From positions 13,566 through 77,565 of the IMG/VR virus record IMGVR_UViG_3300009506_000016: a stretch of DNA of 64,000 nucleotides; one strand, 5' to 3'. Every line of letters begins with the position of its first letter. The stretch's first letter is position 1. Of this stretch, positions 1 through 64,000 are shown piece by piece. The position numbers and the translations under genes were made by a program. This DNA comes from a virus. The notes under the pieces are model-generated. The model saw only the letters and a program-made list of their open reading frames with translations, did not search any database and was not told the DNA's origin.

Positions 1-2
1 AT

Positions 3-2252
3 TTGGCAGAACCCGGAAATTATGATGATCTAATAGCCGGAATGCGCTATATTATTAAATATAGAAAAGTTTTATCATATAACGCGAGTATCTCGGCAAG
101 AGAGTGGACTTGGGAAAATGCTCTAAATAAACTCAGAGTTGCTCTTGATGATGCTTACTCAAAGAAACATGAACCCGCAACAGTGAGTGTTATTGTTCCA
201 GCTTATAATTATGGTGATAAGATTGGCCGCTGTCTTGATAGCATTGATGAGCAATCTTTTCGCCCCTCCGAAGTCATTGTGGTAGATGATGGGTCAGAAA
301 AAGATCAAGCTAAAACTACCAAAAAGGTTTCAAAAGATCACGGCGCTTATTATTATTTCAAAAATAACGGTGGTGTAGCAACTGCTCGTAACTATGGTGG
401 AATCGTATCACAATCAAAATATCTATGTTTTATAGATGCTGATGACGAGATGGATTCTGAATTCTTGAATGTGTGCGTGCAAGCACTTGAAAACGACAAG
501 TCTCTATACGTGGCATATACTGGACTGAAAGCTATTCATCCAGATGGACGAGAGCAAGTATCTCAATGGCCCGGCGAATGGAATTTTGATGCTCAACTAA
601 AACGAAAAAATCAAATTCCTACTTGTTGCGTAATGCGCAGAGAAGCCTTTGAAAGAACAGGCGGATATCGTCAGCGCTATGCACCTCATGGCGCTGGATC
701 TGAGGACGCTGATCTTTGGACTCGCATTGGTGCATTAGGAATGAAGGCAAAACAAGTAACCACTGATCCATTATTCCGTTATCATGTTGGGGAGGGACAC
801 ACCAGCCAGTCAGGATACAGAGAAGTTGATTGGCTAGGATGGAACGGGTATTTAAAGTCTGGACTTCATCCATTTGCCAGCTATGCCACTCCGAATAATA
901 AATTTGCGCATCTTGTATTTCAATATGATGAACCGATGGTAAGTGTTATTATTCCAGTTGGTCCAGGACACGAGAATGTTATTGTAAATGCGCTTGATAG
1001 CATTGAGGGTCAGACTTATAAAAAGTGGGAAGTGATTGTTGTATCTGACACGGTTAACAATATTGATCTTTCTCCTTGGCCTTTTGCCCGTATATTTCAT
1101 ACTGATAAACCCAAAAGTGGTCCGGGTGTGGCGCGTAACATAGGCGTAAAGAATGCACGCGGAAAGTTTGTTGTGTTCCTGGATGCTGATGATTGGCTTG
1201 CGATTGATGCTCTTGAAAAGATGCTCGTTCACTACACGCTTAATAGCGGAATTGTTTACAGTAATTACTTTGGAATATCATCGGCAGAACCTGATGATCT
1301 TAAGAAATATAAGACAAAGATCGTGGCCTACGATGAAAAAAAGAAAATGGCGCTTGCAAAACATGAAGCAAGCGAGTATGATTGTAAACGAGCGCAGATG
1401 CAACCAAGAGATCCGTTGTATCATTGGTGTCTTGTTACTTGTCTTATCCCTAAAGTTTGGCATGATGAAATCGGCGGGTTCGATGAAAACATGTCAAGTT
1501 GGGAAGATGTAGATTACCACTGGCGTATGGCGCGTATGGGCAAATGCTACTCGCGTATTGAAGATACGTTAGTGTATTATAATTTCAATACCGGATATCG
1601 TAGAAATCTAGCGAGTCCAGAACAAAATCTTGATCACGCCAAGTCGCTAATCGCGTACATGGCAGACAAATATAAGAAAGGTGATGAACCTATGGCATGT
1701 CGAACTTGCGGGAAAACGAATCCCGCCTCTGGTGTTGCTCCATCTTCTGTTACCGCAATGAGCGCTATGGCGGCAAAGAATGAGGATAATTCTTATGTGA
1801 TGATTGTTTATAATCATCCTAATCGTGGAACCCATCGAGTTATTGGTCCTTCTACTGGTACGGATTATGGCTATCGCGCCGGTGGTGAACACTTCCTTGT
1901 TCATGTGAATGATGTACAACTTATGCCAGCATTATTTGTAAAACAGGCAATCAAAGTTGTTAACGCATCCATTCCAGTTGAGCAAGAAGCGCCAAAGAAA
2001 CTTGAGGCTCCAAAAATGATCGATGGAACTCCTGTGATATCAAAAGATAAGCCGTTTGACGTGGGTGTTATTGCGGGTATCACTCCTGCGATTGCGAAGA
2101 AACTCATTGATGCTGGCGTTGACTCTCGTGATAAGTTTTTATCACTTACTAATGATTACTTGGTAGATATTGATGGCATTTCTAATACGCGTGCAAAAAT
2201 TATCATGGGTGTGATCGATAAAATGAGACAGGAAGATGCCAGTGACTCTTGA
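3..2252 (+). CDS. Multi-domain glycosyltransferase (tail of a GT4-like domain, two GT2 domains, C-terminal CxxC/HhH region); 5'-truncated by window edge
   Basis: Two GT2 N-termini (VSVIVPAYN...VVDDGS...FIDADD; VSVIIPVG...FLDADD...GGFDE...WED); first ~50 aa (EPGNYDDL...WTWEN) resemble a GT4 C-terminus; C-terminal IAGITPAIAKKL/IDGISNTRAK HhH-like motifs. Confidence 0.85.
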   Translation: MAEPGNYDDLIAGMRYIIKYRKVLSYNASISAREWTWENALNKLRVALDDAYSKKHEPATVSVIVPAYNYGDKIGRCLDSIDEQSFRPSEVIVVDDGSEKDQAKTTKKVSKDHGAYYYFKNNGGVATARNYGGIVSQSKYLCFIDADDEMDSEFLNVCVQALENDKSLYVAYTGLKAIHPDGREQVSQWPGEWNFDAQLKRKNQIPTCCVMRREAFERTGGYRQRYAPHGAGSEDADLWTRIGALGMKAKQVTTDPLFRYHVGEGHTSQSGYREVDWLGWNGYLKSGLHPFASYATPNNKFAHLVFQYDEPMVSVIIPVGPGHENVIVNALDSIEGQTYKKWEVIVVSDTVNNIDLSPWPFARIFHTDKPKSGPGVARNIGVKNARGKFVVFLDADDWLAIDALEKMLVHYTLNSGIVYSNYFGISSAEPDDLKKYKTKIVAYDEKKKMALAKHEASEYDCKRAQMQPRDPLYHWCLVTCLIPKVWHDEIGGFDENMSSWEDVDYHWRMARMGKCYSRIEDTLVYYNFNTGYRRNLASPEQNLDHAKSLIAYMADKYKKGDEPMACRTCGKTNPASGVAPSSVTAMSAMAAKNEDNSYVMIVYNHPNRGTHRVIGPSTGTDYGYRAGGEHFLVHVNDVQLMPALFVKQAIKVVNASIPVEQEAPKKLEAPKMIDGTPVISKDKPFDVGVIAGITPAIAKKLIDAGVDSRDKFLSLTNDYLVDIDGISNTRAKIIMGVIDKMRQEDASDS

Positions 2253-2571
2253 ACGCATGTTCATGTTTCTAATCCTTAGTCTTGCAACGTGGCGGTTATC
2301 CAGCTTGTTCGCTCGTGAAAAAGGACCGTTCGATGTGTTCACCTGGATACGTAAGAAAATTTATACTAGAACGGTGTATAATTTAATGAGAGCGCTATTT
2401 ATAACACTCAATGACGGTTTATCTTGTATGTGGTGTAACTCTGTCTGGTTTGGACTTTTACTAGCACCGATCATCTCGACAAACCCGCTAGAGTGGATCA
2501 TCATGGGGTTAGCGCTCTCTACTGTTGCAATTATCGTGGAGGAAAAGTTAAATGGCAATCGCATCAATTAG
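2236..2571 (+). CDS. DUF1360-family membrane protein
   Basis: LATWRLSSL..EKGPF...LSCMWCNSVW pattern with hydrophobic helices. Confidence 0.75.
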   Translation: MPVTLERMFMFLILSLATWRLSSLFAREKGPFDVFTWIRKKIYTRTVYNLMRALFITLNDGLSCMWCNSVWFGLLLAPIISTNPLEWIIMGLALSTVAIIVEEKLNGNRIN

Positions 2572-3802
2572 GACGTTTCTGAGCCTGGATAGATACGCTC
2601 AAATACTCGGTATTAACCCTGTATTCTTTGCTGGCAGTAGTGATATTGAGTTAAGCGATGGCCGCGTTCTATTTCCTCTCAGTAATGCACAAAATGATTT
2701 ATGGCCTCAATATTCGTGGCAAAATTTTGATCAGGTGAGTCGTGAAGAACTTGCTCGACAAATTCATATTGCTGAACTCGCAATTATAGATTACCTGGGA
2801 TTCAATCCGTATCCTAATTGGGTCGAGAATGAAAGACACGACCTGGGCTGGCACTATCGTTCTGAACTTCAATACCGGCCTATGCGTTATGACGCGGCTG
2901 GAAATGAGGGGCAAATAACAACCGGCCTATCTCAATTCATATCTGGTGGTAGACGTGCTGTTTCTCTTATAGAAAGTCCATTAGTTGTTTACTCAGATCC
3001 TGATGCCGATGGATGGGATGAGCTTGCAACCATCACAGTCAATATTGCCGCTGGTACTGATCCACTTGAGGTTAAACTATATTTCTATGGAAACGATGGT
3101 GACCAAATATTTGAAATTAGAGAGCCGCGTACAAAAGTGGCGACTGCCGCTACGGTTACATTCACATACAATACTTGGCAATTGGTTGATCCAGAAATTT
3201 ATGAAAGGTTGCCTAGTAGTGACACTGAGCTTATTGGCGTTGATCTTAACGATCCGTCCGTGTTGGTAGCACAGGTTGACGCATATCGTGAATACAATGA
3301 TACAACCGAAAATCATGTTGTGTTCTACTCCAATAACCGGACCGATGGATCTATATCAGAGCAAGGTGGTTTTATCTACCGCATTCAGGATGACAACTTT
3401 ATCACTCCTGTTCAAGCTGATTACGATGCTACTTCCGGGGCATGGGTACGTTCAACAACTCAATGCGTATATCCAGATTACATGAATCTGTGGTATTATT
3501 CTGGTATGAAAGATTTTCGCCGACAAATCAAGACTACTGAGGACTATATGCCTCAAGACATTGCGGTAGCAATCGCGTACATGGCTACTGCACGATTAGA
3601 GCGAGCGTTCTATTCTAATAACAATGCAACTGCTCTGGCCGCTGATTTACGCGAAGATCATTTACAAACTGACCGAACTCAATATAAAGCCGCTCCACCG
3701 GATGCGTTCACAAATCCATTCGGCTCAAGAGTTGGTGAGTTGAGAGCATGGCGCTTAGTACAAAGGTTTCACACGGCTACGCGAAGTGGGGGATCTTTAT
3801 GA
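2552..3802 (+). CDS. Putative virion neck/head-tail joining protein
   Basis: 416 aa ORF in the structural operon upstream of the tail tube; AIAYMATA helix near C-terminus; assignment mostly positional. Confidence 0.45.
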   Translation: MAIASIRTFLSLDRYAQILGINPVFFAGSSDIELSDGRVLFPLSNAQNDLWPQYSWQNFDQVSREELARQIHIAELAIIDYLGFNPYPNWVENERHDLGWHYRSELQYRPMRYDAAGNEGQITTGLSQFISGGRRAVSLIESPLVVYSDPDADGWDELATITVNIAAGTDPLEVKLYFYGNDGDQIFEIREPRTKVATAATVTFTYNTWQLVDPEIYERLPSSDTELIGVDLNDPSVLVAQVDAYREYNDTTENHVVFYSNNRTDGSISEQGGFIYRIQDDNFITPVQADYDATSGAWVRSTTQCVYPDYMNLWYYSGMKDFRRQIKTTEDYMPQDIAVAIAYMATARLERAFYSNNNATALAADLREDHLQTDRTQYKAAPPDAFTNPFGSRVGELRAWRLVQRFHTATRSGGSL

Positions 3803-4095
3803 AGCGTGTTTTTAAGCAAGATGACAACGGGGTGATGCGTTGTTTTCTGTTGCGCGATATAGATGATGAATCAAATCCCGAGATTGGTATTCCTCTCAAT
3901 CCGCCGCCCATCGAGAGGGTTGTGTGTGAATACGCAAAGGAAATGGAAAATCAACTTGTGCGCATGGGCGTTTTGACCTATCGTGATCTTATGGCTAATC
4001 CACAAGCGGTGTCGAAAGTGGTGAACGCCTTGAGGTTGAGGTTGATACAAGAATATAAATTAGAGGAGTCTCGTAAAGATGGCAAGTTACAATAA
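3799..4095 (+). CDS. Hypothetical protein (structural module)
   Basis: ATGA overlap with upstream stop suggests start at 3799. Confidence 0.6.
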   Translation: MKRVFKQDDNGVMRCFLLRDIDDESNPEIGIPLNPPPIERVVCEYAKEMENQLVRMGVLTYRDLMANPQAVSKVVNALRLRLIQEYKLEESRKDGKLQ

Positions 4096-5587
4096 GCCTC
4101 TCAAAACTGGTTTTTCCCGCGTGTTTCTAATTGCTGGACGCGCACGCGGCGATCATGCGCCAGAGTACTTCTCGCAGTTAAAGATGGGTGGGATTTCTCA
4201 AAACTTCGGTGACATCACTCGTGTTGAGATTCCTGACCCTGATGAGTATGGCAAGTTTTTGGAAGTTGACCGCATTCGCGGTACTGAGGAACGGGCCGCA
4301 TTCACGCTTATGGGACGCTACGCGGCGGCTGTCAAAAGTCGTTTGCTTGAGCTTGCTCGTAACAAATGCCCGGTGGATATTCAATTACACATGGGCGAAT
4401 GCACAGACCCTTCCGCTTTCAACATCTTCACCAAAGCAATTATCGCAGAGGACGCAATCCTAACTTCTCATTCGACTGAGGATTTGGGCGCGTTGGAATC
4501 TGGCGAGAACGCACAAGTAAACGAAACGGCTGATATTCAGTCTCGTGATTACTATGAAGTGTTGCCTCTTACGTTCACTCAACGGGCGGCTGATATTATC
4601 ACCAATCACATTAACAATGTTGTTGTGATTGATACCGCCTCATGTGGTGGATCTTGCGCAGACGAGTCCAATGGCTGTCAGAAGTTTTTCGCTGTAAGTG
4701 ATGCGGCTGGTGGTAGTCCAGGCACTCCGCCTGATGTTGTTTTCTCTCTTGATGGTGGAAGCAATATGTACGCTCACGATGTTGATTCTTTGTCATCGAC
4801 TGATGACGCGCTGGCTGTGGCTGGCGTTGGAGATTACATCGTGGTTGTTTCGAATTCGGATGGTTCTCTCAGCTACGCTGAAATTCAAGATTTCATCGAT
4901 CTGGTTGATCCCACGTTTACCGCTGTTACTACGGGTATCGTGGCCGGTGGAGAACCGAATCACATCTTTAGTCTTGGGCGCAAGGCTTATGTGGTTGGTG
5001 ATGGTGGGTACGTGTACTTTACCGATGATCCTACTGCTGGCGTTGACGTTCTTGATGCTGGCGTTGCTACCGCTGATGACCTGAACTTTGTTCATGCCTA
5101 TGATGAGTACAATGCTGTTGCCGTTGGTGATAATGGCGCGGTTATTCATACGACTGATAAGACCAGTTGGGATACCGCTCTAACATTCCCGGTTGGCGTT
5201 GGCATTGATCTTACTGGCGTGTTTATGAAGTCAGAAACCGAGTGGTGGGTGACTGCAAGCAATGGCACGATGTACTACACGCTCAATTCCGGTAAAACCT
5301 GGACCGCTAAAACTCTCCCAGGCACTACGCCTTCGAAGATGGATGCAATTGCATTCTCAAGCGATTCCGTTGGTTATGCCGCTGGCGTTGTGAGTTCTCA
5401 TGGCCGCATTTACCGCACGTTCGATGGTGGATATTCTTGGGTGGTAACACCAGAGGGTACTTCATCCATTCCTACGGGCGATGAGTTCCTATCAATCGCA
5501 GTTTGCGAAAATGACGTGAACCTTGTTATTGGTGCTGGTATTGCCGATGACGCTACAGATGGTATCTTGGTAGTCGGTAAAATCTAA
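4079..5587 (+). CDS. Putative major tail tube protein with C-terminal Asp-box/BNR beta-propeller
   Basis: Precedes chaperone and tape measure; Asp-box repeats SLDGG, TTDKTSW, TLNSGKTW, TFDGGYSW. Confidence 0.65.
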   Translation: MASYNKPLKTGFSRVFLIAGRARGDHAPEYFSQLKMGGISQNFGDITRVEIPDPDEYGKFLEVDRIRGTEERAAFTLMGRYAAAVKSRLLELARNKCPVDIQLHMGECTDPSAFNIFTKAIIAEDAILTSHSTEDLGALESGENAQVNETADIQSRDYYEVLPLTFTQRAADIITNHINNVVVIDTASCGGSCADESNGCQKFFAVSDAAGGSPGTPPDVVFSLDGGSNMYAHDVDSLSSTDDALAVAGVGDYIVVVSNSDGSLSYAEIQDFIDLVDPTFTAVTTGIVAGGEPNHIFSLGRKAYVVGDGGYVYFTDDPTAGVDVLDAGVATADDLNFVHAYDEYNAVAVGDNGAVIHTTDKTSWDTALTFPVGVGIDLTGVFMKSETEWWVTASNGTMYYTLNSGKTWTAKTLPGTTPSKMDAIAFSSDSVGYAAGVVSSHGRIYRTFDGGYSWVVTPEGTSSIPTGDEFLSIAVCENDVNLVIGAGIADDATDGILVVGKI

Positions 5588-5624
5588 GCATAAACACAAT
5601 CCCTTCGTACTGGAGGATCTATAA

Positions 5625-6161
5625 ATGACTAACACTTCTCAAGTTGTCTCAAAGGCCGCTCGTTCATTGAAAAATGAAAATGAGCAGAGCGGCCTTATTA
5701 CGCTTTCTACCGGCGTTATTCTTACTCCTACTATTGTTCCCAACATGCTTTATCTGGAAATCATGGGCCGCTTCAAAGCACCAAAGATTCCACGCTTTTT
5801 CAATGAGGATCTTGGGCGCGAAGAAGAAAACCCGAACCATCCTGACTACATTGCCGAAATGCAAGAATATACTCAGGAAATGTCAAAGGCAATGATTGAT
5901 CTTATGATCCTATTTGGAACGGAGATTAACAAATGTCCAAAGGGGGTTGATCCTTTAGAAAGTAGTAAGTGGGTTAATAAACTAAAACTTACTCATTTTG
6001 AATTTGATCCTGATGATGAGTATGATCGTTATCTCAATTGGATTAAGGCTGTAGCCGCTCCAAGTGATGAGGATATCGAAGCTATATCGGTTGGAGTAGG
6101 GCGGCTATCTGGCGTTGTCGAAGATGACGTGCAAGATGCCGTTAACCAGTTTCGGGATTGA
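5625..6161 (+). CDS. Tail assembly chaperone (G-like)
   Basis: Between tail tube and tape measure; GGAGG RBS; ends TTT CGG GAT TGA. Confidence 0.65.
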   Translation: MTNTSQVVSKAARSLKNENEQSGLITLSTGVILTPTIVPNMLYLEIMGRFKAPKIPRFFNEDLGREEENPNHPDYIAEMQEYTQEMSKAMIDLMILFGTEINKCPKGVDPLESSKWVNKLKLTHFEFDPDDEYDRYLNWIKAVAAPSDEDIEAISVGVGRLSGVVEDDVQDAVNQFRD

Positions 6162-6423
6162 CCTTAACGACACACCAATCTTAGACCTGCCTGTGTCTCA
6201 CAGCGACATGCTCGGTATCAGTATTTCTCAACAACCTGTTCCGGGTATGGTGTCGTTTTATGAAGAACATATGTCACGAAGCGATGCTGGCTATACGATA
6301 CAAGAGTGGTATAATCTTAATGGACGCGAACGAGCATCAGAAGTTGCTCTTGCACGAATAAAGAATGCAATTGAATATCACAAGATGAAAGAGCAAGAAC
6401 GAGCGTCAAAGCGCAAGCAATAA
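6151..6423 (+). CDS. Tail assembly chaperone extension (T-like), probably reached by frameshift
   Basis: Open +1 frame overlapping the chaperone end and running to the tape measure. Confidence 0.55.
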   Translation, partial: FGIDLNDTPILDLPVSHSDMLGISISQQPVPGMVSFYEEHMSRSDAGYTIQEWYNLNGRERASEVALARIKNAIEYHKMKEQERASKRKQ

Positions 6424-6434
6424 ACGGAGACAAA

Positions 6435-9400
6435 ATGGCGATTAGACAACTCGGAATACAAATGGTAGTACGCGGTGCAGAACGTTTTGCACGCGATATT
6501 TCGCATGTCGCTCTTTCGATGTACAACTATAGCAAGGCAGTAAACAGCGCAGAAAAGAGTATGATCCGTCTTGCAAGTAGTACGGCCAAACGTGCCGAGA
6601 CTCAGATGAAATCTCAGGAACGAGTTGTTGCTCGTACAACTGATGCTTACTGGAAACAAGCGGCGGCTGTATCAAATCTTATAACAAAGATTAACCAAAT
6701 GCAATCCGCAATTGCTTTAAAGCCAATTGCTACAGATGCAATAACAAGACTATCAGTACATATTGCGAAACTTAAAGTTGGCATTGCTGATGTTCGTAAG
6801 GCAATGGGACAAACAGACAATCAAACACTGTTAGATGCTTATCAAAAGAAATTTGATAATCTACAATTTAGACTTTCTAGATCAGTATTAGCACTCAATG
6901 AATGGAAACAAAAGTTACGTGATGCCCAAAAAGCAGAAAAAGACATCGGTGATGCTACTGATAAACTTGACGATTCTTATACTAATCTTGAAAACGTATT
7001 TGGTAAGTTAGGACAAGAGACAGAAACGCTAACGCAATATACAGACCAAAACGCCCAGGCTCAACAATCATTACAAGACATACTCGGGCAATCTGGTGGT
7101 GTACTTTCAACAATATCGAAGTATTTCTCTGTACTTACTGGAAAGTTCGGAGAGAACATTGTTGGCGCAACAAAGCTGGATACCGTATTGCTAAAACTTG
7201 GATTACAAGGAGCGGCTCTTGGAGTTGCGTTGAATGGTGTTGTTCTTGTTCTTGATGCAATCGCAATTGTAGTAAAACTTGTTGTTGGTGCGGTAGGACT
7301 TATCATAAATGCCTTTGGAAAACTCTTGTCCATTGCAGTGAATGTTGGTAAGGCAATTGGCAATTACATTCTAAAAGGACTTAAGGCAATCGCCGCATTA
7401 CCATTCAAGATAGTGGCTGGTGGATTGAATAGTATTTGGCAATCTCTAAAACGGATTGGTGAGATTGCAATTGGCATGAATATTTCCAACCTTATCTGGC
7501 ATATTGGCGCTCAGATAAAAGATGTTGGCGCTATGGCGGTTGAGGCCGCTGGTGACTTCCAGCTAATGCAGATTCGGTTGCGTGGTCTTGTGCAACGCGA
7601 ATTGGCGGAATCGGATGCGAGTTTAGACTTTGCTGACTCTCTTGCTGTGGCAACACAACGAGCACAAGAACTATCTTATTGGGTTAGCAATCTAGCAGTG
7701 AAGTCAATTTTCAGCGCGGAGGATATCAACAACACGCTTACGCTGGCAATGGCTTATGACTTTACAAGTCAGGAAGCTCAGGATCTAACAGAATCAATTA
7801 TCAATTTCTCAACAGGTATGGGTCTTACTGACGAGCAAATGCGTAGGATCATTGAGAACTTTGGTCAGATGAAGGCCGCTGGAAAAGCCGCTGGTACTGA
7901 ATTGCGTGACTTAGCTCGTGGTTCGTTTGTTCCGGTGAATAAAGTATTTGAACTGATGAATGAGCGTTTGCAATTGGTTGATGCAAGCACAAATAATATT
8001 GGCGAGATTAGAACAAAAATTCAAACCATGATATCTGAGGGATCGATTGATATCAATGAATTCTTCAAGTCATTTATTGAATTATCCGGTACTGCTTTTC
8101 CAAATGCAATTGAGCGCTCTCAAACAGCCTGGAACGTTGTAAAGTCAAACATTCAAGACTTCATTCAGTCAATTATCGGTTGGCGTGTTATCACACCAAC
8201 GCTTGATCTTGTATCAGAAAGATTGACATCATTCATTGCATCTATGATGACACCAGAGGCTCGGTCACTTGCAGAAAACCTTGGGTCAGCCTTTGCGTTT
8301 GTTGCGAAAGGGATCTTCCGGGTATCTGATGCTTTATCGCCTACATTCCTTAAGCACTTTGATAAGTACATTGGCTATGCTAACAGTATGCTAAAATCGC
8401 TTAAGAGTTTCGCAACAGGCGGAAAATCATACAACGAAACGTTTGTAAGTTTGATTGGAAGCTTTGATAATATGGGATTGCGCGGGAAGAACATTCAAGC
8501 GATTTCAAAACATATTATCAATCTTACTCAAGCGTTTTCGAATCTTGTAAGTGGAAAAGGCGATATCAAAGAAACGCTTACAACAATAAAAGATGAAGTT
8601 AGTGGACTGTTCACCCTTTTATGGAACGAGTTGATTGTCCCTCAAATGAAGAAGATATGGGAAGAAAAACTACTTCCAAAACTAAAGGAGTTGTGGGGAT
8701 TCATAACCGGATTTGTAACCGATCTTTGGGAAAATAAAATCCCGGCATGGTGGGAAGAAACCGGAAAGCCAGCATTGCTTGGACTGATCGCAAAGCTCGT
8801 TGAGTGGGTAACTGAATCCGATGATGCTAAAGAGATTGGAAAGAAAATAACCAATGGGATTGTAGCCGGTATTCAAGCCGCAAAGGATAGCGGATTTCTC
8901 GCGGCTGTATCAGAAATACTTCAAACAGTTTTGATATCCGCCGCTACCGCTGGCGTCCAGGCACTTATTGGAATACTATCTGGTGGTGGTGGTCCAGACC
9001 AACAAGCAATATCAGAAGGATCTAATCGACACGCTGGTACTGACAATGGCGAAGAAGGAATCAGCGGAATAGCCGGTGCGATTGATAATCTCAAAACGAA
9101 GGCTCAGGATGCTTTAGATAGTAGTCTATCTGAGTTCTTTGATCTATTTGAACAAAAGTATCCAGCGCTATTTCAGGCCGGTGATGCGCTTGCTGTTATA
9201 GCAACGGCGATCTGGAAAATAACATCCTTGGAGTTAGAGAACCTAAAAACGATTGTAGAATCAATGGTAAGGATATCAGATGCTCTTGGCGGTCCAATGT
9301 CTGATGGGGCTACCAACCTTGATAGTGTGTCTCAGTCTATGGAAAATATCGTAAAGCATGTTAGTCCTATATCTCGTATTGCATTCAGCATGGAGAAATT

Positions 9401-10358
9401 AGCAGACGCATTAGAGCGAATGAATCCTACTGCTCTTGATTTCTTGAAAAACATTCCAGAGTTCATTACAAACCCTGGCGCTCTTGCTAGTTGGGCGATG
9501 GATGCTGGAGCCAATCTTCTCCCCGGCATAACCGGGACGCCAGGAGAAGCAGTAACAATTGATGTCAAGCCAAACGTTATTGCTCCCGATCCTGACATGA
9601 CCGGACTTCAAGCGCTATTTGAGAACATAAAAGGAAGCATTACTGGCCTGTTCACTCCAATGACAGAAAGTGCTACAACGGAAACAGGACTCACGGAATT
9701 ACAGTTTCAAACATTAAGTGATAGGCTTGTTGGTCAATCAATCATCCCGGATATGATGACTGCTATCTATGAAGTTATGACATCCAAGTTTACAGAGTTG
9801 TACGGATGGGTTGATACAAGTTTTGTCCAGCCTTTTGTGGGATTATTTACCAGTATTGACTTTACTGCTACGGGCCAGAGAATAGTAGAAACTCTACGTG
9901 CTGGACTTGAAGCCGGTGTTCCCGATTTGCTTGCATGGTGGGCTACCATCAAAGCACAATTCCAAATAACCGCTAGTGTAAGTTTCTCTTATGCTGGAAA
10001 AACAATTCCTTCCGGTGGTAGTGCATTTGATCTTGGCGCTGGAAAAACTGGAGATACAGGTGATGTTGTAGCGGCAAAAGGAGCGAACTTTGTTGTTCCA
10101 CCAGGATATCCAAATGACACTTTTAGAATGCGTGTTTCATCTGGTGAGCAGGTCATTGTTATTCCGAACGCAGTAAAAAGTATACAGAGTCGCTCTGGCT
10201 ATGGATCTTTATTCTCGATGCGTCAAAACGTGATGGGTGGAATGAATAATCAAAATACTTATCAAAGTAGTAAAACGTATCAATTGAACGTGAGTGCAAA
10301 CAGACAGCTAGAAAGCCTTGTGCAAGAATACGAAATTATGAGATTATTAGGAGAATAA
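6435..10358 (+). CDS. Tail tape measure protein
   Basis: 1307 aa, Ala/Gly/Ile-rich helical repeats; tape-measure domain (NFGQMKAAGK..GTELRDL); C-terminal A.GANF.VPPG.PND motif. Confidence 0.9.
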   Translation: MAIRQLGIQMVVRGAERFARDISHVALSMYNYSKAVNSAEKSMIRLASSTAKRAETQMKSQERVVARTTDAYWKQAAAVSNLITKINQMQSAIALKPIATDAITRLSVHIAKLKVGIADVRKAMGQTDNQTLLDAYQKKFDNLQFRLSRSVLALNEWKQKLRDAQKAEKDIGDATDKLDDSYTNLENVFGKLGQETETLTQYTDQNAQAQQSLQDILGQSGGVLSTISKYFSVLTGKFGENIVGATKLDTVLLKLGLQGAALGVALNGVVLVLDAIAIVVKLVVGAVGLIINAFGKLLSIAVNVGKAIGNYILKGLKAIAALPFKIVAGGLNSIWQSLKRIGEIAIGMNISNLIWHIGAQIKDVGAMAVEAAGDFQLMQIRLRGLVQRELAESDASLDFADSLAVATQRAQELSYWVSNLAVKSIFSAEDINNTLTLAMAYDFTSQEAQDLTESIINFSTGMGLTDEQMRRIIENFGQMKAAGKAAGTELRDLARGSFVPVNKVFELMNERLQLVDASTNNIGEIRTKIQTMISEGSIDINEFFKSFIELSGTAFPNAIERSQTAWNVVKSNIQDFIQSIIGWRVITPTLDLVSERLTSFIASMMTPEARSLAENLGSAFAFVAKGIFRVSDALSPTFLKHFDKYIGYANSMLKSLKSFATGGKSYNETFVSLIGSFDNMGLRGKNIQAISKHIINLTQAFSNLVSGKGDIKETLTTIKDEVSGLFTLLWNELIVPQMKKIWEEKLLPKLKELWGFITGFVTDLWENKIPAWWEETGKPALLGLIAKLVEWVTESDDAKEIGKKITNGIVAGIQAAKDSGFLAAVSEILQTVLISAATAGVQALIGILSGGGGPDQQAISEGSNRHAGTDNGEEGISGIAGAIDNLKTKAQDALDSSLSEFFDLFEQKYPALFQAGDALAVIATAIWKITSLELENLKTIVESMVRISDALGGPMSDGATNLDSVSQSMENIVKHVSPISRIAFSMEKLADALERMNPTALDFLKNIPEFITNPGALASWAMDAGANLLPGITGTPGEAVTIDVKPNVIAPDPDMTGLQALFENIKGSITGLFTPMTESATTETGLTELQFQTLSDRLVGQSIIPDMMTAIYEVMTSKFTELYGWVDTSFVQPFVGLFTSIDFTATGQRIVETLRAGLEAGVPDLLAWWATIKAQFQITASVSFSYAGKTIPSGGSAFDLGAGKTGDTGDVVAAKGANFVVPPGYPNDTFRMRVSSGEQVIVIPNAVKSIQSRSGYGSLFSMRQNVMGGMNNQNTYQSSKTYQLNVSANRQLESLVQEYEIMRLLGE

Positions 10359-10362
10359 AACA

Positions 10363-13197
10363 ATGAAGCAACTTCTTCCTGATCTGGTTAGTGGGTATGA
10401 AATAGCTCCGATAAGCGGATTATTCTCCATTGTTGAGCCAGAAGAAAGCATAAACTTAATACACAACCCAACGCCTCAATATTGGGATACCGGATATGGC
10501 GGGGTAAGTAGCGCTACGGTTACTAGGTCTATTGAACAGCAGAGGCGTTCAGAATTCTCTATGAAAGTAGAATCTGGATCTGCAAGCGGTTCTGGTATAG
10601 ATTATGATGTTACTCTCGATAATGATACACGCTATACATTCAGTGTTGATGTATATGGCTTACCAGGAATTGATTATGCTCTTGAAGTATATTACGGAGC
10701 AACGCTTATTGCAAGAAAGATATTTAGATCAAACCGAAGGTGGCGGAGGCCATATCTTGTTTTTGGTACGACCAGCGCTGGATCTCATTCTTTTCGTGTT
10801 ACTCAAAGCACCGCAAAGGCGCACACCTATTATACCGATGGCTGGCAAGTAGAAGAAAAAAGTCATCCAACCACATTCTTTCATGGTGATATGGAAGGAT
10901 ATGTTGTTGGCGATAGTCCCTATCTGTGGCTTGGCGCAAAGTACGCATCAAGAAGTTATCGATCAGAAACTACGAATTCTGGTGGTCGTGAGCATTTTCT
11001 CCGTGAATTCAATTTTAGGCTCACGGGATATTCTGGACTTGGAATGTCACCGGTTAACACGCTTACAAGTGAACTCGTACAAGGCGGTAGTTTTTATAAT
11101 GGATCAGTAAAAAAGGAAAGACCATTTACTCTTGTAGGTACAATATTTGGATCTTCATCATTTGAGATTGGGAAAAACAGGGCCGGGATAATCAATATTG
11201 TTCGTCCTGATAGAAATAAGTTTGCTCAACCAATTCAAATGCGTTACTATCCAAGAGATGATGAGTCGGATGGTGATGTATACCTTATTAAATGTGTATA
11301 TCAATCTGGACTTGAGGGAAACATAACTAACCCGTATCAAGAACAAGTTGCAATACAATTTTTGCAAACAGATCCAACTATTCAGTTTGATCAGTTTTTT
11401 GTTCAAGAACTTGATCAGTTTGAATTCAGCACAACTTATACTGCCGCTGATCAGCCTGGGATTATAATCAGGAAAGATGCTCAAAGCGAATTAGTGGAAT
11501 GTTTGTATGGTGCTAATGGCGATGTGACTGCAATGACTTGGTTTCCTGATGGAAACCTTTACTTTGGCGGAGATTTTACCACAGCAGAATCTATAACTCT
11601 AAATCATCTCGGTGTTTGGGATGGTGAGAATATTAGTTACTTGGGATCACCCGGTGATGGAATTGGAGGAATATTTAATTGCGTAAATAAGATGATTGCT
11701 GTTCCAAACGGAGAAATATGGATTGCTGGCGGCTTTGAATATGGTGGAACTGGCGCGGCGCAATCAAGCATGGCAAACCTTATGGCTTACAAACCATCTA
11801 CAGGAACATGGAGAGCCATAGGAACTCCAAGTCATTATGTATATGATATGATCTATCTTGATGGAACAATATTCGTTTGTGGTGTCTTTACTACTATTGG
11901 TGGCACTACTGCTTGGAGTGTTGCCAAAACATCCGATTTCGGCAATACATGGGAAGCCATAACTGCCGACATGCTCTCAATTTGTTACTGCATAACTGGA
12001 TACATGGTTAATGGTGAGCCTAGATTATATCTTGGAGATACGAATCATGGCATTTATTATTTTGATGGAACATCGTATACCGAAATACTTACTTGGCACA
12101 TAGGTGGCATCGGAACTCAGGCTCTAACATGGGGAAAATTCATAAAGATACATGATAATGAGCATTATGCAACGGGATGGGTTATTGATGCCACATATTC
12201 ATATCTATACTTTTATCTTTGGAGAATTACTGGAACAAAAGTAGAGCTTGTTGCCAATGTTGATTATTTTGGCATGGATATACCAAGTCTAAAAAACGCT
12301 TTGGCTAAATATACGAATAGTGTTCTTGTTGGAATAAATGATGGAACAGTGATTATAGGATCTGATGGAAAGACACAAAACTTTCCTGGCGGATACTTTA
12401 GTTATAACCATAATCAAATTTTCAGTCCAGGAATTATATCGAGTATTACTGGTGTTTCTGTATTTGCAATAAAAAACGATACTGTTGAAAACTCAGAAAT
12501 AGCTTATGGCTTGTGGAGAGATCCAGAATATGAAAACCGAACATACAGCTATTCTCGAAACGTTATACAAAATGATACAGAATCAGAATATTGGCCCAGG
12601 ATACGAGTTCTTGGCCCAGGATATTTATATTTCTTGATGAGTGCAGTTGCTAATAAGTACGCACGTTTTAGTAAGTTATATTTGGGAGAGGACGAAGAAT
12701 TAATCTGCGATTTCTCTCCGGACGGATACAAGTTTACTTCTAATTATCGCGGTGATGTTTCAAATAAGTTATACGGATCTCGTTCTCCTAATTTCAGCCT
12801 TGATCGCGGAAAAAACATATTCATGTTTGTTTCTGATGGATCTAAAGTTCTGTCTGGTGATATGAACGGAGAATCAGTAACTATACTTGGTGCAAATAAT
12901 GACAATACAGATGATGGGGTTTTGTATGTAACTATTAGTGGCTCGTCTACTGATCTACAATGGGACTTCTATAGCGATTCTGGAAAGACTGATCTTGTTG
13001 GATCGGCTAATCATGTTGGTACTGGTGCTCCTGCCGCTGATGATATTCTTCCGATCCAAGAAGAAAATAACTCTGGATTGCATGGCTGGATATTTCTTGA
13101 TGGTACATATAACACTGGTAACGCTACTATAAAAGCGTTGCGCGGATATATTTCCTGGAAAAGACATTATGGATCTCTTGATGAAGTGGTGGCCTAA
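10363..13197 (+). CDS. Distal tail/tail-tip protein with carbohydrate-binding and beta-propeller regions
   Basis: Follows tape measure; N-terminal CBM-like segment (YTFSVDV...YTDGWQVEE), Dit-like segment, LYFGGDFT/IWIAGGF propeller blades. Confidence 0.65.
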   Translation: MKQLLPDLVSGYEIAPISGLFSIVEPEESINLIHNPTPQYWDTGYGGVSSATVTRSIEQQRRSEFSMKVESGSASGSGIDYDVTLDNDTRYTFSVDVYGLPGIDYALEVYYGATLIARKIFRSNRRWRRPYLVFGTTSAGSHSFRVTQSTAKAHTYYTDGWQVEEKSHPTTFFHGDMEGYVVGDSPYLWLGAKYASRSYRSETTNSGGREHFLREFNFRLTGYSGLGMSPVNTLTSELVQGGSFYNGSVKKERPFTLVGTIFGSSSFEIGKNRAGIINIVRPDRNKFAQPIQMRYYPRDDESDGDVYLIKCVYQSGLEGNITNPYQEQVAIQFLQTDPTIQFDQFFVQELDQFEFSTTYTAADQPGIIIRKDAQSELVECLYGANGDVTAMTWFPDGNLYFGGDFTTAESITLNHLGVWDGENISYLGSPGDGIGGIFNCVNKMIAVPNGEIWIAGGFEYGGTGAAQSSMANLMAYKPSTGTWRAIGTPSHYVYDMIYLDGTIFVCGVFTTIGGTTAWSVAKTSDFGNTWEAITADMLSICYCITGYMVNGEPRLYLGDTNHGIYYFDGTSYTEILTWHIGGIGTQALTWGKFIKIHDNEHYATGWVIDATYSYLYFYLWRITGTKVELVANVDYFGMDIPSLKNALAKYTNSVLVGINDGTVIIGSDGKTQNFPGGYFSYNHNQIFSPGIISSITGVSVFAIKNDTVENSEIAYGLWRDPEYENRTYSYSRNVIQNDTESEYWPRIRVLGPGYLYFLMSAVANKYARFSKLYLGEDEELICDFSPDGYKFTSNYRGDVSNKLYGSRSPNFSLDRGKNIFMFVSDGSKVLSGDMNGESVTILGANNDNTDDGVLYVTISGSSTDLQWDFYSDSGKTDLVGSANHVGTGAPAADDILPIQEENNSGLHGWIFLDGTYNTGNATIKALRGYISWKRHYGSLDEVVA

Positions 13198-14327
13198 TGA
13201 GTACTCGGTTTGCTGAATATACAGTTGAATATTTCAATCGTCTTGGAACTTCTATGGGAACGATTCAGTATTTCCATAAGCTCGAATATGCTAAAAAAGA
13301 AAATGAGATAGGATATCTATATATTGACGTTCCAAACATATATCCGATAAACTTCTTTGAGATAGATGGCTATTTCGTGGTTCACAGAAAAATTGGTGCT
13401 TTACCAGATTACGTTGAACTCAATGCAATGTGGTACATAAGGCTTGTGCGCACAAAATACGATAAGGGAATCAGCCTTGTTCATATTGCATGTAGAGATG
13501 CAGTAGATATTGTAGATCGCCGAATAGTTGCTTATGATTGTGCATCTGATTATTCCAACAAGACTGATCAGGGTGATGCAATGATGAAAGCTATTATGCG
13601 TGAGAACTTTGGGTCACTTGCAACCGACTCTAACCGTGATATATCGGATTTTCTATCAATCGAAGATGACGATACAAATAGCGCATGTCCAGAAATAACA
13701 AAAGAGTTTTGTAGGAGAAAGGTGCTTCCATTACTACAAGATATTGTCGAAGAAGTGAAAGCAAATGATTTTTATATTGCATTCGATGTAGTCTATGGTG
13801 CTACCGGTATTCCTCAATTCAAAACATACACCGGACAACGTGGAGTATACAAAGGGATAACATCAGAAAGCTCGTTTGTGTTTTCTATCGAGCGTGGAAA
13901 CCTTGAATATGCCACTATAGCTTATGATCATCTTGAGGAATATAATTATATCTACGCGGGTGGTAGAGGAAAAGATGATGACAGAGTTATTGCGGTTGCT
14001 TATGATGAAGATTGGATTGCTCTTTCTCCAATAAACCGCAGAGAGGATTGGATCGATGCTGGCGATAAAGAATCATATGAAAATGTGTTATCCGAAGCTA
14101 CCATGCGGTTACAAGAGGCAGGACCAAAGGTATCGGTCAACGGGCATATCATCCAAACCATAGACAGCATATACGGTTACCATTACAATTTTGGAGATGT
14201 ATGTGTATTCATGTTTGAAGGTAAAAGCCTTGATATTCATCTTGATTCCGTTCATGTAACTGTTACAGGAAACGACAATGAAGATATTCAAATATATACA
14301 CGTAACCTTGATGACACGGAGTATTAA
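13197..14327 (+). CDS. Minor tail protein (siphovirus Gp37-like hub)
   Basis: NYIYAGGRG, RREDWIDA, YGYHYNFGD motifs typical of this family; position after the Dit-like gene. Confidence 0.65.
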   Translation: MSTRFAEYTVEYFNRLGTSMGTIQYFHKLEYAKKENEIGYLYIDVPNIYPINFFEIDGYFVVHRKIGALPDYVELNAMWYIRLVRTKYDKGISLVHIACRDAVDIVDRRIVAYDCASDYSNKTDQGDAMMKAIMRENFGSLATDSNRDISDFLSIEDDDTNSACPEITKEFCRRKVLPLLQDIVEEVKANDFYIAFDVVYGATGIPQFKTYTGQRGVYKGITSESSFVFSIERGNLEYATIAYDHLEEYNYIYAGGRGKDDDRVIAVAYDEDWIALSPINRREDWIDAGDKESYENVLSEATMRLQEAGPKVSVNGHIIQTIDSIYGYHYNFGDVCVFMFEGKSLDIHLDSVHVTVTGNDNEDIQIYTRNLDDTEY

Positions 14328-15112
14328 TGGACGCGCAGACAGCTAGAAAAATACATGAACTTGAAAGAAAGATAGAAAGATTATCGGCTATAGAGCATGG
14401 AAGCTCTATCGGCGATGTATATGGAGCGTTCCGGGCATTGCCTTATGTAAGAGCATACTGGCCGATGAGTGATTATTATTTAAACCTTAAAGATCATAGT
14501 GTTCACGGAAATAATCTTACTGGTGTTTCACCAAGTCCTATAAGATATACATCAAACGGTTTATTTACTTATACAACTTATGATGGCGTTTCACAATATT
14601 TTTATATGTTGGACAGCGGAGCTATTGAACCTGGAGCTTATGGAACATTTGGTGGATGGTTTTATCCTCAAGATTTTAGTTACACACAAGGTCTGTTTGC
14701 AAAATGGAATTCATCAACCGCTAATGATAGGTCGTGGATGATATGGAATGCGTCAACATCTAATGTTCTTGAATTCACTGTATCAGGTGATGGAATAAAC
14801 AGAGTTTGGACTGATTTATCAAACATACCATTAAACCAATGGATATTTATTGTTGCAAGAATGCACTCTAGTGTAAGTATAAAACTAAATTTATTCTCAA
14901 AATACGACACTAGAGAAAGCTCTAACACAACGAGTATTCCGGCAACACTGTATAATGGCAATGCAGAATTAAGAGTTGGTCACGCATCAAGCACATCAAC
15001 TACAACTCCTTACAAGGGATATATTTCTAATTTATTCTTTTGCACGTCAGAAATGACTGATAGGATTATAGAAAATCTATTCAGCATCAGTAGAGTATTT
15101 TATGGCGTATAG
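14327..15112 (+). CDS. LamG/ConA-like domain tail protein (candidate receptor binding)
   Basis: AYWPM, TFGGWF, NQWIFIV, LRVG...YKGYISN LamG pattern. Confidence 0.7.
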   Translation: MDAQTARKIHELERKIERLSAIEHGSSIGDVYGAFRALPYVRAYWPMSDYYLNLKDHSVHGNNLTGVSPSPIRYTSNGLFTYTTYDGVSQYFYMLDSGAIEPGAYGTFGGWFYPQDFSYTQGLFAKWNSSTANDRSWMIWNASTSNVLEFTVSGDGINRVWTDLSNIPLNQWIFIVARMHSSVSIKLNLFSKYDTRESSNTTSIPATLYNGNAELRVGHASSTSTTTPYKGYISNLFFCTSEMTDRIIENLFSISRVFYGV

Positions 15113-15160
15113 GTGTTATAATACTGTTAGACAACAGTGAGAAATAAGAAAGGCAATTTC

Positions 15161-15685
15161 ATGCTAGACGATAAAATCGTAGTCAACATTCAAACACTTA
15201 TTGCTATAGCTGTGCCACTTTTAACTTTGTTAGGTGCTGGCATTACTAAATTATTTGATTATAGGAATCAACTAGCAACAATAAAGCTAGAGAATAGGAA
15301 AACAGATCTTGATGATGAACGAGTAGACATTGAACGCATGAATAGTGATGCAAGTGCCGCCGCAAATCTCGCAGATGTATTATCAACAGTTGTTCAGCCG
15401 CTTGCAAACCGAATATCTATGCTTGAGGATGAGGCAATCGCACGACAGAAGATGATCATTGAATTATCTGATACTGTCTATGAACTCAAGAAAACAATTC
15501 GTGATAAAGACGAAGAACTTGATAAATTGAGGAAAGAATACGATGTGCAGGTTGCAATATCAGCAGAGCAAGAAGTAAGAATTTGTGAGCAAAATGATAA
15601 AATTTCCGCTCAGGAACTCCGCATTATTGAGTTGGAAATGAAGATAAAGGAAATGAAAAAAGCGGAAGAATGTAAGGAAGATTAG
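15161..15685 (+). CDS. Membrane-anchored coiled-coil protein (lysis-module associated)
   Basis: N-terminal TM helix followed by long coiled coil. Confidence 0.55.
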   Translation: MLDDKIVVNIQTLIAIAVPLLTLLGAGITKLFDYRNQLATIKLENRKTDLDDERVDIERMNSDASAAANLADVLSTVVQPLANRISMLEDEAIARQKMIIELSDTVYELKKTIRDKDEELDKLRKEYDVQVAISAEQEVRICEQNDKISAQELRIIELEMKIKEMKKAEECKED

Positions 15686-15686
15686 A

Positions 15687-16013
15687 ATGGAAAACTTAGC
15701 AAACACTTACCAATCACTCAGTAGTATTCTTGTATGGCTAACCGGTACTGGCGGTGGAGCTTGGCTTATTGTGGCATGGCTTGTTTCTTGGATTGCCGAA
15801 GATATTCCGGCATGGGCGAAACTGAATTCAAAACTGAAAACCGTTATTATGCTCGTGGTAGCTGGCGCTATTGGAGCGGGTGGACAGGCGCTATTGTTTC
15901 GTCCAGAGGTTGTTGCGGCGATTGATCCTTACGTCCGTCCATTCATGTACAGTGCTATGATTTGGCTTACCAATCAGCTTGCTCACGGAAAGAACCCACT
16001 GCGAAAAGAATAG
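15687..16013 (+). CDS. Holin-like membrane protein
   Basis: 108 aa, 2-3 TM segments, basic C-terminus, last gene of the late operon. Confidence 0.5.
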   Translation: MENLANTYQSLSSILVWLTGTGGGAWLIVAWLVSWIAEDIPAWAKLNSKLKTVIMLVVAGAIGAGGQALLFRPEVVAAIDPYVRPFMYSAMIWLTNQLAHGKNPLRKE

Positions 16014-16027
16014 AATTTGGGGGAATC

Positions 16028-16063
16028 AAAAAGGCCGGGCTTATGACCCGGCCTTTTATTTTT
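16028..16063. terminator. Bidirectional intrinsic terminator between convergent arms
   Basis: AAAAAGGCCGGG-loop-CCCGGCCTTTTATTTTT. Confidence 0.85.
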
Positions 16064-16282
16064 CTACACGTTCCTCACGGCGCTGTAGAAATTATATTCG
16101 GATGAATTAGTAAGATATGGTCTAGCACACATATCCAAATAATCATGTGTTGATGCTCCGTATGGTACTGATATATTAACAGTTACCAGACTCCCTGTTT
16201 TCTTATGCTGATAAGTAATTGTCCAGGGAAGATTAGGGATTTCAACATCGTTAAGATTAATTTTTTTATTCTTGTTACCCAT
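16064..16282 (-). CDS. Hypothetical protein
   Basis: ORF with GGAG RBS, overlapping the prim-pol stop. Confidence 0.55.
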   Translation of the reverse strand: MGNKNKKINLNDVEIPNLPWTITYQHKKTGSLVTVNISVPYGASTHDYLDMCARPYLTNSSEYNFYSAVRNV

Positions 16283-17147
16283 ATATAAACTCCAATTCTC
16301 GAATAGCGTTTCCAATAGTTGTGTTATTCATAATACTGTATAGATCAATAATATCAAGACCAATGGGATGATACAGTTGACATCTTGAACTTAAACATCT
16401 TGCTCTGTTGGTCACGGTATCAATCGTGAAACTTGGATGCCTGTCTTTATGATTTGGATGAATACATCGTGACATCCAGTATCTTCCATCGGCTGATGTT
16501 CGGCGCGTGAAAGCAAACTGAGATACAAAGTTTAGAATCGAAATACGGCTCTTGAGTTCTGTTATGGACACCTGAGCGCCAATATCAAATAGGTCTTTTG
16601 TATGTAATCCATCACCGTGATAATTCTCAGGCGCATATTCGGGAAACACATTTCCAAGTGTTTCAATCTCCATAAGGTCATCAGGAGATCCGATTGCTTC
16701 ATATTTCATTCCGGTAGGATGAATAGATGGCGGTGCAAGTGTATAATTGCCACTACAACGTACATCGATACTTGTATCCGGGTATTTCCTTGAGTTTTCC
16801 TTTCGTGATGTTTTTAGATACAGGTGCATTCCTCTTGGCGTTCTAACACGATATGTTTTTGCCGCAATTACTTTCCACTGGTCGTCACGCCTGATCATAT
16901 CTTTGCGCCAATCGTGATAACTGTTAATGTCATCAAAATCGAGTATAGCTAAATTTTGAGGACCGCCACAAACAACGGCTAAATTCCTATCGTCTTGACT
17001 GAACCAATAATCAACAACCTTTCTTGGCGGTATCCTGTTTTGCCACATCTTCCAATCGATAGCGGGTCTTTTTGACAAGTGCATTATCGGAATCGGAGCG
17101 ATTCCTTTACTCATCCACAACAGAGCGGTTTGTTGAAGATCGTTCAT
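16275..17147 (-). CDS. Bifunctional primase-polymerase (Prim-Pol) domain plus CHC2-type zinc finger
   Basis: KRPAIDW, NLAVVCG, ILDFD, RTPRGMHLY, DVR..GNY.LAPPSIHPTG; C-terminal CIHPNH.D.HPSF...C....C. Confidence 0.85.
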   Translation of the reverse strand: MNDLQQTALLWMSKGIAPIPIMHLSKRPAIDWKMWQNRIPPRKVVDYWFSQDDRNLAVVCGGPQNLAILDFDDINSYHDWRKDMIRRDDQWKVIAAKTYRVRTPRGMHLYLKTSRKENSRKYPDTSIDVRCSGNYTLAPPSIHPTGMKYEAIGSPDDLMEIETLGNVFPEYAPENYHGDGLHTKDLFDIGAQVSITELKSRISILNFVSQFAFTRRTSADGRYWMSRCIHPNHKDRHPSFTIDTVTNRARCLSSRCQLYHPIGLDIIDLYSIMNNTTIGNAIRELEFIYG

Positions 17148-17158
17148 ATTACAATTCC

Positions 17159-17320
17159 TTATGTATATAATTTTATGTCCATTATGGAATGAATTCGTCT
17201 TTTATGATCACTGAAACGCTCGCTATCTGCTCGCAAACGGCCATAGCCATTCATCTTCCAGGGTTTGCACATTAGGCATCCAGCCCGAGCGCTCTTTGGT
17301 TTCTTGCGTTTGTGATTCAT
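17159..17320 (-). CDS. Small basic protein, 53 aa (MNHKRKKPKSARAGCLMCKPWK...)
   Basis: Below ORF-track cutoff; ATGA-coupled to the upstream small ORF; CxxC. Confidence 0.6.
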   Translation of the reverse strand: MNHKRKKPKSARAGCLMCKPWKMNGYGRLRADSERFSDHKRRIHSIMDIKLYT

Positions 17321-17496
17321 TTCCAATAATCCACTATTATAAAACCATGCTTTTCCTGTTCAAGATTAGGGCAATAGTATTGATGAAATGACAAATGTAC
17401 AATGTGACCATCCTGAAATGCCCAACAAATAAGAAACGGCCCTATCCATATCGACTTGAAAAATCCAACAAGATCAATGCTAATAAACTTTACCAT
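17317..17496 (-). CDS. Small hypothetical protein, 59 aa
   Basis: Start/stop overlaps with both neighbours. Confidence 0.45.
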   Translation of the reverse strand: MVKFISIDLVGFFKSIWIGPFLICWAFQDGHIVHLSFHQYYCPNLEQEKHGFIIVDYWK

Positions 17497-17654
17497 GTTT
17501 TATAATTGACCTCACTCATTGCCGCAGGAAGGCCGCGTTGATGACGTTCATCTTTCCAATATCGTCTGCGCAACTTTGATAATTTTCGTTTCCAATACTT
17601 GCCGGTGTGTCTACCGGGCCACCTTAGATAGTACCTTGGATCTTTGACGCGCAT
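17490..17654 (-). CDS. Small basic protein, 54 aa (MRVKDPRYYLRW...)
   Basis: GAGG RBS; Arg/Lys/Trp-rich. Confidence 0.5.
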   Translation of the reverse strand: MRVKDPRYYLRWPGRHTGKYWKRKLSKLRRRYWKDERHQRGLPAAMSEVNYKTW

Positions 17655-18018
17655 GTTTTTCCTCATTCGTAAGATAATGATACATACGTTTCACATGTTG
17701 CAATGCTGTGGAATCCTTAAGGAAATCTCCATCAGTAAGCATATTTTTGGTAACTCTTATGACATACCATCCTAGAAAGGCCGCATGGTTATATTTGATA
17801 CAATCACGCTCAAAACCATCACCTTTTGTATGCCTACCACCCCACAGGCCACCCTCAACTTCGATAGCCATCTTGATATCCGGGTATGCAAAGTCGAACC
17901 TCCAAAATCGTTCCTTACTAAATCTGTACTCTCGAACAGGTGATGGAAGATCAGAAGTCCTTATTTGTTCTTCCATCATCCGTTCGAGATAACTAACTGT
18001 TTGTTTTGTCCGCGTCAC
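17611..18018 (-). CDS. PD-(D/E)XK endonuclease (DUF559/Vsr-like)
   Basis: EYRF...WRFDFAYPD.KMAIEVEGG...H.....D..KYN.A...GW. Confidence 0.8.
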   Translation of the reverse strand: MTRTKQTVSYLERMMEEQIRTSDLPSPVREYRFSKERFWRFDFAYPDIKMAIEVEGGLWGGRHTKGDGFERDCIKYNHAAFLGWYVIRVTKNMLTDGDFLKDSTALQHVKRMYHYLTNEEKHARQRSKVLSKVAR

Positions 18019-18242
18019 TATATTGCTTGAAGAACCACGTCACGAATAATATCTGAAACATTATTCATATCTATTGCCTCGCCGCATACTTCGCATGTTG
18101 ATCGAATGATAAGTCTGCCATCATTTTTTCCATTGTCGTCTGCATACAGGTCGTCAATTGTTAGCACAAGATCCGACTGACACGATGGGCATCTTTTATT
18201 GCGTTTCCATGTCCGCCAATCTCGAATTTTTGTTTTTGACAT
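18018..18242 (-). CDS. Zinc-ribbon protein
   Basis: CPSC...CEVC. Confidence 0.6.
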   Translation of the reverse strand: MSKTKIRDWRTWKRNKRCPSCQSDLVLTIDDLYADDNGKNDGRLIIRSTCEVCGEAIDMNNVSDIIRDVVLQAI

Positions 18243-18279
18243 GTTCCTTTTCCCTTCGATAGATTTGACTCATCTATTA

Positions 18280-18543
18280 TTATACATCAGAATCAAAATC
18301 AATTTCTGTATCGAGAACCAATGACTTTATATCTCCTTGAGTGAGATATGTACGACAAAACTTACAATGATATGAGTATCCCTTGCGTGACGTGCTTCTT
18401 ACTTTGTGCTTACATTTTGGGCATATAGGATATGTTTCCCAATATGGCAAGCATCCCCAACAATGATCGATATTACCGGCAACCTTTGGATCGTGAGCTT
18501 CGCCAGTACACTTAACCCATATAACAGATAGTTTTGTATCCAT
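18280..18543 (-). CDS. Cys-rich hypothetical protein
   Basis: HCWGC, CPKC, CKFC. Confidence 0.55.
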   Translation of the reverse strand: MDTKLSVIWVKCTGEAHDPKVAGNIDHCWGCLPYWETYPICPKCKHKVRSTSRKGYSYHCKFCRTYLTQGDIKSLVLDTEIDFDSDV

Positions 18544-18544
18544 G

Positions 18545-19141
18545 TTAATTCCAATCAAACCAAGTTAGAACTGTCTCGTGATCACGATCTTGCATATCCC
18601 AAATGAACACTGCGAAAGCATAATCGTTTGTTTTTCCGGTATTGTTGAATGATGGTCGTCCGGCAAGAACACTCACCTCGGTTGGTGGGAATTCTTGCCA
18701 TAGCCCACGACAGCGCTTTTTGCTTTCAAGGAATGCCAACTTGAGAAGAAATACGATCCGTCCATTATCACTAAGTAGCTCACGAGATTTTCTAATAAAC
18801 ATTTCAGCATGAGAATAGGGCGGATTTCCAATAATGAGATCATATAGAAAATACGAATTGAATATTGAGAAATCTTTGTTATAGAAAGAGCTATAAGGAT
18901 TGATCCCATTCATCCATTCTCGTTTTTCAAGATCAACACCATGAATTACTGTCTTTTCGCTATGGGGATAGCCATCACGAATAGCATGACCGAATACTCC
19001 ATACCCACATCCAGGATCAAGAGCATAGGTTGGTCTTATACCAGCTTTCTCAATAACCATTTCATACGCGAGTTCGTAGGGCGTTGGGTAGAAATCATTC
19101 TTTGGTCTTTCACTCGTTTGTTTCTTTGTTATGATTACCAT
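18545..19141 (-). CDS. DNA amino-methyltransferase (N6-adenine type)
   Basis: DFYPTP, LDPGCGYG SAM-binding motif, IIGNPPY catalytic motif. Confidence 0.85.
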   Translation of the reverse strand: MVIITKKQTSERPKNDFYPTPYELAYEMVIEKAGIRPTYALDPGCGYGVFGHAIRDGYPHSEKTVIHGVDLEKREWMNGINPYSSFYNKDFSIFNSYFLYDLIIGNPPYSHAEMFIRKSRELLSDNGRIVFLLKLAFLESKKRCRGLWQEFPPTEVSVLAGRPSFNNTGKTNDYAFAVFIWDMQDRDHETVLTWFDWN

Positions 19142-19340
19142 TCAGTTTCCATTCTTTAGCATACCAAGTGAAAAATTCATCACGTTCCTCTTTGGTCCCT
19201 TCTGGATTGCTACTTCCACAGTAGCCGCAACAATATCCTTGAAGGTGCGGATAGCCGCAATGAACACATGGAAGAATATGCGGGGCATACGCTCTAGCTA
19301 GATCATCAGCTTTATCTTCCCAATCATCAGTATATGGCAT
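19110..19340 (-). CDS. Small Cys-rich protein
   Basis: CVHCG...CCGYCG; start reassigned to MPYTDD. Confidence 0.55.
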   Translation of the reverse strand: MPYTDDWEDKADDLARAYAPHILPCVHCGYPHLQGYCCGYCGSSNPEGTKEERDEFFTWYAKEWKLNGNHNKETNE

Positions 19341-19347
19341 TACTCGA

Positions 19348-20985
19348 TCAATCACGTATGGCCTCCTTGAACCAATTAGGATATGATGCTTTTGCTTGTT
19401 GAGTAAGTGCGCTACCATCGGCAATAGCGGCAACATTGAGCATGTATTCACCATTATCGTCTTGCTCTCCGCGTGTGACACGTCCGGTAGCCTGAACAAC
19501 ACTCGCATACGCATTCCAAAACGCATATCGCTTTCCAGTTGGCGTACTCATTCTTAGTTGGTCAAAACGGTCACCCGGATTAGAAAATGGCACGCCAGCC
19601 ACGATTGACATACGAGCGGTATCATATTCCAATGACAAGCCGCTACCCCATCCCTGAATTGTTCCTACAACGATTTTACCGGGATCTGTATTAGATGTAA
19701 AGGCATGTATTTGATCCTTTAGTCCAGCGTCCGGTGGCGGTATCATCACGCGGCCCGGTAATGATTGAGAAAGGAATGTACGCAACAATCCAATTTTATA
19801 ATTGGAGCTTGTCAATACAATTCCACGCCATTCATTAGGCATCTTAGAAATAAATCGAGCTATTGCATTCGCTTGAGCCTTGTATAATGCTGGCCTACCA
19901 TCCAGGTTCGCCTTTGTCATTTTATCAACATGCAAGTTATATACTGGACGCTTGTTTCTCGGAGTTGGGTGTGGATACTCTCGATAAACAAAATTCTGAA
20001 ATCCCAACTCGTTCATAAGTGGACGCGGGTTTCCGATTGTTGCGCTCATCATAAGACGAAGGCTAAAATTATCGGTCATCCTGGACACAAGGTTTTTGAC
20101 ATCAAGAGATCTGATCTGCATTTTTGCGCCACGCGGTACGGATCTTGTTGCAAATCTCCAATCGTCATTTTGCCTTTCTGTACATTTGTAAAAGATGGGT
20201 TGATCAGAAACAACCATCTCAAGCGCAACGGATAGATGAGTAAACATACGCTTATTTCGTGCGCCTTCCTGTGTCATCTCGGAAAACAGATCAACTACGC
20301 TTATCTTCTGCATAGACTTAACGATCCAATTTGCTACAGTGGATTTATCTTTTGAACTTAGCAAGTCTCCTTCACCGTGATATCCGTGTTCTAGTAATGG
20401 AAAATTGCCAAACTTATAATCGGCTCGTGTTCTATCATCCATTTCGAACTTAGCAAACTCGATAAGCTCTTCATAGCTGTCATGCACTTCATCCATAACA
20501 ATCACGCCATCTCGATTGTTTACGGCCTCTGATAAAGCCGCGTACTTATAAGTACATGCCATTCTATTTGATGCAAGCGCAGTCTCGCGTGCAATTACAT
20601 ACGGACAACGGCCAGCGAAAGGACAATCATACATACGTTGAAAGTGACAATCGGCGGCTGTAGGAGTGATACCATATACATCCATCCAGTGAGTTACTTT
20701 AGATGGTAACACACAAGCATATTCGGGCTTTCCCTTTACGATATCGAACCCATATATGGATTTGTATTGCTCAAGCAATCCGTGATTATGCACTAATACG
20801 GTGACACTTGTATCGTGTCCTAAAGCAGTTGCAATTGCAGACTTGCCAATTCCTGTTGGTGCTTCAACGACAAACGTACCATGATTATTTTTATCTAATA
20901 TCTCTTTTGACTTTTTGTAAGCATCTAATTGTTCGGGTCGCCAAGCATCATGAGGAACTCCAACACTTCTTGGGTCTTGGCTCAT
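19348..20985 (-). CDS. SF2 helicase, DinG/XPD-like
   Basis: WRPEQ Q-motif, EAPTGIGKS, DEVH, MSAT, QATGRVTR; Cys cluster compatible with Fe-S. Confidence 0.85.
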   Translation of the reverse strand: MSQDPRSVGVPHDAWRPEQLDAYKKSKEILDKNNHGTFVVEAPTGIGKSAIATALGHDTSVTVLVHNHGLLEQYKSIYGFDIVKGKPEYACVLPSKVTHWMDVYGITPTAADCHFQRMYDCPFAGRCPYVIARETALASNRMACTYKYAALSEAVNNRDGVIVMDEVHDSYEELIEFAKFEMDDRTRADYKFGNFPLLEHGYHGEGDLLSSKDKSTVANWIVKSMQKISVVDLFSEMTQEGARNKRMFTHLSVALEMVVSDQPIFYKCTERQNDDWRFATRSVPRGAKMQIRSLDVKNLVSRMTDNFSLRLMMSATIGNPRPLMNELGFQNFVYREYPHPTPRNKRPVYNLHVDKMTKANLDGRPALYKAQANAIARFISKMPNEWRGIVLTSSNYKIGLLRTFLSQSLPGRVMIPPPDAGLKDQIHAFTSNTDPGKIVVGTIQGWGSGLSLEYDTARMSIVAGVPFSNPGDRFDQLRMSTPTGKRYAFWNAYASVVQATGRVTRGEQDDNGEYMLNVAAIADGSALTQQAKASYPNWFKEAIRD

Positions 20986-21046
20986 GACTCTTCCTTAGTG
21001 ATGAATTCAGGTCACCCGAAAGTGACCTGTTTTGTTTTGCTATTTA

Positions 21047-21075
21047 ATTATAGCAATTATTCGTATCTTGATCAA
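21047..21075 (-). promoter_or_regulatory. Sigma70-type promoter
   Basis: TTGATC-17-TATAAT with TG extension. Confidence 0.7.
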
Positions 21076-21087
21076 GCCTTAAATTTC

Positions 21088-21393
21088 TCAGGCATCAAGA
21101 TATCTGGATAGTGTTTGTAAGTTACGTGACATATATGGAGAATCAACGGACGACTCAAGTTCCTCTGCTATCATATCGAGATCGTTTCCTTCGCCAACCA
21201 AAGACAACATAAGCCTTACTGACAACTCGATAAGAGCGGAACCATTCTTACCGCGTCCAAACTCGACATGTTCCTTTAGAAGATCCAGGGTATCAGGAGT
21301 CATTGTTATCTTGATATCTTGCCTATTTGATTGTCCGTTCGCCGTTCTGCCGTACAACTTACGAAGATCGTGAAATACATTATTTGTTACCAT
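21088..21393 (-). CDS. Hypothetical protein (possible ribbon-helix-helix)
   Basis: KITMTPD..DLL...GSALIELSVR. Confidence 0.5.
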   Translation of the reverse strand: MVTNNVFHDLRKLYGRTANGQSNRQDIKITMTPDTLDLLKEHVEFGRGKNGSALIELSVRLMLSLVGEGNDLDMIAEELESSVDSPYMSRNLQTLSRYLDA

Positions 21394-21408
21394 ATTACTA
21401 CCTATAAA

Positions 21409-21987
21409 TTACTGATCACCCACCTCTTTGTTATTATCAAGAAAGCTCATCGTTTCTACGCTTTTTGCATAGTATACAGAACGAGATTCTGAAACGTCAT
21501 AGCTTGTTGCGTTTTCAACCGAAACCCCAAGACTTGTTGACAGCGACTTGGTTGTAAAATCGTCAAGGTTAGCCCCAAGAAATATTACTTTTCCGCCCTT
21601 ATTCTCAAACGTTCTCACAAGATCAAGCAATTGTTTTGTGGTGTATCTAAATGATGCGTTCTCAAGTCCATCGGTCATAAGAACAACAACTTTCTTTATA
21701 TCTTTGTGCATTCCGTTCATAAGAACAAGTTCTTCGCCGAATACATCCAGCAGTGGTGTCATTCCATTGCAGATATATTTATCTCTAGTAATAACTGGCG
21801 CATCTATAGCCTCTCCGAGATAGATGATATCGCGCCGAGCATCGTCCCAAACAACAATTTTAATGATTGTTTCTTTCAATGCTCTAACTGTATTCAAATA
21901 CTCATTAATAGCATCAACGGTAACTGGTATGTTCGGAATCATCGATCCAGAACCATCCATAAGTAATGAAATTCTACTCTCTGTCAT
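21409..21987 (-). CDS. vWA domain protein
   Basis: MIDAS DGSGSM, GMTPLLD, MTDGLENAS, FLGAN. Confidence 0.85.
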   Translation of the reverse strand: MTESRISLLMDGSGSMIPNIPVTVDAINEYLNTVRALKETIIKIVVWDDARRDIIYLGEAIDAPVITRDKYICNGMTPLLDVFGEELVLMNGMHKDIKKVVVLMTDGLENASFRYTTKQLLDLVRTFENKGGKVIFLGANLDDFTTKSLSTSLGVSVENATSYDVSESRSVYYAKSVETMSFLDNNKEVGDQ

Positions 21988-22319
21988 ATTGTATTGTCCT
22001 CAATACGATTGATAGACCTTTCCTTAGAAAAGCCTTCCGGGTATCGCTTTTTAAGTTTTCCAATGTTCATGTTAGCGATTGTGCTAAGATCAAAACCTAA
22101 CGCATCGGCCAGATATGCAATGTACCAAAGGCAATCACCGGCCTCATCAAGCAATTTTATAGCGTCAACTTTGTGACCATGCCATTTCATTTTCTTGATA
22201 ATGTTAGCAAGTTCTCCGGCTTTGCCAGCCAAGCACAGTCCGGCAAATACCAATCTATCTTCCTCTGGAATTCCATTGGCTGTTCTCATTGCAAGGTTTT
22301 GATATTCTTCAAATGTCAT
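21984..22319 (-). CDS. MazG-like nucleotide pyrophosphohydrolase
   Basis: EYQ..A.RT, LAG(K)AGE...IKK...H, DEAGDCLWY, N..KL.KRYP. Confidence 0.85.
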   Translation of the reverse strand: MTFEEYQNLAMRTANGIPEEDRLVFAGLCLAGKAGELANIIKKMKWHGHKVDAIKLLDEAGDCLWYIAYLADALGFDLSTIANMNIGKLKKRYPEGFSKERSINRIEDNTI

Positions 22320-22666
22320 ATTCCCCATTTCCCTTTCCGGTATATCAACCAGATAATACAATAAACCGCGAGATCCGTAATAGTATCCTCAATGGATTCG
22401 TTTTTTGGATCAAGCGGTTCTTCGAATTCAGATGATTTTATCTCAATTCGGAATCCCATCAAATTCATAAGCCTTGCCATTTTATCCCACGTTCGGGTTG
22501 CGAGTCCAATCTCTCCTGTTCCAAGTATATTAGCAGGACTGTAATCCGCGTTTTTATCGAGATGTACTTCATACATGTGTTCGATAATATCTCGGAAAGC
22601 CTCGGTCTGTTCTGGACGCAGATCCTCGGTAATATGAGTTGGCCTATCAAGATTTATATATCCCAT
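22316..22666 (-). CDS. DUF1599 / nucleotide-modification-associated domain protein
   Basis: KNADY, R.WDK.ARL, ESIEDT.TDLA.Y. Confidence 0.7.
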   Translation of the reverse strand: MGYINLDRPTHITEDLRPEQTEAFRDIIEHMYEVHLDKNADYSPANILGTGEIGLATRTWDKMARLMNLMGFRIEIKSSEFEEPLDPKNESIEDTITDLAVYCIIWLIYRKGKWGI

Positions 22667-23235
22667 TTTGTCCTTCCGTTGTTCATGTTTATAGCACCAA
22701 GTTTCAATACATCCTGAATGCTATCAACTCTCGGGGCCCAAAAGTCATTAGCATTATGGGGCTGATTGTATAATATCTTGTATCCCGAGTATGCGCGTAT
22801 GTTATGTATTCCGTCATCGAGTAGCGTTCCATAACTTCCGTTTAGTAAAGACTTATCACCAACCTCAATATAGTCCTTCTGGAAACGCTTTGATTCGAGA
22901 AATCCATAGTCGTACAACCATTGTAATTTTCTACCCTGATTCTTATAAACCGGGGTAGTGGCGAATACAACTCTGTATCCAAGCTGTTTCAATGCAGAGA
23001 TGGTTCGCTTTACTACATATTCGGGTTCGAGTAAAAACACTTCATCATACAACGTTGGATCATCAAGATATTCATAGATAATTTCACCGCATTCTGGTTT
23101 TACGAATTTCCTCATATCCCATTCGGTGATATCTTTCTTTTGAAGATGGTCGTTGTAGTCTTTATTGTATCTACGCAACCATGCGGATAGAAGATCAGCG
23201 ATAGTATCATCAATATCAATATAAAATGTTTTCAT
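22654..23235 (-). CDS. HAD-family 5'(3')-deoxyribonucleotidase
   Basis: DIDDTIAD, K..WL, DKS, LLDD...N, QPHN. Confidence 0.85.
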   Translation of the reverse strand: MKTFYIDIDDTIADLLSAWLRRYNKDYNDHLQKKDITEWDMRKFVKPECGEIIYEYLDDPTLYDEVFLLEPEYVVKRTISALKQLGYRVVFATTPVYKNQGRKLQWLYDYGFLESKRFQKDYIEVGDKSLLNGSYGTLLDDGIHNIRAYSGYKILYNQPHNANDFWAPRVDSIQDVLKLGAINMNNGRTKWDI

Positions 23236-23333
23236 AATAGACCTCAATTGCGCATCTCCGATTTGAACGGAGAATATGGCCTTTATTTTGATACCAATGC
23301 GCAAACTAATTATACATGATTATGTATAACTTT

Positions 23334-24047
23334 TCAACCGTCAAACACGTCTTTGCCATTCTCGATTCCCCACGCCTCAATAGTGATTTGTGGGAGTTTA
23401 CCGGCCTTTATAAATTCAAGAACAACTTCACGAAGTTCAGGGACTTTCTCAGCTATGTAAGCAATATCAGCGCACAGATTTTCTTGATGGACGCGAAGTT
23501 CAACAGCCTGTCCTTCCGAATCAATACCAAGGTTCTGATCAATATACTGATCAACGCGCTCCGAAATCGCTTCCTCAATAGTCTTAGTACCATAGAACCT
23601 GCGATTGTCATCTTCCGCTTTCATTCCAGCGAAGTATGATTCGCGTTGAACCTTTTGCAAGCTATCCGTTGCGTTTTTGAGTTCTGTTTCTGCCTCAAGA
23701 ACAGCCGGTTCGTAATGGGCAGATAACTGAGCAAGCTCGCGCTCTTGTTTAGCCTTAAGCTCTGCAAGTTGTTGTCTGTGTGCCGCATCCATTTCCGTAA
23801 TCTTTGATCTTCGCTCGTTTTCTAAGCGAGTCACAACTGCCTGACGTGTCCCACGAAACTGAACAGCATCAGCGATAAGTTTGCGCCATTTCTCAGCGTT
23901 CACTTCGATCTCAAGCTGTTCCATGAAAGACTTTCTACGCCTGTTCTTGAATGTTGTAACATCGGGAACACGATCACCATAAAAATCTGAAATAGCAAGA
24001 CGCAACATCTTTACCATGTGCGCCATTCGTTCCGGGCCTATAGCCAT
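23334..24047 (-). CDS. Coiled-coil hypothetical protein
   Basis: AGGAG RBS, long ORF. Confidence 0.65.
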   Translation of the reverse strand: MAIGPERMAHMVKMLRLAISDFYGDRVPDVTTFKNRRRKSFMEQLEIEVNAEKWRKLIADAVQFRGTRQAVVTRLENERRSKITEMDAAHRQQLAELKAKQERELAQLSAHYEPAVLEAETELKNATDSLQKVQRESYFAGMKAEDDNRRFYGTKTIEEAISERVDQYIDQNLGIDSEGQAVELRVHQENLCADIAYIAEKVPELREVVLEFIKAGKLPQITIEAWGIENGKDVFDG

Positions 24048-24058
24048 TTTACATTCTC

Positions 24059-24346
24059 CTATTCACTAAGATCGAAACACCTCATATTCGATTCATCGGC
24101 AAAGTAACACACGATATTTGTATCTCTATCATACATTTTTATGATTGTACGATAACCAGATGAATGATATGGTAAAACTTGTATGACAACATCACCAACA
24201 TACTGAGTATTGGCAGTTATATCATCTTCTGATACGATCTGCGCTCCTTGTTGATCTTGTGGAACGTAAGCAATAGCGAATGCTGTCATTACAGAGAGAA
24301 CAACAACAATCGCAAATACGAGATATAGATTACGAAACTTGTTCAT
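24059..24346 (-). CDS. Membrane-anchored/secreted hypothetical protein
   Basis: N-terminal signal/TM; C-terminal D....VCY......C. Confidence 0.6.
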   Translation of the reverse strand: MNKFRNLYLVFAIVVVLSVMTAFAIAYVPQDQQGAQIVSEDDITANTQYVGDVVIQVLPYHSSGYRTIIKMYDRDTNIVCYFADESNMRCFDLSE

Positions 24347-24407
24347 CTTGTTATATAACACTCCTGGAATCGTTGAGGGCGCACTAAGCGCCCTCAACAA
24401 ACTTTGG

Positions 24408-26027
24408 TTATTTGTATCCGATGAACTCGTTGATCAGTTGCGGTACGTTTCCATCAAACCCGGCCACGTCCAGAGCAAGCGGATCAGAAGTGTCACCAAT
24501 CGTATACCCGGTGGGTGTCATTGACATGGTAACCAGATTGACATCATGTCTTACATGAGATCGATACTGGTTTAGAGCAACAAACGGATGAACCCAACCT
24601 GCCCAAGTTTCACTGTCTGTGATGCAAACAAATGCGTCAAAGTCACGGCCTTGTCTCTTTGCCCAAGAAAAAGCGAGTGATGCGTCTGTTCCACCAAATG
24701 ACATGTGGCTCGTTATCGCCATAGCCTGATCAAGTTTCATTCCGGCGCTGATCCCGAGCGGCCTGATATTATCAGCGAAGCCGATAATCTCGTAGTTTGG
24801 CTCGGAGTTAGCAAGAACAAGTGCCATAGCCGCCGCTCCAAGGTTTGGAGTAAAACCAGCAATGCCATTGATCGATCCGTAGGTCATTGAGCCACTCACA
24901 TCAAGCGCATAGCAGATATTCTTGTGTGTGGCCGGTGCGTTTTTGAATGCAGAGTAGAAAGTGTTCTCACATGCGTAAGAGATATCACGATCAACATTCC
25001 ACCGATTTTGACCACGCGTATCTACGCCAGCGTTATATTGCAATGATGCAATCAAAGCCTTGATAGGATGCAAGCGGTTTTTGTGCAACCACTCAACATC
25101 GTTGAGGCGGCTGATGATCAGATTCTTGGAATCGCGGTCTTTCAGAACACCATAACGAGTCATATTTGCGAGATTGCGGACCATTGCCTCAGCACCCATT
25201 TGGGGTAGTAGAGCGATCCACACGTCACGATCAGTCAGATATTCGGTTGGTACAATCTCTCTCGGTGCATTCGCTGTGCGAATCACATCGATGATACCTT
25301 CCTTATTGCCCCTGGCCGCATAATCTTTCATCACTTCTGCGGCTGTAATGATATCTGGCACAAGAAAAGTATTGTATTCCTTTCCCAATGACCACAACAT
25401 TGCCGCTTGGTGCGCCGGTGATGCAAAGCTAAAATCAACATGCGCAAGACGAATGACATCCTTCTGCGACCATCCCTCACGTTGTTGATATTTAGCCAAC
25501 TGGTAAGCCAGCGAGTTAGGGCTACGATCAAGATACCATTTGGAAACGGCCCGGCGCACAGCCCTTCCCCATCCGCGTTTTGCGTGCAAGAAACTTGCAA
25601 ACGTGAACAGGTGAGTACCAGTACGAACAACCTTCGGCAACGCATTTAGAGCTAGCTTACGTGCGTATGCCATTCCGTTTGTGTAAGACGCGGCAACTGC
25701 AAGAGCAAAAATAGCAGGATCGTTACTTGCGGCGCGTCCATTGTCGCTCACATCAACAATCATATCAATGGTGCGCGTTGGATCTTCATTAAGACATCGA
25801 AGAATGTTGGTGTAATTCTCGAACGTCCGCTTTTTCTCGTTGGCGTAGTAGGTTGGTCCTTCTGTACCAAGGATCAAAAACCGTTCAAGTTGAGTAAACA
25901 TGCCAGCATCAAACACATATCCGCCAGCGTTATTCATAACTTGCTTTTTGCCAGGAACAGGCCGAGATTGAGGAATATTACCAACCTTGTTGCTTGTTCC
26001 AGCATTGATATAGGTTTTTCGTGCCAT
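24408..26027 (-). CDS. rsr: Ro60/TROVE-domain RNA-binding protein (Rsr-like)
   Basis: NNAGGYVF, RFLILGTEG.TYY, RTGTHLF, RGWGR..R, KYQQREGWS..D..RLAH, AMVRNL; vWA MIDAS DVSGSM, GGTD, ITDSETW; GGAGG RBS before ATG at 26027. Confidence 0.95.
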   Translation of the reverse strand: MARKTYINAGTSNKVGNIPQSRPVPGKKQVMNNAGGYVFDAGMFTQLERFLILGTEGPTYYANEKKRTFENYTNILRCLNEDPTRTIDMIVDVSDNGRAASNDPAIFALAVAASYTNGMAYARKLALNALPKVVRTGTHLFTFASFLHAKRGWGRAVRRAVSKWYLDRSPNSLAYQLAKYQQREGWSQKDVIRLAHVDFSFASPAHQAAMLWSLGKEYNTFLVPDIITAAEVMKDYAARGNKEGIIDVIRTANAPREIVPTEYLTDRDVWIALLPQMGAEAMVRNLANMTRYGVLKDRDSKNLIISRLNDVEWLHKNRLHPIKALIASLQYNAGVDTRGQNRWNVDRDISYACENTFYSAFKNAPATHKNICYALDVSGSMTYGSINGIAGFTPNLGAAAMALVLANSEPNYEIIGFADNIRPLGISAGMKLDQAMAITSHMSFGGTDASLAFSWAKRQGRDFDAFVCITDSETWAGWVHPFVALNQYRSHVRHDVNLVTMSMTPTGYTIGDTSDPLALDVAGFDGNVPQLINEFIGYK

Positions 26028-26044
26028 TTCGTACCTCCAACAGA

Positions 26045-26177
26045 AAGTATAGTCGTGCAAAACGGTTGGCGGGATTCGAACCCGCCTTTTGCCATTAACC
26101 GTTATGGAGCGGCTGGTTGCTCAACCGGTACAACCTGTTCTTCTCCATTCGATGTAATAACCGACAAACAATCGTAT
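26045..26177 (-). ncRNA. Y-RNA-like/tRNA-like RNA directly upstream of Ro60
   Basis: Starts at predicted TSS; 5' ACG...GUCGGUUAU resembles array units; contains AACGGUU/AACCGUU stem stacked on GGCGGG-UUCGAAU-CCCGCC T-arm and AUGGAG/CUCCAU stem. Confidence 0.7.
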
Positions 26178-26181
26178 AATA

Positions 26182-26210
26182 ATTATACCATATATTCGAT
26201 CATATTGCAA
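26182..26210 (-). promoter_or_regulatory. Promoter for Y-like RNA and Ro60
   Basis: TTGCAA-17-TATAAT with TG extension. Confidence 0.75.
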
Positions 26211-26221
26211 AACGAGTTTTC

Positions 26222-26452
26222 TCATCGAGAGATAAGAAAAACAATATAAGCAATAAAAGCAATGTTGATAATTGTTAATAATGCAACGCCCATTTTTTCT
26301 GTATCATCAAGACAATATACAGAGTTATGCTCAATTCTCACAGCAATGAAAATGGGCCAAACAAATATAAGCATTATTGTAATAACAACATAAACGGCAA
26401 GACTTGAAATCATCTTAATAGGATATCCAATAATGAAAAACACCTTTCTCAT
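26222..26452 (-). CDS. Small membrane protein
   Basis: Two hydrophobic segments, ATGA overlap. Confidence 0.55.
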   Translation of the reverse strand: MRKVFFIIGYPIKMISSLAVYVVITIMLIFVWPIFIAVRIEHNSVYCLDDTEKMGVALLTIINIAFIAYIVFLISR

Positions 26453-26760
26453 TTGCTTATCCCTTCTGAAAGAAATAACAATCCATGTTCTTCAAGTGGT
26501 TCTATTTGCATTTCGTCAACAAGTTTCTTGATTGCAATAGGAACGCCTTTTATCTCAAGTTTTCCGCCATATAGAGGAATGTAGATAATATCGCTACGCC
26601 ATATAATCTCATCACTCTCATTTCTTGCACAAACTGTAATCTCAACCTGATCGTACAATACACGGCCAACAATGATCGTAAGCTGAATTGTTGGCTCATC
26701 TTTCATACCACTTCTTATGTAATCATTGACTAATTTTCCGAATGTCAGCTTGTTTCCCAT
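26449..26760 (-). CDS. Hypothetical protein
   Basis: AAGGA RBS. Confidence 0.6.
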   Translation of the reverse strand: MGNKLTFGKLVNDYIRSGMKDEPTIQLTIIVGRVLYDQVEITVCARNESDEIIWRSDIIYIPLYGGKLEIKGVPIAIKKLVDEMQIEPLEEHGLLFLSEGISK

Positions 26761-26853
26761 GTCTTAATCATTCCTTAATATAAGTTTAATAAAAACTGAC
26801 TTGACTTGCGTATAGCAAAAATGGTACAATAGAGGGTGGGAGGGAGGGAATAG

Positions 26854-27078
26854 TTAAAATAGCATGTTGTCACCAAAATCTCGCCATTCCTTAAGCTCTT
26901 CCCTAATTCTCTCAGAATCAATAGCGAGTTCTTTCGACTCATCAGCATATCCCTTCATGATGCTATCGGGGATAGGATGATAATTCGCAATCATAACTAT
27001 GATCTTAATAATAATGGTTAATAATCGAGTCATGAATGCAAACATCTCAATAATCATTCTCTTATCATTTTTGTCCAT
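26854..27078 (-). CDS. Hypothetical protein
   Basis: AGGAG RBS. Confidence 0.6.
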   Translation of the reverse strand: MDKNDKRMIIEMFAFMTRLLTIIIKIIVMIANYHPIPDSIMKGYADESKELAIDSERIREELKEWRDFGDNMLF

Positions 27079-27170
27079 TGTTGTATTTCTCCTATTAAAA
27101 ATGCCCGTAGATGCGTTCTACGGGCATTCTAAGCCATTTTTAGGCCATATACGTTATTTGATAACGGATA

Positions 27171-27602
27171 TCAAAGGTAGTGGGTGTATTCCCGTTCTGT
27201 GTGTTCCAGGCGGTATAAAACGTCCTCAAGCATAGTATGAAGGACCGCCATTTGGCGATTGTACTCTCCATGACCTTTAACACGTTCAAGATCGGCGAAT
27301 GACATGAGTGATTCGACAAGCGTGATTGCTATGTCAATTGACTCTATATTAAGAGCCTGGCCGGTTGAGATATTGGCACGATTGTTCATACCAAGGATTT
27401 TTACGATATCGTTTTCTCCAAGGGTTGTCAATCCACGAGTCACAAACCCAAGACCCTGATAGCGTTCTTTTGCCGATCTATCTTTTTTGATATCAACACC
27501 GAGATCAGCACAAAACGTTTCAAGAGATGAACGATAGTAATATTCACCAAGCTCTTTTATGAGTAGATTGATAAACTCTTTCCTTGTCATTGTGGTTGGC
27601 AT
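27171..27602 (-). CDS. Hypothetical protein
   Basis: AGGAG RBS. Confidence 0.65.
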   Translation of the reverse strand: MPTTMTRKEFINLLIKELGEYYYRSSLETFCADLGVDIKKDRSAKERYQGLGFVTRGLTTLGENDIVKILGMNNRANISTGQALNIESIDIAITLVESLMSFADLERVKGHGEYNRQMAVLHTMLEDVLYRLEHTEREYTHYL

Positions 27603-27610
27603 CGTGACTC

Positions 27611-29788
27611 CTAATAATCAACTTTCACATCACGAATTGCGAACGTGAAGTGTTTGTCATCAAGATCAACCTCAGCGCCATCACGGGTGTCAAGATCGGG
27701 GAACCATTGTTTGCACAGCAAGACAGCAAACCGTGTTCTCTGGATCTTATCACGCACATTTCTCAAATCATTCTTCACGCGATTGAGACTCGCCTTTGCA
27801 TATTCCAGGGTCGATAGCGGATCTTTTGAGTTAGGCATATTGTTCTCAAATGATTTTATGACATCGGACATAAGTTGATTGGATGGTGTGAGTTTCTTTC
27901 CGTCAGCCATTTTTGACAACACGTCATCAATCTTTGGAGCGCTGGAATATCCCTTGATCTTTACCTCAAATTCCTTGGCGAAGTAGTGATCGATGCTTTC
28001 TTCCTTGTCTACCGGTGGTGAATATAAGCGATCATGCTTAATCCCGTAGGTTTCAAGGAATTCGATCTGCTCGTTCGTGAATTCGCTCGTGACTTTTTCC
28101 ATGATCCCGGTTGGATCTAATTCCTTGATCTTGTTGTTCAGGAATTTTTGCATGAACGTAAGCTCAAGCTCGTGATCCAGCCACCCACAATATTCGGTAG
28201 ATGTTGGCGCAGTGGCAATCTTCTTGTTCACCAGAGGAACAGCACCTAAGTCAACAAGATAGATTGTATCTTCATCGTGTTCATCATAGTAGTTATCTGG
28301 TAGCATACCAGCATCGACTAACCGATGAAACGTGTCATAACTCATTGACACTGGAAGGGTGGGCGTGTTCAAGATGCTATCTTTGACCAGGGTGTAGTTG
28401 CGATATTGATGACACTGGAAATACTCTCTGAGGCCAACATGCACAGCATCAGGAAGATTAACATGTCCAGGAATTTTTGCAAGGATGGAAAGATTCAGGC
28501 GTTTTTGATTCCATGTCAGATGATTGAATGGACAGGCCGTAGTAGAGTCTGCAAAGAATTTTGGATATCCATCGCGTGTCTTTGTGGGTACGCCGGTGCG
28601 CTTGTAGTTGAACAACTCGTGGCGTGGATAGAAGTATGCTTTGCTATCTGCCATAAGCAAGTCAATAGCATCAAGCAAGCAAAACGCATCATCGGCTGGA
28701 ACAAAATCGGTATCTTGTCCCTCAATGAACCTGAACGCCTCAGAATCAAGTGATAGCAACATGCTGTTTTGCGCATTGCCATATTCCTCATTTGTGAATG
28801 CGTTGTTCACTTCTTTGATCAATGCAACTTCGCCGATAGATCCAAGCATCTCAATAGCAATGTCTGACTTTGCGGAAGAAACAAATGCGTATGCCAGGGC
28901 CACAGGAGCAACGTATGATTGCTCATACGTCATTGACGAAACCGTATCATAATGAGTCAGATCGTGCATGTGATTGATATCAGCAAGGACATAGATGGTG
29001 TTAGCGTTCTCTGGAACGTATGTTACAGCATCCATAGTGTTGAGTATCTCAACAGGATACTGCTGGACGTTGAAGCCATCGTATCCAACTACCATCAGAG
29101 GTTGCATAACTGGAAGTGGTACTGAAACGCGCAACGCCTTCTCAGATCCAACAAATTGCTCCATGCTCGAATCAAACTCGGTAAGGTGGCTGGAATGGAT
29201 AAGAGTCCCGCCGATATTCGCTGTCATCTGAGCCATAAGCTCTTTATTATAGTAGTCACCATAACCAACCAGCATCACAGACGAAACTTTGTCGTTCAGC
29301 GCACGCATGGTATTGAGAATTTTTTGTACTTCCTGTTTGTAGTTACTTACAACCGGATATCCGTCCGTCATAAACATGAGCGATACGGTTCCAGGAAGTG
29401 CGGAAAGATTACCGATGATGTTATCATAGGTATCTGCCAGGATCTCAGAAAAGCATGTGAGGCCTACAACGCTTTTGTATTTCTGTAATGCACTTTTTAC
29501 AGTATTTTGGAATGACGAATTAACGGAAAGGCCGATAAAGATCCAGCCAAACTTCCCGTTTTCAGTTGAAAACCAACCGATTGATAAGGTATCTCCATCG
29601 CGGAGTTGCTTGGAACGCTCAACCATATCATCAACCAATTGAGGCAATGTATAATACATTGATCCAGAACGGTCAAAGATCCAAACGTGATTTGTAGGAT
29701 CAGGAACAGAAGCCTTTTCCTCAGAGCGATCCAATTCGATAGCGAACAAGTTGTACTTATTCTTTACAGGGGCTACAGATACTTTCAT
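27611..29788 (-). CDS. Large vWA-domain protein
   Basis: DRSGSM, GLTCF, FMTDGYP, VGYG.YYN. Confidence 0.8.
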   Translation of the reverse strand: MKVSVAPVKNKYNLFAIELDRSEEKASVPDPTNHVWIFDRSGSMYYTLPQLVDDMVERSKQLRDGDTLSIGWFSTENGKFGWIFIGLSVNSSFQNTVKSALQKYKSVVGLTCFSEILADTYDNIIGNLSALPGTVSLMFMTDGYPVVSNYKQEVQKILNTMRALNDKVSSVMLVGYGDYYNKELMAQMTANIGGTLIHSSHLTEFDSSMEQFVGSEKALRVSVPLPVMQPLMVVGYDGFNVQQYPVEILNTMDAVTYVPENANTIYVLADINHMHDLTHYDTVSSMTYEQSYVAPVALAYAFVSSAKSDIAIEMLGSIGEVALIKEVNNAFTNEEYGNAQNSMLLSLDSEAFRFIEGQDTDFVPADDAFCLLDAIDLLMADSKAYFYPRHELFNYKRTGVPTKTRDGYPKFFADSTTACPFNHLTWNQKRLNLSILAKIPGHVNLPDAVHVGLREYFQCHQYRNYTLVKDSILNTPTLPVSMSYDTFHRLVDAGMLPDNYYDEHDEDTIYLVDLGAVPLVNKKIATAPTSTEYCGWLDHELELTFMQKFLNNKIKELDPTGIMEKVTSEFTNEQIEFLETYGIKHDRLYSPPVDKEESIDHYFAKEFEVKIKGYSSAPKIDDVLSKMADGKKLTPSNQLMSDVIKSFENNMPNSKDPLSTLEYAKASLNRVKNDLRNVRDKIQRTRFAVLLCKQWFPDLDTRDGAEVDLDDKHFTFAIRDVKVDY

Positions 29789-29829
29789 TGTGTGTCCTTT
29801 CGAATCGAATACGAATTAGACTTACAACA

Positions 29830-29900
29830 TGGACCGTAAGAGATTCGAACTCTATCTTCTCGTTGCAACGGAGATGATCTGCCATTTGATCTAACGGCCC
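29830..29900 (-). tRNA. tRNA-Ala(UGC), imperfect
   Basis: GGGCCGU/ACGGUCC acceptor with G3:U70, A73; GAUC/GAUC D-stem; UUCGAAU T-loop; mismatches in anticodon and T stems; no CCA. Confidence 0.75.
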
Positions 29901-29909
29901 ATTTTATCT

Positions 29910-30263
29910 TTATGGAACAGGATAACTAACATCGGGAGCCGGGTACGGCTCTACAGGAGCGGGGTATCCGATATCTTGTGTTGGCCGAACAATTCTTCGT
30001 AGGAATAAAGGAATAGTAGCTTGAAGGTCTTCTTCGTGTTCTCCGCTTTCGTTTTCGTCATCTGTTGAGTTATCGGTTGTGTTAATAGCATTCATTTCAA
30101 TGTTCTTTGGAACACGAGTTGGAGTCGAAAAAGATACTACGGCAGGATCATTGTTATCGATCATATAAGCCTTAGCTCTGTTTTTCATTATACCAAACAT
30201 GATAAAAGCGAGAATGAATGATACAAATAGAATAATTATCGTTTTTTGTTTTAGTGAGGTCAT
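29910..30263 (-). CDS. Membrane-anchored protein with YPAP repeats
   Basis: Signal/TM, acidic linker, GYPAPVEPYPAP..SYPVP; start reassigned to MTSLK. Confidence 0.6.
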   Translation of the reverse strand: MTSLKQKTIIILFVSFILAFIMFGIMKNRAKAYMIDNNDPAVVSFSTPTRVPKNIEMNAINTTDNSTDDENESGEHEEDLQATIPLFLRRIVRPTQDIGYPAPVEPYPAPDVSYPVP

Positions 30264-30285
30264 TGTTGCCAACCTTAAATAAGTG

Positions 30286-30322
30286 GCCCGGTGGGTAAGG
30301 AGGTGAAAAAAACCCACCGGGC
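30286..30322 (-). ncRNA. 11-bp hairpin displaying anti-SD loop (UUUUUUCACCUCCUU)
   Basis: GCCCGGUGGGU/ACCCACCGGGC stem; loop matches the 16S rRNA 3' tail. Confidence 0.55.
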
Positions 30323-30335
30323 GCTCAATATTGAA

Positions 30336-30473
30336 CACGGTAATGTGGTGAGAAACCGGTTTAGCTCTGGCCGGGATTCGAACCCTAGAGCGAACAAGTA
30401 TTACTCGTCCAGCAACCACGCCACTAGCCATCATAGTCTGGTAGATAGATAACAGTCTCTCTTTCGTACCGCG
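30336..30473 (-). ncRNA. Y-RNA-like array unit 6 (insert with T-loop hairpin)
   Basis: CGCGGUA-CG...GAGAGACUG-UUAUC...CGGUUUCUC...UACCGUG scaffold; GGG-UUCGAAU-CCC. Confidence 0.7.
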
Positions 30474-30486
30474 AAAGTCTATTTTC

Positions 30487-30565
30487 ATTCGGTAATAAGT
30501 TGCGCTCGATAAAAAACTTCTGTACTGAAGTTTACCGAAGGTAACCGAAGCGCGGCGTACCGAAT
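30487..30565 (-). ncRNA. Y-RNA-like array unit 5 (short insert)
   Basis: AUUCGGUA-CG..GCGCUUCGGU-UACC...AUCGAGCGC...UACCGAAU. Confidence 0.7.
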
Positions 30566-30585
30566 CTTTATTAGGTTGTTAAAAC

Positions 30586-30661
30586 AAGGTAATAAATTAG
30601 CGCTCGATTTATTAGTTTCGTTTCATATACAAAGTTTGGTTATCGAACACAAGCGTACCTT
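30586..30661 (-). ncRNA. Y-RNA-like array unit 4 (short insert)
   Basis: AAGGUA-CG...GUGUUCGAU-AACC...AUCGAGCGC...UACCUU. Confidence 0.65.
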
Positions 30662-30785
30662 ATTATCTGTCTCGTGGGTGATGCGCCTATCACCCACTTA
30701 TTCCATTCCGCACCGCAACCAACTTGAAGGAGCTTGACCAAGGAGATCCCGGCGGCGCTCACCGGTGAGCCTTGCTAAGTAATAA

Positions 30786-30916
30786 TCTGGTAATGTATTT
30801 GATCACCATGTTTAGCGTCTTAACCACTTAGACCACACGGAGCCTCGGCTCACAGGTTGGGATTCGAACCCAAATATCTCTGCCCAAGTCAGATAACAGT
30901 GATCTTCCGTACCAGA
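30786..30916 (-). ncRNA. Y-RNA-like array unit 3, YrlA-type permuted tRNA mimic
   Basis: UCUGGUA/UACCAGA and GAUCACUGU/AUGGUGAUC scaffold; T-arm UUGGG-UUCGAAU-CCCAA, capped stem, then D-arm GUCU-AAGUGGUUA-AGAC. Confidence 0.8.
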
Positions 30917-30930
30917 AAGATTCAATAATA

Positions 30931-31074
30931 AAGTGGTAATAAAAGTAGGCTGGACATTATTTTTCCTCTGCCATTGAGCTACACACGGATCTTCTTTTTC
31001 CGCATGACGGGATTCGAACCCGCAACCTATTGTTGTTTATACAATTGAGATAACCCAACCAATCCGTACCACTT
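30931..31074 (-). ncRNA. Y-RNA-like array unit 2, YrlA-type permuted tRNA mimic
   Basis: AAGUGGUA/UACCACUU scaffold; T-arm GCGGG-UUCGAAU-CCCGU, loop-closed acceptor CAUGCGGA/UCCGUGUG, D-arm UA-GCUC-AAUGGCA-GAG. Confidence 0.85.
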
Positions 31075-31091
31075 AAGTTTTCAATGTTCTG

Positions 31092-31159
31092 GCGGTATTA
31101 AGATTGCAGTCGATTTAAGAGTCTGTATACTTGTAGATAACCGACTTGCTTCGTACCGC
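31092..31159 (-). ncRNA. Y-RNA-like array unit 1 (short insert)
   Basis: GCGGUA-CGAA-GCAAGUCGGU-UAUC...AUCGACUGC...UACCGC. Confidence 0.7.
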
Positions 31160-31268
31160 ATCATCATAGTCGCTTGTGCCGTTGGGTTTGACTTAAGGAG
31201 GTCCATAGAGTAGCTAGAACTCGGGACAAGCGATGAACCGTTATTTGTTTTTGTTCTAGCATGTATAT

Positions 31269-31297
31269 ATTATACGACTATTCAGAATTATTGTCAA
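31269..31297 (-). promoter_or_regulatory. Consensus promoter driving the ncRNA array
   Basis: TTGACA-17-TATAAT, with no supported ORF for ~1 kb downstream. Confidence 0.85.
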
Positions 31298-31763
31298 TAG
31301 GCAATTTTTCTTGGTCGTTATCTTTCTGAGTAACTGACTTCATTGCTTTCTCATAACGATCTTTTGAGATAAATACAAGCTCGTTCTCAAAAAGAACAGC
31401 GAATTGAGGTCGATAGCCAGTTTTATCGTGATGCCAACGAGCAGACGAATGAATAAAACTGTCATCATCACTCCAATATTTATTAACAAAGCGATCATTG
31501 ATATCATCGCCAGCAATATTGACATAATCTTTATTACTAGCCGCGTAGTAAAGAAAGATATCATCAATCTTTGACGGAAGATCAAATTCATCATCCATAT
31601 TCACGTCAAGAGCTTTGCATAGGCCAGATAATTGTAACTGATACCAGTAAGGAATATATGGATCACGGCGATGCTTGTAGAGCGCCCGGATCAACAACTC
31701 CACTTCCTTTGACGACACTTTCTTTTCGCGTAAAAGCTGAATGGTTGCTCGATACTTTGACAT
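31278..31763 (-). CDS. Hypothetical protein
   Basis: AAGGA RBS before MSKYR. Confidence 0.6.
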   Translation of the reverse strand: MSKYRATIQLLREKKVSSKEVELLIRALYKHRRDPYIPYWYQLQLSGLCKALDVNMDDEFDLPSKIDDIFLYYAASNKDYVNIAGDDINDRFVNKYWSDDDSFIHSSARWHHDKTGYRPQFAVLFENELVFISKDRYEKAMKSVTQKDNDQEKLPIDNNSE

Positions 31764-31765
31764 AG

Positions 31766-32215
31766 CTATTTCCTTGTGAAGAATAGTTTTGAAAACCAAG
31801 AAAGATGAGTGCGTTTCTCATAACATTGTTTGCATACAAAGCGTCCATAGCTGTAATCAAAATCATTTAAAAGGTTTTCAAGCTGTTGTGGGCTATCAAT
31901 GCTAACGCTATCAATATGACCGCAAGAACATGGGTAACTAATAATGATTCCTTGTTTTTCATTCCAACCATGATATGTGAAATAATAATGATACATTCCA
32001 CCATCATTCTCAATAGAATTAACAGTATGCACAAACTGTATAGGATCAGAACCCTTAGTAACACGAATAACATCTGCTAAAGAGCAATCAAGAAAGTAGG
32101 CCAGATGCTTAAGTCGCTCAACGTATCGATAATCGTTTGACTTCTTTTGGTCGTAAACTGATTTATTCCACCATTTCTCAATACTTTGTTTGATTAATTC
32201 ACTCATATCTGGCAT
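31766..32215 (-). CDS. Hypothetical Zn-finger protein
   Basis: CSCGH...CKQC. Confidence 0.6.
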   Translation of the reverse strand: MPDMSELIKQSIEKWWNKSVYDQKKSNDYRYVERLKHLAYFLDCSLADVIRVTKGSDPIQFVHTVNSIENDGGMYHYYFTYHGWNEKQGIIISYPCSCGHIDSVSIDSPQQLENLLNDFDYSYGRFVCKQCYEKRTHLSWFSKLFFTRK

Positions 32216-33042
32216 TACGGTATCTCCCTAACTCTGTAGTGTTCAGGCCATTCTTCCGGGTCTGATCCGCTTGTTGATTTATATCCAAGTTTCTTAGCCA
32301 ATGCACTACCGGATTGTTTCATATAGAATGGAATCCCGTATATTGAGCATTGTAGCCAAGCGTACTTGGCCCATCCCCAATTCATTTCTCGTGCCTGTGG
32401 TCCGCTTTCGCCACCAACAATCACCCAATCTAACTTTGTGATCCAATCTTTGAAATTTATATAGGAAAGTAATGGCTCGGCGCTGATAAAGTTCTTTCCA
32501 GGCCACATTTCCAATAATATAGGTATACGTGCATCGGCGGTGTCTTGGTTTTCTGTAGTGATCCCGAGCCTTATGTGTAAGTTTCCATCAGGATCTTTGA
32601 TCCATCTTTCAGGAAACATGCGCTGTGCATTCTCGATTCGTTTCGTAAGAATCAGAAATTCAATGTATCCACCGGCTATTTCTCCGGCACGATCAAGAGC
32701 ATTCCACAAATCATTGCGCCACTCATCAGGAACTTCATCATCAAACACATCACTGAGTGATGAAACAAATACTCGGTGAAACTGCTTATGATCAAATGCG
32801 CATTTGGCCCATGTGAACACGCTATTATGCGTTCTCTCACTTGTTAATTTACGTGGTGCGCCCTTCCCCCAAGAGCCTTTATCTGTCCATTTGTAGTAAG
32901 TGTTTTGCCTTTCGGCGTAACAAAACTTACATCCGGGACTGATCTTTGTGCATCCAATCCACCAATTAAGTGTTGAACCGGGATGCCAAGATCCATCTTG
33001 CCGCTTTGTAGCGGTCCATCCTATCTTGGTTTCTTTTCCCAT
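32215..33042 (-). CDS. DUF5131 / phage Gp37Gp68-family protein
   Basis: TKIGWT, GCTKISPGCKFCYAE, VFVSSLSD, ILTKR, SAEPLL, WVIVGGESGP, FYMKQ. Confidence 0.9.
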   Translation of the reverse strand: MGKETKIGWTATKRQDGSWHPGSTLNWWIGCTKISPGCKFCYAERQNTYYKWTDKGSWGKGAPRKLTSERTHNSVFTWAKCAFDHKQFHRVFVSSLSDVFDDEVPDEWRNDLWNALDRAGEIAGGYIEFLILTKRIENAQRMFPERWIKDPDGNLHIRLGITTENQDTADARIPILLEMWPGKNFISAEPLLSYINFKDWITKLDWVIVGGESGPQAREMNWGWAKYAWLQCSIYGIPFYMKQSGSALAKKLGYKSTSGSDPEEWPEHYRVREIP

Positions 33043-33091
33043 GCGCCACCTATATTTTATTAGAAACTTCCCTATATAATATTATAACCTA

Positions 33092-33162
33092 AAGGATCAG
33101 ATCGAGTCGAACGATCATTGACGGCTTCAAAGGCCGGTGTCCTACCATTAGACGATGATCCT
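33092..33162 (-). tRNA. tRNA-Gln(UUG)
   Basis: AGGAUCA/UGAUCCU acceptor, D-loop AAUGGU, anticodon loop CUUUGAA, GAUCG-UUCGACU-CGAUC T-arm; no CCA. Confidence 0.85.
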
Positions 33163-33168
33163 TAAATT

Positions 33169-33468
33169 CTAGTATTCGCTTGGTAGCAAAATACAGGTTG
33201 AGCTTCTATCTGCCTCGGTAATAATCCATATCTTTGTATTATCATTGAGCAGATAGGCGGAAAGAATACGTGTTCCGCCGTTGATGGATTTGTTGTTTTC
33301 CTGCTTGTCAAAGGTTGACACAACTCCCCAATCACCAAGGGCATGTTTCATGAGGAATTCTTGTGGGCGCTGTTTTGCCTCATCAAGTGCATATTGAGCG
33401 CCTGTGGTAATCACTATTTGCCCAAGCGCGAACAACGGTTTTCTGGTATTAGGTATCTTTGGTAGCAC
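33169..33468 (-). CDS. Conserved hypothetical protein (F.LGQ.V.T.GA...H..GDWG family)
   Basis: Recognisable plasmid/phage family pattern, IWIITEADRS.T.ILLP.EY. Confidence 0.75.
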   Translation of the reverse strand: MLPKIPNTRKPLFALGQIVITTGAQYALDEAKQRPQEFLMKHALGDWGVVSTFDKQENNKSINGGTRILSAYLLNDNTKIWIITEADRSSTCILLPSEY

Positions 33469-34051
33469 AGTCGCTTACTCCATTATGGTCAGGGTCGCAG
33501 AGCATATTTTCAATGCCATTGACTCCATAAGGATCAGCCATATTGACAGGAACAATGAAGAATGTATCCAGCCGGGTTGCTTGAGCAAGCGCTTTTGTGA
33601 TCCCGGCCTTTACAGCGGTATTAATCGCCGCCGCGTCAACAATGGCCCATCCTTTGTTTTGTAAAAATGACACAAGATTGCTTACATCTTCGATGTCACC
33701 AAGCTGGCCGCGATTGAAACCGGCCATTGCTTTCAATTCCTCTATAGAAGTTATGGTTGTGAGTTTAGCGGAGTCCCAAGCATAGAACGCAACCCCTCTT
33801 TCTCCAATAGGCCACACAATCAAAAACTTCGTGCTTGATGGATCTACAATAATTGTGGACCACCATGCACCGCCCAAAGCACTCCGAACAAGGGCCATAG
33901 TCTGAAACTTTCCAATCTGGATCAATTCACCAGGAGATACAGCGTACTCAAGACCTGGAGCTTGCATTGCCGCAGAGCAACCGTATGATAAAATGACGGA
34001 TAGCAACAGAGCAACACGAAACACATGTGACATTACTTTATTCAATTTCAT
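33449..34051 (-). CDS. Putative lipoprotein
   Basis: Hydrophobic signal ending LSYGC (lipobox-like). Confidence 0.55.
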   Translation of the reverse strand: MKLNKVMSHVFRVALLLSVILSYGCSAAMQAPGLEYAVSPGELIQIGKFQTMALVRSALGGAWWSTIIVDPSSTKFLIVWPIGERGVAFYAWDSAKLTTITSIEELKAMAGFNRGQLGDIEDVSNLVSFLQNKGWAIVDAAAINTAVKAGITKALAQATRLDTFFIVPVNMADPYGVNGIENMLCDPDHNGVSDCATKDT

Positions 34052-34141
34052 TTCTCTATCCTTTCGTATCATGGTTTTGCTCTGCCCGGATTGCTCCGGG
34101 CAGTTGCATTAGAAGAAAGCGCAATATGATTAAGCTGAATT

Positions 34142-34678
34142 TTAGATCAGGCCAACCAGTTGCGTAAGGCTCGGCTTGACGACTGAGGAAAACGGCGATC
34201 CCTCAACACCATTTGACTTTGCGGCGTTTTCAGCAGGTCCAGAAACAAGATTACTAATCTTGTCATCCATGAATTTGTGGTATGGATCAGTGTCTTGACC
34301 TGACAACATGAAGATGAACGAGAACCTGTAATCATGGTATACCTGTTTTGGCACAAGACCTTTATTGGCCGGATGCGCACAATAGGCCATAATAGCTCGC
34401 TTGAGGGCCACCACTCTGCCAGTATAATCATCTTTTTCTTTCAATTCTCCTGGATGAAGAATGGCAATTCCAGTAAACGGAACACCGGTGTAAGCATTGC
34501 GAACAACGCATAACACAGCACGCCGAGTACCAACTACACGCTTCACGTTATGAATGCTTCTGAGATATTCGGGCAAAAAGTCGCCCAAATAATCAAACTT
34601 GATCTCAGTGAACGTCACAGCGATATGGCGCTTTAGATGACCCTCTCCGGTACGGAAAGTAACCACGTCACCAAACAT
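34142..34678 (-). CDS. Hypothetical protein
   Basis: AAGGA RBS; G.A..HP......Y.GR.VALKRA motif. Confidence 0.6.
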   Translation of the reverse strand: MFGDVVTFRTGEGHLKRHIAVTFTEIKFDYLGDFLPEYLRSIHNVKRVVGTRRAVLCVVRNAYTGVPFTGIAILHPGELKEKDDYTGRVVALKRAIMAYCAHPANKGLVPKQVYHDYRFSFIFMLSGQDTDPYHKFMDDKISNLVSGPAENAAKSNGVEGSPFSSVVKPSLTQLVGLI

Positions 34679-34727
34679 AAGATTATCCTTTCGTCTAATA
34701 TGAATAGAATTGTAACACGTACATATT

Positions 34728-34756
34728 ATTTTATATGAATAACATGCGCGTGTCAA
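34728..34756 (-). promoter_or_regulatory. Sigma70-type promoter
   Basis: TTGACA-17-TAAAAT. Confidence 0.75.
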
Positions 34757-34769
34757 TACCTAAGTTTTC

Positions 34770-36140
34770 TCAGGATGCTTCTTCAACGTCAACTGCGTTT
34801 GGATCTTCCTTGACAATACCCTCAAGAACCTGGAACGCATAGTTCTTCGCTTTGTAAGCACGAATTCCACTCGTGTTTTCTACGCGAATCACCACACCTT
34901 CCATCAAGTGACGTTTATCAAGAGTTGAACATCTATTGTCCAGAAACTTTTCGAGAATAACATTCAGAACACTGCTAACGTATGATTGTTCTTCATTTAC
35001 ATGAATATAAATCATTCTTAGAACAGGAACATGTTTCAGAAATAGCTCAGAGCATCGTTTCATAGTTTGCAACCACGATAACTCTGTCTCAATTCCATCC
35101 TCGTTTTGCACAGTGATGCGATACACGTAAAAGTCAAATGCTGGATTCATGCCACCATTATCATTCACGGTATTGCATCCGTATGAGTAAACCATTGGCC
35201 TACTGCCAATAACATCAAAAGGAAACTTAACAAACTTGTCACGTATTTCCTTTTGTAAATCTTTATCCTTGATTTTATCAATAGATTGAGAATTCATAAT
35301 CGGAGATCCGAACGTATCGAACCCGACTATCTCGTAGTATATGGTTTCCCCTTTGCGAAGTCTCCCGATCATTGACTTGTGAATTTGCCAGCGATAATGT
35401 TCCCTTCCAAGTCCAGTGATATCTTCACGGTTGTTGCATATCGTGTTTCGAGTACCGGTCACATATTCATACTTTTCTGTGACCACCGGTGCAATAACCT
35501 CACGCTTCAATACACGGTTTACCAAACTCGCAATCATTCCAAAGCGTTCATGCTGTGCTTTGACGAATCCTGTTCGTCCGCTTGTTCCATGAAGTTTCTC
35601 TGTAATGATGAAGAAAGATCCTGGTGGGATCGTGTCCATATAATACCGGATCTGCTCGGTATCGTAGTGCTTGTTGAGCATGTAATGATCCCTAACCTTT
35701 ACGGGTTTGTCGGATCTCGATTGGGCTTTGCGGGTGGCCTCTGTCACATATTTTGTACATATTGGATTTCCGTTTAGCTCGTTGAACGTAAGTCCTTGTA
35801 CAAGTTCTTTTGTACTACCGGTCCATTCGAACGCTGATATCTTAACGGCAAACCCTTCTGACTTCACGCCCCTGAACGGCTGGACCCTAACTCTCCTGGT
35901 ATCCTCAAAGAAACCAGTAACGGTTGTGTCTGCATTCTTGGTAGCATCCCTATAAAGATTGTTGTAGTGGCAAAACTCATGGGATAGCTGACCATCAGGC
36001 GGAAAGATAACAACAAGATCTCCGATATGGTAATCCTTACTAACAATGAAGTTTGCACCGTTGTATGGCAGAATCATAAGTCGATCAGCATTTGGGTGAT
36101 CGAGCAATTGATGAACGGATATGACGTGTGCGTTATACAT
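34770..36140 (-). CDS. ATP-dependent RNA ligase (DRB0094/Rnl2-like with N-terminal OB domain)
   Basis: HPNADRL N-domain; motif I TEKLHGTS; YYEIVG; FDFYVY; HVPVL; EGVVIR; YKAK. Confidence 0.85.
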   Translation of the reverse strand: MYNAHVISVHQLLDHPNADRLMILPYNGANFIVSKDYHIGDLVVIFPPDGQLSHEFCHYNNLYRDATKNADTTVTGFFEDTRRVRVQPFRGVKSEGFAVKISAFEWTGSTKELVQGLTFNELNGNPICTKYVTEATRKAQSRSDKPVKVRDHYMLNKHYDTEQIRYYMDTIPPGSFFIITEKLHGTSGRTGFVKAQHERFGMIASLVNRVLKREVIAPVVTEKYEYVTGTRNTICNNREDITGLGREHYRWQIHKSMIGRLRKGETIYYEIVGFDTFGSPIMNSQSIDKIKDKDLQKEIRDKFVKFPFDVIGSRPMVYSYGCNTVNDNGGMNPAFDFYVYRITVQNEDGIETELSWLQTMKRCSELFLKHVPVLRMIYIHVNEEQSYVSSVLNVILEKFLDNRCSTLDKRHLMEGVVIRVENTSGIRAYKAKNYAFQVLEGIVKEDPNAVDVEEAS

Positions 36141-36570
36141 CCTCGTTATCTCCTTTTTCTCCAACAGTACCAAGATCAACGGTTTGTCCTGGGGGTGCAT
36201 ACTCAACTCCGTAGTCCTCAAGAAGTTGTTGAGCATCATGGAATTCATTTAGAGTAGTTGTAAACGCAACTTTGAATGCCACCATCATTTCCTCAAGGCT
36301 CGTTTGTTGATGGACGCATTGGCTTGCGAGATACATGATCAATGGTCCGCCGCGTGCTAGTAGATCGGCCCACACCATCTCTCGCTCTACAGTGTCATCG
36401 AATACGAATTCGAGAAGTATTGTTTGGTCAAGAAATTCAACCGACCAAACTCGCTGAGGTTCCCCGTTAGAATCAATCCTGTCACTTCGGGTGACAATTC
36501 CTTCGCCCTCAGTGACAGGAAGATTACTAACTATTCTCTCAGCTAATTTTAAACTAGCTGGATCAATCAT
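36133..36570 (-). CDS. Hypothetical protein
   Basis: ORF coupled to neighbours. Confidence 0.6.
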   Translation of the reverse strand: MIDPASLKLAERIVSNLPVTEGEGIVTRSDRIDSNGEPQRVWSVEFLDQTILLEFVFDDTVEREMVWADLLARGGPLIMYLASQCVHQQTSLEEMMVAFKVAFTTTLNEFHDAQQLLEDYGVEYAPPGQTVDLGTVGEKGDNEDV

Positions 36571-36573
36571 TTT

Positions 36574-37617
36574 TTACCTTGTTTTCAGAATACGATTCAC
36601 GTCCTTGACACTAATTTCTAGTGCCTTGGCGATCAGTGGATTTGACTTGCCTTCATCTTTGAGTTCAAAGACTTTTGCGATGATACCGTTCTCGTCCTTT
36701 TCGGTGCTGTTTCCGTTACTTTCTTCCTCATCACTGTTGAGCGGTGGGATATCGTGTAAACGCATGATCATCTTTTGATCTTCTGTAAGCGTTCCGTCAA
36801 GAATTGATAACTCGTACTCATCAGGCATTTCATCAGAAGTAAGTGGCCGATTGCCAACCGGATCTTCCCAATAGCGTCTGATCTCTAACCAAGTGAAAGG
36901 TTTCATCTTGCGCGGCAAAACTGATACGATTTGGATACCATGATCGGTAACTTTCTGCCGTGAAATTCGCTTGAGGATCAGGCCAATAGGTTCTGGACCG
37001 TCCGGGTTATGGCGGAGATAGGCACGCAACAAAGTTTTTTGCGCCAACGGTAGCTTGCAATCCGGGATCATTTTACCAGTACGTCTACCAGCGATGTTCT
37101 CTGGTTTGAGGTGGGTTGTGAGAATGATCAACTTAGCGGCCTTTTGCAACCGGTTTAGGATAGAGGCTTCATAATTAAATGATTCTTTCCATTCCTCAGC
37201 ACCCTTGATATCACCTTTCGGTGACCACCTTGAGCGAAACTGAGTTGGGTTCATATTGACATACGGATGGAAAGTATTCTCGAACCGTGTCCACGTATCC
37301 CAAATAAGCACGTCAAACTTTGATCCACGTTCTTCTGACGCCACGATAAGCTCATCAATGATTTCAAGACATTTCTTATGGAAAGAAATTTCTTTGAGGC
37401 CCTCTCCTTCGGAGAATAAGTTTCGGTAGTACCCTAACTTGTGGCCCTGTTCGTTGATTTGTTCTACGGTCATCACACCTTTGATATCATCATCAATAAA
37501 GGCTGTGTTTTCAGGCATTGCCCCACTGCTGAAAGCAAACATGGTCTTTCCAGCATCGGGCTCGCCGGTCACATGGATTATTCCATGAAACAGAACAGGA
37601 TTAAATACATCACTCAT
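36574..37617 (-). CDS. AAA/RecA-fold ATPase (Sak4/AAA_24-like) with C-terminal HTH
   Basis: Walker A GEPDAGKT, LIWDT, ILTTH; SNPLIAKALEISVKDV HTH. Confidence 0.7.
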   Translation of the reverse strand: MSDVFNPVLFHGIIHVTGEPDAGKTMFAFSSGAMPENTAFIDDDIKGVMTVEQINEQGHKLGYYRNLFSEGEGLKEISFHKKCLEIIDELIVASEERGSKFDVLIWDTWTRFENTFHPYVNMNPTQFRSRWSPKGDIKGAEEWKESFNYEASILNRLQKAAKLIILTTHLKPENIAGRRTGKMIPDCKLPLAQKTLLRAYLRHNPDGPEPIGLILKRISRQKVTDHGIQIVSVLPRKMKPFTWLEIRRYWEDPVGNRPLTSDEMPDEYELSILDGTLTEDQKMIMRLHDIPPLNSDEEESNGNSTEKDENGIIAKVFELKDEGKSNPLIAKALEISVKDVNRILKTR

Positions 37618-37624
37618 ACCAATA

Positions 37625-38344
37625 TCATTCCTCTCTAATTCCAATATCGAGATTGAGGCCATCAGGCAACCCCAACCACTTCCGCGCTTCGGTTCTAACA
37701 AAGTGCCAGTTTTTATCCTTTGTTTTTTGAAGTTCTTCCCAATCTGTTAGAAACCAGAGAGCAGTTAACAGGTCATCACCAAGACCACGATCCTTGATCA
37801 TCTGGCGAATCACTTTTGCGCCTTTGATACCGACACCAGGAAATGTTGATAGTGTGAGTGTCCAATTCTTCTCAACCGTAAGTAGTGTGCGCGGGACAGT
37901 CGATGGAACAAGTATATCCACCGGTGTTTTCTTTGCGCAAATCTCCTTATCACGTTTTGAGAAATACAGTGATGACGGATTGCCATAGCTTGATAGACTT
38001 GTTCCGCCATGATCTACCCACGCATCTATCTTAATAACCATATCCTCATAGGATCTGAGTTTATGATCATCAAGTACAATCAATACAGATTGCCAGGGAT
38101 TAGATCCAAATTCTTGCATCTTGTGAAGATTGAATAACAACACATCGACTGTTCCTTCGCTTACATCAGGAGCATGAATAACGCGGTACAAGATAGCGCC
38201 AGCATCTACATGCTTTTTGATCATTGCGTCAGTCATCGGCGGGAATCCTTTTGGAGAGATAAGCACGTCAGCGCCACACCGCTTTTTTAATTCGGGTGAC
38301 TCCTTACCGTCTGGAATGTTATCTTCCAGATCGTAGAATATCAT
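37625..38344 (-). CDS. ERCC4-like nuclease-fold protein with HhH
   Basis: D.LE...GAD; LSTFPGVGIKGAK HhH. Confidence 0.45.
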   Translation of the reverse strand: MIFYDLEDNIPDGKESPELKKRCGADVLISPKGFPPMTDAMIKKHVDAGAILYRVIHAPDVSEGTVDVLLFNLHKMQEFGSNPWQSVLIVLDDHKLRSYEDMVIKIDAWVDHGGTSLSSYGNPSSLYFSKRDKEICAKKTPVDILVPSTVPRTLLTVEKNWTLTLSTFPGVGIKGAKVIRQMIKDRGLGDDLLTALWFLTDWEELQKTKDKNWHFVRTEARKWLGLPDGLNLDIGIREE

Positions 38345-38408
38345 TAGGATTCTCCTTGAAGGGGAGACTATAACGGCCTCCCCTTCTATTTATATATAGG
38401 GTTGAACG

Positions 38409-39215
38409 TTACGCGGTCTTTTCAATTTGTTTGATAGTGGAAACGGGAAGTCCATAATCGGATGCAATCTTGGTGGATTTGGTTCCACGACCCAATTCTG
38501 CACGAATCTCTTTAATGGTACTGGCCCAAGTTTCATCATCATAGCCTTCGGGCATGGGGATAGAAACTTCAACAGATTCAGCATCATCACTCTTTTCTTC
38601 AATGCCACAAAATTCAAGCGCGGCTTCCTTTGTGTCAAACAATTGCACAGGATACGCCACAAGCGGATACACGGTTTCCATTTGCGGATCTCCGTTGTCA
38701 TCGAATAGAGTGTTTCCATCTGCATCGCGTTTTTCTTGCGTGCGTGGCTTACCGCCCTTATCTTCATCCCAGGTAACAGCGGACCAATATTTACCAAGTT
38801 TATTGATTTCCAATTCGCGCAACTTAGGCGCTATGATCTTGGTATACATATCAGACGTTGGGAATAAGAAGAACCACCGGTCATTTTCCCATGAAACCTC
38901 ACGGTTAAGTACCGTATCTTTGTACAAGCGGATCATGAAAACGTTATAGGGGTTCTTTTCCAAGCCGTTAGCCACAACAAACTGATTAGCCTTAGCGCGT
39001 GCGGCCTTGATGCTTTCTTTGTTACCAATCGCATAGGGGAAGTAGGTTTCTTCCATTTCGAACCCATCGGCTTTCGTGGTAAACACTTTCCAAACGAATG
39101 CAATCTCAATCTGTAATACAGTACCACCGGAGCGCCCTTCCTTCTCGGCCTGTTCCATCTGTTCCCAAAAGTCCATAGTGGGTTCTTGGGAGTTATCCAA
39201 TAAATCTTGACTCAT
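38409..39215 (-). CDS. Putative ssDNA-binding/replication protein with C-terminal HTH
   Basis: Acidic, aromatic-rich; next to recombinase-like ATPase; STKIASDYGLPVSTIKQI HTH. Confidence 0.45.
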   Translation of the reverse strand: MSQDLLDNSQEPTMDFWEQMEQAEKEGRSGGTVLQIEIAFVWKVFTTKADGFEMEETYFPYAIGNKESIKAARAKANQFVVANGLEKNPYNVFMIRLYKDTVLNREVSWENDRWFFLFPTSDMYTKIIAPKLRELEINKLGKYWSAVTWDEDKGGKPRTQEKRDADGNTLFDDNGDPQMETVYPLVAYPVQLFDTKEAALEFCGIEEKSDDAESVEVSIPMPEGYDDETWASTIKEIRAELGRGTKSTKIASDYGLPVSTIKQIEKTA

Positions 39216-39263
39216 GTAAATCTCCTAAACAAACAGTAATGTGGATAAAAATTGACATATATA

Positions 39264-39292
39264 ATTATATGCCAATTCCTAAGCTATGTCAA
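39264..39292 (-). promoter_or_regulatory. Consensus promoter inside ATTGACATA/TATGTCAAT inverted repeat
   Basis: TTGACA-17-TATAAT. Confidence 0.85.
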
Positions 39293-39360
39293 TCGCCAAT
39301 TATCTTGTACGAGATTAAAGCAAAAGAGGGAGAAACGCATAAGCATCTCTCCCTCTTTGG

Positions 39361-39768
39361 TTAATCATTCGTTTGAGTTGGTGGATTTTCTTCACCATCG
39401 ATATGATCGCTATACAAGACGCACAGTAGTATGTCTTGTGGATCAAAGTATTCGGGCCATTTTAGTCTATCTGCAATTACAGCATTCTCATCAGGAATGA
39501 CACCGGCTATTGAGATATCGTTTCCTTCTATGTTTAGGGCAATGAGAGGAAATAGTGGTGTGTTCTCATTTGCTCCTTTTTGTTTCCGTACTTCATCGGC
39601 AATAGCTTTGATGCTAACTGCAATTGGAGCGCCACAGGATATTCTAACTGACCCCTTAAACTCTCTGCGCCATACACAACTTTCGCAGTTTGATTGATCA
39701 AAACCGTATTCGAGATATTGCTTGACGAGTTCAGAGTTCTTTGGTGCTGTTCCGTTATTTCCTGACAT
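39361..39768 (-). CDS. Cys-containing hypothetical protein
   Basis: CESC.WR...C...WP..FDP....C. Confidence 0.6.
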   Translation of the reverse strand: MSGNNGTAPKNSELVKQYLEYGFDQSNCESCVWRREFKGSVRISCGAPIAVSIKAIADEVRKQKGANENTPLFPLIALNIEGNDISIAGVIPDENAVIADRLKWPEYFDPQDILLCVLYSDHIDGEENPPTQTND

Positions 39769-40042
39769 TGTTTTTCCTTATGTATTCCATTGTGCGCCTG
39801 TGTTTTATAGTCCTTATAGCAGAACCAACAAAAGCGGCACTAAAGCTACCAACAACGGCGAATATATAAATGAACACAGGAAACAATACGGCGATGATTG
39901 TAGGAAGTAGGACAAATCCCCACGACTTCCAATCCATAAACTCAGTACCGAATATCTTTGCAGATAAGAAGATGGCCTGAACAACGAGCCACACAACAAA
40001 AACCTGACCCATGCAAGATTGTGATTTTTGGTTGTTACCCAT
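39755..40042 (-). CDS. Small membrane protein
   Basis: IFL..K..G...W.SW..VL.P pattern. Confidence 0.65.
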   Translation of the reverse strand: MGNNQKSQSCMGQVFVVWLVVQAIFLSAKIFGTEFMDWKSWGFVLLPTIIAVLFPVFIYIFAVVGSFSAAFVGSAIRTIKHRRTMEYIRKNNVRK

Positions 40043-40256
40043 CTGGTTTTATCTCCATGCTTAGTAGGCTTTCTTTTCCAGCCTCATCAGACACAACTCC
40101 GTAGAGCATGATAATCGGATCATCGTGGTATCTGGTAATGTTAAGATCGAGATCTTGATTAAGTTGAATCCACTCATTGTGCCCAACTTTAAAATCATCA
40201 AGATCAATTGTTTCAAGCGTAGATTTTGCAAGTTGAATTGCCTCTTGTGTTGTCAT
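40035..40256 (-). CDS. Hypothetical protein
   Basis: AAGGAG RBS. Confidence 0.6.
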   Translation of the reverse strand: MTTQEAIQLAKSTLETIDLDDFKVGHNEWIQLNQDLDLNITRYHDDPIIMLYGVVSDEAGKESLLSMEIKPDG

Positions 40257-40266
40257 GTTTCTCCTT

Positions 40267-40540
40267 AAAAAAAGAGATCAAGTTCTACGGTTGCTTAAGC
40301 CTATGAACTTCCTCATGAGCGTTACCTAGGGATACTCAAGATTGAAACAGTCTCTGACGGTGGCAAGAACGCATACTTATGAAATCGACCACCACCCTGT
40401 AAAGATGGGTAATCAGAATCTTTGGTAGATATAGATCAGGGTGGTTTGAGTAAAACATATACGTTCTCTATCCTGTTTCCGCCGGTCAACAAAGAAAATA
40501 TAGGGGTTCATAAAACGCCCGTTCTCGTTCGAGCGTAATA
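40267..40540 (-). ncRNA. Candidate structured ncRNA or attenuator leader
   Basis: Four nested stems with G-U pairs favouring the minus strand; ends in hairpin plus U7. Confidence 0.5.
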
Positions 40541-40546
40541 TGCAAG

Positions 40547-40774
40547 TTAGGGTTTGACGAAGCGAATTCGGTTATCGTTCATAGCCATTCCGAGACAGGC
40601 CAGCAACTCAAGGGTTGCGTCAAGGCCAAAGCGTATATTCGGATGCTTTGCCTTGATGTTATCTCGTAACTGTCCGGCGATGCGCATTATGTTTTCTTGT
40701 TCTTCTTCGCTTAGGTCGCCGAACGCTTTGCGAATAACCTCAGTCATTTCGTCAGAGGACAATGTGTTTACCAT
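40547..40774 (-). CDS. Hypothetical protein, probably leaderless
   Basis: ATG 8 nt after a -10 box, no SD. Confidence 0.6.
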   Translation of the reverse strand: MVNTLSSDEMTEVIRKAFGDLSEEEQENIMRIAGQLRDNIKAKHPNIRFGLDATLELLACLGMAMNDNRIRFVKP

Positions 40775-40782
40775 GTTGATTC

Positions 40783-40810
40783 ATTATAGCATGATAAACA
40801 CATTTGTCAA
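40783..40810 (-). promoter_or_regulatory. Sigma70-type promoter
   Basis: TTGACA-16-TATAAT with TG extension. Confidence 0.75.
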
Positions 40811-40874
40811 CAATGAGTTTTCTTATTTATACACTTTCGGTTTGTTACTTATTGAGTTGATCATTTCAGTCTCT

Positions 40875-41813
40875 TTATTCAGATTGTAGCTCTAGTTTGT
40901 TCACAAACTCTTTTGCCAGTTTGCGCACTTTTAAAAAGTCGCGTGACCTACGCCATTCATAAGCAAGATCATCGCAACCAACACACGAGTCGCTTTTAGA
41001 TCTTACATTGAAGAAAAACCACTTGTTAAGCAGTAATAATACAAGTGGATTATCGTTGATAGATCCAAACGGAAGATTGCTTCCAAAACAACATCCATCC
41101 GATGACTTTCCATTTGGAAGAATTGAAATAGTGTTCCGATAATAGCAAGCATTTCGAAGTCCAGCATCTCTAACACCGATTCCGTTCTTAAAAGCGCGGC
41201 CAACGTTATTTGTTCCTCTATCTTCCCAACTTTTCTCTACATAAAAACGATTTTCTTTCACAGCATCTCTAAGGTTGTATGGTTCCTCATCATACTCGCT
41301 GTATATTCCTGCATCGTAGAGGCCAAATCCTTCTTCTCCGAAGTAATCATCAAACATAAATTCAACTTTGTTCTTTCTGAATTCAGAATGATAATTATCG
41401 TTTGATACTCTTATTGACAAAGCCTCATCACCAAAGTGGTAGCCAATAATGTCAAGAAACTTTCGCAACGCTTTGGGTTTTTCAAGCCACCATCCATTTG
41501 TTGTCATCTCTATTTTATATTCATCAGAGTATCCCATTATAAAATCAAATGCACGCTCAAATTTATACAATGGCAATGTTGGCTCGCCGCCAATCAGGTT
41601 TATTTCCGGCCTGAGATTATATAATTCAAGTATCCTACACCATCCAATCACCTTTCGCATGATCTCCATGCTCATATACTTACCGGATTTGTGCGGACCA
41701 CAAAAATACATACAGTGATCACACTGGAAATTACATTTTTCTGTAAGTAACAGAGATAAAGTAACTTCATTATCTATAGCTTCTTCGTAAATAGCACTAA
41801 ATGTTGTACTCAT
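40875..41813 (-). CDS. Radical SAM protein with Cys-rich C-terminus
   Basis: CNFQCDHC, IGGEPT, MTTNG; SPASM/twitch-like C...CC....FG...C..C. Confidence 0.85.
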   Translation of the reverse strand: MSTTFSAIYEEAIDNEVTLSLLLTEKCNFQCDHCMYFCGPHKSGKYMSMEIMRKVIGWCRILELYNLRPEINLIGGEPTLPLYKFERAFDFIMGYSDEYKIEMTTNGWWLEKPKALRKFLDIIGYHFGDEALSIRVSNDNYHSEFRKNKVEFMFDDYFGEEGFGLYDAGIYSEYDEEPYNLRDAVKENRFYVEKSWEDRGTNNVGRAFKNGIGVRDAGLRNACYYRNTISILPNGKSSDGCCFGSNLPFGSINDNPLVLLLLNKWFFFNVRSKSDSCVGCDDLAYEWRRSRDFLKVRKLAKEFVNKLELQSE

Positions 41814-41831
41814 GATATGCCTCCTTATTAA

Positions 41832-41869
41832 AATGAAAAACGGCACATGAAAGTGTGCCGTTTTTCATT
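41832..41869. terminator. Intrinsic terminator-like 16-bp hairpin
   Basis: AATGAAAAACGGCACA/TGTGCCGTTTTTCATT. Confidence 0.7.
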
Positions 41870-41872
41870 ATG

Positions 41873-42202
41873 CTATCCTAAAGCCAATAGTTTTTTATGA
41901 GTATCAGGGTTGTTTTCATCTTCTTCGAAGTCGATTACTGACCTGAATATCATTTTTCCGAGCGTAGATACGGAGAAAAGGCTTTCTTCGGTTGTGTAAA
42001 CCCAAAGTTTTGGACTTACAATAACAAGTTTTTCGGGTTTGCAATGTCTTAGAGCGGTTTCTTTTGCATCTTTTAGACTGATTGCTATAACCGTTATATG
42101 TCGATACTGGTTTACAATAAATGTTCCGTTATGATATACAGATGTCTTTATGGAAAACTTGTAACCAATGTAAGGATCAATGTAATTAATGTAATTGTCC
42201 AT
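41873..42202 (-). CDS. Hypothetical protein
   Basis: GAGGA RBS before MDNY. Confidence 0.55.
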   Translation of the reverse strand: MDNYINYIDPYIGYKFSIKTSVYHNGTFIVNQYRHITVIAISLKDAKETALRHCKPEKLVIVSPKLWVYTTEESLFSVSTLGKMIFRSVIDFEEDENNPDTHKKLLALG

Positions 42203-42203
42203 A

Positions 42204-42383
42204 TCAGTCCTCATCGGCCCACAAGATAAGCCACCAACAAAGCTGTTGGCTCGCCATTCCAATAAGCACATTAACTATTCGTGGAACGCTTGGAAAGAAA
42301 TACAGTCTTAAGCACACAATCACGATAGAAAGTGGCAAAGACAAAAACATAGAGATTACAAATTGCTTAATCCACTTCTTCAC
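42204..42383 (-). CDS. Small membrane protein
   Basis: AAGGAG RBS plus GTG; two hydrophobic segments. Confidence 0.5.
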   Translation of the reverse strand: MKKWIKQFVISMFLSLPLSIVIVCLRLYFFPSVPRIVNVLIGMASQQLCWWLILWADED

Positions 42384-42393
42384 AGTATTCTCC

Positions 42394-45108
42394 TTAGTTA
42401 AATGTGAACCCAAGTTCCTCAACAAATGGCGACCAGGGACATTCTTGGTTGAGCCACTCTGCCGATTCTACAAGGATCAGCTTGTGCATTGCTCTGGTAG
42501 CACCAACATAGGCAAGATTTCTTTCATCTTCGATGCTGTTTGGGATACCGGTTGGTAATTGACCCTTCTTTCGTTTCGGTGGGACAATCGGAAGTCTTGT
42601 CATATTAAGAATGACGTTTGGCTTTTCTAGTCCCTTATATTTATGGATCGTTGATACCTCAACGACCTCATCTGAATTCTCCGATACTTGAGCAAGACTA
42701 TCAAGATCGGTGAGGAACTGCTCTACAGTCATGGTTGTTTTGATAATCTGGCGCAACACATCGAAATCTTCTGCTTTTGATTCTTCACCAGGATCATCAG
42801 CGTCCGAGTATCCCTCCTCATGAGCAAGCCAGGGCATAACCGATTCGGATAGAATGACGTTCATACAAGCCAGCGCGTCTTGACTGAATTGGCTAATGCG
42901 ATTCACGAAATAAACAAGGTCGCCAGCACCTTTGGATGCAAGAGTTGGATGATGACCTTTATTAGTTTCAAACTGTTGTGCCTCAATTCCTCTCCATGAT
43001 CCAGCGGCGGCTACGCTTTGAGCGCCATAATAGCGCACCGTACTCATGTCCACGTTCTCGCGGACCACTACCGGACACCCGCAATCAACCCAAGGCTTCG
43101 TATTGGAGCATCCTTCAATATGTCGGCGGCGAGTCATAGGCGCTACAAAGTGGTCACTGGCAACATTCGCCACTTCTCTCAGAATATCAAGATCATCGCG
43201 TGCGCCCTGATAATTGATTGCCAGCCGCATGTAAGCCAGCACCTTGCGAATGTGAGATGCGCCAAACAACAATCCGCCATTCAAGTTTATAGCCGGTATC
43301 CCTTGCTTTATAAGCTCTGTATGGATAGCGGCACACTCAGCGCGTGTTCTGCTGAGTATAGCCCAATCGCCAAACTCCTTACTTTCAAGTAGCTTCTCGG
43401 CCACAAAGAGATTAAGTTCATCGAAAGTATCGAAAGACACATAATCGATTGGCTGTCCTCTCTCAGATCCTGGGCGCGGTAGCGCATCCTCAACCTTGAT
43501 TTCTCCGGTATAGTTATGGCGAATGAGTTTATTGGTTGCATCGATGATCACTTGATCTGAACGGTAATTGATAGGCATCCCGAAAGTTTTTGTATCTTTC
43601 CAGTGTTTCTGAAACTCAACTTCCATAATTTCAGGTTTCGCGCCTTTGAACCTATAGATGCTCTGCCGAGTATCACCGATTGCAGTGATGTTCTTCTTTT
43701 TCTCAATGATTGAGAATAAGATTTCAGCCTGAATGAAATCGGTATCTTGAAACTCGTCAACCACAACGAAATCAAACTTTGACATCAGGTTATCGAGAAA
43801 TGAGCGATCAGTCCGAATTCGTTTTAGCAACTCGGTCTGCATCATTGTAAAGCTAACAAGGTTATGGGCCTTACAGTATTGAAGATAGCGAAAGTAGATA
43901 TCCGAAAGCCACTGTGGGGCATCGTAAGGAACATCGCTGTACCTCGCTAACCTGCTTTCGAACCACACTTTAGAGTTCCTGGTATCGACCATGTTTTCTA
44001 CCGCAAGGTCAATCCACCATTGGATATTCTTCGGACTTTCTTGCCATCCAAATTCATCAAGCGAATCATTGATAATCTGCTTGACTTGGAACCAATGAGG
44101 CGATGTGTTACTAAGCACATTCACTTTTACGCCACTGGCCTTGAGTAGTCTGAGGCTCATAGCATGAATAGTGCATACCCAATCCACGAGAAACATGCGA
44201 ATAGGGTCTGCCTCAACCCAATCGCGGTTAAGTTGTACTTCGGCAAATGGATCATCCTCTTGTTGTGTTCCGGCGTTTGGATCTGCAAAGAAAGCAAGTT
44301 CAGCATCCGTTATATCTGCCCATAAAGCCTTGGCAATACGAATGCGCATCTCTGCGGCGGCCTTGCGTGTGAACGTAACGGCGAGAATACGGGATGGATC
44401 AATACCATTAAGAATCATATTGATTATCATGTCAACCATCGTGGTAGTCTTTCCGCTCCCGGCTGACGCGGTAACTTTACTTGCACCGTATCCCAGGTTG
44501 TTTACGACTGCAAGTTGTTTGTCATTAAGGCGATTGAAATCTGGTGGCCTTACTTTGCTTCGATCAACAGGAACAAGAACAGGCGGAAGTGAACTAGACA
44601 CTTTCGATTCTATCTTTCCATGTTTCTCTTGGTATTCTCCGATTGCCATCTTTGCAGACGGATTGATAACTTTCCATCCATTATCATGAGAATATTTGCG
44701 GCACGATGCAAACAGCTTTCCAACGTGTTTGCTCTTTGGATTCTGTACAATGTTCACTCTGAGAAGTTTTCCACAAGTTGCGCACAGGTCCAATTGATCA
44801 AGAATGCCAACCATGTTTTCGATCTTCTCGTACATTCGTGCTTTCCATCCTGGAGTACGAGTGACATAGTTGAGAAGTTTGGCCTTTTCACTGATCACAA
44901 AATCGCCATTGAGATCCATCAAAAGAATTCGAATGGAGTTCTCACCAGTGGAATCTGCTATTCCACTTGGGCCGATGCTGGAACGGATAATGAGCTTTGC
45001 ATTTGTTAATGGTACTTCAAACACATGCTCTCCGCCCACGATTCCAACATCGATTGAGTCATCAGGCAACGCCTGTTTAAACTCGTCAAGTGTAAATCGT
45101 TCAATCAT
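42394..45108 (-). CDS. UvrD/PcrA-family SF1 helicase with N-terminal Zn (GRF-like) region
   Basis: LNDKQ, ASAGSGKT, VTFTRKAA, TIHA, VDEFQD, GD.RQSIYRF, NYRS, TIHKYKGLE, YVGATRA; AGGAGG RBS at MIERF. Confidence 0.92.
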   Translation of the reverse strand: MIERFTLDEFKQALPDDSIDVGIVGGEHVFEVPLTNAKLIIRSSIGPSGIADSTGENSIRILLMDLNGDFVISEKAKLLNYVTRTPGWKARMYEKIENMVGILDQLDLCATCGKLLRVNIVQNPKSKHVGKLFASCRKYSHDNGWKVINPSAKMAIGEYQEKHGKIESKVSSSLPPVLVPVDRSKVRPPDFNRLNDKQLAVVNNLGYGASKVTASAGSGKTTTMVDMIINMILNGIDPSRILAVTFTRKAAAEMRIRIAKALWADITDAELAFFADPNAGTQQEDDPFAEVQLNRDWVEADPIRMFLVDWVCTIHAMSLRLLKASGVKVNVLSNTSPHWFQVKQIINDSLDEFGWQESPKNIQWWIDLAVENMVDTRNSKVWFESRLARYSDVPYDAPQWLSDIYFRYLQYCKAHNLVSFTMMQTELLKRIRTDRSFLDNLMSKFDFVVVDEFQDTDFIQAEILFSIIEKKKNITAIGDTRQSIYRFKGAKPEIMEVEFQKHWKDTKTFGMPINYRSDQVIIDATNKLIRHNYTGEIKVEDALPRPGSERGQPIDYVSFDTFDELNLFVAEKLLESKEFGDWAILSRTRAECAAIHTELIKQGIPAINLNGGLLFGASHIRKVLAYMRLAINYQGARDDLDILREVANVASDHFVAPMTRRRHIEGCSNTKPWVDCGCPVVVRENVDMSTVRYYGAQSVAAAGSWRGIEAQQFETNKGHHPTLASKGAGDLVYFVNRISQFSQDALACMNVILSESVMPWLAHEEGYSDADDPGEESKAEDFDVLRQIIKTTMTVEQFLTDLDSLAQVSENSDEVVEVSTIHKYKGLEKPNVILNMTRLPIVPPKRKKGQLPTGIPNSIEDERNLAYVGATRAMHKLILVESAEWLNQECPWSPFVEELGFTFN

Positions 45109-45109
45109 C

Positions 45110-45652
45110 TTATTCCTCCTTTTTAAGATATTCTTCTGGAATAGTGGTAGAATCATCAAGCCAACCGTGCAAAGTATCATCGTCAACAAACGCAACTGGT
45201 TTAACATACTTGGCAAACAACATGTGACCATCACGCACACTTGTACCTACCGGAGAAAGCATAGAACTTTTATCTGGAATAGCTTCCTTTCCATATAAAT
45301 ACCATAATCCATCAGGTATTTCTCCGCTCGTCCAGAATATAGCCAAGTGTGAGTTGTCAAATCCGTAGGCTGGTGAGATAATATACTCAACGTCCTTTTT
45401 ATAGGGTTCATACTCGCACAATAGGGCGTGCCGGGTGTTGAAGTATGCGGAGAAGAACAGCGCATCGTATATTCCACGCCCTATAAGTGGATAGCAGAAC
45501 ACCGGCCCAAACTTTGGGGTTGTCTTTCTGCCGATTGCGTATTTCAACTGTGCTTTGCTCGCAAGCATAGAGCGGTAATAGTATCCCTGAGATAAGGGAA
45601 CTTTTGTTACCACCTTAATACAATACTTAACTTGCCTCTTTTTTCGTGGCAT
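45110..45652 (-). CDS. Hypothetical protein
   Basis: AAGGAG RBS. Confidence 0.65.
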   Translation of the reverse strand: MPRKKRQVKYCIKVVTKVPLSQGYYYRSMLASKAQLKYAIGRKTTPKFGPVFCYPLIGRGIYDALFFSAYFNTRHALLCEYEPYKKDVEYIISPAYGFDNSHLAIFWTSGEIPDGLWYLYGKEAIPDKSSMLSPVGTSVRDGHMLFAKYVKPVAFVDDDTLHGWLDDSTTIPEEYLKKEE

Positions 45653-45697
45653 GTTTCAAACTCCTTTCGGTTTTCTGTGTAACTAATATATGGTTAT

Positions 45698-45726
45698 ATT
45701 GTACAATGAAGTTGTGTACTTGTCAA
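45698..45726 (-). promoter_or_regulatory. Sigma70-type promoter, divergent from endolysin
   Basis: TTGACA-17-TACAAT. Confidence 0.75.
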
Positions 45727-45778
45727 CTATACTGAGAAAACTCGATTGGTGATATAATCAATAAGCGGGAGATGCTTT

Positions 45779-47623
45779 ATGACAAATTTCAACGACCAAG
45801 TAACTGGTATAGACACAAGCGAATGGCAGGATAACTCGTCCACGCCGCAAGAGATCGACTGGACAAAGCCACGCACCAACAACATCAAGTTTGTAATCAA
45901 TCGAGCGTCCTTTGGCACTTATGAGGACAGCATCTATGCTCATAGCATAAATAAACAACGTGAGCTTGGATACCTTACAAGTGCATACGGTTTTTATAAT
46001 AACCTTGCGGGAGCACCAACGATTGAAAATCAAGCAAAAAAGTTTGCCAGCATTGTTAAGTCCGCTGGTGGAGTAACGCTACCGGCAGTATTCATGGACT
46101 ATGAGCGTGCAAACTCTAATTATCCTGAGTTACCAAAACGGGATGGTAGCCTTGATATCATCAAAAGATTCACGACCACCGTTGAGGACATACTTGGTAT
46201 TGAATGCGGTTTATATACAAGCGCATCACATATTCGCTATAATATAATGGCAACCGACTATGGTACTTATGGGGATATCCCTACGTGGCTTGCGGTTAAG
46301 CCGCTGTGGGTAGCCGCATGGGTGAAAACTTTGCTTGGAGAAGATCCGATTGATGCTGTTATCAGAACCGGATTTATTCCAAACTTATACAATCAATGGA
46401 ACAACAAGTACACGATCTGGCAGTTTTCAGAAAAGGGAGATGGAATTCTTAATGGCATGGAAAGCTATGGACTTGATATGAACAAGTACAACGGTACTTA
46501 CGCCGATATGCTCTCTTGGGCCAAACATGAAGTTCCAACACCTGAGCCGCCAGTTGAAATTCCTGATAATGGAGATGTAAATATGTGGGAAGATAACGTA
46601 ATGATTGCCGCTTTCAATAAGGTGGGCAATTACAATGAGCCTACTACGGTAGACTTCAATGCAATTAAGGCAATGGGGTTTAGTGCCGTATTGCTCAGGG
46701 CCGGAAGCTCTACAGATCAGCTTAATTATGATGATCCGAGCGCAAACTTCGCAGATGATATACGCTACGGCACATTCTTATCGGCGGCAAAGGCCGCTGG
46801 ACTTATGATCCTGGTGGATTATGACTTCAACGCTATGCTCGACAGCGTGAATGCGTATGACGGATCACGCACCTTACAGCACTTAAACTTTGTGTTAAGT
46901 GGTGGAAAGGTTCCTAATCTTGGAGGTGGTTTACTACTTAACTGTGAGCGCAATACATGGTACGAGAGTGGTAACATGAAAACATGCGTTTCGAGCATGT
47001 ACGGAAAAGATCTTAAGAACGTGTTCAATGCAATATGGGATAAGTACACGCTTGTTCCAGGAGTGAGAACAGGTCGATGGTTCTTGGATAAACAGGACAC
47101 GAGTGGAGTTGCCATTAAGTCTCAAATTCCCTGGCTCGACATGGGAAATTTGAGCGTTCCGATATTCTTCGCAAAGCTGGAAAAGACTGTTGGATCTTAC
47201 ATAACCGGTGACGTGCATGATCTTATTGCTGACGTTCCTGATCCTGCCACCACGTACTTGACAATCAACAACGTTCAAGAAAACGAGCAAGCATATTATC
47301 TATACTTTGGTAATCAGACCAAATGGATGGGATGGGAGCTTGCATGGGTGAAAAACTCAGCAGTCAAAGACAAGTACAACAATGATGCCATGTTCCGCGC
47401 TATTCTTTGGGATGGTAACGAAGCAGAATTCCGCTCGTACTTCAACATTTCCGCAGACGACTCGAATGATGGTAATGATGGAGATAATGGTGACAGCGAA
47501 ATTCCATCCGCTGATCTTGTTGCATTACAAACACAGGTGAACGAGCTTGAAGCGATTGTCGCTGATCTTTCAAACAAGATGAATGCTATCGTGGAATGCG
47601 GGATCACTATCTCGAAGATGTAA
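45779..47623 (+). CDS. GH25 muramidase (endolysin) with second GH25-like barrel and coiled-coil tail
   Basis: GIDTSEWQ, FVINRAS.G, MDYE, LWVAAW, IWQFS, LDMN; second domain DF..IKA.G...V.LRAG, LNCE. Confidence 0.85.
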   Translation: MTNFNDQVTGIDTSEWQDNSSTPQEIDWTKPRTNNIKFVINRASFGTYEDSIYAHSINKQRELGYLTSAYGFYNNLAGAPTIENQAKKFASIVKSAGGVTLPAVFMDYERANSNYPELPKRDGSLDIIKRFTTTVEDILGIECGLYTSASHIRYNIMATDYGTYGDIPTWLAVKPLWVAAWVKTLLGEDPIDAVIRTGFIPNLYNQWNNKYTIWQFSEKGDGILNGMESYGLDMNKYNGTYADMLSWAKHEVPTPEPPVEIPDNGDVNMWEDNVMIAAFNKVGNYNEPTTVDFNAIKAMGFSAVLLRAGSSTDQLNYDDPSANFADDIRYGTFLSAAKAAGLMILVDYDFNAMLDSVNAYDGSRTLQHLNFVLSGGKVPNLGGGLLLNCERNTWYESGNMKTCVSSMYGKDLKNVFNAIWDKYTLVPGVRTGRWFLDKQDTSGVAIKSQIPWLDMGNLSVPIFFAKLEKTVGSYITGDVHDLIADVPDPATTYLTINNVQENEQAYYLYFGNQTKWMGWELAWVKNSAVKDKYNNDAMFRAILWDGNEAEFRSYFNISADDSNDGNDGDNGDSEIPSADLVALQTQVNELEAIVADLSNKMNAIVECGITISKM

Positions 47624-47640
47624 AACACCATATATATATA

Positions 47641-47684
47641 TTAAATGAAAATAACCCGCATGAGAGTGCGGGCTTTTCATTTAA
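47641..47684 (+). terminator. Intrinsic terminator
   Basis: TTAAATGAAAA..CCCGCA/TGCGGG.TTTTCATTTAA. Confidence 0.7.
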
Positions 47685-47696
47685 GAAATTTCAATA

Positions 47697-47725
47697 TTGA
47701 CAGAGATAGTCCTATTAATTATAAT
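47697..47725 (+). promoter_or_regulatory. Consensus promoter
   Basis: TTGACA-17-TATAAT. Confidence 0.85.
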
Positions 47726-47756
47726 TAATTAAATAGAATCTATAAGGAAAACGAAC

Positions 47757-48044
47757 ATGAGAATGATTATATTTATTATGTTAGCCATCTCGCTGTTAGT
47801 GCCAGCACAAGAGTTGGCCGACTATTGCGTTGTGCCGTATTCTCCGCAAATCGCTGAATTTGGGGCTCCGGTATATTCTTATCCCGATATGTATGCCGAG
47901 ATTGTCGGCAGAAAATTTCCCGGAGAGGAAATTCGCTTATTCGGTGAGCTTCGTGAGTGGTGGTGGGTTTATGGGGGATGGATCGAGAAAAGAAACTGTA
48001 TCCCCACCTGGAAGATATACATGCCATCAATCACAAAGAGATAG
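47757..48044 (+). CDS. Secreted SH3-like protein with C-terminal IYMPSITK motif
   Basis: Signal peptide; VYSYP.....VG...GE...WW.V.GGWI. Confidence 0.6.
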   Translation: MRMIIFIMLAISLLVPAQELADYCVVPYSPQIAEFGAPVYSYPDMYAEIVGRKFPGEEIRLFGELREWWWVYGGWIEKRNCIPTWKIYMPSITKR

Positions 48045-48047
48045 AAT

Positions 48048-48185
48048 ATGAGGAAAATAAAAATTGATTGGGAGTTAGTTGTAATTATGTTCCCCGCAAT
48101 ATTTTGGTTGACTTTACTGATTGCATTAATTATCTTGTTGTGTGTATCTGGTAAAGACATTATTTATCTTATATATTGGAGTTAG
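48048..48185 (+). CDS. Small TM peptide, 45 aa
   Basis: Fills the gap between + strand genes; hydrophobic. Confidence 0.45.
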   Translation: MRKIKIDWELVVIMFPAIFWLTLLIALIILLCVSGKDIIYLIYWS

Positions 48186-48190
48186 CGATT

Positions 48191-48967
48191 ATGAATGATT
48201 TATTTCAAGAGATTGGTTTATCTCTTGACTTCGCCGATGAATTTGACTTGCAACAGCGGCGTGACGAGCGCATGAAACTTTGCATGAAAATGGCACATAT
48301 CCGCGAGTTACCGTCCGGTGGTCGCAAGATAACTTACTGGCGCTGTAAAGATCCGCGCTGTGATAATTGCAATAACTACAAGGGTGAGCAGTACCGCAAC
48401 CGGATGCTCAGGGTTCTTGAAGAAGGCCGCACGCTGTATTGTACCTACTTATTTGGTGACGCGGCCAAGAAACTCGTCAGGAGGCTACGCAAAGATAACT
48501 ACCTGAGATTACCACAGGACAATGAGTTATCTATTATATTCTTTACAATGCCAGAAGGAAAGAAATCGCTTGCTGAGGAATACTTCAAAGAGGATGTGAT
48601 GGAACTTGATTGGACCGATGCCGTGAGATCACGCGGAAGCTCCATCATATCCGGTAATCTAGGAAAAGAAAAAGAAGAAGAACCGGATACCGGATATATT
48701 CTTGTTGAGGCAGAGGATATGGTCGCTGGCCCTATCCAAGATGTGATCCAGGCTATCGTGCGAACAAGCACAGGGGTTATCGCATGGCAAGATCCAGAGG
48801 ACGTAGAAGAAAACAACCGCTTTCGCCGCCACTATAACGCCGAGTTGCTAAAAAATCTCAAACTACAAGGATGCCGGGTATTATATACGGTTGAGCATAC
48901 CATATATGTACCGGACCTAAAGATAAACTTCTTCGAATTTGATCGAGATGAAATTCCGAAAAAATAG
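48191..48967 (+). CDS. Hypothetical protein with C..C....C..C Zn-like N-terminus
   Basis: GGAG RBS; CKDPRCDNC. Confidence 0.65.
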   Translation: MNDLFQEIGLSLDFADEFDLQQRRDERMKLCMKMAHIRELPSGGRKITYWRCKDPRCDNCNNYKGEQYRNRMLRVLEEGRTLYCTYLFGDAAKKLVRRLRKDNYLRLPQDNELSIIFFTMPEGKKSLAEEYFKEDVMELDWTDAVRSRGSSIISGNLGKEKEEEPDTGYILVEAEDMVAGPIQDVIQAIVRTSTGVIAWQDPEDVEENNRFRRHYNAELLKNLKLQGCRVLYTVEHTIYVPDLKINFFEFDRDEIPKK

Positions 48968-49017
48968 ATGCGCCGCGCATATTTAAATATATAGAAAAGT
49001 TTTGCATTTAAATAGAG

Positions 49018-49048
49018 AGAGCGGCGGATCTCCATTGTCCGCCGCTCT
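49018..49048. terminator. Hairpin between convergent genes
   Basis: AGAGCGGCGGA/TCCGCCGCTCT. Confidence 0.65.
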
Positions 49049-49057
49049 GGTATTTTC

Positions 49058-49162
49058 TTAGTGTTTCAGCCGTTTATTCTTACGGCGCTCGAAGAAGAAC
49101 CCGAACGTTCCAGCGCCTCCACCGAGTATGATGATCGCAAGGCAGAGACAGCACTCAATCAT
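49058..49162 (-). CDS. Small TM peptide, 34 aa
   Basis: MIECCLCLAIIILGGG...RRKNKRLKH; overlaps upstream stop. Confidence 0.45.
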   Translation of the reverse strand: MIECCLCLAIIILGGGAGTFGFFFERRKNKRLKH

Positions 49163-49934
49163 TAGCTTCTTCCTGTTGTTCTAGCTCTGCGAGTACTTCC
49201 TTTTCAGCCTTTTCTTTCTCGGCCTTCTCGATCTTTTCGTTCTCGCGCTCAACTGCCTGGGCCATGAAGTAGAATGGCAATCCATCGCTCTCATCAGGTT
49301 CTCGGTAGTTGTTGAGTTCTATTTCCATACCGCCATATACCCAATCAGCGATGCTCTTTGACCACTTCTCGGAGTTCCACGTTCCCTTCTGGATAATCTC
49401 GCCATACTTCTTCATGATTTCCATCTTTGCGGTTGGTTCGGATACAGCAAGTGCATGAACAACCTGGAAATCCGAGTAACCGCATACGCTCGACCACCGG
49501 TTGCATGATGAGTCCGGGTAATCATCTCTGGCAACGAAAGTGTCTGATCTTGGATCATAAATCACTTCAATCACGCTGTTTTTCCGATTCAGAAGATTGA
49601 TGACAGAGTTTGGATCATCTTTTGTGGTATAGCTGGACTCGTCATACAGGCCCTTGGAGAGCATCCGGTACATATTGAATAGCAGGTCGATGTCATCGTT
49701 GTCAACTTGTAGATTGCGTGTTGAAAATTCGATGGTATCCAAGTACCAGACTTGCCACCTTTTTCTCTCGCTGGACAGCCATGTGTTCCACTGTATCTTG
49801 AGCGGCCAATTTGGAACGTATGAGCTATTGAGTGTGTTGTAGTATGACGTGAACAAGAGTTCGAGCGTCATATAATCCTGGTTGCGCGACTTATACAGTC
49901 CACCGCGCATGTAAATATTCTTTTGTTTCGGCAT
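49155..49934 (-). CDS. Hypothetical protein
   Basis: AAGGAG RBS. Confidence 0.7.
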   Translation of the reverse strand: MPKQKNIYMRGGLYKSRNQDYMTLELLFTSYYNTLNSSYVPNWPLKIQWNTWLSSERKRWQVWYLDTIEFSTRNLQVDNDDIDLLFNMYRMLSKGLYDESSYTTKDDPNSVINLLNRKNSVIEVIYDPRSDTFVARDDYPDSSCNRWSSVCGYSDFQVVHALAVSEPTAKMEIMKKYGEIIQKGTWNSEKWSKSIADWVYGGMEIELNNYREPDESDGLPFYFMAQAVERENEKIEKAEKEKAEKEVLAELEQQEEAND

Positions 49935-49945
49935 GATCTTTCTCC

Positions 49946-50269
49946 TTATTCCTGGTCAAAAAGCAAGAATACGAACGTATCGTTGAAAGCTAGAGTTTTA
50001 CATACTCCCCATGCCTCAACAATATCGCCATCTTCTTCACGGATGAAGAATGAGCGAAACTCATACGGTAATCCCATGTCTGTGAACATGGGCGAGAGCC
50101 GGTCCTGTAGCGCCTCAACCTCTCTGGTGGTGTTGACGTGTACCAGAGTATTGAGATGGACGCTCTTGACTGCCCCGAGCCGTTTGAACTCGATGATCTC
50201 GCTACCTTCGCGCCTGGATTCTTTGATCATCGCTTCTTCGTTTTCATCTGGCGGGAAGTAGTAGCTCAT
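49946..50269 (-). CDS. Hypothetical protein
   Basis: ORF in tandem array. Confidence 0.6.
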   Translation of the reverse strand: MSYYFPPDENEEAMIKESRREGSEIIEFKRLGAVKSVHLNTLVHVNTTREVEALQDRLSPMFTDMGLPYEFRSFFIREEDGDIVEAWGVCKTLAFNDTFVFLLFDQE

Positions 50270-50271
50270 GT

Positions 50272-50544
50272 TTACGATCTTTCTGATAAGTAATCACAAA
50301 GATGTTTTGTGCCACGCAGAGCGCGATCATGGGCCTCTTCGTAGTCTTTGACAACAAGACCCCATTCAAGGCTACTGATGATCCAGAAAAATGCTTGCTG
50401 TACATTGCCCGGATTGAGATTGCGCACAACATTGCGCACAGTATCGATTGCGAGCTTGAGTTCATCTTTGCTTGGCGCGGTTGGACTCTGTGTAGCAAGT
50501 CCATTTTCAACCACAACCCTTACGACCACTTCTTGCTTACCCAT
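50272..50544 (-). CDS. Hypothetical protein
   Basis: AAGGAG RBS. Confidence 0.65.
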   Translation of the reverse strand: MGKQEVVVRVVVENGLATQSPTAPSKDELKLAIDTVRNVVRNLNPGNVQQAFFWIISSLEWGLVVKDYEEAHDRALRGTKHLCDYLSERS

Positions 50545-50639
50545 CTTTTATGCTCCTTTCGTATATGAGTACCGGATTGTACCCACATGAGAGCGCACCG
50601 AACTTTTGCTCAATGCGCTCCTGCATAGGTCAATCTTGT

Positions 50640-51143
50640 TTATACCCACCCCAAGTCAATACTGCCACCGTCTTGATCTTGCTTCCAGCGATGGGCCAGT
50701 CCAGTACTTCCATGAGCTTCAATATCCCAATTGGCAAGCAGGGATTTTGTACTCCCGTAGTTGACTGCCGTATCATCAACCGTAAGATGGAAGAAGTCTC
50801 TCTTATGCCATATAGTGATCATAGTGCCTTTGCAAAGGCTTGACCGGTTAGCGATATCGTAGTAGTAAACCTCTCCCTTTCTCCATGCCGCCACCTCTTT
50901 GAATTCTTGTCCTGACCATGTGAGCGCAAATACGTGGGTGTACTTGCTGGCCGCGTACTTGAGTGTGTCCTCAATCCACTCCCTGTTTATGGAGTCGAGA
51001 TAGAACAAGGCCGAATAAGTATTCCAGCCAAAGATGTGAAACGGCGATGACTTATCGGCGTCATCATCCATCACGAAAGCGCCGAATTCAGTATAGTTAT
51101 CTCTTACCCATTCGGCAATATCCTTTATAGCTTGTTCTGACAT
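50640..51143 (-). CDS. Hypothetical protein
   Basis: AAGGAG RBS. Confidence 0.65.
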   Translation of the reverse strand: MSEQAIKDIAEWVRDNYTEFGAFVMDDDADKSSPFHIFGWNTYSALFYLDSINREWIEDTLKYAASKYTHVFALTWSGQEFKEVAAWRKGEVYYYDIANRSSLCKGTMITIWHKRDFFHLTVDDTAVNYGSTKSLLANWDIEAHGSTGLAHRWKQDQDGGSIDLGWV

Positions 51144-51213
51144 TGTAATCTCCTTTTGTCAAATGAATTTAACCCAAAAAAGGGCGAGATCCGTAGACCC
51201 CGCCCAATCTTGG

Positions 51214-51549
51214 TTAAGATGTTACTTTTTCAATGAGCCAATCTTGGAAATCCTTTGGCCTGAAAACTTTGTCAATGGCTTTATGCTCATCGAGAAAGTA
51301 AAGGAATGGTATCTCAGGAAGTCCGTATCCCGTATACAGGAACTTGAGCGAGAACCTATCTTCCATGTTCAACGAGATCGAAAGCGTGAGTCTCAGTCCA
51401 AGGCTGGCGGCCACGTCTTTGAAGTTGTTGTTGATGTTTACCCTATCTTGGTTAGCCGCATTTCGAGCTTCTACGAACCCCGAGAATTCTTTACATTCTC
51501 CATAATCATACGAGCGAATGATGTACTCTTTTACTGTTCTATTATTCAT
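51214..51549 (-). CDS. Hypothetical protein
   Basis: AAGGTGA RBS. Confidence 0.6.
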   Translation of the reverse strand: MNNRTVKEYIIRSYDYGECKEFSGFVEARNAANQDRVNINNNFKDVAASLGLRLTLSISLNMEDRFSLKFLYTGYGLPEIPFLYFLDEHKAIDKVFRPKDFQDWLIEKVTS

Positions 51550-52024
51550 CTTTCACCTTCTTGTTGAACGGTTTGAGTGCTCGTTCAATCCAGATCAAGA
51601 TCATAGCCTCTGGCTTGTCATCGAGCGCGAACCAAGCCGCCTTGATAAGACAGAATGCGATATGAAACATAGTCGGCCAAGCCATAGCCAGCTTGTTTGG
51701 CAGGATGCGGCGGCACAAGTTAGATACATCGCGGTAATTCTCGCCGCTGTTCTCGATCCGCCCATCGAATTCTTCTGGAATCGAGTGCTGTGCCACCCAT
51801 TTTCTGCTTTCTAATGCGGCATTGAGTTCATCAGCGCCGAGTTCCCACAGCATCTTAGCGGCCTCTGGATGCTTGTAAGTGAAAGCCTCTGCAAGATAAT
51901 CGTAGAAGTACTGATTATCGCACATGACCTCAAGCACCAGCTTGACCTTTTCCTCATCGAGCGAGAGTATAGCATCAATCGCCTGTTGCTCAATGGTCTG
52001 GTATGATACAAATTTATCAGACAT
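51542..52024 (-). CDS. Hypothetical protein
   Basis: AAGGAGG RBS before MSDKF. Confidence 0.65.
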   Translation of the reverse strand: MSDKFVSYQTIEQQAIDAILSLDEEKVKLVLEVMCDNQYFYDYLAEAFTYKHPEAAKMLWELGADELNAALESRKWVAQHSIPEEFDGRIENSGENYRDVSNLCRRILPNKLAMAWPTMFHIAFCLIKAAWFALDDKPEAMILIWIERALKPFNKKVKDE

Positions 52025-52127
52025 TTCTTGCCTCCTTCTTGTGGTTGAATAGAATAGGTACACCAGTGAGATCAACCGAACTCCCACTGATATACGGGGG
52101 AGCGCCCTCAAACGCTCCCCCATTGTC

Positions 52128-52358
52128 TTAGAACGTGTGGCGATAAGCCACCATTCCATCTCTCCAAGTACCGGCGTTGGCATATTCAAGAAATCCTTCA
52201 CGCTGTAACCGGTCAAGCATGTTAGAGAACTCGTGCCAGTCGATACCCTTGCCATAGGTATGATAGTAAGCCTGGGCTGCTTTCATTCCATCAAGATGCT
52301 GTCCCTTTTTTGCAAGGTCCAGCACGATTACAATCATCCTCACGGTTTGCTCGTCCAT
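52128..52358 (-). CDS. Small winged-helix-like protein
   Basis: F..MLDRLQREGFLE...G.....Y. Confidence 0.5.
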   Translation of the reverse strand: MDEQTVRMIVIVLDLAKKGQHLDGMKAAQAYYHTYGKGIDWHEFSNMLDRLQREGFLEYANAGTWRDGMVAYRHTF

Positions 52359-52359
52359 C

Positions 52360-52572
52360 TTATCCTTTCGCAAGTGCTACAATGCAGAGTATGATGACGA
52401 TTACACACAAGACGATACCGAACGTTGCGGCGAGTATCGCGTATTGGCACGCACTCGCCATACACGCATCAGTACCGCCAGCGGCCATGATTGCCGAGTT
52501 GATCACGTTCGAGAACACCACACAGAAGATCATGCAGATTGCGGCGAGTAAAACTACCATAAACTTAGGCAT
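52360..52572 (-). CDS. Small two-TM protein
   Basis: Hydrophobic, AGGTGA RBS. Confidence 0.6.
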   Translation of the reverse strand: MPKFMVVLLAAICMIFCVVFSNVINSAIMAAGGTDACMASACQYAILAATFGIVLCVIVIILCIVALAKG

Positions 52573-52575
52573 GGC

Positions 52576-52797
52576 TCACCTGTCCGTGTAGCATGGCGCA
52601 CCGATCTCGCAACCGGTTACAAACCAGTTTCCATCCTCAAAGGTCTGGATAGAGCGATGGTCTGACTTGCGCATCAACTCGACTACCGCTTGTTCCTGTT
52701 TGGTCAGGCGGTACATATCTTGCCGCGTAAGGCTAAACGCGAGCATAGCCGCGATGACTATGCACAGCAAGATAAAAAGAAAGAAATTGTTCTTCAT
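52576..52797 (-). CDS. Small membrane-anchored protein
   Basis: AAGGAG RBS, N-terminal TM. Confidence 0.6.
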   Translation of the reverse strand: MKNNFFLFILLCIVIAAMLAFSLTRQDMYRLTKQEQAVVELMRKSDHRSIQTFEDGNWFVTGCEIGAPCYTDR

Positions 52798-52891
52798 GTT
52801 ATCTCCTTTTTTGGATGCGAATATAGGATACGATAGAGCGAGTCATCCATGCCTCGCTCTAGCATATGGGGGAACGAGTCCCCCAAAGTTT

Positions 52892-53734
52892 TTATGACTT
52901 ATCGATTGGCTTCCATAGTCCGTCAAAGATGACAGACTTTCGTTCATCATCGGTGAGCAGGTAGTTTAGAAGTGCCATGATGTGCTTGTATCGTGCTGAT
53001 CCAAGTGGAATAATCTCGCCACGCGTAGCGATAAGTTCCTGATTTTGGTCATATATGTCTCGTCCGATGCGTATCGTATCTACGAATCCCCATGCCGGGA
53101 ACTCGGTAGTGTAGCACAAGTCCGCTGATCTCATCGAGATCATAGCTCCATTATCTGACCCAAGAATTTCATCGCGGTACTCAACGATATTCTTGAACAC
53201 GTTTCTCATTTCCATGATCTCGTCATCGCTTGCACTATTGCTGACAAAGAAGTGATAGGCAATCGCTTGGTCTGTCACGCCAGCACAAAACCACTTGGTA
53301 TCAATCCCGGTATCGATATAAACCATGCGTGCAAGCTCAGTACCGCTGATCTCCCAAGCGCCACGGCGGACTACAACCAAGCACACGTACTTGTGTTTGG
53401 CAAAGATCATGCCGTTTATGGTGGGGGATGGGACTGGAAAGCGAGATGGCAAGCAGAACTCGTGGTGATTGATCCACATATCCTCAAGATAATGACGATA
53501 CCGATCCGGCACTCTCGAAGCGAACTTTTCGGAATCGATCTTGAGATTAATACCGCTCTCCGGATCAAATCTTTCGTCAACAACTACCATATTCTCGCCG
53601 CGATTGACGACAACAAGATTGAGAAGAACGATCTCGAACTCAGTACCACGTGATTGAATGGGGATACCGAACAAGTGTGAAAAGACGAGATCTTTTGTTG
53701 CTTGTACGGCATATCCTACATACTGCTCAGACAT
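52892..53734 (-). CDS. Hypothetical protein
   Basis: AAGGAG RBS before MSEQY. Confidence 0.65.
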   Translation of the reverse strand: MSEQYVGYAVQATKDLVFSHLFGIPIQSRGTEFEIVLLNLVVVNRGENMVVVDERFDPESGINLKIDSEKFASRVPDRYRHYLEDMWINHHEFCLPSRFPVPSPTINGMIFAKHKYVCLVVVRRGAWEISGTELARMVYIDTGIDTKWFCAGVTDQAIAYHFFVSNSASDDEIMEMRNVFKNIVEYRDEILGSDNGAMISMRSADLCYTTEFPAWGFVDTIRIGRDIYDQNQELIATRGEIIPLGSARYKHIMALLNYLLTDDERKSVIFDGLWKPIDKS

Positions 53735-53878
53735 TTGAATCTCCTTATAAGTTGATTGTGAGAGAATTCTCACGCGCTTGCGCACAATCGAAACGCAAGC
53801 GCGTGAGGGGGATGGATCAAGTATCGATCCATCCCCATTCGCTTACTTACCTATTCTTCCACACTTGCTCGGATCAGC

Positions 53879-54787
53879 CTAGCTTACGCTGGCGGACCGG
53901 CGCTTGGTGGGTGCTGGCGTTGACTCGGGCGCGGCCTCGACCTCAACAGGTTCTTCGGTAGGTTCTTCGGCAGGTTCTTCAGCAGGTTCTGTCTGAGTTT
54001 CAGCGGCCTGTTCGGGCTCGGTTTCAGCCTTGGGCGCTGGCACTTCTTCCGGGTAATACGCCGCCAGGAACTCAAGTTTCTTGCCCTCGGTCTTAGCCAC
54101 CATCGCGGCCTGGACCTCATCAGGGTTCAACATGAGCTTGACTGCCCACTTGCTGATGAACTCAACATCGTTCTGGCTGATGGCTTGGCTCTGGATATCG
54201 AGCATGGCCTGTATCTTGTCAGCCTTCTCGCTCGAATAGTTTTCCAGGTTCCAGCCCGCGCCGTAAGGGTTGCCTTCCGGGTCAAGCTCAACAGCATCCA
54301 GAACGTACTTGCGCGAACCGCGCATGAACTGGTACAGAGTATTGCTCTGGTAGAGCATGGCCTCTTTGTTGCTCACGAACTCGTTGTCCTTGACGCTGAA
54401 CCGCGCCTCAGATCCCAACTCGTCTCCGAAGTGGAAGATGATCAGGCCGGACTCGACATCGAGTTGCAGGGATGCGGTCTTTTTCTTACCGCGTTTTCCA
54501 CCGCTCGATCCAGTGGACCGAGTGCGCTCAACCTTGGGCTTACCCTGGTTGATGGCCGCACTCAGACGAGTGCGGAGTGTGCCATTCCACTGCTTGCGCT
54601 GTTCGTTGAACACCATGCTATTGACGGCGTTCCACAAGCCGGAATCCCAGTACTCAACGCGGTCTTCGCCGCTCAGTCCCTGAGATTCAGCCCATTCTTT
54701 CACGAATGCGCACGCCTCTGACCCGATCTTGCCACCCAGGTCTTCCTTGCTTAACACTACGGTTTTGACACTACTTTCTTGAGACAT
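53879..54787 (-). CDS. Hypothetical protein, paralog of 58365-59330
   Basis: Shared VEY, WNGTLR, ESG, GW.L.NY.SEK, EFI.K motifs; acidic Pro-rich tail. Confidence 0.75.
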   Translation of the reverse strand: MSQESSVKTVVLSKEDLGGKIGSEACAFVKEWAESQGLSGEDRVEYWDSGLWNAVNSMVFNEQRKQWNGTLRTRLSAAINQGKPKVERTRSTGSSGGKRGKKKTASLQLDVESGLIIFHFGDELGSEARFSVKDNEFVSNKEAMLYQSNTLYQFMRGSRKYVLDAVELDPEGNPYGAGWNLENYSSEKADKIQAMLDIQSQAISQNDVEFISKWAVKLMLNPDEVQAAMVAKTEGKKLEFLAAYYPEEVPAPKAETEPEQAAETQTEPAEEPAEEPTEEPVEVEAAPESTPAPTKRRSASVS

Positions 54788-54907
54788 TGAATTTCTCCTT
54801 GGCTATTGGTTGCCACCCTCTAAGTTGTATAGATGGTACAGGATTGTACTCATCTGAGGGTGGGCGAATAAACTTGCTAAAATTCGCCCACCCCCGCATA
54901 AGTCAAT

Positions 54908-55444
54908 CTACTTGACCTCATCGCCTTGCGGGTCGATGTATACCTCATCGGTTGAGATCACAAAAATATCGCCGAGTGTTTCGCGGGTGATCTTGATCCT
55001 GAGTGCGTCATCATTTGACAGTGGCATTTTGAAGTCTTTATAAGATCCACCATCACCCACACACAGCCTGGTATGAGGATAGCCCGTTCTCGTTTTGTAG
55101 CTCATGGTGAATCCGCACACCGGACACTCATGACTTTCTGAGCGCGTGCGCCACTTTCCTGAGTCCCCGAAGAAGGTTTGACTCCGCACGGTCTTTAGGA
55201 TACCGACCTTGGAACCGCACTCTTTGCATACAGAACCATGATAAGTTTCGGATGGTGTATACTTGATGATCTCGATTGAGATACACCGAGTCCCATCACC
55301 TGTAGAGCACGATGTGTTTTCATAGAGCAACGCATCGCAGTTCTCACAAGTGCGCACGATCTTGGACACACGCGTACCGCACTCAATCGAGTTGATGGTA
55401 TGAGCATACGCATCCACATCTTTCATACAGTTATAGCAGAACAT
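54908..55444 (-). CDS. Multi-CxxC zinc-finger protein
   Basis: CYNC, CENC, CKEC, CPVC; AAGGAGG RBS. Confidence 0.7.
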   Translation of the reverse strand: MFCYNCMKDVDAYAHTINSIECGTRVSKIVRTCENCDALLYENTSCSTGDGTRCISIEIIKYTPSETYHGSVCKECGSKVGILKTVRSQTFFGDSGKWRTRSESHECPVCGFTMSYKTRTGYPHTRLCVGDGGSYKDFKMPLSNDDALRIKITRETLGDIFVISTDEVYIDPQGDEVK

Positions 55445-55535
55445 GAGATCCTCCTTAAGATTTATAGATATAGTGCCAGATTGCACTTATCTGAGTATGC
55501 CCGGAACAAACAAGCTCCGGGCAAGCCCACGTAAG

Positions 55536-56084
55536 TCAATCGAATGGGAACAATGGGACGGCCACAATCTTGCCGTTCCAGGTATCGACCCATGTTTCAA
55601 GGTGTACATCAAACCGTACATACTCGTTTGATGTCTGTTTCGAGAACTCATCCAGGAATTTCTTATCATCTTCCGACAGCGGGTACATGAGTTCAACCGT
55701 AGCCTTGTAGTCCCGGTTATCGATGTACTCAAGCAGTACGCACTTGCTGTAGGTATGGGAACTTGACTCGCGGATAGATCCGCACACGCATTCGCATGAC
55801 TTAGTGATCGTGAGCTTATTGCCATTGAAGTCATGAGATTCGCTGTAGATGTGAGTGGTGATGGTATCGCACTTGCCACAGTGAACAAAACGCGGTGAGA
55901 CAAAATGAGATTCCTTGTAGTCCCGGCTGGCGAACGTATAAGTCGCCAGAGCCTCACCGCACTCATCACAGTGGATGGCCCGGTACTTGGTTATATGGTT
56001 TTCGCAAGTAATCTGAAACTGTGTTGAGCTTGTTTTCACCGGGCGCAAGCACTTAATACACGTCATCTTATTTTTCTTAGCCAT
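55536..56084 (-). CDS. Multi-CxxC zinc-finger protein (probable paralog of 54908-55444)
   Basis: CIKC, CDEC, CGKC, CVC; shared PLS.DD. Confidence 0.7.
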   Translation of the reverse strand: MAKKNKMTCIKCLRPVKTSSTQFQITCENHITKYRAIHCDECGEALATYTFASRDYKESHFVSPRFVHCGKCDTITTHIYSESHDFNGNKLTITKSCECVCGSIRESSSHTYSKCVLLEYIDNRDYKATVELMYPLSEDDKKFLDEFSKQTSNEYVRFDVHLETWVDTWNGKIVAVPLFPFD

Positions 56085-56184
56085 TGTTTTCTCCTTAAGA
56101 TTGGTTGAATTGAATAAGACACAAATGAGTGCAACCACTGACACTCATTTGTGAATGGGGGAACTTGCGCTCCCCCCTATTGTG

Positions 56185-56607
56185 TTACTCGTCCTGGCAG
56201 TTACCGTTGCCTTTCTTGGTCAGGTCACAGTAACCTTCCGAGTAATTCCCACCACCGTTGTTCTTATAGTTTCCAAGATGAACACGGTTATGATGCCGGT
56301 TCTTGGGCTGATCCTCACCGTGATTGCCGGTATCCGAGTTATCATCATCGCTCGTATCATCCGTGATCACCGGATCTTGCTGAGTTGGATCTGCCGGGCT
56401 GATGACTACCACTGGATCTTGTTTGTCCTCATCGCGGTCACCACCACCGAGATTAGTCTGCTGGCTTGGTGGGCATGGCTCGAACGCGCTCAAAGGCAAT
56501 CCGCCACCCTCATCGATATCGATCATCTGAGCAGACACCGAGCGAATACCCGCGCCCAATCCGAGCGCCACTACAACAACGATTACGCTTGCTACAATAT
56601 GTTTCAC
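56185..56607 (-). CDS. Secreted low-complexity protein
   Basis: Signal peptide, Asp-rich, NNGGGN motif. Confidence 0.65.
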   Translation of the reverse strand: MKHIVASVIVVVVALGLGAGIRSVSAQMIDIDEGGGLPLSAFEPCPPSQQTNLGGGDRDEDKQDPVVVISPADPTQQDPVITDDTSDDDNSDTGNHGEDQPKNRHHNRVHLGNYKNNGGGNYSEGYCDLTKKGNGNCQDE

Positions 56608-56703
56608 CTTACACTCCTTAAGTTTGTAGATCGATGCAAGATTACATCCATCTGAATATGCCCGGACTCGTGCTATTGTCCGGGCAAGTCCACAGGGATC
56701 AAT

Positions 56704-56916
56704 CTAAATCTTATCGATTTCCTCAACCGCGCTGTTGATTAGGAACTTGACATACTCGGGATCTGACTCGTAGATCAAGTTCTGGATAGCAACCGCGAGT
56801 TTATATGCGGCTTGCAGGTTATGGTTGCCAATTGCGTGTTGAGCAACCGAGTTATTCACTAGCGCTTGCTGAATTTCTTCAGCCGTCTTATACAATGGGA
56901 AAAACTCACCGGCCAT
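56704..56916 (-). CDS. Hypothetical protein
   Basis: AAGGGAG RBS. Confidence 0.6.
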   Translation of the reverse strand: MAGEFFPLYKTAEEIQQALVNNSVAQHAIGNHNLQAAYKLAVAIQNLIYESDPEYVKFLINSAVEEIDKI

Positions 56917-56917
56917 G

Positions 56918-57151
56918 TTATGACTCCCTTATGAGTTCAACGACATCATCAATCGAGTCAAACTGTTCGCTCAGATCATTCTCGTACCGGTCCAGACCGA
57001 GTTCTTCCAGCAAGCGAACAGCGTTCGATGCTCGGTTCTCGGAATACACTACCGCGCAAGCCTTAACCATGACCAGAAAATTGCTCGCCGGTCCTGATTG
57101 CGGATCTTGACTGCTCTTAATACTTGAATGGTTATCGCCAACGAGTATCAT
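56918..57151 (-). CDS. Hypothetical protein
   Basis: AAGGAGG RBS. Confidence 0.6.
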   Translation of the reverse strand: MILVGDNHSSIKSSQDPQSGPASNFLVMVKACAVVYSENRASNAVRLLEELGLDRYENDLSEQFDSIDDVVELIRES

Positions 57152-57180
57152 CTTATCATCCTCCTTAACTATTGGTTCTT

Positions 57181-57787
57181 ATATCGGACTCACACCGACA
57201 CCATCCGGGGGAAGATCCCCCGGCATTGACGAGTTATACTGCTCGTTACAGTTTAATCAGGATAGAGCATGATCCAGCACATGCCATCTTGATAGCACTC
57301 GTAGAACACGAGTCCGCTGTTGATTGAGTGAATAGTATTATACATACCCCAAAAGTCATCTTGGTACACCCATGTCCAGGTTCCTATTCGCTCGTACAGG
57401 TATGTTTCGCCAGTCCATCTATTGCACTCGTAGAGTATCGTGTCTCCGTTGAGCATCATATCAACGCCCATATACGGATCAACCCTGCTGATGATAAGAT
57501 CATCATCAAGTTCTGGATCATAGTCCACGAACTCGGTATACCGATTGTCGCCGACTATTATGACATTTGACTCGTTCGAGTTGCGCATGACAGCGGGCAT
57601 ATACACTGTATACTCGGGTGAAGCCGCCCAAGCGTCAATGATTCCCCAAATGCACAGCGCACCAAGCGCGATACATACTGCAATGATCAAGTTTTTCACA
57701 ATGACCTCCTAAGTCTGGTTGGTTTGTATGCCGGACTCACACCGGCTCCGCCAAGAATGGCATAGACGAGTTATACCGCTCGTTACG
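57181..57787 (-). repeat. Dispersed leader motif family B (57181-57251, 57727-57787)
   Basis: GUAACGAGC(A/G)GUAUAACUCGUC...CGG-UGUGAGU-CCG, each upstream of an RBS. Confidence 0.75.
57253..57699 (-). CDS. Secreted protein with VYMPAVMR motif
   Basis: AGGAGG RBS plus GTG; signal peptide. Confidence 0.7.
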   Translation of the reverse strand: MKNLIIAVCIALGALCIWGIIDAWAASPEYTVYMPAVMRNSNESNVIIVGDNRYTEFVDYDPELDDDLIISRVDPYMGVDMMLNGDTILYECNRWTGETYLYERIGTWTWVYQDDFWGMYNTIHSINSGLVFYECYQDGMCWIMLYPD

Positions 57788-58191
57788 GTCATGCCTGGAT
57801 GATGACCCTACCGCCTACGAGATCCTATCCCACGCCCATGATCTCACCGCATATCACTATGGGGTGAGGATGAGCGCGTGCCAGCATCCCGAGTATCGGG
57901 TGATCTTAAGCGTCATTTCAGCGGTAGCAGACCGATTGATTTTTCGAGTTAGGGTTGTCTGGCCCTGCTCGTAACCTATACCACCGGCAGTCTCACTATA
58001 GACGCCTTACCAAGCATAGTGCCTATCGCCGCACTAAGCGCATGGGACTTCCCCATGATGACCGCATGACCGCACGCACTCGACCGCACGGAACGCCACC
58101 AGCGCTCACGTACACTTATACCGCGCATGGTGGCATACTATCGAGTTTGTGGGTATTTGTTAATGTACACTATATAAGAATTCCGCATTCT

Positions 58192-58249
58192 TATACAGTT
58201 TAGAACGTTCTAAACTCATACTGTATTTTAGAACGTTCTAAACTGTATA
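58192..58249. promoter_or_regulatory. Tandem palindromic operator-like sites TTTAGAACGTTCTAAA x2
   Basis: Copies at 58199 and 58227 nested in a larger inverted repeat. Confidence 0.6.
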
Positions 58250-58254
58250 TAATG

Positions 58255-58630
58255 GCTGGCGCTGGCTATAGTTTAGCTGGCTGGCTGGCATAATTTTAGA
58301 ATGAACAAACTCCCCTAAAATTTTAGGGGAGTTTGTTCTGGCTGGCTGGCGCTGGCGCTGGCTATTATTCCGCTGGCGCTGGCAATGGATTCACTGTCAT
58401 CATTTCATGATTGTTTGGCTGGCTGGCTGGCACCGGGGTATTGTCGACTGCATCCTTAATATCCGCTGGCGCTGGCTGGCTGGAATCTGCTGGCGTGGAG
58501 TGTTGTGCGATATCCGTTTTATCCGCTGGAGTTTCACTGGCTGGCGCTGGCTGGCTGGCTGGCGCTGGCGCTGGCGCTGGCATATATTTTGCAATGAAGT
58601 CATCCGTGATTCGTTGGCTGGCTGGCTGGC
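58255..58630 (+). repeat. Strand-biased GCTG(G)/GCTGGC microrepeats
   Basis: About 30 GCTGG copies by eye count, in both intergenic and coding sequence. Confidence 0.85.
58303..58338. repeat. Perfect 36-bp palindrome
   Basis: GAACAAACTCCCCTAAAA|TTTTAGGGGAGTTTGTTC. Confidence 0.85.
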
Positions 58631-59330
58631 ATTTCAGTGTACCGGTCATATATGCGATTGCATGTTTCGTGATGAACTCCGTATCACTGGCATTCTGAGC
58701 GAGTTTCATTATTTCATCTAGTGCGGATTTTTCGTTTGTTTTTTCACTGGCATAATTACCGAGTTTCCATCCGCCTATAATGGGGGTGAATTCTGTATCG
58801 CATTCAATACCAGATAACAAATATCCAGGCATATCATTGGCAAATATTGCCAATTTTTTCGAGTATAGTTTGATTGTCGATAGTGACAATTCACTGATTT
58901 TGTTATTGCAAACGTCAATCGAGACCGTCATTATTTCAGGCTCACGTGCTAAAATCAGTGTCACTATTCCAGATTCCAGGTTTAGGACAAACTCAAACTT
59001 TTTTGAATTCCGGTTTGGTTTGTTTTGGCGGTTTGCTGGCTGGCTGGCATTCTGTGTTTTCGTGCTACCGGATAATGCGCCTGTTACCTGAACGCGGAGA
59101 GTTCCATTCCAATTACCCTTACCGTTTCGCGCATCCTGGTTAAAAACGATAGATTTTGCGGAATTCTGATATCCGGTTTTTACGCCATTATTCAAATATT
59201 CCACGATATCTGACTCGGTGAGTTTGTGTTTCGCTACAAACTCAACCAGAATCTTATAAGCATCATTTCCGCGTTTGTCGCCAAACTCAGCAACATCAAA
59301 TTGTACTGTTCTTACTTGATCTGTAGCCAT
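58365..59330 (-). CDS. Hypothetical protein, paralog of 53879-54787, with PASQ/PAPA tail
   Basis: AGGAG RBS; shared motifs. Confidence 0.75.
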   Translation of the reverse strand: MATDQVRTVQFDVAEFGDKRGNDAYKILVEFVAKHKLTESDIVEYLNNGVKTGYQNSAKSIVFNQDARNGKGNWNGTLRVQVTGALSGSTKTQNASQPANRQNKPNRNSKKFEFVLNLESGIVTLILAREPEIMTVSIDVCNNKISELSLSTIKLYSKKLAIFANDMPGYLLSGIECDTEFTPIIGGWKLGNYASEKTNEKSALDEIMKLAQNASDTEFITKHAIAYMTGTLKCQPASQRITDDFIAKYMPAPAPAPASQPAPASETPADKTDIAQHSTPADSSQPAPADIKDAVDNTPVPASQPNNHEMMTVNPLPAPAE

Positions 59331-59340
59331 TTTGAGTCTC

Positions 59341-59481
59341 CTATAAACTCATGAAAAAGTGAACTAAATTGAACTCGATTCCGCGAATCGAGTTGAGTAT
59401 CGTTATTCCTGTAGCATCCAAACTCGCGATGCAAACAAGAATGATCAAAATTGCCAAACACGCTAGTAAAAATTTTCCCAT
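59341..59481 (-). CDS. Small TM peptide, 46 aa
   Basis: AAGGAG RBS; MGKFLLACLAILIILVC. Confidence 0.5.
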   Translation of the reverse strand: MGKFLLACLAILIILVCIASLDATGITILNSIRGIEFNLVHFFMSL

Positions 59482-60188
59482 CTCAAACTCCTTAAGTTAT
59501 AAAAATATGCGGTTTTTCGGACGTTCCCAGAATAACACAAAATAGAAGAGAGGATGAAAATTGCCAAAAAAATCACCCAAATGTCACTGTTCATCATCAC
59601 CCTCATACAAATTACACATGACTTTTGTCACTAGAAAAATCTATTACATTTGATATGTATAATGTGACATCGTATAATGTTTGTATAATGTTGTTCTTAT
59701 ATATAACGTTATACATATATAAGATTAGTATACAATTTCGTATATATTTAAAAAACGTCACAGAAACGATTCTTAGCGATTTTATACGATTATAGGATAT
59801 CCAATATCTATATGGCTATAAAATCGTTATAAATGGCCTTATAGCGCACTACAATGCCAGTTTATAGTGCGTTATAGTTGAATATAAATGATTATATATG
59901 TATATGAATATGATATTGATTACCTTATATGATTGTGTGATGGCGGCAGCAGAAAAATCATGACACGTCAGCAGAAAAATCCCTACAATTTCTATCATAA
60001 TTATAATCATTGACTATTGCGATAATTGTTATCAATAATATAATTAATTGGGTAAAAAAGGTAAAATTTATCTAAATTGTTGGGATTCGGTAAGGTTATT
60101 CCCTCACAAACGCGCCTCTATTTTTCAAAAAAGTTAGGGTGAAGGTGTAAAGTGAGAGTAGATGATAGAGGAATACCCCCCAGGGGTA

Positions 60189-60217
60189 TTGACAAATCGG
60201 ATAAAACTCGGTATAAT
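60189..60217 (+). promoter_or_regulatory. Consensus promoter upstream of packaging genes
   Basis: TTGACA-17-TATAAT. Confidence 0.8.
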
Positions 60218-60414
60218 AGGGTGGGCGGCGGGGGATCTTATATGTAAGGATTGACATATTATAGTAAGAAAAAACTATGTCAAACTCAGCCAAACTCTAT
60301 CCAAACTACAGTGAAAAACAGACAAAGTGTGCTAGAATATACACAAAGTAGATACACACAGGAGCTTAGTTCATTATTGTGTGTCTTTCGACTATACGAA
60401 CAGGAAGATTAGGT

Positions 60415-60951
60415 ATGCCAGTAAAATATACGGCGAAGCAAATTGAGGTGACAGATCGAAAAGCTAAGGCGATTGAACTTAGGGCAGTTGGGTTGAATTT
60501 CCGCGAGATCTTGGAGGAAATGATAGCTTACTTTGGGGCCGATAAGTTGCCAGCGTCTTATGATGAGCGTTATGTGTGGCGCGATGTCAAGGACTCGCTC
60601 GAAAAGAGAAAGGCGCTGATGTTGGAAACGGCTCAGGATATGACTTTGATAGAACTTGACCGGCTTGATAAATTACAAACTGCCATCATGCCTGGTGCGC
60701 TTAGAGGGGATCTAAAGGCTGTGGACCGGGTATTGAAGATCATGGCGCAAAGGGCGCAGTTGATGGGCCTCAATCAGCCAGCGCGGTCAAAGGTGGAAGT
60801 GAGCGATTGGAGAACTCAGGTGCTTGATCTTATTAAGAATGGGACCATATCGGTGTCCCAAGCGGAGGATGAACTTGGAAAAGATGTCGTTGCAGGATTA
60901 CTTAACGCCGGAAGCGAAGATGTCATTGAAGGCAAGTTTACTGCTGGATAA
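60415..60951 (+). CDS. terS: Terminase small subunit (putative)
   Basis: R..KAIELR..G.NFREI HTH; ELDRLD.L...GD.KAVDRVLKI..RA.L.GL; precedes TerL. Confidence 0.75.
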   Translation: MPVKYTAKQIEVTDRKAKAIELRAVGLNFREILEEMIAYFGADKLPASYDERYVWRDVKDSLEKRKALMLETAQDMTLIELDRLDKLQTAIMPGALRGDLKAVDRVLKIMAQRAQLMGLNQPARSKVEVSDWRTQVLDLIKNGTISVSQAEDELGKDVVAGLLNAGSEDVIEGKFTAG

Positions 60952-62359
60952 ATTTGCTGATAAGACATCATTTATTTCGGAAGCAATACAAAAATGGCCT
61001 GACCGCCATCTTCATACGGAGGATCTACAGCCCATTCCATTTCATAAGGCTCAGAACCTGATATATGATAGCCTGTGGCGTATGCTGGTGATGAGCGCCG
61101 GGACACAGAGCGGAAAGACTAGCTTTGGTCCCTGGTGGCTGTTCAATGAGATATACGGGGAGCATGGACGTGGAAGCGGAGACTACATCGCCGTTACCAG
61201 TAGCTTTGACTTGTTCAAGTTGAAAATGCTACCATCCATGCTTTCGGTGTTTGTAGATATATTCGGAGTTGGACGCTATTGGGGCGGCGATAGAGTGATC
61301 GAACTGGCAGACCCTATATCCGGTAAATTCTTGGCGCAACGATCCACAGACCGAATGTGGGGGCGCATTATTCTAAGATCGGCAGATGCACTCGGCGGCC
61401 TTGAAAGCGCCACTGCCAGCGCCGGTTGGCTCGATGAATGCGGACAGGACCGCTTTACTTTTGATGCCTATAAAGCTATCCGCCGAAGGCTGGCGCTTAA
61501 GCAGGGCCGGATGCTGATGACCACAACACTGTATAACATCGGCTGGTTTACTCAACATATCATCGATCCAGCCGTAGCAGAAGGCATAACAGATTTTGAA
61601 CAGATGGGAGAAGCAGAACTTGAAGTTACAAATTCAGAGAAAAAGAATATCCTGGTTGTCCAGTTTGACTCTATCCTTAACCCCGCGTTCCCGATGGAGG
61701 AATACGATGAAGCCCGCCGCCTCTTGCCGGACGAAGAATTCCAAATGCTCTATCGCGGAAGAAAAGGAACACGCCGGTTCTTGATCTATGACTCATTTGA
61801 TCCAGAACGGCACACCATTAAGCCGTTTCCCATTCCCTCAAGCTGGCGAAGATATATTGGCCTTGACTTCGGTGGATCTCACATGTGCGCTATGCACTAC
61901 GCTGAGGAACCTGGAACAGGCGTTCTATATTGCTACCGGGAGTACCTATCCGGGAACAAGACCATCGAGCAGCATGTTAAGGATATTATGAAGTATGAGG
62001 AACATATTCCTACGGCCTACGGCGGCGCACGCTCTGAGGATCAGTGGCGTGCTGAATTCAGCGCACACGGACTCATGGTTGCCGCGCCAGCCACAGATGA
62101 CGTAAATATGGGCATTAATAGAGTGTATGCTTCGCATAGTAACAATGGCATAATATATTTCAATACGCTTAGTGGTATACTTGATGAGAAGGGTCGCTAT
62201 CGAAGGAAACGCGATAAACTCGGTAATTCTACCGATGATATCGAACAAAAGAACACTTTTCACAAGCTTGATGCGGAGCGGTATCTCATAGCAACCATAA
62301 GACCCGGTGGCGGAACGCGCATGAAGATCATTACTTTAGGAGACTATACGAATGGCTGA
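60884..62359 (+). CDS. terL: Terminase large subunit (start uncertain)
   Basis: Walker A AGTQSGKT, WLDECG, MTTT coupling motif, RNase H GLDFG, FH.LDA.RY. Confidence 0.9.
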   Translation: MSLQDYLTPEAKMSLKASLLLDKFADKTSFISEAIQKWPDRHLHTEDLQPIPFHKAQNLIYDSLWRMLVMSAGTQSGKTSFGPWWLFNEIYGEHGRGSGDYIAVTSSFDLFKLKMLPSMLSVFVDIFGVGRYWGGDRVIELADPISGKFLAQRSTDRMWGRIILRSADALGGLESATASAGWLDECGQDRFTFDAYKAIRRRLALKQGRMLMTTTLYNIGWFTQHIIDPAVAEGITDFEQMGEAELEVTNSEKKNILVVQFDSILNPAFPMEEYDEARRLLPDEEFQMLYRGRKGTRRFLIYDSFDPERHTIKPFPIPSSWRRYIGLDFGGSHMCAMHYAEEPGTGVLYCYREYLSGNKTIEQHVKDIMKYEEHIPTAYGGARSEDQWRAEFSAHGLMVAAPATDDVNMGINRVYASHSNNGIIYFNTLSGILDEKGRYRRKRDKLGNSTDDIEQKNTFHKLDAERYLIATIRPGGGTRMKIITLGDYTNG

Positions 62360-63998
62360 TATGATGGATCAAGCATTAGCCAACACAATCCAATCTCAGG
62401 TGAGCGAAAACCCCTATATGGGGAATCCCGTTTCTCTCCTGATGATGATGGCAAAGACAAACGATATCGTTTCTCCCTGGTGGAGTCGAAAGCGCGACAT
62501 GGATCTCAGAGCGTTCGTGAAGGGATCGGATCATGTGTCCGGCGCTGTTTACAATATGGCCGCAAAGATGACTGCCATTCCTGTGAAAATTGAGGCACGC
62601 GACAAATCGATCAAGTCTCATGTGGAACTCGCTGAACGGATGACCGATGTACTGATCAACGGATCTCAGTTTGGTGAGGGGTGGGCCGCGTTCTATAGCA
62701 GGATGGTTGAGGATCTATTTACTCAGGATAACGGCGCATTTGCCGAAGTAATTGGGCCAGGAGATCCAGCCGGGCCGCTCTCGGGACTTCCATATTCGGT
62801 TGCTCATTTAGATTCGAGCCGTTGTACTCGAACCGGTAACGCCGAATATCCGGTTATCTATGAAGATGTCAGCGGTAGGCTTTATAAGCTCCACTGGACC
62901 CGTGTTATTATGATGAGCCAAATGCCATCAACCGATGCAAGGATGAATGGCGTTGGTTACAGCGCAGTGAGTAGAGTTTTGAACGCCTCTCAGAATCTTG
63001 TGGATATCGCTGTCTATAAGCAGGAGAAACTTGGATCACGCCCACAACGGCAGATGATGATTACGGGTGGCGGATTAGATCCAGAGGATATTATCGCCGC
63101 TGTGCAACTCGCAGAGAATACAATGCGACAAAGAGGATTTCAGCGCTTTTCAAAGACGATTGTGGCAGGTAATCGCAACATCCCTGATCCTAAACTCGAA
63201 ACTGTGGATATGGCAAGCGTGCCAGATGGATTTGACGAGAAAGAATCCACCACGCTTGCGATGGCTGTGATTGCTGACGCGCGCGAGTTGTTCCCGGTTA
63301 TGGACTCTGGATCTACTAAGGCGGATGCTATTGTCCAGCACATGAAACAGCGCGGCAAGGGGCCGGGACAAACGATTGAGATTACCGAAAAGCAGTTCGA
63401 TAACAAATTCCTGCCCAACGACAAACTGTATATGACCTTTGATTATCAGGATGATGCTCAGGACCGCCAAGTTGCCGAAATTCAATCCATCCGCTCTCAA
63501 TCGCGCCAGCGCGATATTATCGATGGTGTGACTAATCAGCGCGTGGAACGGCAGAGAATGATGGAACAGGGCGAGCTTTCTCAGGCGCAGTTCAATGAAT
63601 TGGAGCTTGAGGATGGACGCCTTACAAATGGGCTGAATGTGACTATTTTGTTTGACTCGGATGATCCGGCCTTTGTTTCAATGCTCAGTGGGACAACCGA
63701 AGCTAATTTGGAACAGAAGAAATCTGATATCTCAAAGATCATATTGTCGTCCAGGGACGCAGAACTTATTCGCAAGGCGCGTCAGGCGCTTGCGGCAATC
63801 TATTGGAAACTCGAAAAACCAATGGAGGAAGAAGAAGAATTGATGCGCCAAACGGTGATGAATCAACCAACTGGTAGAGCTAATCAACCGAACGGAAAAC
63901 CGGACACTTCGTATAGTGAAGAACGCTTTGGGCGTAAACTTGGCGCTGATGAAGCAACGATACGCGGTGATCAGCAGAGCGATGCGAATGAGGAATAA
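62352..63998 (+). CDS. Portal protein
   Basis: Follows TerL; DLFTQDNGAFAE, HLDSSRC, G.GYSAVSR. Confidence 0.8.
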   Translation: MADMMDQALANTIQSQVSENPYMGNPVSLLMMMAKTNDIVSPWWSRKRDMDLRAFVKGSDHVSGAVYNMAAKMTAIPVKIEARDKSIKSHVELAERMTDVLINGSQFGEGWAAFYSRMVEDLFTQDNGAFAEVIGPGDPAGPLSGLPYSVAHLDSSRCTRTGNAEYPVIYEDVSGRLYKLHWTRVIMMSQMPSTDARMNGVGYSAVSRVLNASQNLVDIAVYKQEKLGSRPQRQMMITGGGLDPEDIIAAVQLAENTMRQRGFQRFSKTIVAGNRNIPDPKLETVDMASVPDGFDEKESTTLAMAVIADARELFPVMDSGSTKADAIVQHMKQRGKGPGQTIEITEKQFDNKFLPNDKLYMTFDYQDDAQDRQVAEIQSIRSQSRQRDIIDGVTNQRVERQRMMEQGELSQAQFNELELEDGRLTNGLNVTILFDSDDPAFVSMLSGTTEANLEQKKSDISKIILSSRDAELIRKARQALAAIYWKLEKPMEEEEELMRQTVMNQPTGRANQPNGKPDTSYSEERFGRKLGADEATIRGDQQSDANEE

Positions 63999-64000
63999 TA

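What the first reader, a model, noticed from the sequence alone, without database searches (positions are those of the whole stretch)
30286..31262. Anti-Shine-Dalgarno sequences displayed in the non-Y segments of the array transcript
Seen on the transcribed (-) strand: UCACCUCCUUA, the canonical 16S 3' tail, in and closing the loop of an 11-bp hairpin at the 3' end of the array (30286-30322). ACCUCCUUA occurs in the 5' leader (31194-31202), and two more CUCCUU lie in the spacer near 30727-30746. On the + strand the two long ones are perfect SD sites with no suitably spaced start codon or ORF. Inference: small RNAs mimicking the 16S 3' end that could occlude host RBSs, sponge SD-binding factors, or present mRNAs to Ro60 complexes.
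Basis: partly seen in the sequence, partly recalled or inferred. Interest (0 to 1): 0.72.

Follow-up and report, generated by a model that had tools for sequence, protein, structure and literature searches.

The report
Anti-Shine-Dalgarno hairpin in phage Y-RNA array
An uncultured marine-sediment phage that carries a Ro60 gene and six Y-like small RNAs also encodes, in the same transcript, a stable hairpin whose open loop copies the ribosome's mRNA-docking sequence; two distant relatives keep that loop while changing the stem, so it is a real RNA module that probably masks ribosome-binding sites, though nothing has been tested.

Summary
All four motifs are at the stated places on the minus (transcribed) strand. 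They are far from chance. ACCTCCTTA occurs twice in 64 kb, both times in the 1-kb array. Across the whole 77.5-kb contig, every CCTCCTT that is not the complement of a gene's ribosome-binding site lies in the array.

Only the 3' hairpin (30322-30286) clearly displays its motif: 11 bp stem, 15-nt loop U6-CA-CCUCCUU, z -5.6, P(unpaired) 0.92. The leader copy is moderately open. One spacer copy is paired.

The two closest syntenic relatives have the same kind of hairpin in their Y arrays, on the Y-sense strand. Their neighbouring 725-aa protein is 51% and 48% identical. Their stems are unrelated but fully Watson-Crick, and the loop core (U-run, 2-3 nt, CCUCCUU) is kept. The hairpin sits at the 5' end, inside, or at the 3' end of the array, so it is an independent module and not a terminator. 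There is no plus-strand start codon, ORF or promoter.

My best reading (about 0.45) is a phage RNA that occludes ribosome-binding sites, working like the alpha-r14/Cuckoo/NfeR1 sRNAs without belonging to that family. The rivals are a protein-binding 16S-tail mimic and a processing or stability element.

This scan has noted anti-SD-loop RNAs in other phages, but not with Ro60/Y RNAs.

The parts
31269..31297 (-). Promoter of the array: TTGACA, 17 nt, TATAAT (12 of 12 consensus). Transcription probably starts near 31262.
   Evidence: The syntenic relative L019 has TTGACA-17-TATACT in the same position.
31160..31262 (-). 5' leader of about 100 nt, ahead of Y module 1.
   Evidence: Its fold is not better than shuffles (z -0.35).
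31194..31202 (-). Leader anti-SD copy ACCUCCUUA, partly accessible.
   Evidence: Its flanks add complementarity to the phage translation-initiation regions (TIRs) of the genes starting at 57699 and 55444. The duplex energies are -21.7 and -19.8 kcal/mol, and only 11 of 500 flank shuffles reach the best value.
30333..31157 (-). Six Y-RNA-like modules. Each has a GGUACG 5' strand, a UUACC 3' strand and a GUUAUC motif, and three have tRNA-like T arms. Approximate positions: Y1 31157-31088, Y2 31070-30925, Y3 30919-30784, Y4 30663-30585, Y5 30565-30488, Y6 30475-30333.
   Evidence: Y2 gives a sub-threshold YrlA match (21.9 bits). The ends of Y6 come from the closed 143-nt contig in run X2.
30664..30783 (-). 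A 120-nt non-Y spacer between Y3 and Y4 that holds two CUCCUU copies (30745-30740 and 30732-30727).
   Evidence: The first copy is paired (P unpaired 0.001) and the second is in a small loop (0.13). This part of the finding is weak.
30286..30322 (-). The anti-SD hairpin. Stem GCCCGGUGGGU / ACCCACCGGGC (11 bp). Loop UUUUUUCACCUCCUU at 30311-30297. The 16S-tail-like UCACCUCCUUA lies at 30306-30296.
   Evidence: Equivalent hairpins are at L018 1-36 and L019 1170-1209.
29910..30263 (-). The next gene downstream, encoding a 117-aa predicted membrane protein of no known family. Its weak ribosome-binding site UAAGG starts 10 nt after the hairpin.
24408..26060 (-). Context only: the Ro60/Rsr gene (TROVE plus Ro60 vWA domains), with its own Y-like, T-arm-bearing leader at about 26060-26200.
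27611..29788 (-). Context only: the 725-aa protein (phrog_2426, no Pfam hit) that I used to find the relatives.

Best explanation
The hairpin at 30322-30286 is a separate, conserved RNA module of the phage's promoter-driven Y-RNA array. The leader copy at 31202-31194 may belong with it, with less certainty. The hairpin has a GC-rich stem of 9-11 bp that can take any sequence. The stem holds open a pyrimidine loop of 15-18 nt with the form U-run, 2-3 nt, CCUCCUU. This loop is identical to the core of the 16S rRNA 3' tail and is the reverse complement of a consensus translation-initiation region (AAGGAGG followed by an A-rich spacer).

Most likely mechanism (inferred, not shown): after the array transcript is made and cut up, the loop base-pairs with Shine-Dalgarno regions of mRNAs and blocks 30S binding. 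This is how the anti-SD loops of alpha-r14/NfeR1/Cuckoo sRNAs work. The leader copy may be tuned to a group of the phage's own genes whose sites read CUUA(A)GGAGG.

What is shown: the sequence, the fold, the accessibility of the loop, its conservation with compensatory stems, the strand and the transcription-unit context. What is inferred: that the RNA accumulates, that it pairs with ribosome-binding sites, and which mRNAs it affects.
For: (1) The motif is specific to the array.

(2) The hairpin is stable and its loop is open: z -5.6 and P(unpaired) 0.92 in the window. The L019 hairpin has z -3.8 and P 0.79, and the L018 hairpin has z -4.6.

(3) Conservation. The only two close syntenic relatives found both carry the hairpin in their Y arrays, on the Y-sense strand. 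These are L018 and L019, whose 725-aa protein is 51% and 48% identical; L019 also shares DUF5131 and Ro60. All 31 stem pairs are Watson-Crick. At 8 of the 11 positions, counted from the loop-closing pair, the pair identity differs between members. CCUCCUU is invariant in all 5 copies: the window hairpin and leader, the L018 hairpin, and the L019 hairpin and Y3.

(4) Specificity. There was no further hairpin of this kind in the other 111 Ro60 or 725-aa-protein loci of the 113 scanned (1.19 Mb in all). Of 148 motif sites in 120 unrelated phage loci, only 1 had a stem of 8 bp or more, and that one is the complement of a real ribosome-binding site.

(5) The position in the array varies: after the promoter in L019, followed by two more Y modules in L018, and after the last module in the window. 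It therefore behaves as a module.

(6) The phage's genes use AAGGA/AAGGAG/AAGGAGG sites, so the loop is complementary to what the host ribosome reads.

(7) Precedent. The CCUCCUCCC loops of NfeR1 silence mRNAs by occluding the ribosome-binding site, as shown by reporter assays with loop mutants (PMC10746234). The Cuckoo family is defined by variable stems with a constant anti-SD loop, and its CcsR members are cut out of a longer co-transcript (PMC4615179, PMC8034643).

(8) The flanks of the leader copy extend the pairing to two phage TIRs better than 98% of flank shuffles.
Against: There is no transcript evidence for the hairpin, and no target is shown. The family has only three members, all from metagenomes with unknown hosts. 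All stem pairs are Watson-Crick, so the stems alone cannot tell which strand folds. The strand rests on the promoter, on the constant orientation relative to the Y modules, and on the lack of plus-strand coding.

The U-run of the loop adds nothing to pairing with any TIR in the window: 488 of 500 flank shuffles do as well. Its conservation therefore needs another reason, such as a protein contact, loop geometry or a host target.

The phage's own mRNAs would be hit as well as the host's. Anti-SD motifs are not enriched in the Y arrays of more distant Ro60 phages, so this is a clade feature and not a general property of Y arrays.
Confidence: 0.45

Rival explanations
1. Protein-binding mimic or tether. 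The pyrimidine loop is read by a protein rather than by an mRNA. Candidates are an S1- or KH-domain protein such as PNPase or ribosomal protein S1, Hfq, a factor or nuclease that recognises the 16S 3' tail, or the phage's own Ro60 or 725-aa protein. The hairpin would then be a decoy or sponge, or a Y-RNA-like tether for an effector.
For: [quoted passage not shown] Phage Ro60 and its Yrl RNAs assemble with host PNPase (PMC12135203). In L019 a second UUUCACCUCCUU lies in the variable domain of a Y module, the place where effector-binding loops sit. The conserved U-run is not explained by pairing with phage TIRs.
Against: The CCUCCUU core is exactly invariant in five copies, across lineages whose shared proteins are only 43-51% identical. 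It is also identical to the anti-SD core. A constant nucleic-acid partner explains this more simply than a generic pyrimidine-binding domain would. The hairpin has none of the Ro60-binding stem features (GGUACG / UUACC or UUGACC strands, GUUAUC).
Confidence: 0.2
2. Processing or stability element. The hairpin is a structural punctuation mark of the polycistronic array. It could be an exonuclease block or a landmark for the nucleases that release the Y modules, and the resemblance of its loop to the anti-SD would be secondary.
For: The hairpin always sits 11-14 nt from the end of a Y module. A closed 143-nt contig in run X2 puts the Y6 3' end at 30333, 11 nt before the hairpin, so cutting does occur next to it. 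The stem is GC-rich and perfect.
Against: A mere block or landmark needs no invariant 7-nt loop core, and the other five module junctions of the window manage without such a hairpin. There is only one hairpin per array, and its position in the array changes.
Confidence: 0.13
3. Intrinsic terminator of the array (window only).
For: It is the last structure before the next gene, and it is followed by CACUUAUUU.
Against: The scan does not call it a terminator: the loop is 15 nt and there is no U-tract directly after the stem. In L018 and L019 the equivalent hairpin is followed by A-rich sequence and by further Y modules, where termination would be self-defeating.
Confidence: 0.04
4. Plus-strand reading. 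The sites are real ribosome-binding sites, or GGA-loop protein-binding hairpins of the CsrB type, on an antisense RNA.
For: TAAGGAGGT followed by an A-rich run looks like an ideal ribosome-binding site. All stem pairs are Watson-Crick, so the hairpin would fold on either strand.
Against: There is no start codon at a usable distance, and no conserved ORF in the window, L018 or L019. No plus-strand promoter faces the array. All neighbouring genes and all Y modules are on the other strand, and the orientation relative to the Y modules is the same in all three loci.
Confidence: 0.04

Closest known systems
alpha-r14 / Cuckoo sRNAs of Alphaproteobacteria (NfeR1, CcsR1-4 = RSs0680a-d; Rfam ar14)
   Same: They are hairpins whose stems vary freely while the loop keeps an anti-SD motif. 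CcsR RNAs are cut from a longer co-transcript. NfeR1 loops silence mRNAs by pairing at the ribosome-binding site (PMC4615179, PMC8034643, PMC10746234).
   Different: The motif is CCUCCUU behind a U-run, not CCUCCUCCC. There is one hairpin per locus instead of 2-4 adjacent ones. It is phage-borne and embedded in a Ro60/Y-RNA array. No Rfam family matched it. It works like them at best; it is not a member.
3' tail of 16S rRNA (anti-Shine-Dalgarno, ...GAUCACCUCCUUA in E. coli; from general knowledge)
   Same: It shares 11 of 11 nt (UCACCUCCUUA) in the window hairpin. The L019 loop carries the extended CCUCCUUUCU form known from Firmicutes.
   Different: It is not part of an rRNA gene: no SSU match was found in the window. 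The motif sits in a closed hairpin loop, not at a free 3' end, and helix 45 does not precede it.
Bacterial and phage Y RNAs (YrlA, YrlB, Yrn2; phiLo Yrl1/2)
   Same: The hairpin is encoded with Ro60 and co-transcribed with Y modules. YrlB-type RNAs are hairpins with small pyrimidine-rich loops (PMC4201824, PMC12135203).
   Different: The hairpin lacks the Ro60-binding terminal helix motifs that all six neighbouring modules share, and it has no tRNA-like domain.
Phage P1/P7 c4 antisense RNA (from general knowledge)
   Same: It is a small structured RNA processed out of the same operon transcript, and its loops pair with a ribosome-binding region to block translation.
   Different: c4 has a specific target downstream in the same operon. 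No specific cis target is evident here. There is no sequence relation.
Anti-SD-loop RNAs noted earlier by this scan in other uncultured phages (UCUCCU / CUCUCCU loops in tRNA clusters; AI notes, unchecked)
   Same: They are phage-borne hairpins with variable stems and constant anti-SD loops, and they lie close to tRNA genes.
   Different: Their motif is different. They form multi-hairpin RNAs of about 240 nt, and no link to Ro60 or Y RNAs was noted for them.

Membership tests
alpha-r14 / Cuckoo sRNA family | 2 to 4 adjacent hairpins | tested here: not met
   Each locus has one hairpin. The other copies are not in comparable hairpins.
alpha-r14 / Cuckoo sRNA family | Each loop carries CCUCCUCCC | tested here: not met
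   The loops carry CCUCCUU(A/U) preceded by a U-run.
alpha-r14 / Cuckoo sRNA family | Stems vary while the loops stay constant | tested here: met
   The three stems are unrelated in sequence and all 31 pairs are Watson-Crick. The loop core is invariant.
alpha-r14 / Cuckoo sRNA family | Match to the Rfam covariance model | tested here: not met
   No such match at E up to 10 in window 29500-33500, nor at E up to 1 in L018 and L019.
alpha-r14 / Cuckoo sRNA family | Represses translation by pairing with the SD | not testable with these tools
   This needs reporter or toeprint assays.
Y RNA (YrlA/YrlB type) | A terminal helix made by the 5' and 3' ends, with the conserved Ro60-binding strands (here GGUACG... 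/ ...UUACC plus GUUAUC) | tested here: not met
   The hairpin has none of these motifs, while all six neighbouring modules have them.
Y RNA (YrlA/YrlB type) | Encoded next to Ro60/rsr | tested here: met
   Ro60 is at 24408-26060 on the same strand, 4.2 kb downstream. L019 keeps the same synteny.
Y RNA (YrlA/YrlB type) | Bound by Ro60 | not testable with these tools
   This needs EMSA or co-immunoprecipitation.
Intrinsic (Rho-independent) terminator | GC-rich stem, short loop, and a U-tract directly 3' of the stem | tested here: not met
   The scan does not call it one. The loop is 15-18 nt, and the 3' flank is CACUUAUUU in the window and A-rich in L018 and L019.
Ribosome-binding site of a plus-strand gene | A start codon 5-10 nt behind the SD, followed by an ORF | tested here: not met
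   The reverse complements of the L018 and L019 hairpins also lack one.
16S rRNA gene 3' end | Lies at the end of an SSU rRNA gene | tested here: not met
   Rfam finds only two tRNAs in the 64-kb window.

The most novel reading that the evidence does not exclude
The anti-SD hairpin is the targeting or decoy arm of a phage Ro60 ribonucleoprotein system. The array would supply Y RNAs that load Ro60 and an exonuclease (at least one Y RNA possibly circularised by the phage's RNA ligase). The 16S-tail mimic would either bring SD-led mRNAs to that machinery or soak up a host factor or nuclease that acts on the ribosome's anti-SD tail. That would be a new way for a phage to take over or protect translation initiation.
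Probability: 0.1. Interest if true: 0.85.

Novelty: new variant of a known kind. Interest (0 to 1): 0.6.

Why it matters
Y RNAs and Ro60 are conserved from bacteria to humans, yet what phage Ro60 systems do is open. The only published proposal is hijacking of host PNPase (PMC12135203). A conserved module in the same transcript that copies the ribosome's mRNA-docking sequence gives the first sequence-level hint that such a system touches translation initiation.

It is also directly testable. The array has a consensus sigma-70 promoter and could be expressed as it is. As far as the searched literature shows, RNAs with anti-SD loops are experimentally established mainly in Alphaproteobacteria. 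Finding the same design in a phage, next to similar unchecked notes from other phages in this scan, suggests that masking ribosome-binding sites with 16S-tail mimics is a recurrent phage strategy.

Tried and rejected
1. Close relatives through the 161-aa upstream protein: none in viral contigs.

2. blastn of the array against GenBank phages: no match.

3. Ro60-based loci (L002-L017, 35-41% identity). Several have Y arrays, but anti-SD motifs are not enriched in them. The CCUCC sites in L013, L014 and L017 are in high-GC contexts, and I do not count them as members.

4. Pattern scans of viral contigs. The strict pattern found nothing.

5. The 725-aa protein in viral and genome collections: only relatives of 41% identity or less, none with the hairpin.

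7. MAFFT could not put the three stems in register, so pair counts were made by script anchored on the loop. No covariance model was built.

8. A full-length complement of the loop among the window's genes: none. The best has 2 mismatches and is not at a start codon.

9. Sequencing runs. No listed holder is on record as RNA. Runs X2 and X3 hold only Y6 and the Y4 region, and neither covers the hairpin or the leader. This says nothing either way about expression of the hairpin.

10. The Rfam hits to mir-490 (on the hairpin), sR55 and tmRNA are sub-threshold chance matches.

11. PHROGs and Pfam gave no function for the genes whose TIRs best match the leader copy.
Full report
**Setting.** The window is 64 kb of a 77.5-kb IMG/VR virus contig. 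A near-identical copy sits in a marine-sediment metagenome run. From about 16 to 45 kb all genes are on the minus strand. They include:
- Ro60/Rsr (24408-26060; TROVE plus Ro60 vWA domains);
- a 725-aa protein of no Pfam family (27611-29788; phrog_2426);
- tRNA-Ala (29829-29901) and tRNA-Gln (33091-33163);
- DUF5131 (32215-33042);
- an RNA ligase (34770-36248).

Between a 161-aa gene and a 117-aa gene lies a roughly 1-kb untranslated stretch behind a perfect TTGACA-17-TATAAT promoter (31297-31269). It holds six Y-RNA-like modules with GGUACG 5' strands, UUACC 3' strands and GUUAUC motifs. Three of them have tRNA-like T arms, and Y2 gives a sub-threshold YrlA match. The finding concerns what lies between and around these modules.

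The 3' hairpin runs from 30322 to 30286 on the minus strand. Its 11 pairs are all Watson-Crick, and its 15-nt loop reads U6-CA-CCUCCUU. UCACCUCCUUA spans 30306-30296, and its last A closes the loop. The hairpin folds at -24.6 kcal/mol, with z -5.6 against 200 dinucleotide shuffles.

ACCUCCUUA recurs at 31202-31194 in the leader. Two CUCCUU sit at 30745-30740 and 30732-30727 in the 120-nt spacer between Y3 and Y4.

This is not chance.
- ACCTCCTTA is expected 0.25 times in the window on both strands. It occurs twice, both times in this 1 kb and on this strand.
- In transcript sense, CUCCUU occurs six times in 64 kb, four of them here.
- In the whole contig, six of the eight CCTCCTT are complements of AAGGAGG ribosome-binding sites, and the other two are the array copies.

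'Displayed' is only partly true. In the full transcript, the probability that the motif is unpaired is 0.92 for the hairpin (99th percentile). For the leader copy it is 0.08 (7-mer) to 0.52 (6-mer). For the two spacer copies it is 0.001 and 0.13. The leader and spacer do not fold better than shuffles.

**Strand.** On the plus strand the two long copies read TAAGGAGGT. Nothing usable follows them: no ATG, GTG or TTG at 4-15 nt, apart from a GTG that overlaps the SD itself, and no ORF. No plus-strand promoter faces the array.

**Relatives.**
- The array has no DNA match in GenBank phages.
- The upstream protein has no relatives in IMG/VR.
- The 725-aa protein has hundreds of homologues, but the nearest are only 51%, 48% and 46% identical.
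I therefore fetched loci with an alignment of the six nearest proteins.
- The two nearest loci are informative. L019 (48%) is syntenic: DUF5131, then a promoter (TTGACA-17-TATACT), then a Y array with a tRNA inside it, then the 725-aa gene, then Ro60.
- L018 (51%) is a short contig that begins inside its array and continues with two Y modules, a small ORF, a tRNA and the 725-aa gene.

Both relatives carry the same kind of hairpin on the Y-sense strand.
- L018, positions 1-36: 9-bp stem GCCAUCCGG / CCGGAUGGC, loop G-U5-CG-CCUCCUU-UUA.
- L019, positions 1170-1209: 11-bp stem UGCCGCUUGGG / CCCAAGCGGCA, loop U5-AUG-CCUCCUU-UCU.
- Both are strongly stable (z -4.6 and -3.8).

Counted from the loop-closing pair, all 31 stem pairs in the three hairpins are Watson-Crick. 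At 8 of 11 positions the pair differs between members. The loop keeps the U-run, a 2-3 nt link ending in a purine, and CCUCCUU.

L019 has a second copy, UUUCACCUCCUU, which shares 12 nt with the window loop. It lies in the loop of a 7-bp helix that includes a U-G pair, inside the variable domain of its third Y module. CCUCCUU is thus invariant in five copies, across lineages whose shared proteins are 43-51% identical.

**Specificity.**
- A script looked for a U-run plus CCUCCUU flanked by a stem of 8 bp or more. In 113 Ro60 or 725-aa-protein loci (1.19 Mb) it found six motif sites, and only the L018 and L019 sites had a stem.
- In 120 unrelated phage loci that were selected for containing the motif, 1 of 148 sites had a stem. 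That site is the complement of a real ribosome-binding site with its ATG.
- More distant Ro60 phages with Y arrays show no enrichment of anti-SD motifs. The element therefore belongs to this clade and not to Y arrays in general.
- Further scans found no more members.

**What it is not.**
- It is not a terminator. The scan does not call it one. The loop is too large and no U-tract abuts the stem. In L018 and L019 it is followed by A-rich sequence and more Y modules.
- It is not a Y RNA, because it lacks the strands and motifs shared by all six neighbouring modules.
- It is not any Rfam family.
- Its position in the array changes: 5' in L019, internal in L018 and 3' in the window. It behaves as one more module of the array.

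**How it most likely works.** The loop is the reverse complement of a textbook initiation region, AAGGAGG followed by an A-rich spacer. The phage's own genes use AAGGA, AAGGAG or AAGGAGG sites, so the host ribosome has a canonical anti-SD.

The best-documented RNAs of this design are the alpha-r14/Cuckoo sRNAs. They have variable stems and a constant CCUCCUCCC loop (PMC4615179). The CcsR members are cut from a longer co-transcript by RNase E (PMC8034643). In NfeR1 the loops silence mRNAs by occluding the ribosome-binding site, as shown with loop mutants (PMC10746234).

I therefore favour an RNA that occludes ribosome-binding sites, at about 0.45. Two observations qualify this.
- First, the flanks of the leader copy extend pairing to the initiation regions of the genes starting at 57699 (13 pairs with one bulge, -21.7 kcal/mol) and 55444 (-19.8 kcal/mol). 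Only 11 of 500 flank shuffles do as well. These genes, together with those starting at 56084 and 56607, share CUUA(A)GGAG sites, and all are of unknown function.
- Second, the U-run of the hairpin loop adds nothing to pairing with any initiation region in the window: 488 of 500 shuffles match it. Its conservation needs another cause, such as a host target, a protein contact or loop geometry. From memory and untested, a U-turn of the YUNR type just 5' of the seed, as in fast-pairing antisense RNAs, would fit UUCA and UUCG.

**Rivals.**
- The main rival (0.2) is a protein-binding mimic or tether. Ro60 systems include hairpin Y RNAs with small pyrimidine-rich loops (PMC4201824). Phage Ro60 and its Yrl RNAs assemble with host PNPase (PMC12135203). 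The second L019 copy sits where Y RNAs carry effector-binding loops.
- A processing or stability role (0.13) fits the constant 11-14 nt distance from a module end. It does not explain the invariant loop, or why the other junctions lack such a hairpin.
- The terminator and plus-strand readings are each about 0.04.

**Novelty.** RNAs with anti-SD loops are known, and phage Ro60/Y RNAs are known. I found no report that joins them. This scan's earlier notes describe anti-SD-loop RNAs in other uncultured phages, with UCUCCU loops in tRNA clusters. Those are unchecked AI notes on other DNA, and none mentions a link to Ro60. I class this element as a new variant of a known kind. It works like a Cuckoo sRNA at best, and it fails that family's membership tests.

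**Side observation.** Run X2 is labelled metatranscriptomic and comes from another study. The tool marks its kind as uncertain. It holds a single 173-nt contig, 100% identical to the window, that maps to 30353-30475 and then jumps back to 30333-30382. For 31-mers this is a closed cycle of 143 nt (143 + 30 = 173). It coincides exactly with Y module 6, whose ends flank its 7-bp terminal stem. The simplest reading is a circular or head-to-tail Y6 RNA, which the phage's RNA ligase could make. This needs bench confirmation and is outside the finding I was given.

Noticed in passing
window 30333-30475 (-): Run X2 has a metatranscriptomic library label and comes from another study than the source; the tool marks its kind as uncertain. 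It holds one 173-nt contig, 100% identical, that maps to 30353-30475 and then goes back to 30333-30382. This is a closed 143-nt cycle that matches Y module 6 exactly, with no cover of the flanks. It suggests a circular or head-to-tail Y6 RNA. The ends (5' UU and 3' UUC around a 7-bp stem) would be sealed into a 5-nt loop. An RNA ligase gene (PF09414) lies at 34770-36248.
   Followed up: partly
window 27611-29788 (-); loci L018-L097, L218-L229, L238-L242: The 725-aa protein between the array and Ro60 has no Pfam hit (phrog_2426, unknown function). It has hundreds of homologues at 33-51% identity in phage contigs and in MAGs of Acidobacteria, Clostridia and Actinomycetes. Its invariant DRSGSM and TDGYP motifs look like a vWA/MIDAS site. 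In the window and in L019 it lies next to Y arrays and Ro60.
   Followed up: partly
window 26060-26210 (-): The Ro60 gene has its own promoter-like site and a leader of about 150 nt with a GGUUCGAAUCC T-arm (a Y-like leader). Its ribosome-binding site GGAGGUACGAAAUG overlaps a GGUACG motif of the Y 5'-strand type.
   Followed up: no
L019 1623-1694 and L018 431-501; window 29829-29901: In all three relatives a real tRNA gene sits within or just after the Y array and before the 725-aa gene. This is a conserved array-tRNA-gene order.
   Followed up: no
window 55444, 56084, 56607, 57699 (gene starts, - strand): Four consecutive genes of unknown function share an extended ribosome-binding site, CUUA(A)GGAG(G). 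It is complementary over 10-13 nt to the leader anti-SD segment.
   Followed up: partly
window 30552-30697: Run X3 (kind unknown, third study) holds a 151-nt contig with one A>G difference at 30662. It covers the end of the spacer, Y4 and the start of Y5.
   Followed up: no
L005 8370-8400 (+): Just upstream of the Y-array promoter of an unrelated Ro60 phage, AGGAGG and CCUCCU form a perfect 6-bp hairpin that overlaps the -35 region. It is probably unrelated to the element described here.
   Followed up: no

What the first reader, a model, noticed from the sequence alone, without database searches (positions are those of the whole stretch)
30336..31297. Promoter-driven array of six Y-RNA-like modules with a constant scaffold and variable cargo
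Seen: a perfect TTGACA-17-TATAAT promoter precedes ~950 nt with no supported ORF, holding six units of 68-144 nt. Each is closed by a terminal stem with invariant 5'-GGUACG and 3'-UACC. An asymmetric internal loop, a second stem and a (G/A)U(U/A)A(U/C)C motif follow. Stem sequences differ between units but keep pairing (GCGGUA/UACCGC, AAGUGGUA/UACCACUU, UCUGGUA/UACCAGA, AAGGUA/UACCUU, AUUCGGUA/UACCGAAU, CGCGGUA/UACCGUG). Inserts vary from short AU-rich loops to full tRNA mimics. Known: Ro60 binds a Y-RNA stem formed by the RNA ends, and the rest is an effector module. Inference: a processed, cassette-like library of Ro60 adaptors, each giving the phage Ro60 a different partner or decoy function.
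Basis: partly seen in the sequence, partly recalled or inferred. Interest (0 to 1): 0.93.

Follow-up and report, generated by a model that had tools for sequence, protein, structure and literature searches.

The report
Six-unit phage Y-RNA array
A marine-sediment phage that encodes the RNA-binding ring protein Ro60 also carries, behind its own strong promoter, six small RNAs that share one Ro60-type "handle" and differ in the rest; this is a variant of the known Y-RNA/Ro60 pairing, and one unit shows up in a metatranscriptome with its two ends joined.

Summary
It lies on the minus strand: a 12/12 sigma-70 promoter (31297-31269), six units of 68-144 nt and a strong hairpin (30322-30286). All six share GGUACG, 10-11 nt, (G/A)U(U/A)A(U/C)C, then UACC. 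They also share two stems whose sequences differ but pair only with their own partner.

A full descriptor finds six hits in the window, all in the array, against 0.43 per shuffled window. A canonical Ro60 gene (TROVE + Ro60 vWA) lies 4.3 kb downstream on the same strand.

The same handle, with GGGCCG instead of GGUACG, forms arrays of 2-6 units beside Ro60 genes in other viral contigs, in named actinophages and in many bacteria. The GGUACG flavour itself sits directly beside TROVE genes in two independent contigs. The array is therefore a polycistronic set of YrlA/YrlB-type Y RNAs: a known kind in a new variant. No unit reaches Rfam's YrlA threshold.

This scan has noted Ro60-plus-RNA-array loci on other DNA many times (287 notes in at least 254 genomes).

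One new lead: a run labelled metatranscriptomic holds a 173-nt contig that is a closed 143-nt cycle of unit 6 plus 2 and 3 flanking nt. This points to unit-length processing and end-joining, possibly a circular Y RNA. It rests on one low-depth contig. Ro60 binding and partner or decoy roles are untested.

The parts
31269..31297 (-). Sigma-70-type promoter: TTGACA (31297-31292), 17-nt spacer, TATAAT (31274-31269). Inferred start near 31262.
   Evidence: 12 of 12 matches. Sequence read. The start site is inferred.
31160..31262 (-). 103-nt leader without the Y handle. It contains ACCUCCUUA (31202-31194), the 9 letters shared with the 16S rRNA 3' end (recalled from memory).
   Evidence: z = -1.2, weakly structured. 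The descriptor does not call it as a unit.
31092..31159 (-). U1, a short (YrlB-like) unit. Stem 1 is GCGGUA/UACCGC, the handle is GGUACGAAG, the motif is GUUAUC, and the insert is a small hairpin.
   Evidence: z = -2.9.
30931..31074 (-). U2, a YrlA-like unit. Its insert holds a T-arm, a loop-closed stem and a D-arm in permuted order.
   Evidence: Rfam YrlA positions 25-83 match 31029-30963 at 21.9 bits, E 0.064, below the gathering score of 69. Also.
30786..30916 (-). U3, a second long unit with a T-arm-like hairpin (UUGGGUUCGAAUCCCAA) followed by a closed stem and a D-arm-like segment.
   Evidence: The tRNA-like order was read by eye. There is no Rfam hit, and folding z = -0.1.
30665..30785 (-). 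121-nt G+C-richer segment without the handle, between U3 and U4. It has three hairpins and two CUCCUU motifs (30745-30740, 30732-30727).
   Evidence: z = -0.46. No Rfam match. Its function is unknown.
30583..30664 (-). U4, a short unit. Stem 1 is 9 bp including U.G at 30662/30585. Stem 2 is 9 bp and the motif is AUAACC.
   Evidence: z = -4.06. In run X3 the base at 30662 reads C on the RNA strand, turning U.G into C-G.
30487..30565 (-). U5, a short unit. Stem 1 is AUUCGGUA/UACCGAAU and the motif is GUUACC.
   Evidence: z = -2.94.
30336..30473 (-). U6, a long unit. Its insert forms three hairpins in D / anticodon / T order, with a T-loop GGGUUCGAAUCCC.
   Evidence: ARAGORN calls tRNA-Ile(AAU)-like at 30438-30362 only at the 80% threshold.
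30333..30475 (-). 143-nt species seen as a closed cycle: U6 plus UU at the 5' side and UUC at the 3' side. The 3' end at 30333 is joined to the 5' end at 30475.
   Evidence: run X2 (library labelled METATRANSCRIPTOMIC) has one 173-nt contig (143 + 30). It maps to 30353-30475 and then to 30333-82: 'goes back 143', no shared letters, none in between, depth 4.4, and the flanks are uncovered in X2.
30286..30322 (-). 11-bp G+C-rich hairpin, the probable (weak-U-tract) terminator of the array. Its loop shows UCACCUCCUUA (30306-30296).
   Evidence: -24.6 kcal/mol, z = -4.85. The consensus terminator scan did not call it, so termination is inferred.
24408..26060 (-). Phage Ro60 (TROVE + Ro60 vWA domain), 4.3 kb downstream of the array on the same strand.
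   Evidence: PF25045 1.9e-45 and PF05731 2e-34. D. radiodurans Rsr 3.4e-95, human and Xenopus Ro60 about 1e-85. The start codon is uncertain (26060 TTG or 26027).
34770..36248 (-). ATP-dependent RNA ligase, 3.5 kb upstream on the same strand. It is a candidate end-joining enzyme, by inference only.
   Evidence: phrog_968 RNA ligase, 1e-54. PF09414, 3.4e-11. No sequence match to any solved PDB structure. No RtcB in the 77.6-kb record.

Best explanation
The region is a non-coding operon of six Y RNAs for the phage's own Ro60.

Inferred steps:
- Host RNA polymerase starts at the consensus promoter and transcribes about 940-980 nt, up to the hairpin at 30322-30286.
- Host endo- and exonucleases cut the A/U-rich 13-17-nt spacers and trim to within a few nt of each terminal stem.
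- Each released unit presents the same Ro60-docking handle: a terminal helix GGUA/UACC with a bulged C and a G.U pair, an asymmetric internal loop, a 6-9-bp second stem and a UUAUC-type loop entry.
- Each unit carries a different distal module. U1, U4 and U5 have short hairpins (YrlB-like). U2 and U3 have permuted T-arm/closed-stem/D-arm domains (YrlA-like). U6 has a cloverleaf-ordered tRNA-like domain.
- By analogy with Deinococcus and Salmonella Rsr-Y RNA-PNPase, and with Thermus phage phiLo Ro60-Yrl-PNPase, the distal modules tether or gate Ro60 with host RNA-processing enzymes during infection.

What is shown:
- The anatomy of the units.
- Cognate-specific pairing of both stems.
- Linkage of this handle type to TROVE genes in independent genomes.
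- One contig, from a run whose library is labelled metatranscriptomic, holding a discrete unit-length U6 species with joined ends.
For: - Promoter: 12 of 12 matches.
- Six handle-bearing units on one strand against 0.43 per shuffled window.
- Stems pair only with their own partner: 1/720 for the six units, and 0 of 20000 permutations for 33 units from 11 loci.
- Both stems appear in every minimum-energy fold.
- Canonical Ro60 on the same strand.
- Homologous handles (GG-N-N-CG, 10 nt, GUUAYC, closing stem) occur in arrays of 3-6 right beside Ro60 in viral contigs L001, L002, L012, L013, L015 and L016. They also occur in Microbacterium phage FuzzBuster and Mycobacterium phage Sebata, and in more than 120 bacterial loci with arrays of 2-6.
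- GGUACG-type units flank TROVE genes in G001 and L102.
- Units in L016 and L013 pass the Rfam gathering score of a nematode stem-bulge (Y-homologue) family.
- The U2 core aligns to Rfam YrlA.
- Literature: Y RNAs near Ro60 in 254 bacteria and 22 phages, the motif GNCGAAN0-1G, and YrlA and YrlB processed from one precursor (PMC4201824). Phage Ro60 binds two phage Yrl RNAs and host PNPase (PMC12135203). Vertebrate Y RNAs have a bulged C and a UUAUC motif (PMC4726728).
- A run labelled metatranscriptomic holds a 143-nt cycle equal to U6 plus 2 and 3 nt.
Against: - There is no binding or expression experiment.
- The only RNA evidence is one low-depth contig for one unit. The tool flags that run as 'RNA? 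(probably DNA)'.
- No unit reaches Rfam's YrlA gathering score (21.9 against 69), and none hits Y_RNA or sbRNA models.
- The array starts 4.3 kb from Ro60, with six or so ORFs and a tRNA in between. This is just outside the 4-kb rule of Chen et al.
- The first G of the published GNCGAA motif is U here, and only U1 and U6 keep CGAA.
- Folding z-scores of U2, U3 and U6 are not significant.
- The terminator has a poor U-tract.
Confidence: 0.8

Rival explanations
1. The units are excised and covalently circularised, for example by the phage's ATP-dependent RNA ligase acting on the paired 5'-P/3'-OH ends. The functional species are then closed circles, or circular intermediates that are re-opened in the tRNA-like domain. 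The shared handle would serve mainly as the processing and ligation platform. Ro60 may or may not bind.
For: -: a perfect 143-nt cycle (173 = 143 + k-1) with an unambiguous junction and no inserted letters. The flanks are not covered in that run. Joining would cap stem 1 with a 5-nt loop, and the fold is kept.
- An RNA ligase gene lies 3.5 kb away.
- Loop-capped versions of the same handle exist as genes in other phages: tRNA-shaped Y RNAs in G001 and L004.
- Archaeal Rnl circularises C/D-box sRNAs (PMC9014305 abstract).
Against: - It rests on a single contig at depth 4.4, and only for U6.
- Ligation during library preparation or head-to-tail cDNA artefacts cannot be excluded.
- The RNA status of the run is uncertain.
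- An RNA ligase (PF09414) was found in only 1 of 5 other Ro60-array phage records, all incomplete.
- The strict co-occurrence of the handle with TROVE genes is better explained by Ro60 binding.
Confidence: 0.3
2. The tRNA-like units act mainly as decoys or sponges for host tRNA-directed enzymes, such as anticodon nucleases, modification enzymes, RNase P/Z or CCA-adding enzyme. They would do this independently of Ro60, with the common stem only giving stability.
For: - T-arm and D-arm elements in U2, U3 and U6.
- YrlA RNAs are known substrates of tRNA enzymes (PMC4201824).
- The phage carries its own tRNAs and an RNA ligase nearby.
Against: - Three of the six units have no tRNA-like part yet keep the same invariant handle.
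- The handle travels with TROVE genes across unrelated genomes.
- No default-threshold tRNA call.
Confidence: 0.1
3. The region is a decayed tRNA gene cluster or a chance set of hairpins with no function as a family.
For: - Phage tRNA genes flank the region.
- T-loop-like GGUUCGAAUCC strings are present.
- The long units do not fold better than shuffles.
Against: - Six invariant GGUACG/UACC handles at fixed spacing, with cognate-only pairing.
- A perfect promoter.
- The same architecture beside Ro60 in many genomes.
Confidence: 0.02

Closest known systems
Bacterial and phage Y RNAs YrlA/YrlB with Rsr (Ro60): Salmonella, M. smegmatis, mycobacteriophages (Chen et al. 2014, PMC4201824; Rfam RF02553)
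   Same: - Encoded on the same strand as a Ro60 orthologue.
- The RNA ends pair in a stem carrying a ..CGAA..-type motif.
- At least one RNA has a T-arm/closed-stem/D-arm tRNA-like domain, and others are short hairpins.
- Several RNAs come from one precursor (M. smegmatis YrlA + YrlB).
- The GUUAYC motif and its 10-nt spacing are shared with more than 120 bacterial loci.
   Different: - Six units rather than the one to two (D. radiodurans up to four small RNAs) described in the paper.
- The handle is GGUACG/UUACC, not GNCGAA.
- The array has its own promoter and hairpin and lies 4.3 kb from Ro60, not adjacent to it.
- No RtcB/RtcA; an ATP-dependent RNA ligase is nearby instead.
- It scores below Rfam's YrlA threshold.
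Thermus phage phiLo Ro60 with Yrl1/Yrl2 (PMC12135203)
   Same: A phage-encoded Ro60 with phage-encoded Y-like RNAs of stem-bulge-stem design. That paper shows binding and ternary complexes with host PNPase.
   Different: - Two RNAs directly upstream of the gene, against six in a separate unit here.
- The phiLo Ro60 is only distantly similar to this one (E 6.5e-07 over about 150 residues).
- Nothing has been tested biochemically here.
Metazoan Y RNAs and nematode stem-bulge RNAs (PMC4726728; Rfam RF01656)
   Same: - A lower helix with a single bulged C followed by G.U.
- An asymmetric internal loop, an upper stem, and UUAUC at the entry to the loop.
- Relatives of these phage units (L016, L013) pass the gathering score of a nematode sbRNA model.
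   Different: - The window's own units hit no Y_RNA or sbRNA model at E up to 10.
- They are polycistronic, bacterial-promoter driven and carry tRNA-like inserts.
- Homology as opposed to convergence on a Ro60-binding shape is not settled.
Archaeal small RNAs circularised by ATP-dependent RNA ligase (C/D-box sRNAs, T. kodakarensis Rnl; PMC9014305)
   Same: Small structured RNAs become head-to-tail joined. A ligase that matches Pfam's RNA_ligase family (PF09414) is encoded nearby here.
   Different: - The evidence here is one metatranscriptome contig.
- The enzyme, the in-vivo occurrence and any function are unknown.
- The RNA family is different.

Membership tests
Y RNA (Ro60-associated ncRNA; YrlA/YrlB class) | 5' and 3' ends pair in a stem that carries the conserved Ro60-contact motif (GGUCCGA/UUGACC in vertebrates; GNCGAAN0-1G in bacteria). 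| tested here: met
   All six units have GGUA/UACC + bulged C. Five have a G.U pair next. U1 and U6 keep CGAA(N)G. This is a variant spelling (U-A in place of G-C or C-G), so it is met in form and not letter for letter.
Y RNA (Ro60-associated ncRNA; YrlA/YrlB class) | Encoded close to (Chen et al.: within 4 kb of) and on the same strand as a Ro60 orthologue. | tested here: inconclusive
   The strand is the same. The nearest unit is 4.28 kb from the Ro60 start. The same GGUACG handle is directly adjacent to TROVE genes in G001 and L102.
Y RNA (Ro60-associated ncRNA; YrlA/YrlB class) | At least one RNA has a tRNA-like domain (T-arm, closed acceptor-like stem, D-arm). | tested here: met
   U2 aligns to YrlA model positions 25-83. 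The U3 arrangement was read by eye. A U6 cloverleaf is called only at a relaxed ARAGORN threshold.
Y RNA (Ro60-associated ncRNA; YrlA/YrlB class) | Physically bound by, and stabilised by, Ro60. | not testable with these tools
   Needs RIP, EMSA or co-expression.
Rfam YrlA (RF02553) | Score at or above the curated gathering threshold (69 bits). | tested here: not met
   The best score is 21.9 bits, E 0.064, for the U2 core only. The GGGCCG-type units of other phages also fail it, so the model looks narrow.
Metazoan Y RNA / nematode sbRNA (Rfam Y_RNA, RF01656 and relatives) | Covariance-model match; bulged-C helix plus UUAUC. | tested here: not met
   No hit at E up to 10 for the window's units, although the two motifs are present. 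Relatives in L016 and L013 do pass RF01656.
tRNA genes | Cloverleaf recognised by ARAGORN or Rfam RF00005. | tested here: not met
   None in 30280-31270 at default settings.
Ligase-made circular small RNAs | Head-to-tail junction in RNA reads; resistance to 3' exonuclease. | tested here: inconclusive
   One 173-nt cyclic contig for U6 in a run labelled metatranscriptomic. No raw-read count, no second run, no biochemistry.

The most novel reading that the evidence does not exclude
Phage Y RNAs are cut to unit length and covalently closed into circles, with U6 as a 143-nt circle whose junction caps the Ro60-binding stem. The phage's own ATP-dependent RNA ligase is the likely enzyme. This would give exonuclease-proof Ro60 adaptors or tRNA mimics. 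It would also explain why the same fold occurs in nature in both 'ends-in-the-handle' and 'ends-in-the-acceptor-stem' permutations.
Probability: 0.3. Interest if true: 0.8.

Novelty: new variant of a known kind. Interest (0 to 1): 0.55.

Why it matters
Ro60/Y RNA particles are studied in autoimmunity and in bacterial stress biology, but what phages do with them is barely known. This locus, with the related arrays found here, shows that many Ro60 phages and bacteria carry several (up to six) Y RNAs built on one handle with interchangeable heads.

It also shows that the handle shares the bulged-C helix and UUAUC motif of animal Y RNAs. That bears on whether bacterial, phage and animal Y RNAs have a common origin.

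The locus gives a compact test set for how the distal module of a Y RNA sets Ro60's partner: one promoter, six RNAs and one protein. If the head-to-tail junction of unit 6 is real, it would be the first circular Y RNA that I could find reported, and a use for phage RNA ligases beyond tRNA repair.

Tried and rejected
- BLASTN of the array against 50,697 phage records found no match.
- A covariance model built from the three short units (R1) found only those three in the window. The long units were missed, so I used a scripted descriptor instead.
- MAFFT alignment of 18 short units left the 3' ends ragged. I therefore did not use the count of structure pairs and ran a cognate versus non-cognate permutation test.
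- The exact U6 handle found nothing in viral or metagenome contigs.
- The GGTACG YrlA-type pattern found nothing in 185,579 species genomes.
- The loose handle pattern in viral contigs gave 79 loci, nearly all single chance hits. Only G001 was real.
- Sequencing runs: no RNA holder was listed for the whole stretch. The source-like run X1 is DNA. X2 and X3 cover only about 145 nt each. The uncovered parts say nothing about expression.
- The RNA ligase had no sequence match in the PDB.
- tblastn of seven neighbouring proteins against the Ro60-flanking loci of other phages found nothing, so there is no conserved protein partner besides Ro60.
- Literature searches found no paper describing Y RNA arrays of this size in phages or a circular Y RNA. 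The 2020 Annual Review on bacterial Ro60 is not held in the library, and the supplementary tables of Chen et al. are not held either.
- I considered and rejected a CRISPR-like or other plain repeat array, because the units differ in length and sequence apart from the handle. I also rejected a protein-coding reading.
Full report
**Observation**

The feature lies on the minus strand of a 77,565-bp single-contig virus record; the window is C1:13566-77565. A sigma-70-type promoter, TTGACA-17-TATAAT, sits at 31297..31269. It scores 12 of 12 and is the only perfect site in 29500-33500.

Downstream on that strand there are six GGTACG within 700 nt, out of 20 in the whole 64-kb window on both strands. 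Each is closed by a TACC whose flanks extend the helix by 2-5 further pairs. The units are:
- U1, 31159-31092 (68 nt)
- U2, 31074-30931 (144 nt)
- U3, 30916-30786 (131 nt)
- U4, 30664-30583 (82 nt)
- U5, 30565-30487 (79 nt)
- U6, 30473-30336 (138 nt)

In every unit GGUACG is followed after 10 nt (11 in U6) by (G/A)U(U/A)A(U/C)C. The 6-9 nt before that motif pair with a segment 7-10 nt upstream of the closing UACC. ViennaRNA recovers both stems in the minimum-energy fold of all six units.

A 103-nt leader (31262-31160) and a 121-nt segment between U3 and U4 (30785-30665) lack the handle. A strong 11-bp hairpin (30322-30286; -24.6 kcal/mol, z = -4.85) follows U6.

**Is it more than chance?**

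A scripted descriptor required the handle, stem 1 of at least 6 bp and stem 2 of at least 6 bp. It finds six hits in the real window, all in the array and all on one strand. It finds a mean of 0.43 (maximum 2) per dinucleotide-shuffled window on both strands.

When the 3' halves are permuted among the six units, only the identity permutation reaches the observed pairing. That is 26 of 20000 permutations, matching the 1/720 expected. For 33 units collected from 11 loci, no permutation out of 20000 does so. The stems therefore covary with their own partners.

Folding energy alone is significant for the short units (z = -2.9 to -4.1). It is not significant for U2, U3 and U6 (z = -1.7, -0.1, -1.7). 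The case for the long units therefore rests on the shared handle and on comparison with other loci.

**Coding potential**

The ORFs overlapping the region are short (40-53 aa), with one exception: a 192-aa frame, 30488-29910, that runs through U6 and the hairpin.
- The 192-aa frame has no Pfam match, and its 117-aa part from the ATG at 30263 has no PHROG match.
- It has an in-frame ATG at 30263, just after the hairpin. The sequence from there reads like a membrane-protein N-terminus (read).

I take the upstream 75 codons to be a fortuitous extension. I did not test this with a homology search.

**Context**

ORF 24408-26060 on the same strand is a canonical Ro60.
- Pfam gives vWA_Ro60 at 1.9e-45 and TROVE at 2e-34.
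- Sequence matches to solved structures are D. radiodurans Rsr at 3.4e-95, and human and Xenopus Ro60 at about 1e-85.

Between Ro60 and the array lie several small ORFs, a 725-aa protein of an uncharacterised phage family (phrog_2426), tRNA-Ala and a small membrane protein. Upstream lie two small ORFs, a DUF5131 protein, tRNA-Gln and an ATP-dependent RNA ligase (34770-36248; phrog_968 at 1e-54, PF09414 at 3.4e-11).

The record has no RtcB. The only run holding the whole stretch is a marine-sediment metagenome, which may be its source.

**Relatives**

No DNA relative exists in the phage collection. The closest Ro60 proteins are 35-44% identical. The loci around those Ro60 genes are nevertheless informative.

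In viral contigs L001, L002, L012, L013, L015 and L016, three to six units lie head to tail immediately upstream or downstream of Ro60 on its strand. They share the same architecture: a closing stem, GG(G/U)CCG, 10 nt, GUUA(U/C)C, and a 3' strand U(C/U)G(N)CC. Short units of 60-80 nt mix with long units of 120-150 nt that carry GGUUCGA-type T-loops.

Two such units pass the Rfam gathering score of a nematode stem-bulge RNA family. Stem-bulge RNAs are described as homologous to vertebrate Y RNAs in PMC4726728.

Unannotated units of the same kind lie in the intergenic gaps upstream of Ro60 in Microbacterium phage FuzzBuster (three units, the first YrlA-like), and at least one in Mycobacterium phage Sebata.

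The phyla include Chloroflexota, Actinomycetota, Alphaproteobacteria, Myxococcota, Cyanobacteria and Deinococcus. My descriptor finds arrays of two to six units there, including six in a Rhodomicrobium MAG.

The GGUACG spelling of this window recurs beside TROVE genes in two places:
- A 161-kb viral contig, G001. Three units plus two tRNA-shaped relatives lie upstream of a 538-aa Ro60 (38% identical), and one unit lies just downstream.
- Metagenome contig L102. It has a TTGACA-17-TATAAT promoter, three units and then a Ro60 that is 44% identical.

**What it is**

The anatomy matches the published description of Y RNAs.
- Vertebrate Ro60 binds a lower helix with a single bulged cytidine and an opposite-strand bulge. 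A UUAUC motif sits in the loop domain (PMC4726728).
- Ro60 contacts GGUCCGA. Bacterial YrlA and YrlB share GNCGAAN0-1G near the 5' end.
- At least one Y RNA per species carries a tRNA-like domain.
- M. smegmatis YrlA and YrlB come from one precursor. Likely Y RNAs lie within 4 kb of Ro60 in 254 bacteria and 22 phages (PMC4201824).
- A phage Ro60 (phiLo) binds two phage-encoded Y-like RNAs and forms complexes with host PNPase (PMC12135203).

Here the helix is GGUA/UACC, then a bulged C, then G.U in five of the six units. U1 and U6 keep CGAA(N)G.

The U2 insert aligns to the T-arm, closed-stem and D-arm core of Rfam YrlA (positions 25-83, 21.9 bits, E 0.064). U3 has the same order by eye. The U6 insert has three hairpins in D / anticodon / T order, which ARAGORN calls as a tRNA-Ile(AAU)-like cloverleaf only at 80% of its threshold. 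U1, U4 and U5 carry only small hairpins, like YrlB.

No unit reaches Rfam's YrlA gathering score of 69 bits, and none hits the Y_RNA, sbRNA or tRNA models. By the curated model this is not a member. The same model also misses the GGGCCG-type units of the other phages, so that failure says little about function.

**Mechanism**

The following steps are inferred except where noted.
- The array is transcribed from its own promoter as a precursor of about 940-980 nt.
- The precursor is cut in the 13-17-nt A/U-rich spacers and trimmed to the stems.
- The six RNAs dock on Ro60 through the common handle.
- Their different heads tether or gate Ro60 with different host RNA enzymes, or mimic tRNA.

The hairpin after U6 has a poor U-tract, and everything down to Ro60 is on the same strand. 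Partial read-through into Ro60 is therefore possible.

**A new lead: a head-to-tail junction at U6**

I laid public runs on the region. One run from another study is labelled METATRANSCRIPTOMIC (sediment). It holds a single 173-nt contig identical to the window. The contig covers 30353-30475 and then jumps back to 30333-30382.
- The joint is 'goes back 143', with no shared or inserted letters.
- Since 173 = 143 + 30, this is what a 31-mer assembler (k = 31 assumed for these contigs) emits for an isolated 143-nt cycle.
- The cycle is U6 plus UU on the 5' side and UUC on the 3' side. Nothing else of the 1,071-nt stretch is covered in that run.

This fits an abundant, discrete, unit-length U6 RNA whose ends are joined. 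It could be a circle or a head-to-tail cDNA. Joining would cap stem 1 with a 5-nt loop, and the predicted fold is unchanged.

Genes for loop-capped versions of the handle exist elsewhere. These are tRNA-shaped RNAs whose anticodon arm is replaced by the Y stem. They are seen in G001 and L004, and earlier notes of this scan describe the same class.

A ligase that matches Pfam's RNA_ligase family (PF09414) lies 3.5 kb from the array. An archaeal ATP-dependent RNA ligase circularises C/D-box sRNAs (PMC9014305 abstract).

The caveats are serious:
- It is one contig at depth 4.4, for one unit.
- The tool marks the run 'RNA? (probably DNA)'.
- Ligation or template switching during library preparation cannot be excluded.
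- Only 1 of 5 other (incomplete) Ro60-array phage records has a PF09414 gene.

I rate an in-vivo circle at about 0.3.

A second run of unknown kind holds a 151-nt contig over U4. It carries one change, at 30662, which turns a U.G pair of the extended stem into C-G.

**Novelty and verdict**

Y RNAs, phage Ro60, phage Y-like RNAs and co-transcribed Y RNA pairs are all published. Multi-unit loci turn out to be common. This scan has already logged Ro60-plus-RNA-array loci on other DNA 287 times, in at least 254 genomes.

What is particular here:
- The GGUACG/UUACC spelling of the handle. The YrlA-type GGTACG pattern (with an exact GGTTCGAATCC T-loop) matched none of the 185,579 species genomes.
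- The autonomous promoter-to-hairpin unit, 4.3 kb away from Ro60.
- The mix of three head types in one transcript.
- The two handle-less segments.
- The possible circular form.

I class it as a new variant of a known kind, with interest 0.55.

Noticed in passing
window 31202-31194, 30745-30740, 30732-30727, 30306-30296 (minus strand): The handle-less parts of the transcript carry CCUCC-type strings. ACCUCCUUA is in the leader, two CUCCUU are in the U3-U4 segment, and UCACCUCCUUA is in the loop of the terminal hairpin. The last equals the 3' end of 16S rRNA as I recall it. On the plus strand it reads as a perfect TAAGGAGGTGA with no usable start codon after it. Other first-stage notes flag the same strings. 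I only confirmed the letters.
   Followed up: partly
L100 about 2915-2790 and 2700-2575 (minus strand; G001); L004 9443-9565 and 9574-9701: These are tRNA-shaped Y RNAs with a normal acceptor stem, D-arm and T-arm. The anticodon arm is replaced by the Y handle, capped by a 4-nt loop (GUAA or GAAA in G001). This is a circular permutation of the YrlA layout. Rfam calls the L004 ones tRNA with a long insert.
   Followed up: partly
L019 4690-4980 (Microbacterium phage FuzzBuster), L018 4745-4930 (Mycobacterium phage Sebata), L020 4560-4900 (Gordonia phage Mareelih): Intergenic gaps upstream of the annotated 'Ro-like RNA binding protein' genes hold Y-like sequence that the records do not annotate: three units in FuzzBuster (GG-N-CGAAG-type handle plus GGUUAYC), at least one in Sebata, and looser handle-like motifs read by eye in Mareelih.
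   Followed up: partly
L010 10407-10724: A bacterial class-A RNase P RNA (165.7 bits, gathering 100) lies inside a 168-kb viral contig. It sits amid more than 20 tRNA genes and about 8 kb from a Ro60 gene. Phage-borne RNase P RNA seems unusual, and host contamination was not checked.
   Followed up: no
window 29910-30488 (minus strand): The 192-aa ORF is probably an over-extension. Its first 75 codons cover U6 and the hairpin. An in-frame ATG at 30263 starts a hydrophobic N-terminus and gives a small membrane protein of 117 aa.
   Followed up: partly
L100 about 3240-3045 (minus strand; G001): Just upstream of the G001 array there is a second promoter-like site (TTGACG...TATAAT). It is followed by about 150 nt without an ORF and a clean intrinsic terminator. 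This may be another small RNA gene.
   Followed up: no
L101 1121-1290 (minus-strand coordinates of the script): A GGUACGGA-handle unit in a 2.9-kb metagenome contig appears to carry two consecutive T-arm/closed-stem/D-arm modules in one insert.
   Followed up: no
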